DNA of 44,292 nucleotides from Candidatus Fraserbacteria bacterium. Lineage in GTDB: Bacteria > Bipolaricaulota > Bipolaricaulia > RBG-16-55-9. The notes beneath the pieces are model-generated. The model had not been told where the DNA came from. It searched no databases and saw only the letters and a program-made list of their open reading frames with translations. The translations under genes and the position numbers were made by a program. This document shows positions 1 through 44,292 of this stretch, piece by piece (the stretch's first letter is position 1; each line of letters opens with the position of its first letter). The stretch covers positions 1 through 44,292 of the forward strand of contig JBBIPG010000015.1 in NCBI GenBank assembly GCA_037442925.1, read 5' to 3'.

Positions 1-56
1 TCCACGACGGCCAGTTGACAGTACCGCTTGTGATGATCGACTCCGACATACAGCAT
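1..56 (-). mobile_element. IS110-family (DEDD/RuvC) transposase, N-terminal fragment running off the window edge
   Basis: Manual translation from ATG at 56 gives MLYVGVDHHKRYCQLAVV(D/E), typical of the IS110 N-terminus (M-x-YVG(I/V)D-x-HK). GGAGGT RBS at 65-70 (minus). Only 18 full codons are visible. Confidence 0.8.
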
Positions 57-2197
57 GATCGTGCACCTCCGTCCGAGATTGTGGCTCCTCTTCTACTGCG
101 GTGCACAACCATTTTCATGCTACCTTTACTTGTTGAATGGAGCCAAAATCGAGTACTGTTGGAAAGATGCGCGTGCATCATGCTGGTCTTCCCTTCGCCT
201 AATTCTGCCTCGTCCATCGGATCGTCAACGTGACTTGCTCCCAGGTTGTGCCCAATCTCATGGGCCACTAACAGGAAGCGTTGGTAGAGAGTGGCTTGGA
301 AATTCTCATTCGGAGAATCAGGAGCATCGGGATCGTCTTCGGTCGGCTTTGGAGCCTGCTGAGAGAGTGAATGATGCCCTGGAGGTTCCACTTTGAAGCC
401 GTCCGGTGTGTAGGTTGACGTCGCCGTGTAGGGTGATGAGAAACTGGATTCGCAACCGGTTTCGCCTATGGATTCGTCAGTCTCTTCATTGAATCCTCCA
501 CTGCCTTCGGCCATTCCCACGATGCCAGAACCGAATCCTGCACAATTGTCTTCACAGTAGTGAGTTGCAATGTCCGCCACAGCCTCATGGGGAGGCAGAT
601 CCCCTAAGTCATGGCCTGAGAACAGGTGCACAACCACGGGTGCCGAACCCTCCATGTGTTCCACCCCTGGAGATGGGAAGTCTTGAGCGAAGTGGCAGAG
701 CAGAGTATAGGCGTTGATGTCCGGTTCTCCATCTCCACCAGGAGGAGGGTTGACATCAACTACGATGGTCGAGCCTGGCCCTAGTGGAGGGCTCCAAGTC
801 TCGAGTCCCCGCACCCTGAACTCCAACCCCGGCACCTCAGCACGATAGAAAGCATCCGCCAGGTTCAAGACTTCCTCTTGTCCCTCCCACCAAGCTTTCT
901 CCTCAATTACGCCAGTGTAGAGATCGTAGAAAGAAGAATCCCCTGCGGCAACTAGGGGAATGGTTTTGGGAGGATCGAGCTTCGCTGCCGATGATACAGG
1001 CGGTGCTGACACTACCTCAAGAGAAGATTTCAATGTGAGAGTCAGCCTTTGGCCGTTCATATCCGTCGATTCAGCGGTTCCCACCATTGCGCTTGAGATG
1101 GGAGTCGGCCCCGCCTTGGCTTTGTAGGCGATGGTAACCGTTTCGTTCGAGTTCAGGTTCGTCGCCTTGCACTCAAATTCATTGGGAGCGATGAATGCAA
1201 ACGCATCGCAGTTCTCTGAAATGATCGTCACGGTGAACCCTGTAGGCAACTTCTCCCTGACGATGAGGTTTTGTAATTTCTGAGCCGTGGTGACTTCAAC
1301 GACTACCCCACCACCCTGACGATCATGTGGGATCAGGCGGTTCGCGATCGCCTGGAGCGGCGCGACCCTCTTGTATACCCGTATGTGCGCGTTACCGCCT
1401 GACTCCGTATGACGAACGGGATCGAGATCGATCCGGAAGCTCAGTGGGCGCCCCACGATGGCATTCCCGGCTTTATAGACGATATGCGTATATCGCCACT
1501 TGTTAAAGCAGGCATCGACATCAGCATCCGTGTTGGTAACACCCGGATTCTTATACGCATCTGCCACTGCCATCTTGAGCAAGGGTCTCACAGGCTCAAT
1601 GAAGTACCAATCTGAATCGGGATCATCTTGATCTTCCAGCAGAAATCCGGAGATGAAGCCCGGCTGCCAGTCACCGTTGATCATTCGATCATGTTGGATA
1701 TAGAGGGCGGCTAAGCTATTCGGGTATCCGTCGATCCTGCCGCGGAAGGTCCGTTCCTCAAGAAGCGATAAGGGGGGACTTGGTAATTCTCCAGAGAGGA
1801 GTGGTCCTCCATTCAACCTCGCCTCAAACGAGGCTTCGCGCAGGAACGACCACTGGTTGAGGACAACCGTACGATACTCTGTCGTTACAGAACCCGTGAT
1901 GGGGTGAGTGGAGCGCCCGACGGGAAGCGATATTTCGCTCTCTCCTGCCCCACCAACGAAACCCAGCAACGCTTCCCCCAGCAATTCGGGAGGATTGAGT
2001 TCTGGCAGGGCAAAGATCTCGAAATCGAAGATTGGGATGGAGGGCAGCAGCCCTGCAACGAACTCTTTCTGACTCTTCCCGTCAGGGCAGACAATCGCTG
2101 GCTGCCCGTAAAGAGAAAGGGAAGAGTTGAGCATTCCTGAGAGTAATAGCGCTATTCCGATGCCACCTAGCAGCGTGAGTCGACCAAGCGTCCTCAT
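2..2197 (-). CDS. Secreted M12B/reprolysin-like zinc metalloprotease (metzincin), 3' end probably interrupted by IS110; absent from the ORF track because it has no stop in the window
   Basis: ATG at 2197 with an AAGGAGG RBS. Signal peptide MRTLGRLTLLGGIGIALLLSG. The frame is open for 732 codons to the edge. Zinc motif HEIGHNLGASH (HExxHxxGxxH) at 230-262, then Met-turn SMM at 176-184. Prodomain-like segments FRGRIDGYPNS and WYFIEP. Confidence 0.9.
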   Translation of the reverse strand, partial: MRTLGRLTLLGGIGIALLLSGMLNSSLSLYGQPAIVCPDGKSQKEFVAGLLPSIPIFDFEIFALPELNPPELLGEALLGFVGGAGESEISLPVGRSTHPITGSVTTEYRTVVLNQWSFLREASFEARLNGGPLLSGELPSPPLSLLEERTFRGRIDGYPNSLAALYIQHDRMINGDWQPGFISGFLLEDQDDPDSDWYFIEPVRPLLKMAVADAYKNPGVTNTDADVDACFNKWRYTHIVYKAGNAIVGRPLSFRIDLDPVRHTESGGNAHIRVYKRVAPLQAIANRLIPHDRQGGGVVVEVTTAQKLQNLIVREKLPTGFTVTIISENCDAFAFIAPNEFECKATNLNSNETVTIAYKAKAGPTPISSAMVGTAESTDMNGQRLTLTLKSSLEVVSAPPVSSAAKLDPPKTIPLVAAGDSSFYDLYTGVIEEKAWWEGQEEVLNLADAFYRAEVPGLEFRVRGLETWSPPLGPGSTIVVDVNPPPGGDGEPDINAYTLLCHFAQDFPSPGVEHMEGSAPVVVHLFSGHDLGDLPPHEAVADIATHYCEDNCAGFGSGIVGMAEGSGGFNEETDESIGETGCESSFSSPYTATSTYTPDGFKVEPPGHHSLSQQAPKPTEDDPDAPDSPNENFQATLYQRFLLVAHEIGHNLGASHVDDPMDEAELGEGKTSMMHAHLSNSTRFWLHSTSKGSMKMVVHRSRRGATISDGGARSCCMSESIITSGTVNWPSW

Positions 2198-2389
2198 GAT
2201 GTGAACCAGCCTCCTTGCTTACCGTCGCCACCGTATAAGAGCAGCGACAGCCAAGTCAAGTCGCACCTACTCTCTTCTGTTGCGCCAGAACCTCATCGTT
2301 AAATGCCTGCAGCATCAGAGCTTAACGCCCATTTCACGGTCGTCCTCTACACTGCCGCTATCTCAAGACACCCGGGAGGGGTGATTACA

Positions 2390-2953
2390 GTGACCTACAC
2401 AAGTATAGAGGATCGGTTGGCGGCCAGTCGGGATCGGGCCTTGTCAAGGACGTTCATGGGTCGGACAAGTACGGTGGCGGATCGCGCTCCGGTCTACGCA
2501 CCGGGCGAGCGCCGCTCGCAAGTGAGGACGTTTATCATCGCAATCCTTGCGATGGCCCTGGCAGGCTTGGTAATCGCTGTATCCGGCGTGGCAGATCAGA
2601 GTGCCCTTCGGGTGCAGATCTTCGCGCTGACCGCGGATGAGGCCAACTTCATGGAAGGCTTCGCCGTCGGGATTCGCATCCAGCCTGTCAACGATAGCGA
2701 CCCAGCGCAGATCGCTAAGCTGGCTGGGCCCATGAGGACGGCCTTACGAGCGCAGTTCGAGGGCTTCATGACCCTAAAACTGGTCTCCAAAGAGGGGGAT
2801 CAAACTCTGCTCTTCGTAGCTCAGTTCACGGAGCAGGTAGCCCTCGCACGGATTGCAGCGGTACTTACGCCGGTGTTCGAGGAGTTTGTGGGAACGCAAG
2901 TGAGCGTCTCGGTCGGCGGTGGAGCCAGGGGTGCGAAGCTGACTGAGGAGTAA
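2390..2953 (+). CDS. Hypothetical membrane-anchored or exported protein
   Basis: Track ORF 2303-2953. Likely start is GTG 2390 after GGAGGG. One hydrophobic segment (FIIAILAMALAGLVIAV). No family recognised. Confidence 0.65.
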   Translation: MTYTSIEDRLAASRDRALSRTFMGRTSTVADRAPVYAPGERRSQVRTFIIAILAMALAGLVIAVSGVADQSALRVQIFALTADEANFMEGFAVGIRIQPVNDSDPAQIAKLAGPMRTALRAQFEGFMTLKLVSKEGDQTLLFVAQFTEQVALARIAAVLTPVFEEFVGTQVSVSVGGGARGAKLTEE

Positions 2954-2970
2954 GGCGGACGGGAAAGTCG

Positions 2971-3002
2971 GTGGGGCGGCGGAGCCCCGTCGCCCCACTT
3001 CT
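2971..3002. terminator. GC-rich hairpin between convergent genes
   Basis: GTGGGGCGGCGG-AGCC-CCGTCGCCCCAC, a 12-bp stem with one G-U pair, followed by only a short T-containing tail. Confidence 0.55.
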
Positions 3003-3029
3003 GCTCAACTCTGAAAGGAGGGCAAGGTG

Positions 3030-3701
3030 TTACGGCATTACGGGGAGGAGCGTCCCGTCTTTGAGGCGCACGATCCGCTGGGCAAACGGCGCTGCCTCCG
3101 GATCGTGCGTCGCTAGCACAATCGTCGTGCCCTGTTCATTCAACCCTCGAAGCAACTGCAAGAGCGTCTTACCCGTTTCCGAATCCAGATTGCCCGTAGG
3201 CTCATCGGCCAAGATCATCAAGGGATCACTGACGAGCGCCCGCGCCAGGGCCACTCGCTGCTGCTCACCCCCCGAAAGCTCCATCGGCTTGTGAGACGCA
3301 CGCTTCGCCAGTCCCACTTGCTCCAGTCGCTTCCGTGCCCGCTCCCGTCGCTCTATGAGGGAAATACCCTTGAGTAACAACGGCAGTTCCACGTTCTCCA
3401 ACGCCGTCAACGTGGGAATCAAGCTGAACGATTGGAAGACAAACCCGACATGCTCCCCCCGCCAGTGAGCAAGTTCCGGCCCACTCAACGTCGTCAAATC
3501 CCGTTCGTGCCAGAGCACCCGCCCGCTCGAGGGCCAATCCAGTCCTCCCAGAATATGCAACAACGTCGATTTGCCCGAGCCGGATGGTCCCATGACAGCT
3601 AGGAATTCGCCTGAGTGTACGTCAAGACTGACGCTCTTGAGGGCTTGGATCGTGTTGTTCCCCAAGGCGTAGACTTTGGAGACTTGCTCGAGCTTGATCA
3701 C
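3030..3701 (-). CDS. ABC transporter ATP-binding protein, LolD/MacB-like
   Basis: Walker A GPSGSGKST, GFVFQ, signature LSGGEQQRVA, Walker B ILADEPTGNLD, H-loop ATHD. Confidence 0.93.
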   Translation of the reverse strand: MIKLEQVSKVYALGNNTIQALKSVSLDVHSGEFLAVMGPSGSGKSTLLHILGGLDWPSSGRVLWHERDLTTLSGPELAHWRGEHVGFVFQSFSLIPTLTALENVELPLLLKGISLIERRERARKRLEQVGLAKRASHKPMELSGGEQQRVALARALVSDPLMILADEPTGNLDSETGKTLLQLLRGLNEQGTTIVLATHDPEAAPFAQRIVRLKDGTLLPVMP

Positions 3702-3705
3702 ACGC

Positions 3706-5175
3706 TCAGTCTACGTCCACAAGGGCTTCCTGGGCAATCACGCCCAGCTCTTGTAAGTAGGCTTTGTCATTGAAGGGAACTTGAAAGTCTTTGAAGATTT
3801 GTGTGCGCTCGTGACCCTTGCCTGCAATGAGGATACAATCTCCAGATCCAGCCAGAGTCAGAGCGCGCTGAATCGCTCGTTGCCGGTTCACAATCGCTTC
3901 GTAGGGTGCTGGAAGGGTTTGCAGGCCGGCCGCGATTTCTCGCAGTATGATTTCGGGATCTTCCCCCTTGGGGTTGTCGCTCGTGATGATCGTATAGTCC
4001 GAGAGACGACCACTGATAGCGCCCATCACCGGCCGCTTCAGGCGATCGGAGTCGCCACCGCAACCAAAGACCGTGATCACGCGCCGGTAAAACGGCTTGA
4101 GTGTTCGTAAGGTTTTCTCAAGAGAATCGGGCGAATGGGCGAAATCGATGACAATCGCAAAGCCATCGCGAGTCAAGAACCGCTCCAAACGACCCTCAAT
4201 ATGTCGTACATCTTCCAGACGCTCTCGAATGAGCGAGAGGGGAAGCTCCTGCACAAGACCCACGGCCACCGCTGCCAGTGCATTCTGCACATAGAAACAA
4301 CCGGGAAAGTGAAGATGCAGCCGAAAAGATCCCTTGGGTGTGTGAACGAGTGACCACGACTCATGCGCTTGAAGTTCGATCTCTTCTGCCCAGATATCGG
4401 CTTCCGGCGTGAGGCCATATGTCAAGACAGAGGCTTTTGAAGCCGATATCACGCGATGGCTCACTGGATCGTCCCGATTGACGATAGCCACAGCGGAGGG
4501 CGAAAGTCGCGAGAACAACTGCAGTTTCACTTGAAGGTAGGAATCGATATCACAGAAATAATCCAGATGATCGTGGCTCAGGTTGGTGAAGATCGCCACA
4601 TCGAAATCCACGCCCCGAACCCGCTCCTGCGAGAGAGCATGAGCAGAAACTTCGAGGATCAAATGAGCTTTCCCCGAGTGCAAGGCTTCCCATGCCATTC
4701 TCTGGATCTCAGGGGCGGCTGGGGTAGTCTGGTCAGTCCCCCGCTGGAGTGCATTGGTGACCGTGCTGATGATCTCCGTCTGGTCCAGCCCTAACACCGT
4801 CGCGCTAAGATGTGTCACGGAGGTCTTGCCCTTGGTGCCCGTCACTCCCACCGTGAAGAGCTTTTCAGTAGGGTTATCGTAGAAAGCACAAGCCAAATCT
4901 GCCAGAGCTTTTCGACTGTCCTCGACCGTGATGTGCATCACATTCGCTGGGATCTCCAAGCCAGGACGTTCAGCGACGATGGCGGCAGCTCCTCTTTGCA
5001 GGGCATCGCGGATATGATCGTGCCCATCGTGCTTGCTTCCTCGAATGGCCACGAAGAGATTCTCAGACTGGATCTTTCGCGAGTCATGTTCGATGCTAGA
5101 AATCCAGAGATCTTGGGGATTCTGAACGCTCTTGCAGTCGATGTGCGCCACAAGATCTCGTAAGCGTCGGCTCAT
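3706..5175 (-). CDS. murE: UDP-MurNAc-Ala-Glu diamino-acid ligase
   Basis: HDSR, GVTGTKGKTS, TTP, LEVSAH, FTNLSHDHLD, GRLE, DFAHSPD, DNPK, AGKGHE. The real start is ATG 5175 (MSRRL), in an ATGA overlap with the ddl stop. The track's extension to 5727 is spurious. Confidence 0.93.
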   Translation of the reverse strand: MSRRLRDLVAHIDCKSVQNPQDLWISSIEHDSRKIQSENLFVAIRGSKHDGHDHIRDALQRGAAAIVAERPGLEIPANVMHITVEDSRKALADLACAFYDNPTEKLFTVGVTGTKGKTSVTHLSATVLGLDQTEIISTVTNALQRGTDQTTPAAPEIQRMAWEALHSGKAHLILEVSAHALSQERVRGVDFDVAIFTNLSHDHLDYFCDIDSYLQVKLQLFSRLSPSAVAIVNRDDPVSHRVISASKASVLTYGLTPEADIWAEEIELQAHESWSLVHTPKGSFRLHLHFPGCFYVQNALAAVAVGLVQELPLSLIRERLEDVRHIEGRLERFLTRDGFAIVIDFAHSPDSLEKTLRTLKPFYRRVITVFGCGGDSDRLKRPVMGAISGRLSDYTIITSDNPKGEDPEIILREIAAGLQTLPAPYEAIVNRQRAIQRALTLAGSGDCILIAGKGHERTQIFKDFQVPFNDKAYLQELGVIAQEALVDVD

Positions 5176-6266
5176 GAGAGGCGTGAATTGCGGTGCAGTT
5201 GGTGCCTTCGAAGAGCTGCCTTGATCAGGCGATCCAGCAGTTCCGAGAACTCCAGTCCGATGGCTTTTGCGGCTTGTGGATAGAGGCTCGTTTCGGTCAT
5301 GCCGGGGATCGTGTTCGTCTCCAGCACATAGATCTTTTCGTCCTGGACGATCATATCCGTGCGGGACATGCCGTAACAGTCGAGGATCTTGTGCGCCTGC
5401 ACGGCTGTGGCCTGAATCCGAGTAGTCACAGACGGAGGCAGGCGCGGGGGCGTGATCTCTTCTGTGGCATCGGGTGTGTATTTCGAAAAGTAATCGAAGA
5501 AGGCTTTGGATTTGGGAATGATCTGAGTGGGAGGCAGTGGCCAAGGCTCCGAGCGCGGGTCCTCGTGCAAAACAGCGCACGTCACTTCCGCACCCTGAAT
5601 GTGCTGCTGCACGAGAACGTGATCCGAATGTTGGAAGACTGCTTGTATCGCGGCACGAAGCGCCTCTTGGGTGTGCACGATGCTTACTCCGACGCTGGAA
5701 CCTCGATCGGTGGGTTTGACGACCCACGGAGCTCGAAAAGCTTGCACGAGAAAGTCAAGAATGCTGGGCTCATGGCGCTCCCACTCCCAGCGCATGAAAT
5801 GCGTATACGGCGGCACGAGAAGCCCATGCAGCCGGAAGAGTTCTGAAGATTTCACTTTATCCATGGCGAGACTCGAAGCCAGCACTCCGGAGCCGGTGTA
5901 GGGAATATCAAAAAACTCCAACAGTCCCTGAAGTCGGCCGTCTTCGCCAAACTCACCGTGCATGGCTATGAAAACCACATCGATCGGGGAGTCTTGAGCT
6001 TGCTTCAAGGCCGTGCTTACGGGAGGAATAGGGGGCATGTTCTGATCCGCGGAGGATGATGCTTGAGTATCTCGTCCGGTGGGAAGCGACGCCATCCCTT
6101 CCGGCGGAAGAAGTCCACGAACTTCCCGGCTGATGGTGACCGGCTTGATGTCGTATTTGTTGCGATCGAGGTGTTTTAGCAGGACCTCGCCGGTAGCGAT
6201 GGAGACTTCGTGTTCGCAAGACGGCCCACCCGTGAGTATAGCGACATTGAGCTTTCTCTCAGGCAT
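5172..6266 (-). CDS. ddl: D-alanine--D-alanine ligase
   Basis: GGPSCEHEVS, HGEFGEDG, YTGSG, MDK, KPxxxGSSVG, FDYFSKY, LETNTIPGMT. Confidence 0.96.
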   Translation of the reverse strand: MPERKLNVAILTGGPSCEHEVSIATGEVLLKHLDRNKYDIKPVTISREVRGLLPPEGMASLPTGRDTQASSSADQNMPPIPPVSTALKQAQDSPIDVVFIAMHGEFGEDGRLQGLLEFFDIPYTGSGVLASSLAMDKVKSSELFRLHGLLVPPYTHFMRWEWERHEPSILDFLVQAFRAPWVVKPTDRGSSVGVSIVHTQEALRAAIQAVFQHSDHVLVQQHIQGAEVTCAVLHEDPRSEPWPLPPTQIIPKSKAFFDYFSKYTPDATEEITPPRLPPSVTTRIQATAVQAHKILDCYGMSRTDMIVQDEKIYVLETNTIPGMTETSLYPQAAKAIGLEFSELLDRLIKAALRRHQLHRNSRLS

Positions 6267-6354
6267 AGCAGATCATCTGTACCGCATCTGCTACCGGAGA
6301 GGAAGGACGGGTGTCGACTCAGGGCTTCTCGCTGATCACCCTCGCAGATGACCC

Positions 6355-8436
<2,082 letters not shown>

Positions 8437-8458
8437 TTACGATTACGATGAGGGTACC

Positions 8459-9241
8459 ATGTTGCTGGCACTCAAAGTGGGCAATACCACGATCGCTGCC
8501 GGAGTTTTTCAGCAAGAGAAGCTCCAGGCCAACTGGCACATGACCACGCGTACCGACTGGACGCCGGATGAGATGGGCATGCACTTTCTAAGCTTCCTCG
8601 AGGCAGCCAAAATCCCAGCTACCCAGATCGAGGGGATCATCATCAGCTCTGTGGTTCCCCCTCTCAACTGGACACTTGCCGAAGCCTGCAGGAAGTATTT
8701 CCATAGGGAAGCTGCCTTTCTGGATCACCGCTGGGACGTGATCCCCCTGGATGTACGAGAGCCCGAGCGGGTGGGCACAGATCGTATCGCCAGCTGTCTA
8801 GCAGGGTACAAACTCTACGGTGGCCCTCTGCTCATCATCGATTTTGGCACGGCCACGACCTTCAATCTGGTCTCTTCCCAAGGGGCGTTTTTGGGTGGGG
8901 CCATCGCGCCCACGATGGAACTGGCGGCCGGAACGCTGGTGCAGCGGACAGCCCAACTCTTCCAAGTCGAACTCTTGCCTCCGCCCAGTGTCATTGGAAA
9001 AGACACGACAGAACATCTGCAAGCCGGAATTGTGCTAGGCTTTCTGGATCTCGTCCAGGGGCTGATCGAGCGGTTCCGTCGCGAATACAAAGAACCCTTC
9101 CGGGTCGTCGCCACCGGAGGCCGGGGGGAGTTCTTCAAAGCCCAGATTCCATCCATTGAGATTTACGACCCCTTCTTGGCGCTCAAAGGACTGCGAATCG
9201 CCTGGGAGATGCGAGAGCACCACAGCAACAAGGGCCTTTGA
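8459..9241 (+). CDS. coaX: Type III pantothenate kinase
   Basis: MLLALKVGNT, ISSVVP, VGTDR, IDFGTATT, GGAIAP, VATGG. Start is ATG 8459; the track's 8147 start overlaps gyrB. Confidence 0.92.
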   Translation: MLLALKVGNTTIAAGVFQQEKLQANWHMTTRTDWTPDEMGMHFLSFLEAAKIPATQIEGIIISSVVPPLNWTLAEACRKYFHREAAFLDHRWDVIPLDVREPERVGTDRIASCLAGYKLYGGPLLIIDFGTATTFNLVSSQGAFLGGAIAPTMELAAGTLVQRTAQLFQVELLPPPSVIGKDTTEHLQAGIVLGFLDLVQGLIERFRREYKEPFRVVATGGRGEFFKAQIPSIEIYDPFLALKGLRIAWEMREHHSNKGL

Positions 9242-9266
9242 CTTAGCTGGGCGTTTTTGGTAGAGT
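9238..9266 (+). promoter_or_regulatory. Putative sigma70 promoter for tatA
   Basis: TTGACT-17 nt-TAGAGT, with the -35 overlapping the coaX stop codon. Confidence 0.5.
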
Positions 9267-9292
9267 GGCCCAAGTAGACGGAGGGATCGAGA

Positions 9293-9589
9293 ATGCTCAA
9301 TCTAGAAGGAGCACAACTCAGCTATGCGATCTTCGGGCCTGTGGGACTCCCGGAGCTCCTGCTCATCCTTCTCCTTGCGCTCTTGCTCTTTGGGGGCAAG
9401 AAACTCCCGGAAGTGGCCCGTTCCATGGGCCAAGCCCTACGAGCCTTCAAGGATGAAGCCAACAAGTTGAAGCGCGATGTGGAACTGGAGGCAGAGAAAG
9501 AGAGCAAGGGACAAATCGAGGCTCCGCCCTCGGCAACTGCAGCACCCGGCATAGAGAAAGACAAACCGAAAGTAGAGCAGAAGATCTGA
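9293..9589 (+). CDS. tatA: Twin-arginine translocase subunit TatA
   Basis: GLPELLLILLLALLLFGGKKLPEVARSMGQALRAFK is the canonical TatA transmembrane helix, hinge and amphipathic helix. GGAGG RBS. Confidence 0.93.
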   Translation: MLNLEGAQLSYAIFGPVGLPELLLILLLALLLFGGKKLPEVARSMGQALRAFKDEANKLKRDVELEAEKESKGQIEAPPSATAAPGIEKDKPKVEQKI

Positions 9590-9614
9590 CCATTGGGATG
9601 GAGCGCGGCCAACC

Positions 9615-10745
9615 TTGAAACTGCTCGAATACCAAGGCAAGGAACTCTTTGCCCGAGTGGGTCTCCCTGTTCCCCCTGGCAAGGTGGCCGATACCCCAGA
9701 AGCCGCGCAACGAATCGCACGTGAACTGGGTTTTCCTGTAGTTGTGAAAGCCCAAGTTGCCGCAGGCGGACGAGGCAAAGCCGGGGGCATCCAGATTGCT
9801 CGAAATCCGGAAGAGACTCGACGACATGCGGCAAGTATTCTGACGATGAGCATTCAAGGAGAGCCCGTGCGCCAGCTGCTCATCGCTCAAGCCGTCGAAA
9901 TCGAGCGTGAGTATTATCTCAGCATCACGTTGGATCGCACCGCCCGACGCCCCGTGCTCATCTTCTCCCCACACGGAGGAGTGGACATCGAAGAGATGGC
10001 CCGATCTTCGCCTCAGAGCATTCACAAGTGTCACATCTCTCCGTTAGAAGGCCTACATACCTATCAGATACGAAGTCTCTTCTTCCAAGCCCAGGTCCCT
10101 CCAGCACAGATGGGAACACTCAGCGATATCGCCGAGAAGCTCTATCAAGCCTTCGTGCAGTATCGAGCGCATCTGGTGGAGATCAATCCGCTGGCCGTCA
10201 CCCCAGAGGGGGTGATCTGGGCCCTGGATGCAAAGTTCATTCTGGATGATGACGATCTACCCAGCGACGTCCCTCCAGGGTATGGAGAGCGACTCGATCC
10301 ATTGGAACAGGCCGCTCACGAAGCCGATTTGCAGTATGTAAAGCTGGATGGCAACATTGGTGTCATTGGGAACGGAGCGGGTCTCGTGATGGCCACGCTC
10401 GATCTGGTGAAGCTCAAGGGAGGTCGTCCAGCCAATTTCCTCGACATCGGAGGAGGAGCTACGGCCGCTCAGATGACCAAGTCTCTGGCACTGGTGTTGA
10501 GCGACCGGGACGTCCGTGGTGTCTTCATCAACATCTTCGGTGGGATCACGCGCTGCGATCTCATCGCCCAAGGGATCATCGAGGCCAAGAAAGCCCTCGA
10601 CATGCGTGTCCCTGTGGTCGTACGGCTGGTAGGGACCAACGAAGCGGAAGGACGGGCGCTCTTGCAGCAGACTCAGGGGTTCATCGCTGTATCGGACATG
10701 GAAGAGGGAGCGGCAGAGATTGCCCGGCTCGTCCGCTCATCATAA
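9615..10745 (+). CDS. sucC: Succinyl-CoA synthetase beta subunit
   Basis: MKLLEYQGKELF, KAQVxxGGRGKAGG, EINPL, NGAGLVMAT, PANFLDIGGGA, NIFGGITRCD, VRLVGTN. TTG start. Confidence 0.95.
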   Translation: MKLLEYQGKELFARVGLPVPPGKVADTPEAAQRIARELGFPVVVKAQVAAGGRGKAGGIQIARNPEETRRHAASILTMSIQGEPVRQLLIAQAVEIEREYYLSITLDRTARRPVLIFSPHGGVDIEEMARSSPQSIHKCHISPLEGLHTYQIRSLFFQAQVPPAQMGTLSDIAEKLYQAFVQYRAHLVEINPLAVTPEGVIWALDAKFILDDDDLPSDVPPGYGERLDPLEQAAHEADLQYVKLDGNIGVIGNGAGLVMATLDLVKLKGGRPANFLDIGGGATAAQMTKSLALVLSDRDVRGVFINIFGGITRCDLIAQGIIEAKKALDMRVPVVVRLVGTNEAEGRALLQQTQGFIAVSDMEEGAAEIARLVRSS

Positions 10746-10780
10746 TCAGAAACAAACAGAAACGAGGAGGTATCAAGAGT

Positions 10781-12778
10781 ATGCGTATTGCCCGATTCGG
10801 TGTACTCGGTATGCTTCTACTGTGGGTGGCGTATTCGGTTCTGCCTGCTTCGGCTAGTCTGAGCCAATCCCCCTTTCTCTTTCTTAAAGATCTGCGGGTT
10901 GGCATGGAGGGGATCGGTAAGACGGCCATCGGGGGAGACCAGATACGAATCTTCCAGATTCGCATCATTGGCATCTTCGACAACCCGGGGGAACTCAACG
11001 ATTATATTCTCGTCCGCTCCAGCGGCGACCTCATCCGTGAGGCAGGCGGCTACGCCCAAGGGATGAGCGGCAGCCCCATTTACATCAACGAGCGCCTGGT
11101 TGGCGCGTTCTTTGCGGCCTTCTTGTTTGATGACAGCCCCAATCCCATCGGCTACGTGCGCCCGATTGAAACCATGCTCAAGCTTATAGATCCCATCCGG
11201 CGTACCGTGCAAGATCAAAGCCGACTGCATCGCACCCCCGCACCCCGCCCTCATGAGCTAGAGGGGCTTCCCGGCAAAGTCCGGCTGGAAGACGGCAAGC
11301 TCCGAGATGTGGTGTTTGTATCTTACCCACCCAGCCTCGATGAGCGCCGTGCACACCCCGATATGGTGTATGCGGTCCCCACCGCAACTCCGCTCTGGGT
11401 GAGCGGCTTGAACGGTCGCGCACTGGAGGTGCTCAAGTCAGGTATATCACCTCAGGTCTTGCAGAGATATTCCGCAAGCCTGCTGCCGGTTTCATCGCTG
11501 CTTTCGGCTGAATTCCTTGACGTGCTTCAGACGGGCTTTGAGGAGCGCTACGGGACGACGATCTACCCCATGGCTGCGACGACCGCTCAACCGGGAGAAT
11601 TCACGGCAGAACTCGAGCCAGGGCGTCCGGTCGCGGCATTGCTTTCCAATGGAGATATGCTCTTTGGTGGGTTCTGCACCACCACCTACATCGACCCACA
11701 GACGCATGTGCTCTTGGCCTGTGGCCACCAGTTTTACCTCACAGGAGAATCGAGCATGTTCCTGGCGAAAGGCCGCTACGTGGACGTTTCTGCGAACGCT
11801 CAGATCTCCTTCGTCATCCCCGAAGTCGATCGGACTCAAGTCATCGGGACGGTCCTGCAAGACCGCTTGCAGGCCATCGGAGCGGCTTTGGATTACGCGG
11901 CCCCGACCGTGCGACTTGTCGTTCATCTCAAGGACGATACCACAGGCACAGTACAGGACTTCACGATCAACCTGTCGAAGACGGGCAACTTCGTGCCGTC
12001 ATTGGTATTTGCCTCGCTTCTGAACGCCACAGACACGACCCTGAACCGCATCGGACAGGGCACGATGAGAATCGAATACACCATCCGCGGCACGGAGATG
12101 CCCAAGAAGCTGCAACGATCGGACGTGTTCACCAATTTCAATGACATCGCCTACTTTGGACCTCTCCAAGTGGCTCAAGTGGTCTTTCTGCTCATGCAGA
12201 ACGAGTTCGTCGATCCGGGCGTGGATCGAATCGATGTGGATATTACGACGAACGAGTCGATCCGTCTGCTCCAAGTGAAATCCATCAAGACAGACAAAGA
12301 AAGCTATCAACCGGGAGAGACCGTCAACTACACGGTGGAGCTTCGGCCCTATCGCGGTGAGGGGCAGACAGCGACCGGCAGCTTCAAACTCCCTGAGGAT
12401 CTGACGGTGAGGAGCTTGACATTGTACGTCTTCGGCGGGCCGCGTCGCCAGAGGAACGACCAAGGCCAGACCGTAACGTACGATGATCTAACCCAACTCA
12501 TTGACGCCCTGGAGCAGTCCACCACGAACGATCAACTCACGGTGGAGCTACTGGGTCTGCCTCCAAAGAATAGTGATGAGCAAGAGTCAGGAGCAGCAGC
12601 CGACGAAGAGGATCAGCCCTTCCAAGACGTTCAGAAGCTGGGCGATTGGGTATTGACCGGCGAGGGTCGAGCGACGATCCAGATCCAGCTTCCGGAAAAC
12701 CCCAAGCCCGAGGAACCCAAAGACGAGCAACCGAACGAGAAGCCAGAGAAGAACTGTTCGGAGCTTTTCTATTGCTAG
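10781..12778 (+). CDS. Secreted SpoIVB-like (peptidase S55) serine protease
   Basis: Signal peptide, G.GKT, GGYAQGMSGSPIY...LVGA motif, later ACGH; acidic Pro-rich C-terminal tail. GAGGAGG RBS. Confidence 0.82.
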   Translation: MRIARFGVLGMLLLWVAYSVLPASASLSQSPFLFLKDLRVGMEGIGKTAIGGDQIRIFQIRIIGIFDNPGELNDYILVRSSGDLIREAGGYAQGMSGSPIYINERLVGAFFAAFLFDDSPNPIGYVRPIETMLKLIDPIRRTVQDQSRLHRTPAPRPHELEGLPGKVRLEDGKLRDVVFVSYPPSLDERRAHPDMVYAVPTATPLWVSGLNGRALEVLKSGISPQVLQRYSASLLPVSSLLSAEFLDVLQTGFEERYGTTIYPMAATTAQPGEFTAELEPGRPVAALLSNGDMLFGGFCTTTYIDPQTHVLLACGHQFYLTGESSMFLAKGRYVDVSANAQISFVIPEVDRTQVIGTVLQDRLQAIGAALDYAAPTVRLVVHLKDDTTGTVQDFTINLSKTGNFVPSLVFASLLNATDTTLNRIGQGTMRIEYTIRGTEMPKKLQRSDVFTNFNDIAYFGPLQVAQVVFLLMQNEFVDPGVDRIDVDITTNESIRLLQVKSIKTDKESYQPGETVNYTVELRPYRGEGQTATGSFKLPEDLTVRSLTLYVFGGPRRQRNDQGQTVTYDDLTQLIDALEQSTTNDQLTVELLGLPPKNSDEQESGAAADEEDQPFQDVQKLGDWVLTGEGRATIQIQLPENPKPEEPKDEQPNEKPEKNCSELFYC

Positions 12779-12799
12779 AAGCCACTGGTCATTGAGATC

Positions 12800-14179
12800 G
12801 TGTGGACGGCCGAGCAGATTGCTCAGATCGTAAGAGGGCAACTCCATCAGCCAGATCCTGCATGCAGGATCACAGGATATTCCGTCGATAGCCGGTGCCT
12901 GAAGCCAGGGGAGTTTTTTGTCGCGCTGCCGGGTGTACAGACAGACGGCCACCTCTTCTTGGAGGAAGTTTTCCAGAAGGGAGCAAGTGGAGCGCTGGTC
13001 CGTCACATCCCCGCCACCCTGAAAAGATTCCACAATTGCGTTCAAGTCACTGACACCTTGCAGGCCCTTCAACAACTGGCAATTGTCTATCGCCAGCAGT
13101 TGGAGATTCCCCTTGTCGGGATCACGGGGAGTTCCGGCAAGACCACCACGAAAGAGCTGGCTTATGCTCTCGTGAGTCAGAAATACAGAGCCTACCGGTC
13201 TCCGGGTAACTACAACACGGAGATTGGGCTGCCGGTGGCGCTTCTCAATATGCCTGCTCAGACAGAAGTGGGGATCTTTGAGCTTGCGCTTCAGCGTGCC
13301 GGCGAGCTCCAGACGCTGACTGAGATCGCCCGGCCCACCATGGGCGTTCTCACGTCCATTGGGGACGCCCATTTGGGGTTCTTCAGGGATCGTGAAGAGC
13401 TGGCTCGGGCGAAGTGGGAACTGGTCGAAAGGCTTCCTCCTCAAGGCGTAGCGGTGCTGAACTTCGATGTTCCCTATCTTGTGGAGTGGGCGAGGCGACT
13501 TCCCACGCGCGTTGTGGGCTTTGGCCTGGAGAACCCAAAGGCCCATGTGCGGGCTGAGCGCATCCGCGACGACCGGCTGGATGGACTTGAGTTTGAGGTT
13601 TGCACGCCCATCGGGTCGTTTACTGTGAGAATGCAACTCTTAGGGCAAGCGAATGTCTATAACGTACTGGCGGCTGTAGCTGTAGCATGGGAACTTCGCA
13701 TGGAAGCCGAGCAGATTCAGAAGGCTCTTGCCCAGTTCAAGCCCATCCCTCATCGTATGGAACTCGTGCGATCAGAGCGCTTGGGGCTCATTCTCGATGA
13801 TTCGTATAACGCGAACCCAACTTCTGTGAAAGAAGCCTTACGCACCCTGGCGCGATTACAAGTACCCCATCGAAAGATCTTCGTCTTTGGGGACATGCTC
13901 GAGTTGGGGGATTCCTCAGTGGAACTGCATCGTGAGCTGGCAGATGTGATTGCTGAGCTTGGAATCGAGCGGGTCTTCACGGTGGGAGAGCTGGCGAGAG
14001 AGACGGCACTAGCTTTGCGAAAACGAGAAAATTGGGCTGCGAACAGAGTGATTTCCACAAGCAGCTTGGAGGAACTCAAAGAGGCCCTCCTGTGTGAGCT
14101 GGCTGATGATCAGAATCTGACTCTGGTCAAGGGCTCGCGAGGGATGGGGCTGGATCGGCTCGTGAAGGCGCTCGTATAA
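12800..14179 (+). CDS. murF: UDP-MurNAc-tripeptide--D-Ala-D-Ala ligase
   Basis: DSR, DGH, GITGSSGKTTTKE, GNYNTEIGLP, DDSYNANP, GDMLELG, VKGSRGM. Confidence 0.96.
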   Translation: MWTAEQIAQIVRGQLHQPDPACRITGYSVDSRCLKPGEFFVALPGVQTDGHLFLEEVFQKGASGALVRHIPATLKRFHNCVQVTDTLQALQQLAIVYRQQLEIPLVGITGSSGKTTTKELAYALVSQKYRAYRSPGNYNTEIGLPVALLNMPAQTEVGIFELALQRAGELQTLTEIARPTMGVLTSIGDAHLGFFRDREELARAKWELVERLPPQGVAVLNFDVPYLVEWARRLPTRVVGFGLENPKAHVRAERIRDDRLDGLEFEVCTPIGSFTVRMQLLGQANVYNVLAAVAVAWELRMEAEQIQKALAQFKPIPHRMELVRSERLGLILDDSYNANPTSVKEALRTLARLQVPHRKIFVFGDMLELGDSSVELHRELADVIAELGIERVFTVGELARETALALRKRENWAANRVISTSSLEELKEALLCELADDQNLTLVKGSRGMGLDRLVKALV

Positions 14180-14194
14180 AGCATCGCATTCCCC

Positions 14195-15913
14195 TTACGG
14201 CTTAGGCGAGACCGTGACGAAGGCGATGAGGGCATTGTTGTTGTCGTCGAGTTCTGCCTGCCCCAGGGCATTCACAACCACTTTGATGGCGTAGAGACCG
14301 GGCTCTAAACCCGTGGTATCGAGAATACTCCTGGCCTCGATGGTCTTGCCCAGCCGTAGAGACGAGACCGTCTGGGTAGCAAACGCGGCAAAACCCTGTG
14401 GCTGTGAGACGTCTTCGCGACGGAAAGAGAACTCTACGCGGAACGCACCCGCATCTTGATTGCCCGTATTGGCGATCGTAGCGCTGATCAGCACTTTCTG
14501 ACCCTGAACGACCGGTGAAGCTGGAACAAGCGCAAGCCCTATCGGGTGCAGCTCTGGGCCAACTTGAGGCGTCTCCTTGCCTGGCTCTACCAGCACAAAG
14601 GGGATGACCAAGGTGTTATCTCGCTCATCGGTCTCCACAATTGCCCCTTCCGGTTCTTCCGCCGTCGCGGGATCCACGATCACCCGCAACTCATAGCTGC
14701 CCAGAGCCAAGTCTGTCGCGGCGAACTGCACTAAGACTTCCACCGCTCCGTTAGGGCTGACGGTGAGCGCCGTGCACGTATCTTTGCCGGATTCGAACGA
14801 CCCCACAGGGCCACAAGCAAAGGCTGGCAGATCTCGTAAATCGAAGACCGTACCGGTCTCGGATTGGCTCAGTGAGAACTGCAGTTGGACACCCGTTACA
14901 GCGGCAATGCTCTCATTTCTCACGGTGAAGCCAAGCGAAATCAAGCTGTCTTGTGCCGGTGTCGACGGTGTAAGACGTCCCTGCGAAATCGTCAAGTTTC
15001 GCAGCGGATCTCCCAGGATGAAGTCGACCGTAAGCACGTTGTCGGTCTCATCGGCCTCTGTAATCGCACCGTCGGAGTCCACTGTGACGCGGAGTTGGTA
15101 TTCACCGGGGTCGAGTAGGATCGTGACCAGTTGTGCCCGAATGGTCTTGCGACTATTGGCTCCAAGGGCAGAAATCGTACAATCCGGGCAGCTCAGGGCC
15201 GGAGAGACCAGGAGATTGAACGGGATCTCGCCATGCTTACGCAGCGCCAGACTGACACGGAAGGACGTAATCACCGCCATCGGACGATCGTTTTCGATGG
15301 TGAATTCGAACGTCGAGAGATCCCCCTGCTTGGGCTGAGAAGGCAAGAGTGCCGTCTTGGATAGAATCGTGAGGTTCGGCAATCTCGGCGTGACCGTGAG
15401 GAGCCCTTGCCCGAAGTTGTTGTTCTCATCCGTTTCGGCCACTTTGTTCTCCGAGTCTGCTACCACGATCAGCGTGTATTGGCCCGGCGTAAGCTGGGAT
15501 GTATTGAGCTGAGCTCGGATATCTGACTGATCACCCGGATCTCCGCGGGCAGACAAGCCAAACAGGGTGCAGCGCGATGTGTCCTCGGAATTGGGGGACG
15601 TTACGCAAGTCACTTCATTCGATCCTAAAGAACGCGGCTCTCCTTCTCCGTTCGCCTGAAGTTGAAACAGGATATCAAAGGTAGCCGTCACAGGAACAGT
15701 TTCGGTGTTCGAGATCGTAGCCACGATGGTCACAAGATCGCCCTGCTCAATCGTGACCAAAGCCCCGCGCTCCTTGGGTGACTCCAGCGTAATGGGAGTC
15801 GTCACTTGAATGTCCGGGCGATTCTGCTGCTGGGCGAGACCCACTCCAAAGACCAAGGCCCAGCTGATCGGGAGTGCCACCCACTTCAGCCATCGACTCA
15901 CACGCGCGTTCAT
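14195..15913 (-). CDS. Secreted protein with 4 CARDB-like Ig repeats
   Basis: Signal peptide ending GLA-QQQ. Repeats start at PDI, PNL, RNL and PELHP, and end in GxYxLxVxxDxxxxxxExDExNN-like motifs. Confidence 0.85.
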   Translation of the reverse strand: MNARVSRWLKWVALPISWALVFGVGLAQQQNRPDIQVTTPITLESPKERGALVTIEQGDLVTIVATISNTETVPVTATFDILFQLQANGEGEPRSLGSNEVTCVTSPNSEDTSRCTLFGLSARGDPGDQSDIRAQLNTSQLTPGQYTLIVVADSENKVAETDENNNFGQGLLTVTPRLPNLTILSKTALLPSQPKQGDLSTFEFTIENDRPMAVITSFRVSLALRKHGEIPFNLLVSPALSCPDCTISALGANSRKTIRAQLVTILLDPGEYQLRVTVDSDGAITEADETDNVLTVDFILGDPLRNLTISQGRLTPSTPAQDSLISLGFTVRNESIAAVTGVQLQFSLSQSETGTVFDLRDLPAFACGPVGSFESGKDTCTALTVSPNGAVEVLVQFAATDLALGSYELRVIVDPATAEEPEGAIVETDERDNTLVIPFVLVEPGKETPQVGPELHPIGLALVPASPVVQGQKVLISATIANTGNQDAGAFRVEFSFRREDVSQPQGFAAFATQTVSSLRLGKTIEARSILDTTGLEPGLYAIKVVVNALGQAELDDNNNALIAFVTVSPKP

Positions 15914-15948
15914 ATCAGCCTCCTGACTATCTGGCTGTACTGCGAAGC

Positions 15949-18099
15949 CTAAGGTATAGACGACAGGGGGATGGTGAGCTCAAACAGGCCACTGCCGCCG
16001 CCGTATAAGGCGCTCACACCCTCGAATCCAAAGAAGCCGGTGATCCCATCGAGCACCATGTCCGCTCGAACAGGTCCCAGCGTCGGGCGCGGGTTTGTCA
16101 CACTGGCGCACGTCTTGCTGATCACATATACGTTATTGTCCTCAGAGCCCGCGAAGACCACGCCGCTTCCCGGCAGGTCGCCTTGCCCCCCATCATCCAC
16201 GGCCAGGACATTAATGGCCTGTTGCGTGGGAGCCGAGAAAGGAGTTGGGCAGATGGAAAGACGGCTGTTTAGATCAATGGCGTGTATGGAGCCAACGGCC
16301 GTCCCGGCATAGGCAATCTTATCCTTCTTGTTGACCGCTAGAGCTGTGATCGCTGCCCCTTGGGTCAAAGAGATGGGAGAGCCCCGGTAATCCTGGCCGA
16401 AGATGTTCAAGACGTGCAACGTTCCGTCTTCCAAACCCGCCAAGATCTGGGGAGCCGGTGTGCGACCGAAGAGCAGCCGGTTTGTCGCTAGGGTCCGGAC
16501 TGCTCGACTGGCCGCGAAGAACGTTGTGACTTGGCTCTGATTGCATGAGCCTTCCACGATCTTGAGCACGGTGCCGTTGCTGGCTCCAAAGTACGCATTG
16601 CCCTGAAAGATGAGCACAGAATTGATGGAGCTTCCGATGCGGGAGCACGTCTCAGAGGACGAGATACTGAGATTGCCACTGGAGTCCTTCGTGACTCGAA
16701 CCCGATAGAGGGCGCCGTCCCGTGAGCCAATATAGACCTCTCCGGTGTTGCGCCCGGCCACACGTGGAGCCAATGTCAGCAGGGCTGCTGAGGCGATGGT
16801 GCGCGGCGACGAAGCCATGAGAGTCTCCGGGCTATCGACGTTCACCACAACGATCTGACCATTCGCGAGCCCCACATAAAGCAGTTTGACCTTCTGATCC
16901 AGGGCAAATGACGTGATCTCCGCAGGCAAGCTCAAGGGGGAATTGTTGATCTCCGGACAGACCGATCCCACCTCAATGTTGTCAATATCTGTCTTCTTGA
17001 ATGCATGTAGGCTCACGCGGCCCGCCGTGTCTTTGACTCCGACGTAGATGACAGGCACAAGACGGTTCTCTACCGTACCTACCCCGCGGCCCAACGTGAT
17101 CACGTTACCCGAAAGCTGGCACAGCGGTGGGTTGAGTCCGCCCACTCCCGGCGGTGCCAAGGTGAGTCGGGTGGAAATTTCGTTGTTGCTCTTGTCCATC
17201 TCATCCAGCTCGTTCCCCACGGCATCAAGAGCTTTGACAGTCACACGGAAGGAGTATCGGCCGACTTGAAGATCCGTTGTGTCCAGGGTGTTTGACACTT
17301 CCAAAGCCTGGCCTTGACTGAGCAATGCGGTCTGATCCGAGGTCAAGCGCCGGATGCCATCTGCGGGGAATCCCTCGCTGCTAAATTCAATGCAAGTCGG
17401 GCTCTCCAGACAGTGCTCGAATTTCACTTGAAGCTGCGGGCTCACGGGTTTTCCCGTGTTCTCGATCTCTACCTTGACAGTCAATTGGACTCCTTGAGGC
17501 ACAGGCGAGGGAGGACTGAAGACCAGCGAGGTGGGGTGGAATTCAGGTAGAACAACACCAATCAACAAAAGAGCTTCTTGAGAATCGTCCCCCTGATTGG
17601 ATTGCACTGCGCCCTTGGGATCGACAGCCACCCGAATGATATACCGTCCTACGCTCAAATTGCCTGTGGGGAGCAGTCCGATGGCCAGAGCGGACTCTCC
17701 CGCTCGTAGACTGAAGTTCTTACAAGTGCTCGAGGTTCCCACGAATTGGCAAAGTTCATCTGTTCGAAAGTCGGTCTCGTCCTCTCGACGAATCTTGATG
17801 CTGACATCAAAGTTCGCCACGTCCAAGGATCCATTGTTGCCAATCAGGGCTCGGATGGTGACCGGCGGTCCTGGGAGCTCCAGGAAAAAACCTGTGGGTT
17901 GCAGTTCAATGCTTTGCACGTAGAGATTGGCCGCGCTGGCTTGCCCATACCCCGCGCCCGATCCTGCACCACTGCTCAAAGCCATCACGACCGCAAGGAA
18001 CACAAACAAGACTATCCGGCGCGTGTGGACTCTTGCTCCGGCGCATATCACAGGTCTCACCCCACTTCTTTTCGTTGCTTCTTTTCGCCATGCCATCAT
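15949..18099 (-). CDS. Secreted protein with 2 CARDB-like repeats and a C-terminal beta-propeller-like region
   Basis: Hydrophobic signal segment IVLFVFLAVVMAL. CARDB motifs (PEFHP...EMDKSNNE). Repeated YVGLANG, YIGSRDG, YFGASNG, LAGLEDG, YAGTAVG and FAGSEDN blade-like motifs. Start uncertain (18099 or slightly downstream). Confidence 0.8.
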   Translation of the reverse strand: MMAWRKEATKRSGVRPVICAGARVHTRRIVLFVFLAVVMALSSGAGSGAGYGQASAANLYVQSIELQPTGFFLELPGPPVTIRALIGNNGSLDVANFDVSIKIRREDETDFRTDELCQFVGTSSTCKNFSLRAGESALAIGLLPTGNLSVGRYIIRVAVDPKGAVQSNQGDDSQEALLLIGVVLPEFHPTSLVFSPPSPVPQGVQLTVKVEIENTGKPVSPQLQVKFEHCLESPTCIEFSSEGFPADGIRRLTSDQTALLSQGQALEVSNTLDTTDLQVGRYSFRVTVKALDAVGNELDEMDKSNNEISTRLTLAPPGVGGLNPPLCQLSGNVITLGRGVGTVENRLVPVIYVGVKDTAGRVSLHAFKKTDIDNIEVGSVCPEINNSPLSLPAEITSFALDQKVKLLYVGLANGQIVVVNVDSPETLMASSPRTIASAALLTLAPRVAGRNTGEVYIGSRDGALYRVRVTKDSSGNLSISSSETCSRIGSSINSVLIFQGNAYFGASNGTVLKIVEGSCNQSQVTTFFAASRAVRTLATNRLLFGRTPAPQILAGLEDGTLHVLNIFGQDYRGSPISLTQGAAITALAVNKKDKIAYAGTAVGSIHAIDLNSRLSICPTPFSAPTQQAINVLAVDDGGQGDLPGSGVVFAGSEDNNVYVISKTCASVTNPRPTLGPVRADMVLDGITGFFGFEGVSALYGGGSGLFELTIPLSSIP

Positions 18100-18268
18100 A
18101 CAGCATCTCTTCCGCACCGTCAATTCAGTTCGGAGCCCTTGCCTCCGTACTGGGTGAAACCTTTGGGGGCGTCGCTTGTATGTCTTGTGGTATATGTGGG
18201 TGCGATGTGCCGGTTTTGCTTGCCGGCTTGCATAGCGATATAATCCGAGCCAAAGAAAGGAGAGCGCC

Positions 18269-18889
18269 ATGCGGCGAAGAGTAGTGCTCACAAGCCTGAT
18301 GATCCCGCTCCTCATTGCTGTTGCCGGTATTGGACAGCCCACTGCTCAAGAACAACTGCAACAGCTGTTTCTCACTCAAGAGGAACTGAATGCTCAATCC
18401 AAAGAGCTCGGGTTGGGAGAGGACTGGGTGGTCCGAACCGTTGACCGACTGAATCCCGAGCCGGAAGGAGCCAAGGACAGAACGGCCGTAGCCACATATG
18501 TCAACACCACTACAGAGATCGCCCTCATCGTTGGGCTGATCGACTTTGAGACTCGTGAGCAGGCCGATCGCTTCCTGGCAGCCATTCAGACAGCGAAGCA
18601 GGTGCAGAGCGCGCGGGATCTCCAAGCAGAAGCCCAAACCAACCCGCAACTCTTGCCGGACACCATGAAACAAGAGCTAGACAAGGTCGTATTGCTCCTG
18701 CTCGAGGATGGGCAGCAACAGCTTCTCTTGCAGCGCCTGAACCTCCTGATGTTCTTCCGCACAGGCAGGGACACAGAGAACGCACTACAAGAAGGGCAGC
18801 TGATCCAGATCGCCAATCGCCAACTCAGCAAGATCCTCGAGTTCTGCAACAGCGTCGAAACCAAGCCCGCGTATTGCACGCGTCAGTAA
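18269..18889 (+). CDS. Hypothetical exported protein
   Basis: AAGGAG RBS, signal peptide MRRRVVLTSLMIPLLIAVAG, Gln/Leu-rich, C-terminal Cys pair. Confidence 0.8.
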   Translation: MRRRVVLTSLMIPLLIAVAGIGQPTAQEQLQQLFLTQEELNAQSKELGLGEDWVVRTVDRLNPEPEGAKDRTAVATYVNTTTEIALIVGLIDFETREQADRFLAAIQTAKQVQSARDLQAEAQTNPQLLPDTMKQELDKVVLLLLEDGQQQLLLQRLNLLMFFRTGRDTENALQEGQLIQIANRQLSKILEFCNSVETKPAYCTRQ

Positions 18890-18956
18890 GAGTGCGAGGG
18901 CCGGGGAGGGGACTGCCCCCGCATTCGGTGTGTTGTTGTATGCGCTAAAGTGGTTA

Positions 18957-18986
18957 TTGACTTCGACAAGGTTCCTCCTTTATAAT
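18957..18986 (+). promoter_or_regulatory. Putative sigma70 promoter for the 943-aa CARDB gene
   Basis: TTGACT-18 nt-TATAAT, upstream of an AGGAGG RBS. Confidence 0.65.
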
Positions 18987-19048
18987 GGCTTTGTCATGTA
19001 GGATCAGGGGGTCTTTAAGCTGATTGCCCAAAATAAAAGGAGGTCCAC

Positions 19049-21880
19049 ATGGCTGCCAGAAACTGGGTCCGGGCCTTGAAAATTCTTCTTTTCGTGGTTT
19101 TGGCAGTAGGTGGGTTTACAGCACTTCTTAGTTCCGGCCAGCAACCCGGCAGCGGTAAGCCCGAGTTGCATCCGACGACCTTGATTCTGGATCCCGCTTC
19201 GCCTGTGGACCAGGGTCGCTTGGTCAATGTGCTGGTGAAGTTCGAAAACAGCGGGGATGTGGCCGCAGCCGAATTCCGGGTGGAGTTTTTCATCCGACTG
19301 CGACCCCAAGGAGAAGACCCTGCCAGCTGGAATGGCTTCGCCCTAGTCCAGCGGAGGGGCCTAAGCCCCGATGAGCAGGAAGTATCAGCCCAAGGGGTCC
19401 TGGACACATCGAACCCCGCCTTGATCCCGGGAGCCGGCATCTATGAGATCCGCGTGGTCATAGACTCGAATAACCAGATCCCCGAATCGGACGAAACCAA
19501 CAATGAGCTGATCGTCTCAGTTCTCGTGGTGCCTTCGAAGCTGGGCAAGCCCGATCTTCGCCCCACAACTCTAGAGTTCAGCTCCGAAACGAATCCGCCA
19601 CATGCCTCGCCCTTCGATCAGAGCGAGACGGTAAAGGTGACAGCCACCGTGGTCAATACGGGCGACAAAGACGCGGGACCGTTCAAAGTGAGCTTCTCAT
19701 ACTGTCGCCTCACTCAGGGCCAGACCTCCTGCGCTACCCAATTTACGCAGTTTCACCTCGACTCAAGTTCCTTCATCCCCGGTGGACTCCCGAGCGGCTT
19801 ACCCAATCAGAAGCCCGCCAATGCCACACTCTCGCCCCAAGATCTGGGCCTAGAACCCGGCATATATCTCATCAAAGCGACCGTTGACCCTCCGGATTCA
19901 GATAACCCAGCGGGCCAGATCGACGAACAGGACGAGGCCAACAACGAACTGATGGCTGTGCTGTCCATTCAAGGACCAGAGCTGCATCCCACCAGTCTCG
20001 CTTTTAACCCACCTCTGCCCCGTTTGGGAGACCAAGTGAAAGTCCTCACGACCGTCGAGAATTCAGGGCAAGGAACAGCTCGCAATGCGGAGGTGGCGTT
20101 CCTGGTAGATGGAGCTGAGTTTGCACCGCGGCAGACCGTTACTCTGCCAGAGGGAGGCACAGCTCTCGTTGAGGGTATTCTAAAGACGGGGGACCTCAAT
20201 CTCGAGGTAGGCATTCACTGGATCCAGATCGTCGTGGATCCCAATAACCAGATCTCAGAGCGCGATGAGACGAACAACGAGATCCGCACTGCCGTGACGC
20301 TGCAAGCACCCATTCCCCGTCGACCCGAGCTCCATCCCAAGAGCCTCGCCGTCAACCCAAGATCGCCTGTGGAGCTCGATAAGAACCTCACATTGACCCT
20401 CTTCTCGGAAGTCGTAAACACCGGCGAAGTCTCCGCCCGTGGCTTTGACATTGCGTTCTTCTACCGCTTGAGCGGGAGCGTGCGCTGGATCCCCGTACCG
20501 TGCACGACCAACTGCGTCGTCTCGGAACTGGGACCGGGTGTGGGCATCGTAGCCGAAGGGAAACTCAACTTAGTTGGGATCACCGCTGGGAATTACGAGG
20601 TGCGCGTGTTCGTCGATCCACCCGATAAAGAGAACCGCGATGGCAAAATCAAGGAATTGGACGAATCCAACAACGAGATGAAGAGCGCTGTGACGCTCTT
20701 GACGGCTCGTAAGCCGGATCTACTCATCGATCTCCTTAGTCCACTTGGTCTGCGCTTTGAGCCGTCTTCTCAAGTGCGGCGCGGCACCGTCGTGATCATA
20801 TCTGCATTGGTGCTCAATGCCGGCGAACGAGCTGCAGAGATCTTCAGCGTCGACTTCTGTTTGCGGCACATCGATGAGGACACCTCCACCTGCGTTCGAC
20901 AACCCGTAAATGGCCTAGGCGTGGGTGAACAGACGATCGTGAGGGCAACATTCGATACGGCACTCCTACGTCCGGGCCCCTACGAACTCCAGATCGCCCT
21001 AGACCCAGAAAGCCGCCTGGACGAACTGAGTGAGGCGAACAACCTGCTCAAACTAGAAGCCAACCCCGACTGCATTCTATCGCCGTTCTGCATCCGAGGT
21101 CCCGATCTAACTGTATCCAGTCTGCAAATTGAGCCGCCGGCTCCTTCAGCTGGCATCCCCAGCGTCCGCGCCGGAGAGCAAGTCAAACTCTCCGCCCAGA
21201 TACTCAATAGAGGAGTGGAGGCCGCCGGGGCCTTCGAGGTAGAGTTCTGCCGGCAGCGAGAAGGCGAAGAGCGTTGCATACCGTTTGGAGAAGGGGTGGG
21301 CTTCCCTGGGCTCGGTGTGGGAGTCATCGTGTCTGTTGAGGGTACTCTAGACACAAGAGGCCTCCCTGAGGGAAGATACTTCCTCCAGGTGATCGTCGAT
21401 CCTCCCGTCACAGTCGACCCCAATACACAACAAGTCAAAGTCTTTGGTCAAGTGGCGGAAGAGAATGAGCGGAACAACGTGCTCGTCTTTCCCCTGGATA
21501 TCGGAACCGCAGGCGCCGCCACAGGAGCAGGCCAAGCTGATCTCGCTGCGCTCAGCTTGACCCTAACCCCGGAGGAAGCTCTCGTCGGCGAAATCGTTGA
21601 AGTCCGAGCTGAGGTGGCGAACATCGGCCGGGAACGTGCTGGCCCGTTCCGAGTGAACTTCTACTGGCAGAAGGTAGGCTCGACGAAGAGAGTGAACTTC
21701 GCGTACGACAATCTACCGGGCTTGGATGCCGGAGCCAGAAAGCTCATCTCTGCTCAAATTGACACATCACTCATCTATCGTGGTCAATTTGAAATCATCG
21801 TCGAAGTCGATGTGAATGACCAAGTGAAAGAGCTAAATGAAGGCAACAACACTCTACGCAGGCAGCTTCGTGTGAACTGA
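19049..21880 (+). CDS. Large secreted protein with 7 tandem CARDB-like repeats
   Basis: Signal peptide. Repeats begin PELHP, PDLRP, PELHP, PELHP, PDLL, PDLT and ADL, and each ends ExxExNN. Confidence 0.9.
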   Translation: MAARNWVRALKILLFVVLAVGGFTALLSSGQQPGSGKPELHPTTLILDPASPVDQGRLVNVLVKFENSGDVAAAEFRVEFFIRLRPQGEDPASWNGFALVQRRGLSPDEQEVSAQGVLDTSNPALIPGAGIYEIRVVIDSNNQIPESDETNNELIVSVLVVPSKLGKPDLRPTTLEFSSETNPPHASPFDQSETVKVTATVVNTGDKDAGPFKVSFSYCRLTQGQTSCATQFTQFHLDSSSFIPGGLPSGLPNQKPANATLSPQDLGLEPGIYLIKATVDPPDSDNPAGQIDEQDEANNELMAVLSIQGPELHPTSLAFNPPLPRLGDQVKVLTTVENSGQGTARNAEVAFLVDGAEFAPRQTVTLPEGGTALVEGILKTGDLNLEVGIHWIQIVVDPNNQISERDETNNEIRTAVTLQAPIPRRPELHPKSLAVNPRSPVELDKNLTLTLFSEVVNTGEVSARGFDIAFFYRLSGSVRWIPVPCTTNCVVSELGPGVGIVAEGKLNLVGITAGNYEVRVFVDPPDKENRDGKIKELDESNNEMKSAVTLLTARKPDLLIDLLSPLGLRFEPSSQVRRGTVVIISALVLNAGERAAEIFSVDFCLRHIDEDTSTCVRQPVNGLGVGEQTIVRATFDTALLRPGPYELQIALDPESRLDELSEANNLLKLEANPDCILSPFCIRGPDLTVSSLQIEPPAPSAGIPSVRAGEQVKLSAQILNRGVEAAGAFEVEFCRQREGEERCIPFGEGVGFPGLGVGVIVSVEGTLDTRGLPEGRYFLQVIVDPPVTVDPNTQQVKVFGQVAEENERNNVLVFPLDIGTAGAATGAGQADLAALSLTLTPEEALVGEIVEVRAEVANIGRERAGPFRVNFYWQKVGSTKRVNFAYDNLPGLDAGARKLISAQIDTSLIYRGQFEIIVEVDVNDQVKELNEGNNTLRRQLRVN

Positions 21881-21887
21881 AGGCATT

Positions 21888-23291
21888 TCAGTTCTTCACC
21901 GTGAGGGCCACGGGCACTAAGCTCATGAAGGTATCGAACTTGAGCTGGCCTTCCGCACCGATCACGGCCAAGCTGTCGAAAGTCGTGCCATCTTTGGCTA
22001 CCCACGTGATGCTGACGATAGAATCCCCCTCGGCCAGGCGCTCGACAACGAACTCTCTAAGAGACTCCACGCCTAAGGGACTTAGATCGAGTTGGGCGTG
22101 TTCGTCGTCTGACAAGTCTTCATAGGCCTTGACAGTCAGGGTGACTTCGTCTTGAGAGACAATGATCCAGCTTCTATTAACGAGGGTCCGCACCCACTGA
22201 GCTCGGTTGAACTCATCGATCTTCTGCACGTCTTTTACAGAAGAGACTTCCTCAAGAGGCAGATCCGTTAGCAGGAGGAAGCGTTCGACGGCAGTCTGGG
22301 CAGCGATGGTTGCAGCATCAGGGGCCAAAGGGCCTTCGTCGGAGGGGGGCTGGGCCTCCGACGAACTTCTCAGAGCGCGAAACAGCAAGTAGACCACAAT
22401 CCCTGAGACCACAGCCCCGATGGCGATCACGGCCTCCAAGGGCAGGCCAAAGAGCGACGGGGGCGGAGGCGCCTCGACGGTGATCAACGCCGATTTGGGA
22501 AGGGATGCTTCTCCTTCATCGTCTTCGACCACCAGAGTGACTTGAAATGTGCCTGCACTCGCATAGGCGTATGTGATGCTGGCTTGATCAGGCCCTTCGA
22601 GGACCGTTCCATCACCCAGGTTCCACCGATAGTTTGCGATCGTCCCATCCGGATCGGTGGACCCTGAGGCATCGAAGGTCACGATATCCCCGACCTCGGG
22701 ATTGGCCGGCAAGAAAGTAAACGATGCGATCGGTCGCTGGTTCGTCGGTGGGGGGGGCGGCGGAGGTGGTGGTGGAGCCTGATCCGTCACCTCCAGGTCC
22801 AGAACGACGGTAAGACCTTGGCTCTCGCCTCCTTGAGGCTTACCGCGGGCGTCAGCGGAAAGCAGATACGCACCCAACTGACTTGTGGCCTTCACTTCAT
22901 AGCTATTGATCAGGACATCGCCCGCTTGCAGGCCACCGATTTGAAATTTTCGTAAGTCTCCGCTCTCCAATACGAACCCTTCAGGAAGAGTGGCCACGAT
23001 GGCCACGAAATCCAGCCTCACTTTGGCCTGAACTGTGTCCGTGACGGTGAAGACCTCTCCCGGAGCGACTTGGTCAGGCGCATCCCGCGTGAACGTCATG
23101 AGCGAGTTCTCCTGGCTCGTGGTACCAAGCAAGACCGCCCGGAAGATCTTAAGCGTGGCTTGCTCCAGCGAGGGGGGTACGGGCTGTGCGTTGTGCTCTG
23201 GCTTAGTCTGCCAACTCAGCTGAGGCACACCGAGCCAGAGCAAAGCAGGAATCAGAACATAAATTAAGACTCGTTCGAACATGTCTCTCAT
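21888..23291 (-). CDS. Membrane protein with an Ig-like domain, poly-Pro linker, PKD domain, transmembrane helix and unknown C-terminal domain
   Basis: PKD signature NQRPIASF...FDASGSTDPDGTIANYRWNLGDG...YASAGTFQVTLVVEDDEG, a run of 10 Pro, and TM segment AVIAIGAVVSGIVVYLLF-RALR. Confidence 0.85.
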   Translation of the reverse strand: MRDMFERVLIYVLIPALLWLGVPQLSWQTKPEHNAQPVPPSLEQATLKIFRAVLLGTTSQENSLMTFTRDAPDQVAPGEVFTVTDTVQAKVRLDFVAIVATLPEGFVLESGDLRKFQIGGLQAGDVLINSYEVKATSQLGAYLLSADARGKPQGGESQGLTVVLDLEVTDQAPPPPPPPPPPTNQRPIASFTFLPANPEVGDIVTFDASGSTDPDGTIANYRWNLGDGTVLEGPDQASITYAYASAGTFQVTLVVEDDEGEASLPKSALITVEAPPPPSLFGLPLEAVIAIGAVVSGIVVYLLFRALRSSSEAQPPSDEGPLAPDAATIAAQTAVERFLLLTDLPLEEVSSVKDVQKIDEFNRAQWVRTLVNRSWIIVSQDEVTLTVKAYEDLSDDEHAQLDLSPLGVESLREFVVERLAEGDSIVSITWVAKDGTTFDSLAVIGAEGQLKFDTFMSLVPVALTVKN

Positions 23292-23402
23292 CCACCTTCT
23301 CCTCTACCGCAGATTCTTCCCGTTTATACACATTGTCTGGCTTAAGAGCAAATCCATCTGCCTCATGGCCAGGGGAAACGTGCCATTGATTTCACCGCAT
23401 AA

Positions 23403-23927
23403 ATGAGCTATATACGAGAGCGAATGGAACTCGAACGAAAGCACATCAACCGGCTTCCCCTGGTCTGGATGGGGAGCATTGTGGCTATGGACCAGTTGAG
23501 CAAACTGGCGGCGGCTACCCATCTCGAGCCGGGACGCTCTGTGCCGGTCCTAGGCGAATTCTTCCGGCTGACGCTGAGCTGGAACTCGGGGGGGGCTTTT
23601 GGGATCTTAGCAGGGCAGGGATCGCTGCTCACGGTCCTCACCATTGGTGTAGCCGTTACCATCGTGCTGGTCTTATGGCGGGGGGATCTCCGTTCGCGAC
23701 AGATCATGACTGGCTTGGTGTTCATTGCAGGAGGTGCCATCGGCAACCTCATTGATCGGCTCTGGCTCGGAAAGGTCGTCGATTTTCTGGATTTTGGGGT
23801 CTCGCCGGCTCTTCGATGGCCTACGTTCAACATTGCTGATACGGCAATCGTGATGGGAACAGCGCTTCTACTGTGGCGCTTGCTCACTCAGGGGTCCGCA
23901 TATGCGGGGATTTTTCATCGTCTTTGA
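23403..23927 (+). CDS. lspA: Lipoprotein signal peptidase II
   Basis: DQLSK, NSGGAFG, GGAIGNLIDR, VVDFL, FNIAD. The start may be 23424. Confidence 0.95.
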   Translation: MSYIRERMELERKHINRLPLVWMGSIVAMDQLSKLAAATHLEPGRSVPVLGEFFRLTLSWNSGGAFGILAGQGSLLTVLTIGVAVTIVLVLWRGDLRSRQIMTGLVFIAGGAIGNLIDRLWLGKVVDFLDFGVSPALRWPTFNIADTAIVMGTALLLWRLLTQGSAYAGIFHRL

Positions 23928-24543
23928 GGGCTTGGACGGCAGCGGCAAGACGACTCAAGCCAAGCGTCTGGCCCGTTATTTTCGCGAACAAGGTCGTGAA
24001 GTGGTGTCAGTGAAAGAACCAGGAGGAACTCCGGCAGGGGAACGGATTCGAGAGATTCTGCTGGATGAGAGGAGCCATCTGGAACCGCTTACGGAGCTCT
24101 TGTTGTATCAAGCCTCGCGACATGAACTGACACGTCGGGTGATCCGGCCGGCTCTTAAGCGCGGGGCGATTGTGATCTGCCAGCGATATAGCTACTCTAG
24201 CTTGGCGTATCAGGGATTCGGCCGTGGCCTCCCGCTGGAATGGGTGACTCAGCTCACGGAGCAGGCTACGGAGGGACTGAAACCCTCTGTGGCATTCTTT
24301 CTGGAGGTGCCTGTGGAAGAAGGTCTTAGGCGCCTGAAGCAGGAGCGTCGCCCGGATCGCATCGAACGCCAGGGGGTGGAGTTCCTCCGGCGGGTGGAGC
24401 AGGGGTATCACCAACTCGCCGGGCAGAACCCGGAACTGATTCGACTCGACGGGATGAAAAGCCCAGAACGCCTCTTTGAAGATGTGATGCGGGTTCTGGA
24501 GCGAAGGAAGGGGGGAGGGAACGGTGGAGTTTACTTGCACTAA
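23902..24543 (+). CDS. tmk: Thymidylate kinase
   Basis: FIVFEGLDGSGKTTQ, EPGGT, RYSYSSLAYQG, DRIE. Confidence 0.95.
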   Translation: MRGFFIVFEGLDGSGKTTQAKRLARYFREQGREVVSVKEPGGTPAGERIREILLDERSHLEPLTELLLYQASRHELTRRVIRPALKRGAIVICQRYSYSSLAYQGFGRGLPLEWVTQLTEQATEGLKPSVAFFLEVPVEEGLRRLKQERRPDRIERQGVEFLRRVEQGYHQLAGQNPELIRLDGMKSPERLFEDVMRVLERRKGGGNGGVYLH

Positions 24544-25645
24544 ATCGGCTATTACGTTCGGAGTGAAGACAGCCAGTCGTGCCCTAGGAAGCACGCTGCC
24601 CATCCTGGCTGGCATCAAGGTCGAAGCTCAAGAGTCGGAATTGAAACTCATATCCACGGACCTGGAACGAGCGCTCATCGTGACGATCCCCATTGAGAAC
24701 GCCAAGGGCAAGGGGACGTGCGTCATCAACGGACAGCTCCTCTCGAAGATCACCGGTATGCTGCCGGACGAGACGTTGAAGCTGCGGCTCGACGATGCCG
24801 GGGATCGGGTGGAGATCACATCGGGTGAAGCGATCTTTGAACTCTTGCTCCTGCCGGTAGCTGATTTCCCTGAGATCCCGGCCCTTCCTAAGGAGACCCT
24901 GTGCACCATTCAGAGGGAGCGCCTCGTGCGTTCGCTGGAGCGCACAACGTTTGCCGCCATGAGTGCCCGCGAGACCTCACGGCTCAACCTTACGGGTGTG
25001 GATCTTCTCACTCAGGGGGAGAAGATCAAGATGGTCGCCACCAACGGCTATCGGTTGGCGCTTAAGGAAGAGCAGTTGGAGTCATCTGCTCCGGAAGGCG
25101 AATACCTGATCGATGCCGATGCACTGAAAGATCTCCAAAGCATTCTAGGTTCCGTCGAGGACGAACAGGTGAAGATCGCTCAGGGTGGTGGTCATCTCTT
25201 TTTCACCACCGCGCAGGTGATCTTCATCGCACGGGTGATTCAAGAAGAGTATCCCGACTTCGAGCGGGTCATCCCGCGAGATAACCCCGTGGGGCTTCAC
25301 ATGAAGCGTGAGGTTTTCTTGAGTGCTCTGCAACGAGCGGAGATCACCACAGCTGCCGAGTCCGGAGCCGTCATCCTGGAACCTCGTGACTCTTCATTGC
25401 TTATTAAGTCTTCATCAGCCGAAAAGGGCCATACCGAAGAGCGCATTCCGCTGCTTAAGCCCGCAGGCTCTCTGACGATCTCTTTCCGGGGGGAATATCT
25501 CATTGAGGCGCTCAGGCGGATGAGCTCAACGGAAGTCGTGCTCTGGCTGAAAGACTCAGAGAGTGCCGGGCTATTGGAACCCACTGCAGATAGTGACGAA
25601 GATCAGGGCTTCCTCTACGTCTGCATGCCCATCCGGATGGATTAG
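24524..25645 (+). CDS. dnaN: DNA polymerase III beta sliding clamp
   Basis: 373 aa; LPILAG, STDLE, DFPEIP, VATNGYRLA, YPDFERVIP, C-terminal MPIR. Confidence 0.94.
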   Translation: MEFTCTKSAITFGVKTASRALGSTLPILAGIKVEAQESELKLISTDLERALIVTIPIENAKGKGTCVINGQLLSKITGMLPDETLKLRLDDAGDRVEITSGEAIFELLLLPVADFPEIPALPKETLCTIQRERLVRSLERTTFAAMSARETSRLNLTGVDLLTQGEKIKMVATNGYRLALKEEQLESSAPEGEYLIDADALKDLQSILGSVEDEQVKIAQGGGHLFFTTAQVIFIARVIQEEYPDFERVIPRDNPVGLHMKREVFLSALQRAEITTAAESGAVILEPRDSSLLIKSSSAEKGHTEERIPLLKPAGSLTISFRGEYLIEALRRMSSTEVVLWLKDSESAGLLEPTADSDEDQGFLYVCMPIRMD

Positions 25646-25648
25646 CCT

Positions 25649-26761
25649 TTAGTCGTCGTCGTCTCGATCGCTGCGCCCGCGACGGCGAATGAACGTCGGG
25701 ACGTCCCAGTCTCCCACTCGAGGGTCACGCTTGCGCGGGGTTCTCTCATTCAGCTGCGGCTGATACTCTTTTACGAAGTCCTCCTCCGGCTCGATCTCCT
25801 CTAGCTCTTGATCTTCCACTTGTTTAAAGCCCGTCGCGATCACCGTCAGCTTAAGCTTGTCAAAGCCCTCTTTGACCGTGGCCCCAAAGAAGATGTCCGC
25901 CGATTCAGAGACAGCGTCACGAATCAACTGGGCAGCCTCTGTGACTTCTTCCAGGGTGAGATCCAGTCCTCCGGTGACGTTCAAGATCACTTTTTGTGCT
26001 CCCTCAATCGATCCTTCGAGTAAGGGACTGGTGATGGCATTGCGGGCGGCTTCTTTGGTGCGCCCTTCGCCTTCGGCTTCGCCGATCCCCATCATGGCGG
26101 TCCCGGCGCCTCTCATGGTCGCTTCTACGTCGGCGAAGTCTCGGTTGATCAGACCGGGAGTGGTGATCAAGTCTGTGATGCCTTGAACTCCTTGGCGCAG
26201 AATATCGTCGGCCAACTCAAAGGCCTGCATCAGGGTCAGATCGGCCGGCGCGACCTTGAGCAACCGGTCGTTGGGGATGGTGATGAGAGTATCGACATGC
26301 TGGCGCAATTCCTCAATGCCCTTCTTGGCCCTGTCGGCACGCTGGCGACCCTCAAACGTAAAAGGCTTGGTCACAATGGAGACGGTGAGGATTCCCGCCT
26401 CACGCGCCAGGCGGGCGATCACCGGCGAGGCTCCGGTGCCTGTCCCCCCACCCATGCCCGTCGTGATGAAAATCATATCGGCATCTTCCAACAAATCGCG
26501 GATCTCGGCTTCGGATTCCTCGGCCGCTTTGCGCCCGATCTCCGGATTCCCTCCGGCTCCCAACCCTTGGGTGAGCTTGGCACCAATCTGAAGAGCCTTG
26601 TGTGCCTCGATCACGGAAAGCACCTGTGCATCGGTGTTGACTGCCACCAGCTCTACATCTTTGAGCTTGGACTTCACCATGCGGTTGACCGCATTGCAAC
26701 CGCCGCCCCCGACGCCAATCACGCGGATCTTTGCCAGTCCATTGCGGCGAGCCAGCTCCAT
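25649..26761 (-). CDS. ftsZ: Cell division protein FtsZ
   Basis: GVGGGGCNAV, GMGGGTGTG, PFTFEG, DFADV, VIATG, C-terminal DVPTFIRR. Confidence 0.98.
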   Translation of the reverse strand: MELARRNGLAKIRVIGVGGGGCNAVNRMVKSKLKDVELVAVNTDAQVLSVIEAHKALQIGAKLTQGLGAGGNPEIGRKAAEESEAEIRDLLEDADMIFITTGMGGGTGTGASPVIARLAREAGILTVSIVTKPFTFEGRQRADRAKKGIEELRQHVDTLITIPNDRLLKVAPADLTLMQAFELADDILRQGVQGITDLITTPGLINRDFADVEATMRGAGTAMMGIGEAEGEGRTKEAARNAITSPLLEGSIEGAQKVILNVTGGLDLTLEEVTEAAQLIRDAVSESADIFFGATVKEGFDKLKLTVIATGFKQVEDQELEEIEPEEDFVKEYQPQLNERTPRKRDPRVGDWDVPTFIRRRGRSDRDDDD

Positions 26762-26776
26762 GATCCCATTCCTCCC

Positions 26777-28090
26777 TCAGTGGACACGGCCCCGGAAGAC
26801 CCGATCCAACCAGCGCAAGACACGGACCAGGACCGAATCATCGTGACGCCCGTTGGCCGTCCACCAGCGTCGGTTCTCGCCGAAACTGCTTCTTCGGCTG
26901 CTGCCTCCTCGTGTATCGGTTCCGTATCGATAGTGATACTCTCGCGATTCCATGGCGTACTTAAGCAGTCCGATGACCGTCGCGTACTGAGGGCTCTCGA
27001 CGATATCACGCAACCCATGGATGCCTTGGGGTGTCTTGCCCCGCCGTACCGCTACGTTGTAGCGTTCTTGCACAAACTCCGGCAGGCCCTTGAGCAAGGC
27101 CGTGCCTCCGGTGAGCACCACACCGGCCGGGATGAGATCGCGATAGCCCGCATCCTCAATCTCACCCATCGCCAGATCGAAGAGTTCCTCCAGCCGGGGC
27201 TCGATGATCTTGGCCAGCTTCCGTTTGCTGACGCTCTTCTTATCGCCGTTGATCGTCGTGATCTCAAAGCGCTCCTCACCGCTCACTTCATCCACACGCG
27301 GCAGGCCCTCCGTGCGCTTGATCCGTTCAGCCTCTTGATATTCCACCTTCAGTCCCACCGTGATGTCGTTGGTGATCTGTTCCCCGGCAATGGGCAGGAC
27401 CTTAGAAAACCAGATATCCCCGCGGCGGAAGATGGCAATGTCGGTCGTACCGCCGCCGATGTCCATGAGCACCACGCCTAACTCTTTCTCAGCCTCGGTC
27501 AGCACCGCGCAGCTCGACGCCAAGGGCTGCAAGACGATCTGATCCACTTCCATGCTGAGGTTACGGACGCAGCGGTAGATGTTGTTCACGGCCGTGATCG
27601 ATCCGGTCACGATGTGTACATCCACTTCGAGCCGCGTTCCCGTCATGCCGACGGGATCTGTGATGCCCTCTTGTCCATCGACGATGTATTGGCGGGGTAT
27701 GACGTGGATGAGTTCCGAATCGGGAGCAATCTGGATCGCTTGTGCGGTCTCGATGACCCGTCGGACGTCGTCGACGGTGATGGTCCGATTGTCGCGTGAG
27801 ATGCTGACGGTTCCGGAGTTGTTGATGGAGTTGATATGCTTGCCCGCGATGCCGGCGTAGACCCTGTCGATCCGCACGTCGGCCATGTTCTCTGCCTCTT
27901 CGATGGCTCGCTTGATGGAGGCCGTCGTCTCCCCAATGTCGACGACAACGCCCTTCTCCAAGCCATGCGAAGGGGCTTTGCCGATCCCGATGATCTCGAT
28001 GATGCCGTTCTCGACGCTTCCGACCAAGGCTACGACTTTGGTGGTGCCGATGTCGAGCCCGATGATCAGCCCCCCTGATCCTCTCACCAT
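26777..28090 (-). CDS. ftsA: Cell division protein FtsA
   Basis: GLDIGTTKV, DIGGGTTD, AERIK, VLTGG, C-terminal amphipathic helix VLRWLDRVF. Confidence 0.97.
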   Translation of the reverse strand: MVRGSGGLIIGLDIGTTKVVALVGSVENGIIEIIGIGKAPSHGLEKGVVVDIGETTASIKRAIEEAENMADVRIDRVYAGIAGKHINSINNSGTVSISRDNRTITVDDVRRVIETAQAIQIAPDSELIHVIPRQYIVDGQEGITDPVGMTGTRLEVDVHIVTGSITAVNNIYRCVRNLSMEVDQIVLQPLASSCAVLTEAEKELGVVLMDIGGGTTDIAIFRRGDIWFSKVLPIAGEQITNDITVGLKVEYQEAERIKRTEGLPRVDEVSGEERFEITTINGDKKSVSKRKLAKIIEPRLEELFDLAMGEIEDAGYRDLIPAGVVLTGGTALLKGLPEFVQERYNVAVRRGKTPQGIHGLRDIVESPQYATVIGLLKYAMESREYHYRYGTDTRGGSSRRSSFGENRRWWTANGRHDDSVLVRVLRWLDRVFRGRVH

Positions 28091-28165
28091 GGTCTCACCC
28101 TCTCACAGCCTCCGCATGTTTAGGTCATAATGATATAAACGATCTACCCTTGTCAAGTGGCTGCT

Positions 28166-28864
28166 TCACGGCTCTCGTATCACTTCCCCTGCGAAGCGCA
28201 AGTCCAGCGTGCGCCACCGGGAATCTCCTAAGGAAGAGATCACGGCATCCAGCCGAGAAAGATAGGACTTCAAACCTCCCAGAGGGAGGAGCGCTCGCCA
28301 TCCATTTCGCGCGCGAAGTTCCAGATCATACCCGCGAAACCGCACCTCCGTAAACCGGCTGAGAGTGCGCCCGTCGAGCGAGAAAAACTCATCGATCACC
28401 TGGCGCATCTTCTCTGTGGCAATCCGTTCCCCCAGGGGTGTCGAGAGGACGTCAACTCCCGTCACCACAGGAAGATAGAGTCTTCCCTCTACTGAACTCA
28501 AGAGATATCCTTCTCGGTCCACCCAGAAGAGGCCACGTCCTGCCAGAGATACGACGCCGTGGGGCTCGCGCTCTGCCACGCGAATGCGTACTGCTACGCG
28601 ACGGGGAGCGCGCGGCTCGACTTCGAAATCGACACGGCGAATTTGAGAGAGGCGCGAGAGGGCTTGAAGGGCATCCTTTTGAACAGAAGAATTCCACACC
28701 TGACCCACGTAAAGGCCGCTGCTCACACGGATCTGTGAGGTGCCCATCCTCTCACCACCTTGCACCGTGATCTCATCGATCACTGGCGATCTTCCTCTGA
28801 GGAGCATTCCCCCCAAGAGGACGAACCCTCCGAGGCAGACCACCAGGAGCAATCCCCTTCTCAC
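28166..28864 (-). CDS. ftsQ: Cell division protein FtsQ/DivIB
   Basis: N-terminal TM, POTRA-like segment, IRVAEREP, VDREG, C-terminal LDLRF; lies between murB and ftsA. Confidence 0.85.
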   Translation of the reverse strand: MRRGLLLVVCLGGFVLLGGMLLRGRSPVIDEITVQGGERMGTSQIRVSSGLYVGQVWNSSVQKDALQALSRLSQIRRVDFEVEPRAPRRVAVRIRVAEREPHGVVSLAGRGLFWVDREGYLLSSVEGRLYLPVVTGVDVLSTPLGERIATEKMRQVIDEFFSLDGRTLSRFTEVRFRGYDLELRARNGWRALLPLGGLKSYLSRLDAVISSLGDSRWRTLDLRFAGEVIREP

Positions 28865-29787
28865 CGGAGGTTTTGGTTGGAGACGACCGCTAACTCCAAT
28901 CGGAGCTCCACCTGGAATTCTTTATACACCTTCTCTCGCACGATGTCAATAACATGAAGAATATCCCCTGCGGTTGCCCCCCCACAGTTGACGATGAAAT
29001 TCGCATGGACTGGCGAAATCATGGCGCCACCACAGCACAGTCCCTTCAGGCCGGCCTGCTCAATGAGCTGCCCTGCTGTGAAGGACCCTCCGGGATTTCG
29101 AAAGACGCATCCGGCGCTGGGCCACCGCAAGGGCTGGCGTTCCCGACGACGTAGGAGCAGGGCTGCAGAATCGAATCGCCGAGGGCTCCCCAACTGAAAC
29201 TCACCCAGAAGAATCGCCCAGGGTCGGCGGCGAAACACGCTCGTGCGATAGCCGAACTCGCACTCCTCACGTGAGAGCGTCAGAAGTGAACCTTCGTTCG
29301 TGAGCACGCCGACAGAGACGACATAATCTGATATGGTCACCTCAGGAATCCCTGCATTCATGGCCAACGCTCCACCGATCGTCCCGGGGATGCCCACCAG
29401 GCCATCGAAATCGTAGAAGCCATGGGCACGCACAAATCCCATGGTCACCCCCAGACCGGCCCCCGCTTGTACGTATAAGCGATCCCCTTCCATTCGCTTG
29501 GCACTGAAGTTCCGCCCCAAGTGGATCACCAACCCGCGATACCCTTCATCCGGGAAGAGCAGATTCGTTCCATTGCCCAACACGATCCAAGGCAACCTAC
29601 AGTCACGGGCCATCGCCAAAAGCTCTTCGATTTCGGCCAGGGTGCGGGGTCTGGCGAAGTAATCAGCAGGGCCACCAATGCCCAACGATGTGTGACGCGC
29701 CAAAGGCTCATCGCGCCAGATGAGCTGTTGTACCAGCCCTGTTCGCGTTGTGGGGCGTGCTATCTCATGAACAGCAAGGGTAGTCAT
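28861..29787 (-). CDS. murB: UDP-N-acetylenolpyruvoylglucosamine reductase
   Basis: LARHTSLGIGGPA, LGNGTNLL, GIPGTIGGALAMNAG, FGYRTS, SAGCVFRNP, HANFIVN. Start ATG 29787 with GGGAGGG RBS. Confidence 0.95.
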   Translation of the reverse strand: MTTLAVHEIARPTTRTGLVQQLIWRDEPLARHTSLGIGGPADYFARPRTLAEIEELLAMARDCRLPWIVLGNGTNLLFPDEGYRGLVIHLGRNFSAKRMEGDRLYVQAGAGLGVTMGFVRAHGFYDFDGLVGIPGTIGGALAMNAGIPEVTISDYVVSVGVLTNEGSLLTLSREECEFGYRTSVFRRRPWAILLGEFQLGSPRRFDSAALLLRRRERQPLRWPSAGCVFRNPGGSFTAGQLIEQAGLKGLCCGGAMISPVHANFIVNCGGATAGDILHVIDIVREKVYKEFQVELRLELAVVSNQNLR

Positions 29788-29794
29788 CCCTCCC

Positions 29795-31150
29795 TCACGA
29801 TCTCCTCTTGACCCAGTGGTGGAGAATCTGCCAGATGTCCCCCGCTCCGAAACCGATGATGAAATCCCCAGGCGATGTCTGTTGATCCAAGAACGCATGG
29901 ATCTCTTCCGGATTGCTCAAATACTGGACACGATCGCTCCCTTTCTCCATGGCTTCCACGACCGATTGGGCATTGACACCCGGAATCGGAACTTCAAAAG
30001 CGGGATAGATATCTGTCACGACCACGAGATCTGCCAGCTGAAGGGTTCGTGCGAAACGCTCATTCATGTAGCGTAGGCGGGAGTAGCGATGGGGCTGAAA
30101 GAGCGCAATCACCCGCTTGGGTTTCCAACCGACGCGCACCGCCGCGAGATTCACTTCTATCTGCTCTGGGAGATGGGCGTAATCATCCACGACCACCACA
30201 CCGTTCTCTTCGAGCACTTGGAAACGACGCTCGGGAAGGCGGAACCCCTTGAGAATCTTGAGCATCTCTTTGAACTCCAGGCCCACGCGGTGTCCTGCAA
30301 GCATGGCTGCCAGAGCGTTGGCCACGTTGTGACGACCCGGAGCGGCAGAAAGTTCAAGGTCACCGACGCGATCTCCACGGAAGATCAGATCCGCCCGCGT
30401 GCTCATGCGATGCTGCTCGATGCGGCAGGCGCTGAGGTCCGCCGGTTTCTCCATCCCGAAGGTGAGCGCCTCACGCGCATAGGGTCTCAGAGTGGAAGTA
30501 GATGCGTCGTCGGCGGATAAGATCGCTGTTCGGCTTTGGGAGACGAACTGGGCAAATCCTCCCAGCAACGCCTCCTCGCTGCCGTAATAATTCAAATGGT
30601 CACAGCCTACATTGGTGACCACGGCAATCTGCGAGTGGAGTCGAGTGAAGTAGCCATCGCTCTCATCCACCTCCGCCACCAGCCAAGGATCTCTTCCCCA
30701 ATGAGCGTGGAACCCCAACGTCGGAGTGGGTGCGCCCACCAAGAAGGTCGGATCTTGTGCGCTCTCCCGCAGCAACGAAGCCATCATGGCGCTGGTGGTG
30801 GTCTTGCCGTGAGTGCCTGCTATGGCGATGGATCGGTGCGCGTTACATAGCTGTGCCAGCAGTTCTTGTCGGTGCAAGACCGTGCAACCACTCTTTCGCG
30901 CGACTTGAAGCTCCACATTGTCAGGTCGAATGGCCGAGGAGTAGACCACCGCGTCCGGCGAACGCAGATGGGAGCGGTGATGTCCACGGTGGACGGCGAT
31001 GCCCGCAGCCCGCAGCTGCTGAGTCCGTGCGGTATCTCTAAGATCCGATCCGCTGACGAGATGGCCTTGTTCATGGAGCACCCATGCCAGGGCGCTCATC
31101 CCATCTCCGCCGATCCCGATGAAGTGATATGATCCGCGAGCGCTTTCCAT
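29795..31150 (-). CDS. murC: UDP-MurNAc--L-alanine ligase
   Basis: HFIGIGGDGMS, GSD, AGTHGKTTT, EVDESDG, DDYAH, FQPHRYSR, GAGDI. Confidence 0.96.
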   Translation of the reverse strand: MESARGSYHFIGIGGDGMSALAWVLHEQGHLVSGSDLRDTARTQQLRAAGIAVHRGHHRSHLRSPDAVVYSSAIRPDNVELQVARKSGCTVLHRQELLAQLCNAHRSIAIAGTHGKTTTSAMMASLLRESAQDPTFLVGAPTPTLGFHAHWGRDPWLVAEVDESDGYFTRLHSQIAVVTNVGCDHLNYYGSEEALLGGFAQFVSQSRTAILSADDASTSTLRPYAREALTFGMEKPADLSACRIEQHRMSTRADLIFRGDRVGDLELSAAPGRHNVANALAAMLAGHRVGLEFKEMLKILKGFRLPERRFQVLEENGVVVVDDYAHLPEQIEVNLAAVRVGWKPKRVIALFQPHRYSRLRYMNERFARTLQLADLVVVTDIYPAFEVPIPGVNAQSVVEAMEKGSDRVQYLSNPEEIHAFLDQQTSPGDFIIGFGAGDIWQILHHWVKRRS

Positions 31151-32264
31151 AATCGAGATACGATTTGACCTCCCTCATCACATGGTTGAGTGCGTTGGTT
31201 CTAGCCAGCTGAGCGCTGCGAAGCGCGATGGAACGCACGTGCTCAGGATCTCGAAGCAGATTCAGGATTTCGTCAACGAGTGGGATGTCTTGGAGTTGCT
31301 GCTCGAGAAGCAGATGACAAGCTCCCTGCTCGGCCAGCCAGCGGGCGTTTCGCTCTTGATGCCCTTCGGCCGCACCCGGCCAAGGGATTACGATCGCCGG
31401 CTTTCCCAATGCCGTAAGCTCAGCCAGCGTCGTGCCCCCGGCTCGGCAGACGATGAGATCCGCTGCCTTCATCAGGGCACCGACCTCACACGTGTGTTCG
31501 AGGATGAGCATTCCGGACCTCGCCTTGCCTTTACCACGGCTTCGCACTTGAGCACGCAGTCGGGGCGCGTCTTCTCCGGCAAGGATCACAAGTTGCACCC
31601 CATGCGTGCGCAGACGTTCGTGCCCGCTGACGAACTGCTCGTGCAACGCCCGAGCGCCGTGGGAGCCTCCCATAACCAGCACCACCGGCTGTGTGGGATC
31701 AAGCTGGAACAAGCGCTTGGCCTCATGTTGTTCGAGATGATCTCGGGCGAACAGGATCGATGAGCGAAGGGGCACCCCCGTGGTCACGATGCGCTTCGCC
31801 CGGAGGTAACGAGCCGTGTCTGGATACGTCAGCATGACACAGTTCACCCAAGGGGCCATCAGTCGATTGACCAGACCGGGGATGACGTTCTGCTCATGAA
31901 TCAACGTGGGGATGCGCAGCAGCGTGCCCCAGAAAAGCGGCGCGAAGGAAGCATATCCTCCTGTGCCCAGAATCAACTGCGGTCGAAATCCACTGATAAT
32001 GCGCAGGGTCTGCACTAATCCTAAGCCATTCTGCCAAAGCACGGACCCCGTTTGCTTCGAGAGGCGACGCTCAACCCCTCGGGCTTGAATCTTAAAGAAC
32101 TCCACTCCAGGACAACGGGGCACCACCCGCGCTTCTAAACCGCGTTCGGTCCCGAGATAGCCGATCCGAAGATCGTCGCCATAGCGTTGACGCAGTCCCT
32201 CGATGAGAGCGAGAGCGGGATAGAGATGACCGCCCGTCCCCCCACCGGCGAGTAGAATAGTCAA
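31071..32264 (-). CDS. murG: Lipid II GlcNAc transferase
   Basis: AGGGTGGHLYP, GTGGYAS, HEQN, GGSHGA, RAGGTT, HQERNA. Likely start is TTG 32264 after GGAGG; alternative ATG 32303. Confidence 0.95.
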   Translation of the reverse strand: MTILLAGGGTGGHLYPALALIEGLRQRYGDDLRIGYLGTERGLEARVVPRCPGVEFFKIQARGVERRLSKQTGSVLWQNGLGLVQTLRIISGFRPQLILGTGGYASFAPLFWGTLLRIPTLIHEQNVIPGLVNRLMAPWVNCVMLTYPDTARYLRAKRIVTTGVPLRSSILFARDHLEQHEAKRLFQLDPTQPVVLVMGGSHGARALHEQFVSGHERLRTHGVQLVILAGEDAPRLRAQVRSRGKGKARSGMLILEHTCEVGALMKAADLIVCRAGGTTLAELTALGKPAIVIPWPGAAEGHQERNARWLAEQGACHLLLEQQLQDIPLVDEILNLLRDPEHVRSIALRSAQLARTNALNHVMREVKSYLDYGKRSRIISLHRDRRRWDERPGMGAP

Positions 32265-33429
32265 ATATTCCTCCCTCCCTTTCCGTGAAGGCCGCTGCTG
32301 CATGTCGTGAGATATTGAGCAAGATTCCGACCATGGCCAGTGAGATGATGAGCGACGAGCCGCCGTAGCTCACGAATGGCAGTGTGAGCCCTGTGACCGG
32401 CAGTGCTCCCACCGTCACCCCAAAGTGTATGGCCGCTTGGAAGGCCAGCGTGAATGTGATTCCCGAAGCGAGCAGAAACCCGAAGCGATCGGGAGCGCGA
32501 AACGCGATCTCGAAGCCCCGCCACGCCAAGAACGCAAAGAGCCCCAAAACCAGCATGGCTCCAATCAACCCCAACTCCTCTCCGATCACCGACAGAATGA
32601 AATCGTTATAGGCAGAAGGCAGATAGAGCCACTTCTCCCGCCCGGCTCCGAGCCCGCGACCGAAGAGCCCTCCCGATCCCAGTGCCGTCAGCGATTGGAG
32701 TAGGTGGTAGCCCGATCCGCTGGGATCCGCGAAGGGGTTTAGGAATGCGAAGAGTCGCACCCGGCGGTACGGCGCGAGCATCAGCAAGATGGCAACTACC
32801 GGCAGCCCCGCCAGTAAGGGAGCCACCACATGGAGCAACCGGGCGCCCGCCATGAACAGCAGAAAGACGACAATAGCACCATAGATGACCACGAGTGCGA
32901 AATCCGGCTGCGCCAGGGCGATGAGGGCCAGCAAGCCAAAGAGAGTGAGGAAGGGCAAGACGCCCGTCGAGAATTCCTCCAGTTCTCCTGCTGCTTGTTT
33001 TCTTACTAACGCCGCGGCCATATAGATGATGAAGGCCAGCTTCGTGAACTCCGTAGGCTGAACGGAGATCGGCCCGAGACGCAGCCACAATCCATCCGGA
33101 GCGAGCGCCGGCACGAACGTTAGCAGGGTCAACCCCAAGGCGACAAGCAGAAGAATCCCATCGCACGCAAAGAGCTTTCGGTAATCAACCCGCATAAGTA
33201 GAACGAGCAATGTGAACCCAATGACAGTCGCGATCAGTTGCTTGATGAACAAGTATTCTGGGTGCTGATAGCTTTCATATGAGAGAGGTGCGCTGGCCGA
33301 AGCGACCATCACCAACCCAAAGAGCGCCAGGGCAACTGCAACGATCATGAGCGGGAAATCGGGCGACCCAAGGGCTCCATCACCCCACGGTAGTCTCCTC
33401 ACAGAGCCGATGTGGTTCACTTCTTTCAT
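32092..33429 (-). CDS. ftsW: SEDS peptidoglycan glycosyltransferase FtsW
   Basis: Multi-pass membrane protein; QPTEFTK, QPDF, GSGGLFG, NDFILSVIGEELG, TGLTLPFVSYGGSS. Confidence 0.94.
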   Translation of the reverse strand: MKEVNHIGSVRRLPWGDGALGSPDFPLMIVAVALALFGLVMVASASAPLSYESYQHPEYLFIKQLIATVIGFTLLVLLMRVDYRKLFACDGILLLVALGLTLLTFVPALAPDGLWLRLGPISVQPTEFTKLAFIIYMAAALVRKQAAGELEEFSTGVLPFLTLFGLLALIALAQPDFALVVIYGAIVVFLLFMAGARLLHVVAPLLAGLPVVAILLMLAPYRRVRLFAFLNPFADPSGSGYHLLQSLTALGSGGLFGRGLGAGREKWLYLPSAYNDFILSVIGEELGLIGAMLVLGLFAFLAWRGFEIAFRAPDRFGFLLASGITFTLAFQAAIHFGVTVGALPVTGLTLPFVSYGGSSLIISLAMVGILLNISRHAAAAFTEREGGIFDYSTRRWGDGRSSLSRSRSHRGTASTLWRRSSDRLSRDRTRFRSAGGAPLSWSGVL

Positions 33430-33567
33430 TCAGAGATACGCCCCCCTCAAGACGATAGCTCCCTACGCGCGTGGCAGACGGCTCAGCAGAGCGAGCGCAG
33501 ACAACAACAGGCGGCAATTGGCGTAGATAGTTGTAGCGCGTGGTGCCGAGGGCCCGAAGGACCCCTG

Positions 33568-34887
33568 CTAAGATGCTGTTGCCAGTTGATCACTTGGTGG
33601 AGTGATGGCTGTCTTAAGGAGGTACGAGCGCACAACTCTCTTGAAATGCTCACCGCGCTCCTCGTAGTTTTTGAACTCATCGAAGCTGGGGGAGGCAGGG
33701 GAGAAGAGACAGATGCTCGGGCCGGATCGAATGACTTCCTCAATCGCACCCTGCAAGTCCTGAACGAGCTGGAAACGTCGATAGCCCAGTGTTTGCAGCA
33801 TGTGCGCCCAGCGCCGGCGCGTCTGTCCCATGAGCAGAACGGCATGGATTTCTCGATTCTGAATCATCTGTGCCAGTTCTCTTATGTCGTCACCCGCATC
33901 GTACCCACCCAATATGAGAACCAAGGGCTCCTCGAACGTCGAGAGTGCCGCGATGGTCGCGGCCGGACTGGTAGCCTTCGAATCGTTATAGAATCGAACC
34001 CCACTCACCTCCGCCACGAACTCCAGACGATGTGGCAATTGCAGGGCTCTCGTAAGATCCAGGCGTTCGTGATGGATCTGGGGATCGATCAAGCGTGCTG
34101 CTCGCAGTGCCGCCGCCAAGTTCTCCCGCTGATGAGCCGGAAGCGGTACGCCAAGAGGTTCCAGCTCTTCCGCGCAGAACTTCCATACGCGAGAGCGAAT
34201 CGTAGAAGGAAGTGCGATGTCACGGTGCACGACAGCATGATCCTCTTCGGTCTGCCGAGCGAAGAGTCGGCACTTCATGGCAAAATAGCGTTCCAGGCTT
34301 CCATGACGATCCAGGTGATGTGGCGCGAAGCGCGTAAAAACACCGATGTGAGGTCGAAAGGTGTCCACATGCTCCAGTTGATAGCTGCTCACTTCAAGGA
34401 CCACCACCGTTTCGCTGTCGATCTCATGTAGACGAGCAATCAGAGGCTGTCCGATGTTCCCGGCGACGACCAGCGGGTAATCGTGAGCCTTGAGCAACTC
34501 CGCCGTGAGATGAGTCGTGGTGGTCTTCCCCACGGTACCCGTGACCGCGATGATCCGTTTGCTCCGGCAGAAACGATATGCCAACTCCAGCTCGCCCAGG
34601 ATGGGAATGCGTCTCACACGAGCCTCTCTGAGCACAGGGGCCGCATAGGGTATGCCCGGTGAAGGGATGACGAGCTCCGCTTGAAGCGCGCTTTGCGTGT
34701 GACCGCCTTCTTCATAACGGACTCCAAGCTGAGAGAGCTCCCGTTTGAGGGCAAGAGATATCTGGGCCTGATCACTGAGGAAGACCTGAGCATGATGCTG
34801 GACGAGAAAGCGAGCAGTAGCCTGGCCGGTGCGACCTGCTCCCAGTACAGTGACGTGCTTCCCGGCTAGTGAGAGATCTTTAGGCAT
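33568..34887 (-). CDS. murD: UDP-MurNAc-Ala--D-glutamate ligase
   Basis: VLGAGRTG, SPGIP, AVTGTVGKTTT, GNIG, LEVSSYQL, HLDRH, PHRLE, NDSKAT, SPASPSFDEF. Confidence 0.96.
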   Translation of the reverse strand: MPKDLSLAGKHVTVLGAGRTGQATARFLVQHHAQVFLSDQAQISLALKRELSQLGVRYEEGGHTQSALQAELVIPSPGIPYAAPVLREARVRRIPILGELELAYRFCRSKRIIAVTGTVGKTTTTHLTAELLKAHDYPLVVAGNIGQPLIARLHEIDSETVVVLEVSSYQLEHVDTFRPHIGVFTRFAPHHLDRHGSLERYFAMKCRLFARQTEEDHAVVHRDIALPSTIRSRVWKFCAEELEPLGVPLPAHQRENLAAALRAARLIDPQIHHERLDLTRALQLPHRLEFVAEVSGVRFYNDSKATSPAATIAALSTFEEPLVLILGGYDAGDDIRELAQMIQNREIHAVLLMGQTRRRWAHMLQTLGYRRFQLVQDLQGAIEEVIRSGPSICLFSPASPSFDEFKNYEERGEHFKRVVRSYLLKTAITPPSDQLATAS

Positions 34888-34973
34888 TGTATGGGAATGC
34901 TAGGATGGGAGCAGATCTCCTACCAAGGACAGGCGTCTTGTTATGAGGCCGCGTGAAGCACAACAAGGCGCCG

Positions 34974-35011
34974 AAAAAGAAAAGGTCACTGCCATTCGAC
35001 AGTGACCTTTT
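34974..35011 (-). terminator. Rho-independent terminator (possibly bidirectional) after the Lys/Gly micro-ORF
   Basis: On the minus strand: AAAAGGTCACTGTC-GAAT-GGCAGTGACC followed by the T-rich tail TTTTCTTTTT. Confidence 0.85.
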
Positions 35012-35038
35012 CCACTCTTCTGAGACACTCAGAGGGAA

Positions 35039-35083
35039 TTACTTGCCTTTCTTGCCGCCCTTCTTCTTGCCACCCTTCTTCAC
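35039..35083 (-). CDS. Putative Lys/Gly micro-peptide MKKGGKKKGGKKGK (14 aa; 28 aa if started at ATG 35125)
   Basis: GTG start with a GGGGTG RBS-like motif about 5 nt upstream. Synonymous codon variation within the repeat. Perfect TATAAT upstream and a terminator downstream. Confidence 0.6.
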   Translation of the reverse strand: MKKGGKKKGGKKGK

Positions 35084-35143
35084 CTGCTTCACCCCCTTTT
35101 CAGGAAACAAAGGGAACTGTTTCATCTTTCCCTCAAAATAATT

Positions 35144-35170
35144 ATTATAGTGTATTGGCCCTGTTGTGAA
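35144..35170 (-). promoter_or_regulatory. Putative promoter for the micro-ORF
   Basis: TATAAT at 35144-35149 (minus) in an AT-rich patch. TTCACA lies 15 nt upstream, a non-optimal spacing. Confidence 0.5.
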
Positions 35171-35277
35171 TAGTGTGCGCATTACATTCTCAGTCGCATC
35201 GCCTTTCGTGGGGAAGCTCTTTGAATCTGTCCCGGACGCTCCCGTAATATCGCTGGCAAGAGGAAAGGAGATTGCGC

Positions 35278-35874
35278 ATGTTCCCATCACGAAACGTGGC
35301 CATTCTCATCTTCGACGAAGTGGAGGTCCTCGATTTCACTGGCCCCTTTGAAGTGTTTTCTGTCACGGGCAGACGTCAGGCCTTGGAACCGTTTCACGTC
35401 TATACCGTGGCGCAACAGCCTCAGCCAGTCATGGCTCGCAATCACTTGAGTGTGAATCCACGATACACGATTCTCGATTGCCCAAAGCCTGATATTGTGC
35501 TCATCCCCGGAGGCTACGGCACGCGCCGGGAGATGAACAACCAGACCCTCATCGATTGGATCAAAGCTCGCGCGCGCGAGGCGGAACTCACTCTTTCGGT
35601 CTGCACCGGTGCTCTTCTCTTGGCCAAAGCAGGCTTGCTCGACGGCCTGGGAGCGACAACTCATTTCGGGGCCATCGATCTTTTGCAGGAGCTGGCTCCC
35701 AACACGACCATTCATCGTGGCCAGCGATTCGTGGACAACGGGAAGATCATCGTATCAGCGGGTGTGTCGGCCGGGATCGATATGTCGCTCTATGTCGTAG
35801 CAAAGCTGATGGGCAAAGCCCAAGCTCTCGAGACGGCTCACTACATGGAATACGATTGGACGCCTGAGCCATGA
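35278..35874 (+). CDS. DJ-1/PfpI family protein (InhA/ThiJ-like)
   Basis: FDEVEVLDFTGPFEVF, IPGG, SVCTGALLLA, ATTH, SAGVSAGID. Confidence 0.92.
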   Translation: MFPSRNVAILIFDEVEVLDFTGPFEVFSVTGRRQALEPFHVYTVAQQPQPVMARNHLSVNPRYTILDCPKPDIVLIPGGYGTRREMNNQTLIDWIKARAREAELTLSVCTGALLLAKAGLLDGLGATTHFGAIDLLQELAPNTTIHRGQRFVDNGKIIVSAGVSAGIDMSLYVVAKLMGKAQALETAHYMEYDWTPEP

Positions 35875-36761
35875 GCCAAGGTGAGCGAGCCGCGCGCACA
35901 GGGTTAGTCGCTCTGCTTGTGGGGGCTGTGGGCATCGCCTTTGCCCCCATCTTCGTCCGTCTGAGCGAACTCGGCCCCAGCGCCACGGCCTTCCACCGCC
36001 TCTTCTTCGCCGTGCTGCCGTTGTGGCTGTGGATGCAGCTCGAAGCTCGTGGCCCTGCACCTCCAAGCCGTCCTTCGAGCACCCGTGACGTGCTTGGGCT
36101 GGTGGTTGCGGGGCTCTTCTTTGCCGGAGATCTTGCCGTGTGGCATTGGTCTCTTCGCTTCACGTCCGTGGCCAACGCAACGCTCTTTGCCAACTTCGCC
36201 CCGATCTTCGTCACCATCGGCGCTTGGCTGTTCTTACGAGAGCGTATCACGGTGACGTTTGTCGTAGGTCTTGTTCTGGCTCTATTGGGTGCCTCTCTCA
36301 TGATCGGCGTGAGTTTCGGTTTCGGACCCCAGCACGTACTGGGCGATGGCCTGGGGCTTCTCACGGCCGTCTTCTATGCCGGGTATATTCTGAGCGTGAA
36401 GCATCTGAGGGCCATCTTCAGTACGGCAACGATCATGACCTGGAGCGGCTTCGTCACTTGTATTGCTCTACTTCCTATTGCTCTACTCTCCGGCGAGGGC
36501 TTGATCGCATCCAGCCTCTACGGTTGGGCTGTGCTGGTGGCTCTGGCGTGGATCTCGCACGTGGGGGGGCAAGGTCTCATCGCCTATGGGCTTGCTCATC
36601 TGCCGGCTTCGTTCGCCTCGGTCACGCTGCTCCTGCAACCCGCAACGGCGGCTGTGCTGGCTTGGATCATTCTCGATGAACCGCTCGGCTCACTGCAAGC
36701 CACTGGTGGAATGCTCGTTCTTCTGGGGATTCTCTTGGCGCGACGAGCCGTAGTCTCTTGA
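35871..36761 (+). CDS. EamA/DMT family transporter
   Basis: About 10 TM segments in two repeats; TSVANAT, APIFV, LRER, GD.L, LLQP, LDE. Confidence 0.92.
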   Translation: MSQGERAARTGLVALLVGAVGIAFAPIFVRLSELGPSATAFHRLFFAVLPLWLWMQLEARGPAPPSRPSSTRDVLGLVVAGLFFAGDLAVWHWSLRFTSVANATLFANFAPIFVTIGAWLFLRERITVTFVVGLVLALLGASLMIGVSFGFGPQHVLGDGLGLLTAVFYAGYILSVKHLRAIFSTATIMTWSGFVTCIALLPIALLSGEGLIASSLYGWAVLVALAWISHVGGQGLIAYGLAHLPASFASVTLLLQPATAAVLAWIILDEPLGSLQATGGMLVLLGILLARRAVVS

Positions 36762-36793
36762 CAAATCGTGGAAGAATATGTTAGTACAAATTT

Positions 36794-36874
36794 ACACCCG
36801 AAAGGGCAAACCCTTCGCGAGGAGGGGACGCAAAGCCATGGATCTCACGAAGACCACCAGGCTGCCGAAGGTGA
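36794..36874 (+). ncRNA. Cyclic di-GMP-I (GEMM-I) riboswitch aptamer
   Basis: AAAGGGCAAACC-CTTC-GCGA-GGAG-GGGACGCAAAGCC...GGCTGCCGAA matches the GEMM-I core (GGCAAACC...GNRA loop...GGGACGCAAAGC...GCYRCC). The P1-like pair CACC/GGTG closes it. Confidence 0.92.
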
Positions 36875-36954
36875 AGGCTCACAATAGCTTCTTTCTGTTT
36901 CGCCATTCTTACTTGCTCGCCAACTTGCCCTTTCAGGAAACTCTTCAATGGGGG

Positions 36955-37779
36955 TTGGCAACCAGGCTTCAAGCATTTCGATGTAGGCAGGTCGTGTCGG
37001 GACTTCTTCTCGTGACTTTATCACTAGGGCTCTTTGGATGTGCCCAAGGATTCGATGTTCCTACGGCAACCACAGGGAATGATGGCTCAAGTCGGGGCAT
37101 CTCCCCTCAAAGCGTCAAGTTCGACGAAGAGCTATTGGGATCGGAGCGACAGGCTGCTCTACAGCAAGCACTGGGAGATTGGAAAGTGCAAGGAGTAGAA
37201 TCACTCTTGGAGTCGGAGGGGAAGCAACTTGAGTTAGACAGAGCTGAGGCTTTCTCTTTCGAGAGAGAGTCTCATCAAGGCACGCTAGTGCTTCTGCCTT
37301 TCGGTGATGAATTGCTCTCCTACTTGCAGTTTCGGGATAGCAGTCGCATCATGCTGACGGCGCATCGTCCGGGAGCGACCCTGCGAGCAGTCAACGACGC
37401 TCAAGAGCGGAAGGATCTCCTGCAGGAGATGCAAGCCAAAGGGGCATTCCAGTGGCTGGAAGAAGAGTTCAAGAGGCGCAGCCGTGTCCTCATGCCAGGC
37501 TTGACCATACTCCTTAAGGATGACTCCCGGCAAATAGTGGTCTTCGTCGTGTTTACTCAACCAAGACAAGCGAACTCCTCTTGGCTCACGGCCCAACTCG
37601 TCTTCCTTGATCCCGGCGTGGATGGCGATGCGGCAGGTGAGATCTACCTTGGGGATGGGACCACCTCCTCTTCTACAGCCAAACTCGACCCTGGAAGGGA
37701 GCGAATGGCAGCGGCACCCACACCGGAACATTTCAAGGCGTACTGCTGGAAGATGAAAGCTCAGGTAGTGCCTCTGTGA
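36955..37779 (+). CDS. Hypothetical lipoprotein
   Basis: Hydrophobic stretch ending in lipobox LFG-C. Start uncertain (TTG 36955 or GTG 36994). The track's 36778 start runs through the riboswitch. Confidence 0.75.
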   Translation: MATRLQAFRCRQVVSGLLLVTLSLGLFGCAQGFDVPTATTGNDGSSRGISPQSVKFDEELLGSERQAALQQALGDWKVQGVESLLESEGKQLELDRAEAFSFERESHQGTLVLLPFGDELLSYLQFRDSSRIMLTAHRPGATLRAVNDAQERKDLLQEMQAKGAFQWLEEEFKRRSRVLMPGLTILLKDDSRQIVVFVVFTQPRQANSSWLTAQLVFLDPGVDGDAAGEIYLGDGTTSSSTAKLDPGRERMAAAPTPEHFKAYCWKMKAQVVPL

Positions 37780-37786
37780 ACTGTCC

Positions 37787-38809
37787 ATGATGAGTCTAAT
37801 GAGGAAGATCTGGCTCCTAATCAGCTTGGTGGGATTGCTGATCTCACCTTATTCCTCTGCTCAAGGACAGTCGGGGGGAACTTTCAGCACGGTCTTGGGC
37901 ATCGCACCCACCAAGGAGCAAGCTCAAGTCGAAGCTGATCATCTCGCCCAAGTGGGGAGAGATTGGTCGGGCCCCATCCTGAACCTCCCAGATTTCTTTC
38001 GGGCCGAGGAAGGCAAGCTCAGCACCTTTGCCTTCTATCACTGGCACAACTGCCCCACAGCCCGAACTTACTCATACATTCTTCTCATAGACAATCGCCA
38101 GGTGATCTTCGAGATCGAAGGCCAAGGCCTTGGGGACTTCCGCCACAGGCTGACGGTGCAGCCCAACGTACCGCTGGTGCGGAAATTCACCATCCCAGCG
38201 CTTAGTCGAGGCCTCCACAACCTCGCCCTGGTAGCCTTTCCCAAAGTAGGGGAGTGTTTCCCCGTGCTTCCCGGCCTCTTACCGCGAAACGCGGTTAACC
38301 GGGTGACGAGAAGTGTGCTGGTAGGGCTGGAGGAGCCGCCGGAATTCACGGTGGCTCTTCCTGCGCCGGAGAGCTTCAAGTCGGGCACCGAGAAAAATGA
38401 GTTGCCTATCACGGGCATCTGGATCGGCCTCTCTGCTGAACCGGTCGATCTCAAAGTGCCGGGGGTCTCTCTGAAGCCCAGCGAGCGGTTCGACTACTTC
38501 ATTTACGCCCGGAATGACATCTTCCCGCAGCTTCGGCAGTGGGCAGTTGTGGCCTTCATTGAGGCGTTGCAGGTGCCGATCAATCCCTTCCAGACGCCGA
38601 TGGTCTGGTACGAGTCGATCTTGTTACCCAGCGGGTATGAGATCACGTTGCCGGCGTCGCTGGTGGCGCCACGCGATCCTGGGGTCTACAGTCTCGTGGT
38701 GATGATGCTCGGGGAGCCCTATAGGCTGACGACGCAAGAGACGCTATGGATGTGGATCATCATAAAGCGTGATCGCTTTGAGCTGCGAGTGGAAGCTCCT
38801 GCTACTTGA
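37787..38809 (+). CDS. Hypothetical secreted protein, probably two related beta-sandwich halves
   Basis: Signal peptide MRKIWLLISLVGLLISPYSSA. The halves share patterns (LIDNRQV vs FIEALQV; GLHNLALV vs GVYSLVV). Confidence 0.8.
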   Translation: MMSLMRKIWLLISLVGLLISPYSSAQGQSGGTFSTVLGIAPTKEQAQVEADHLAQVGRDWSGPILNLPDFFRAEEGKLSTFAFYHWHNCPTARTYSYILLIDNRQVIFEIEGQGLGDFRHRLTVQPNVPLVRKFTIPALSRGLHNLALVAFPKVGECFPVLPGLLPRNAVNRVTRSVLVGLEEPPEFTVALPAPESFKSGTEKNELPITGIWIGLSAEPVDLKVPGVSLKPSERFDYFIYARNDIFPQLRQWAVVAFIEALQVPINPFQTPMVWYESILLPSGYEITLPASLVAPRDPGVYSLVVMMLGEPYRLTTQETLWMWIIIKRDRFELRVEAPAT

Positions 38810-38834
38810 CACGTGCAACGCCTTGTGTTACAGT
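38806..38834 (+). promoter_or_regulatory. Sigma70 promoter for the GNAT-PCD unit
   Basis: TTGACA-17 nt-TACAGT with an extended -10 TG; the -35 overlaps the upstream stop codon. Confidence 0.7.
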
Positions 38835-38876
38835 CAAGCACTTCACGCCAAAGACATTGGCGAAAGGGGGTGGAAC

Positions 38877-38921
38877 ATGCGCGAGAAACTTTGCGGTGTC
38901 CGCCCCGGAGTCCTCAGGTAA
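38877..38921 (+). other. Putative leader peptide uORF MREKLCGVRPGVLR in a structured 5' UTR
   Basis: ATG preceded by AAAGGGGGT, stop TAA at 38919-38921, embedded in overlapping hairpins. Confidence 0.5.
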
Positions 38922-38983
38922 ATTACAGGGTCTCCGGGGCACGATGCCCCAGGAAGCACCAAACCACAAGAGGAGGCCCTGTT

Positions 38984-40027
38984 TTGGAAACACTTCACAT
39001 CAAGAGCTTCAATCCACAACAAGCGAACGAACAAGAGTTCATGGCTTTGAATGCCTTTGAGAATCGCCTTCGCGCTGAGCAATGGCCGGAGGATCCACCC
39101 TTTACGCTGGAGCGCACCATGCGGGAATTGCGAGAGCTTCCGCCGTTCATCGATCTGCAGTTATGGATCGTCGGGCAAAGTCAGACCAGTGAGATCGTAG
39201 CCAGAGCATCTACGACAATTCTACGAACAGAGCAGAATAAACACTTGATGTCGTTTGACATCGCTGTGCTCGCTGAGATGCGACGCCAGGGAATTGCCAA
39301 ACGTCTGCTCCCTCTCGTGGCGGAGAGAGCAAAGAAAGAAAGGCGGCGGATTCTGCAGACGCACACGGACTCTACCATCCCTGCCGGTGAAGCGTTCATG
39401 AAACGGCTAAGCGCCCACATGGGCATCGCTTCGCACACGAACCAACTGAATCTCGCCCAGCTGGATCGAGATCTGATCCGCCAATGGCAGGAACGCGCTC
39501 CGCAGGCCGAATTCGAACTGGGACTCTGGGAAGGGACGTACCCACAAGAAGAGATCGAGTCTGTAGCCAAGCTGATCGAGGTGATGAATACAGAGCCACG
39601 AGACAATCTAGAGATGGAGGATTGGCATTGGTCGCCAGAACAGCTACGGGAATGGCAGGCTTCTTTGAAGCAGCGAAAGACGGAGCAGTGGACGATGTAT
39701 GCCCGTGAGAGAGCGACGCGCCAGTTTGCCGGTTACACGGAAGTATTCTGGAACCCCCAACAGCCGGAATTATTGCAGCAAGGGGATACGGGAGTCTTTC
39801 CCAAGTACCGTAATCGCGGACTGGGTCGGTGGCTTAAGGCGGCAATGCTGGAGAAGATCTTGAAGGATCGCCCGTATGTCAAGCGCATTCGTACGGGCAA
39901 TGCCGATTCGAACGCCGCTATGCTCAAGATCAATCATGAATTGGGATTTAGGCCCTACAAGTCGTGGTACACTTGGCAAGTGGAACTGGATAGAGTGCTT
40001 GAATATTTAGGAATGAGAAGGGAGTGA
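38984..40027 (+). CDS. Tandem GNAT N-acetyltransferase
   Basis: Two acetyl-CoA motifs (RRQGIA; TGVFPKYRNRGLG) and TGNADSNAAMLKINHELGF. TTG start with GAGGAGG RBS. Confidence 0.9.
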   Translation: METLHIKSFNPQQANEQEFMALNAFENRLRAEQWPEDPPFTLERTMRELRELPPFIDLQLWIVGQSQTSEIVARASTTILRTEQNKHLMSFDIAVLAEMRRQGIAKRLLPLVAERAKKERRRILQTHTDSTIPAGEAFMKRLSAHMGIASHTNQLNLAQLDRDLIRQWQERAPQAEFELGLWEGTYPQEEIESVAKLIEVMNTEPRDNLEMEDWHWSPEQLREWQASLKQRKTEQWTMYARERATRQFAGYTEVFWNPQQPELLQQGDTGVFPKYRNRGLGRWLKAAMLEKILKDRPYVKRIRTGNADSNAAMLKINHELGFRPYKSWYTWQVELDRVLEYLGMRRE

Positions 40028-40035
40028 TAGGTTAG

Positions 40036-40368
40036 ATGAGCGAGTTGGCGGAGAAGGAATGCGTTCCCTGTAAAGGCGGAGTGCCACCGCTTACGGGGGA
40101 TGAGTTGAAAGCTCTCTATGCCCAATTGGGCAATGGATGGCAAGTGGTGAACGAACATCATCTAGAAAAGGCATACAAATTCAAGAACTTCCGCGAAGCT
40201 CTCGACTTCACGGTCAAAGTGGGAGAACTGGCCGAAGCCCAGGGCCATCATCCCGACATTTATCTGGCATGGGGAAAAGTGAAACTGACCGTCTGGACTC
40301 ATAAGATCGATGGTTTGACCGAGAGTGATTTCATCTATGCGGCCAAGGTAGATCAGTTGTTCCGATGA
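40036..40368 (+). CDS. phhB: Pterin-4-alpha-carbinolamine dehydratase
   Basis: CVPCKGG, AEAQGHHPDI, WTHKIDGLTESDFIYAAK. Confidence 0.93.
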   Translation: MSELAEKECVPCKGGVPPLTGDELKALYAQLGNGWQVVNEHHLEKAYKFKNFREALDFTVKVGELAEAQGHHPDIYLAWGKVKLTVWTHKIDGLTESDFIYAAKVDQLFR

Positions 40369-40372
40369 GGCG

Positions 40373-41296
40373 TTACGTAGAGGTGGGTTCCTCTGCCATC
40401 GCTCGCTCGATGCGATCTTCCAGTACTTGTCCTCGCTCAAAACCCTCAAGCTGGAGAGCAAACTCGGCAGTTTGATAGAGGGCTTCACGAGGGACGAGTC
40501 CCACAATCTCACTGCCAACGATGGGAACCCCGTATCTCTTTGCCTCACTCTCGATGAGTGCGAAAACGCGATAAAGCGGAGTCTCCTGATAATTCGTCAT
40601 GTTCATGGAGACTTGCACAATCTGCCGCTCCTCGATCTTAAAGCCCAAAGCCTTCACATACCGCAACCCGCCGTTGGAATGGCGCACAGCCTTGGCGATC
40701 CTCTGGGCGATCTCAAGATCATCCGTCCCCAAATTGACGTTGAATGCAATCAAGGGCATGCGAGCCCCCACGGCCATGACGCCCGCCGTAGGATGAACTT
40801 TTCGCTCGCCGAAATCAGGAACCCACTCTGGCTCTTGAATCTTAGCTGAAAAACCCTCGAATTCCCCTTTGCGGATCTTCGAGAGATCCTCACACTGCGG
40901 GCGAGTGGCCGATCGCTCATAGAGATAGACAGGAACCTGAAAGCGCTCCCAGATCTGTCGCCCCACCCGCTTCGAGAGTTCCACACATTCGTCCATGGTC
41001 ATCTCTCTAATGGGGACGAAGGGCAGGACATCGACCGCCCCCATGCGCGGGTGTTCCCCCCGATGCTGGCGAAGATCAAGCAGCTCGACCGCTTGGGCGA
41101 CCAAGTTCAACGCCGCGCTTTCGATGGCTTCGGGAGCGCCCACAAACGTGATGACGGTGCGATGATGATCAGCATCTGAATCCACGTCTAGGAGCCATAC
41201 TCCCGGCACCCGACGCACAGCGGAAGCGATTTGATTGATCTTTTGGTGGTCTCGACCTTCGCTGATGTTGGGAATGCACTCAACGAGTTTCGACAT
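40373..41296 (-). CDS. Glutamate formiminotransferase (FTCD formiminotransferase domain)
   Basis: VECIPNISEGRD, DADHHRTV, HRGEHPRMGAVDV, GARMPLIAFN, QVSMN, SEIVGLVP. Confidence 0.94.
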   Translation of the reverse strand: MSKLVECIPNISEGRDHQKINQIASAVRRVPGVWLLDVDSDADHHRTVITFVGAPEAIESAALNLVAQAVELLDLRQHRGEHPRMGAVDVLPFVPIREMTMDECVELSKRVGRQIWERFQVPVYLYERSATRPQCEDLSKIRKGEFEGFSAKIQEPEWVPDFGERKVHPTAGVMAVGARMPLIAFNVNLGTDDLEIAQRIAKAVRHSNGGLRYVKALGFKIEERQIVQVSMNMTNYQETPLYRVFALIESEAKRYGVPIVGSEIVGLVPREALYQTAEFALQLEGFERGQVLEDRIERAMAEEPTST

Positions 41297-41747
41297 CGTT
41301 CTCTTCTGGGGTGCTCATGAGAGACAGCACGGCCTCCGCGACGAGTTCCCCCTCCACTTTTGCCGTGGTTTCCACACGGTACAACCCCCCACGAATTTTG
41401 AGAAGCTTGGCTTCGTACACCACTTGGTCGCCGGGAACCACTTGTCGACGGAACCGCGCCCCATCAATGCCCACCAGCAATCCCCTTGCCGGCGCGTCGC
41501 CGGAGAGCTGCTGCATCAAGACTCCTGCCGTCTGCGCCATGCCTTCCACGAGAAGTGTGCCGGGCATAATCGGCTTGTCCGGGAAATGGCCCACAAAGAA
41601 CCACTCGTTATGACTGACGTTCTTAACGGCCATAACACGCTCCGGCTCCCGCTCCACGACGCGATCGACCATAAGATACGGATAACGCAGCGGAAGAAGA
41701 TCTAAGATCGTTGAGTCTCTCACGCGCGCTGGCTTATTGGTTCTCAT
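41280..41747 (-). CDS. fabZ: 3-hydroxyacyl-ACP dehydratase
   Basis: RYPYLMVDR, FFVGHFPDKPIMPG..LVEGMAQ, FRRQVVPGD. Start at 41747 or 41723. Confidence 0.93.
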   Translation of the reverse strand: MRTNKPARVRDSTILDLLPLRYPYLMVDRVVEREPERVMAVKNVSHNEWFFVGHFPDKPIMPGTLLVEGMAQTAGVLMQQLSGDAPARGLLVGIDGARFRRQVVPGDQVVYEAKLLKIRGGLYRVETTAKVEGELVAEAVLSLMSTPEENDVETR

Positions 41748-42339
41748 TCTGCTTGAGCTGCGCACTCAGGCGTGTGATGACCTCGGGCGTGATGTCATCG
41801 GCGTTGCCTGCTTGCGAGTAGAGGACGATGGCGTTCAGTTGGCTGGCGGGATTGTCGATGATGAGAGCGTACCCTTTCTCCTGGCCGAGTTTCTGAATGA
41901 TCTCCAGCATCTGCTTCTGAATGGGCGCCGAGAGTTGCAGGTTGATCTGTTGCAGCTGCAGCTCCAACTCGAGCAGCTTCTCATCGAGCTGCTTCTTGCT
42001 GATCTCTCCTTGTTGGAATTTCTTGGTCCATTCGTCCTTTTGCTGCGTGATCTTCTGCTGCTCTTCGCGGTACTGCTCGAGAGATCCTTTCACCAGGGCA
42101 CTCTCTCTCAGTTCCTGTAGAACTCGGAACATGTCCACGAAGGCGATCTTGAAACCCCCGGAGCTGCGCGACGAAGACTGCTCGAGAGCGGTCACTCGCT
42201 TGGCCAGACTGCCGATGTCCGTGTCGGTGGAGCTTCCTGCCAGAGAGCCTCCCCTCCACATCTGCGCGCCGAAGAACCCTAACCCCAATGCGACCACCAC
42301 AGCAACGACCAGTACGACTACCCCCATGCCTTGTTTCAT
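41734..42339 (-). CDS. OmpH/Skp-like chaperone (copy 2)
   Basis: KIAFVD, helical Q/E/K-rich body, EKGYALIID, DDITPEVI; lies downstream of an Omp85 gene. Confidence 0.85.
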   Translation of the reverse strand: MKQGMGVVVLVVAVVVALGLGFFGAQMWRGGSLAGSSTDTDIGSLAKRVTALEQSSSRSSGGFKIAFVDMFRVLQELRESALVKGSLEQYREEQQKITQQKDEWTKKFQQGEISKKQLDEKLLELELQLQQINLQLSAPIQKQMLEIIQKLGQEKGYALIIDNPASQLNAIVLYSQAGNADDITPEVITRLSAQLKQNENQ

Positions 42340-42354
42340 CGTTGGATGCTCCTT

Positions 42355-42903
42355 TCACTTGGCCAGCTGTTGCATGCGAGACCAGACTTGCTCTGTGATG
42401 TCGTCCAGCACGGCTCCTTGATAATAGAGGACTACGTCCTCGCGTTTCATCACGACATCGTAGCCCTTCTCCTGGGCGATCTGGTTGATGGCCGCTTGAA
42501 TGGGACGCGCGATGGCGACCATGATCTTCTGTTGAGCCGCTTGCTGGAGTTGAAGACCCCGCAGAGTAGCCTCCTCCTCGCTGATTTCCCCTCGGGCTGC
42601 TTGCTGTTTCAACCGCTCGAGCTCCGGTTTGAGGCGGGCGCTCTCCTGCTCCAGCTGCTGTTCCAGAGCGGGGTTGTTCTGTTGATAGCGCAGTGCCAGA
42701 TCGTTGACCTGAACTACAGCCATCCGTTGGATTCTGGGAGAGCCTGTCACGGTGCTTCCTGCTGCCAGCTGCTTCTCGAGAGCAGCCAACCGGCTCTTAA
42801 GATCGGCTATCGCCTCCCGCTGGCCTGAGAGAAACATACCCCCTATGAATCCCACCATGAGAGCGGCGAGCACCACGAGCGCCCAGATGGCGTACTTGCT
42901 CAT
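42355..42903 (-). CDS. OmpH/Skp-like chaperone (copy 1)
   Basis: Start MSKYAIW at 42903 with AGGAG RBS; RMAVV, IAQEKGYDVVM, VLY, DDITEQV. Confidence 0.85.
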   Translation of the reverse strand: MSKYAIWALVVLAALMVGFIGGMFLSGQREAIADLKSRLAALEKQLAAGSTVTGSPRIQRMAVVQVNDLALRYQQNNPALEQQLEQESARLKPELERLKQQAARGEISEEEATLRGLQLQQAAQQKIMVAIARPIQAAINQIAQEKGYDVVMKREDVVLYYQGAVLDDITEQVWSRMQQLAK

Positions 42904-42919
42904 GTGATAGACTCCTTCC

Positions 42920-44292
42920 TTAGAAGAGTGAACCAAAGCCGAATTCAACCTTGAAGTACTCAATGCGATCGGTGATCGGCCAAGCGAACGCCAAGCGGAT
43001 GGGTCCGACGTAGGGCAGGGCAACACGCCCTTCAATCCCAATAGACTTCTTCACGTCCAGGGGCAGGCCACTGCCCATATCGGCGAACAGCGCGATCGAG
43101 AAAGTCGCCGGGATGAATTGAATGCGGTATTCGAGGTTGAGAAACCCCATCGAGGGAGTGCGCTCAGCCGTGATGCCCCTAAGCGTGGTTGACCCGCCCA
43201 GCATGAACTGCTCCTGGGGATCATCGAGCAGGTCCAGCCCCAGTCCGCCGACCAGGCGTACGGCGACATTCTGATCCTCGAACGTGGCAAAATGGCGAAT
43301 CACGGTTCCTTGGATCTTGGTGAATTCTGTTCCCAAGGCGAATAGACCCGCCTGCTCCACCCGCAACGACTCCACCCCTCCCCGCGTAGCAAAGAGCGGA
43401 TTGTTGCGATCATCGTGGTTGAGAGTCAACGCTACCGTGTTCGTCAGGCCACGCTCGATCTGTGGCTCCTCTTCGCCTTCGTAGTCCTTGGTGAAGGTCT
43501 CGTGCCGCAAACTGAGAATCAACTGCACATCCGCCCACGGGTAGGCCAGCGAAGCTTCGGCACCCACGCGATTGAGGAGGTGAGCCCGTGGGGAGGTCTC
43601 CTTGCTGGTGTTATTGAAAAGCTTGATGTCAAAATAGTCGCTTCCCTCGACCAGCGTGCGGCTCTGATACTCCACGCTCCAGTTCATAACAGCCTTGCCC
43701 AGAATCCCACGATCGAATTGCAGCGAGACATCCTGACCCGTCCCATAGAGATTCTTGCCGTTCAGGCTGAGCTGCCCCACCAAACCCTCGGCAGAGACGG
43801 AGAAACCACCATTGAGACTACCCAACTTGTCTTGCTCGGCTACGTCGATGATCAACTTCAAGTCGCTGCTTGACTCCAGCGGCTGAAAGTCAAAGCCGAT
43901 ATCCTTGAAATACCCCAAGCTCAGAAGCTGCCGATAGGTGTCCGTCAGGCGATACTGATTGATGAGCTGCCCCGGCTTGACCGTGAGCGTCTTGACGATG
44001 ATCTCCGGCTGGGTGCGCGGCAGTCCGCCGGTGGCCGTGGACGTGCCCAAGATGTTGCCAAGAAAGTCAGAGAGCTGCGTGAGGAGCTGGATCAAGGGGT
44101 TGCTTTCCCCAGGGGATGATGCTTCCCCTCCCGTTGACGGCGCTTGAGTTTGGGCGTTCTCGACCGGGATCTTTTCGAGGCCGGTCGGAGTCAAGCGCAC
44201 CGTCGGATACCCGTTCTGGCGGATCTCGATCTCTCCAATGCGACCCTCATCCACCCTCAAGGTGAGCACTCCATCGGCCAGCTGCTCCTTGG
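42920..44292 (-). CDS. bamA: Omp85/BamA family outer-membrane protein, C-terminal part (5' end outside the window)
   Basis: POTRA-like VDEGRIGEIEI...LLSLGYF...IDVAE, KNLYGTGQ, DDRNN, LGGSTTLRG, GPIRLAFAWP, terminal FGFGSLF. The frame is open to the window edge. Confidence 0.88.
   Translation of the reverse strand, partial: KEQLADGVLTLRVDEGRIGEIEIRQNGYPTVRLTPTGLEKIPVENAQTQAPSTGGEASSPGESNPLIQLLTQLSDFLGNILGTSTATGGLPRTQPEIIVKTLTVKPGQLINQYRLTDTYRQLLSLGYFKDIGFDFQPLESSSDLKLIIDVAEQDKLGSLNGGFSVSAEGLVGQLSLNGKNLYGTGQDVSLQFDRGILGKAVMNWSVEYQSRTLVEGSDYFDIKLFNNTSKETSPRAHLLNRVGAEASLAYPWADVQLILSLRHETFTKDYEGEEEPQIERGLTNTVALTLNHDDRNNPLFATRGGVESLRVEQAGLFALGTEFTKIQGTVIRHFATFEDQNVAVRLVGGLGLDLLDDPQEQFMLGGSTTLRGITAERTPSMGFLNLEYRIQFIPATFSIALFADMGSGLPLDVKKSIGIEGRVALPYVGPIRLAFAWPITDRIEYFKVEFGFGSLF

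Follow-up and report, generated by a model that had tools for sequence, protein, structure and literature searches.

Small basic proteins are known from the bacterial ribosome, namely bS22, bTHX and bL37, the first two of which are similar in size and charge to the micro-peptide that is the subject of this study. Like Hc2 (PF07382, NF038052) and the tails of AlgP/PhaF and MDP1, this micro-peptide is made up of short repeats rich in Lys that are separated by small neutral residues. According to the available text of the respective sources, KPAA-repeat peptides of AlgP bind DNA (PMC9239181) and the Lys-rich tail of MDP1 from mycobacteria is able to compact it (PMC5974015). A similar gene layout is represented by rreB/rreR of Alphaproteobacteria which, as far as the available text of PMC5711450 goes, is a monocistronic unit of ~165 nt whose 14 codons start with GTG behind an extended Shine-Dalgarno (SD) sequence and encode an unstructured peptide. 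With its long SD and GTG start, the 14-aa rreB gene is described there as weakly translated, and the word "lysine" is missing from the main text of that paper.

The micro-gene described here is located on contig JBBIPG010000015.1 of a Candidatus Fraserbacteria bacterium, the analyzed stretch of which comprises 44,292 nt and is called the window in the following. The elements that an earlier note on this DNA had claimed could all be retrieved on the minus strand at its coordinates (Table 1). Translation from the GTG at 35083 to the TAA at 35041-35039 yields MKKGGKKKGGKKGK, a peptide with a charge of +8.

Table 1. Positions of the micro-gene, its signals and its neighbours in the window.
Feature	Positions	Strand	Remark
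DJ-1/PfpI-like gene, divergent	35272..35874	plus	match below cut-off
Predicted Crp/Fnr-type activator site, TGTRA-N6-half site, centre -41.5 from predicted start	35186..35171	minus	
-10 hexamer TATAAT; predicted +1 near 35137	35149..35144	minus	
5' hairpin, 7 bp, arms 35134-35128 / 35116-35110	35134..35110	minus	in MFE of predicted transcript
In-frame upstream ATG (28-aa form)	35125	minus	weak SD
Extended SD, 11 bp including one G-U, 5 nt 5' of GTG	35099..35089	minus	
Micro-ORF, 14 aa, 8 Lys + 5 Gly, zero acidic residues	35083..35039	minus	
Small 6-bp post-stop hairpin, weak, not conserved	35033..35019	minus	
Predicted intrinsic terminator, 15-bp stem, 4-nt loop, T5	35012..34974 (stem to 34979; T-run 34978-34974)	minus	
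Predicted murD promoter: GAC-N4-GTC palindrome (34937), TTGGTA (34926), 18 nt, TAGCAT (34902)	34937..34897	minus	
murD, first in murD-ftsW-murG-murC-murB-(unassigned)-ftsA-ftsZ; neighbour outside the unit	34887..33568	minus	NCBIfam

Within the six frames of the 2.07-Mb genome, the micro-ORF is the only place where at least eight consecutive Lys or Gly residues include at least four Lys, and the longest Lys/Gly run in nine simulated genomes (Markov order 1, 2 and 5) was seven, with none of eight or more. The duplex between the SD and the 16S tail of the same genome was computed at -18.1 kcal/mol, a strength that is equalled in 39 of 1842 long ORFs, and the corresponding duplexes of five homologous genes range from -17.6 to -20.3 kcal/mol. 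The mRNA, with both ends predicted, would be monocistronic and extend over ~164 nt from 35137 to 34974. Folding of the 181-nt strand of the micro-gene gave a z-score of -2.46, and a Rfam scan of the window returned six matches, all at chance level (E 3.9 – 8). The mixture of synonymous codons had been taken as a sign of selection on the peptide; however, mixed codons in one ORF alone provide no such evidence.

A comparison of 30 murD loci, namely the own one and those of 29 relatives (three with less than 250 nt upstream), revealed a Lys-rich micro-ORF upstream of murD in three of them: in the window, in a genome of the same genus (G001) and in one of another genus (G006). The search in relatives that the earlier note had suggested thus found frame, start and stop preserved in both. 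The G001 ortholog has 13 codons, with one codon lost and Gly-Gly replaced by Ser-Ala, and the G006 ortholog has 23 codons, 13 of them for Lys, arranged in SPKK/AAKK/SSKK repeats; the length differences among the three orthologs preserve the reading frame. Both relatives retain GGGGGTGA, the 5-nt spacer and the GTG start, and their terminators follow 24 – 26 nt past the stop with compensatory T-A to C-G and A-T to G-C exchanges. The lysine content, the frame and the expression signals are hence conserved, in contrast to Gly, the 28-aa form and the two small hairpins. "Lys/Gly-only" is therefore an accurate label for this copy and otherwise a lineage quirk, with Gly giving way to Ser, Ala or Pro elsewhere; likewise, the in-frame ATG of the proposed 28-aa form is present, but in G001 the upstream ATG hits a stop after three codons. 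The DJ-1/PfpI-like gene is decayed in G001 and absent from the G006 locus.

Two metagenome contigs, X2 and X3, can be aligned with the window over 669 and 982 bases, respectively, of which 63 and 73 differ (~7 – 9%); none of the differences listed falls within the 100 nt between 35035 and 35134. Since silent sites are also invariant, this hints at a constraint at the RNA level. Under uniform rates, the invariance has a P of ~1e-5 (X2) and ~2e-4 (X3), two values that are not independent as the contigs share many substitutions. The further metagenome runs X4 and X5 yielded fragments only, X6 yielded no sequence of the locus, and X1 was not counted as it is perhaps the same DNA. None of the seven runs listed for this DNA is an RNA run, which speaks neither for nor against expression.

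A paralog of 27 residues, rich in Lys, Arg and Thr (L312; C74:3764-3844, minus strand), is flanked by unrelated genes and possesses the same upstream box, the same SD and a homologous terminator; a counterpart is present in G001 and a 39-aa version in G005. None of the six same-family genes encodes an acidic residue. Homologous units were detected in four of nine same-family genomes, and no micro-gene was found in the remaining five, for which reason the gene looks dispensable, nor in G009, G011, G017 and G019; G014 has a tentative micro-gene only. A 27-codon Lys/Arg/Ser-rich stretch on C39 near 15111 (minus strand) is the C-terminal tail of the upstream gene and not a free micro-gene. A match of the G005 gene to sX6 (E 3.6e-4, below gathering) was dropped, as the known sX6 is an 80-aa signal-peptide protein in the available text of PMC3300014.

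With regard to expression, the perfect TATAAT that had been claimed is indeed present, but a consensus promoter scan favoured another register (TTCACA-18-AATAAT, three bases off) and found one promoter where 0.9 are expected by chance; the last T of that rival AATAAT is missing in X3. Because the consensus scan is only at chance level, the promoter call rests on comparison, with T-12, A-11 and T-7 of the -10 hexamer kept in G001 and G006 at identical spacing. Further upstream, TGTRA-N6-[TC][AC][AC]TA lies 21 – 22 nt 5' of a -10-like hexamer in all six same-family micro-genes, in differing neighbourhoods, and has 14 matches genome-wide. Relative to the predicted +1, its centre at -41.5 corresponds to the class II position of Crp/Fnr proteins, and the HTH_Crp_2 profile has 12 matches above cut-off in the own genome. 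As the pattern was derived from those same loci, the Crp-like box is a lead rather than a test. A similar box is also found 5' of a ~27-aa ORF on C36 (12559-12720, plus strand), which has a Cys/Gly-rich tail and its own hairpin, directly follows a Crp/Fnr gene and looks like a modified-peptide precursor.

The terminator that had been noticed after the ORF held up well. Its 15-bp hairpin has a folding energy of -23.5 kcal/mol with pair probabilities of 0.77 – 1.0, compensatory and G-U-compatible changes occur in G001, G006 and both paralogs, and the changes in X3 concern mostly the loop, plus a G-U to A-U exchange; a consensus terminator scan of the window did not have it among its calls. The two smaller hairpins exist in the window but neither is conserved: the 5' hairpin, which would mask the weak SD of the ATG at 35125, is unchanged in X2 and X3, lacks its 3' arm in G001 through a deletion and is absent in G006, and is hence lineage-specific. 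The micro-gene is real at the sequence level.

On sequence grounds, it is also a member of a broad cross-phylum class of Lys-rich micro-genes. In family f5, a Lys/Ala/Thr gene of 14 – 25 aa is present in 16 of 18 genomes, one of which was recognised by leader DNA alone, and the two genomes without it are 61% and 69% complete. In the f5 units, a canonical sigma-70 promoter is followed by a leader of ~250 nt, a PLD-like gene is oriented divergently, and a convergent gene lies downstream in all 13 fully read loci. Their leader (L044, L046-L050, L055 and others) is conserved and structured and includes a tract that resembles an anti-SD. About 45 nt downstream of the ORF, the terminator is preceded by another conserved hairpin whose loop is rich in C; a Rfam scan of four f5 loci gave no match. 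Family f3 has units in three of four genomes, with up to four genes per genome, some of them Gly-rich, and families f8 and f9 have tandem arrays of two to three complete units. A GGGAC-N4-GTCCC palindrome that resembles the one upstream of murD is found 5' of the f9 and some f8 micro-gene promoters, and a divergent gene, labelled ArsR-like HTH by sequence appearance, adjoins f3/f8 micro-genes (L407, L408, L410, L412, L414, L421, L302, L307). In f8 (L302-L306, L413, L415-L418, L420, L422, L423), an acidic zinc ribbon of ~50 aa that resembles LysW (E 3.3e-7 against PF21344 for L305) comes closely after the micro-ORF. It lacks the C-terminal motif that is characteristic of LysW; an HU gene comes next in L302. 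It is possible that this zinc ribbon is an acidic partner of the basic peptide.

A GTDB scan for an SD, a start and Lys-Lys-x-x-Lys-Lys in 5 of 64 parts yielded 120 loci, from which ~1,600 stretches are estimated for the whole set with this one strict pattern. The hits were in frame with the SD-linked start in 115 of 120 cases, with four of the ten allowed offsets being in frame. Closed ORFs of up to 25 aa account for 76 and those of up to 50 aa for 91 of the 120, and 17 run off the locus. The 91 closed ORFs (not deduplicated) consist of 58% Lys and 24% Ala, contain an acidic residue in one case and end in Lys/Arg in 83, figures that are partly circular because the survey selected on Lys-Lys-x-x-Lys-Lys; the 3' fold has z < -2 in 65 of them. 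Carriers are, by title, Acidobacteriota, Planctomycetota, Nitrospira relatives, Rokubacteria, Eisenbacteria, Chloroflexota, Actinomycetota, Patescibacteria, Bacteroides and archaea, including the cultured Bacteroides acidifaciens (L232), and a locus titled Ca. Bipolaricaulota (L233) carries an f5-type gene. Gly-Gly spacers as in the window recur in L211, L228, L232, L260, L286 and L287.

Throughout the class, Lys pairs and triplets are kept, whereas the small neutral residues between them (Gly, Ala, Ser, Thr or Pro) vary, as does the length (10 – 50 aa); most homologs start with ATG, the copy number is 1 – 4 per genome, the distribution is patchy and the position mobile. A metagenome scan with the SD-start pattern of the window gave 36 loci with one true homolog (L159), which has the same sequence as G001 and is thus non-independent, and a first strict pattern at the phylum level matched 4 of 151 genomes, two of the matches being starts of unrelated ORFs. 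Among the neighbours, 150 of 154 flank frames, on short flanks, were compared with Pfam and 14 matched, the anticodon-binding domain alone recurring (twice). None of six class peptides was present among 15 billion catalogued proteins, a result that reflects in part length limits as all six are short, and no description of the class was found in the open-licence literature searched, although supplementary tables of small proteins might contain such peptides.

How the micro-gene acts can be imagined in different ways. A silent or vestigial ORF would agree with a promoter that is not significant by consensus alone, but two genera and the paralog agree in frame, SD, box spacing and terminator pairing, and chance Lys/Gly runs are far shorter, so we regard it as highly improbable. 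The earlier note had also considered a Lys/Gly-sensing leader peptide that attenuates murD-ftsZ. Leader-peptide attenuators resemble the micro-gene in that a short repeated-codon ORF and a terminator lie 5' of an operon, leader peptides with Lys codons are known in Thermus, and the micro-gene is on the same strand as murD, with its terminator 87 nt before it and the linkage retained in three genomes. However, an antiterminator was not found by equilibrium folding, in agreement with the note's own observation that none invades the terminator core: the best upstream duplexes with the terminator arms reach -10.6 and -11.2 kcal/mol as compared to -23.5 kcal/mol for the terminator itself. In addition, murD has a separate, conserved predicted promoter, which sits between the micro-gene terminator and murD, so that a dependence of the operon on the leader promoter with conserved linkage is not seen; the micro-ORF is missing at 27 of 30 murD loci, and the paralog and most homologs are located elsewhere, the f5 homologs facing a convergent gene in the 13 fully read loci. 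Neither Gly nor the other spacer residues are conserved and, while Lys is kept, the operon is not one of Lys biosynthesis. Attenuation of murD by the micro-gene is thus unlikely, and a leader peptide sensing Lys (or Lys/Gly) appears to us as extremely improbable. The atypical MurE pocket that had been offered as a link does show DNPK where DNPR is usual in the substrate-pocket motif of MurE, but murE lies ~29 kb away in another operon. MurE (5727-3706, minus strand) has a ~190-aa N-terminal extension before its ligase domains, and murE and murF (12800-14179) are both apart from the murD-ftsZ cluster. As a caution, a Lys-rich ORF with a terminator upstream of an operon need not be an attenuator. 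Directly upstream of the predicted -35 of murD, the GAC-N4-GTC palindrome (34928-34937, minus strand) is found in 13 of 30 murD upstream regions (L004-L011, L013-L015, L017, L019), among them all nine of the same family and ten without the micro-gene, for a motif that was picked after viewing the loci and with ~3 of 30 hand-estimated for chance; it may possibly be an operator of the dcw operon.

It is also imaginable that the mRNA is the main product, i.e., an rreB-like small mRNA in which long SD and GTG hold the 30S subunit or adjust the stability of the mRNA, while the peptide is of secondary importance. The layout is alike, as GTG, 14 codons, extended SD and a (here predicted) monocistronic length of ~165 nt correspond to what the available text of PMC5711450 reports, the SD ranks with the strongest 39 of 1842 long ORFs, and no change is listed over 100 nt in X2 and X3. 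The 16S complementarity, however, comprises 11 bp rather than the at least 16 nt that reach the start codon in this system (16 – 17, with 17 nt for rreB), most homologs start with ATG, and Rfam gave no meaningful match in the window. What phyla have in common is the composition of the peptide, and neither the RNA sequence nor the leaders; this reading is unlikely. We likewise consider it improbable that the product is a small basic ribosome-associated peptide that binds rRNA in the manner of bS22/bTHX. The strong SD would fit, but bS22, bTHX and bL37 are constant in length and sequence and have family profiles, whereas here length (10 – 50 aa), sequence and copy number (1 – 4) vary freely with a patchy distribution, and searches of Pfam, NCBIfam and PDB revealed no similarity to ribosomal proteins. 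A specific acidic protein partner, or a role as precursor of a modified peptide, is brought to mind by the many f8 genomes that pair the micro-ORF with the acidic zinc ribbon close behind and by the Cys/Gly motifs at the end of some variants; with PF21344 having no match in the own genome and maturation or export genes being absent at the micro-gene locus, it is very unlikely.

From our point of view, the micro-gene probably encodes a polycation that is abundant and unstructured and that attaches to nucleic acid in the manner of a detached histone-H1 tail, and it is probably under the control of a Crp/Fnr-type activator centred at -41.5. The stand-alone polycationic mini-protein that the earlier note had preferred is hence also the reading towards which conservation, the paralog and the large cross-phylum class point, with frame, SD, start, stop and terminator all kept in G001 and G006. 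An activator of the Crp/Fnr family would drive the promoter from -41.5, the predicted ~164-nt mRNA would be translated from its strong SD at high output into a disordered peptide of 14 residues and +8 charge, and transcription would end at the terminator before murD, which would start from its own promoter. Acting in trans, the peptide would bind the DNA or RNA backbone non-specifically by charge neutralisation and may, together with HU, contribute to the compaction or protection of the nucleoid.

With 8 Lys among 14 residues and no Asp or Glu, the micro-peptide has the Lys-rich low-complexity composition of Hc2, and variable repeat numbers and the lack of acidic residues are common to H1-like proteins and micro-peptides, both of which would likely bind nucleic acid electrostatically. 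In contrast, it is free-standing with 14 aa and Gly spacers, compared to 165 – 237 aa for Hc2 in the available text of PMC2848022, and without a folded domain and ~ten times shorter than the 154-aa repeat of AlgP. The 28-aa form matched no Pfam or NCBIfam family and the longest relative (39 aa) matched Hc2 best but sub-threshold, with 8.2 bits versus 40 (Pfam) and 11.6 versus 135 (NCBIfam). It thus likely works like an H1-type tail, yet stands outside Hc2 and every profiled family searched. In bacterial histones (DUF1931/Bd0055-like; PDB 9QT0, 8FVX), the Lys/Ala motif is fused to a histone fold: the N-terminal tail of the histone-fold protein L182 (E 2.5e-16 to 9QT0, 1.6e-4 to 8FVX) is the same motif that in micro-peptides makes up the whole product. 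L182 and L198, both from Phycisphaerae, are histone-fold proteins of 74 – 75 aa with Lys/Ala N-terminal tails.

The composition alone fits DNA, rRNA, tRNA or an acidic protein as partner alike. DNA or RNA is favoured because of the analogy to AlgP and MDP1, the histone-tail fusion and the lack of PPK1 and PPK2 profile matches in the own, 94%-complete genome, the latter also rendering polyphosphate a less likely partner. Binding by 14 residues is expected to be far weaker than that by H1-like proteins of 150 – 240 aa. HU was found in 34 of the 35 genomes that represent the order, and the peptide is therefore no HU replacement; the own genome has five HU/IHF-family matches above cut-off. A substitution for polyamines was considered and rejected: within the order the idea held, as the four genomes with a canonical spermidine synthase are all without a detected micro-gene and no such synthase was found in the own genome, but it failed at the phylum level, where genus g19 combines the synthase (14 of 14 genomes) with micro-genes (12 of 14), and f10 has the synthase in none of 19 genomes, yet no convincing micro-gene.

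Beyond this family, we tentatively put forward the more doubtful notion of an unannotated pan-prokaryotic class of encoded polycations of 10 – 25 residues, i.e., free histone-H1 tails at roughly one thousand loci or more in many bacterial phyla and in archaea, whose dose would be set by tandem duplication and whose switch, in this family, would be a Crp/Fnr-type activator; they may form an overlooked minimal layer of chromatin or counter-ions that is invisible to gene callers and tryptic proteomics. Such peptides would be missed twice, being below the length of gene callers and destroyed by trypsin. If expressed, they would rank with the smallest proteins that associate with the nucleoid or coat RNA, and the class makes it possible to test a long-standing question, namely the function of an H1-like tail without any folded domain.
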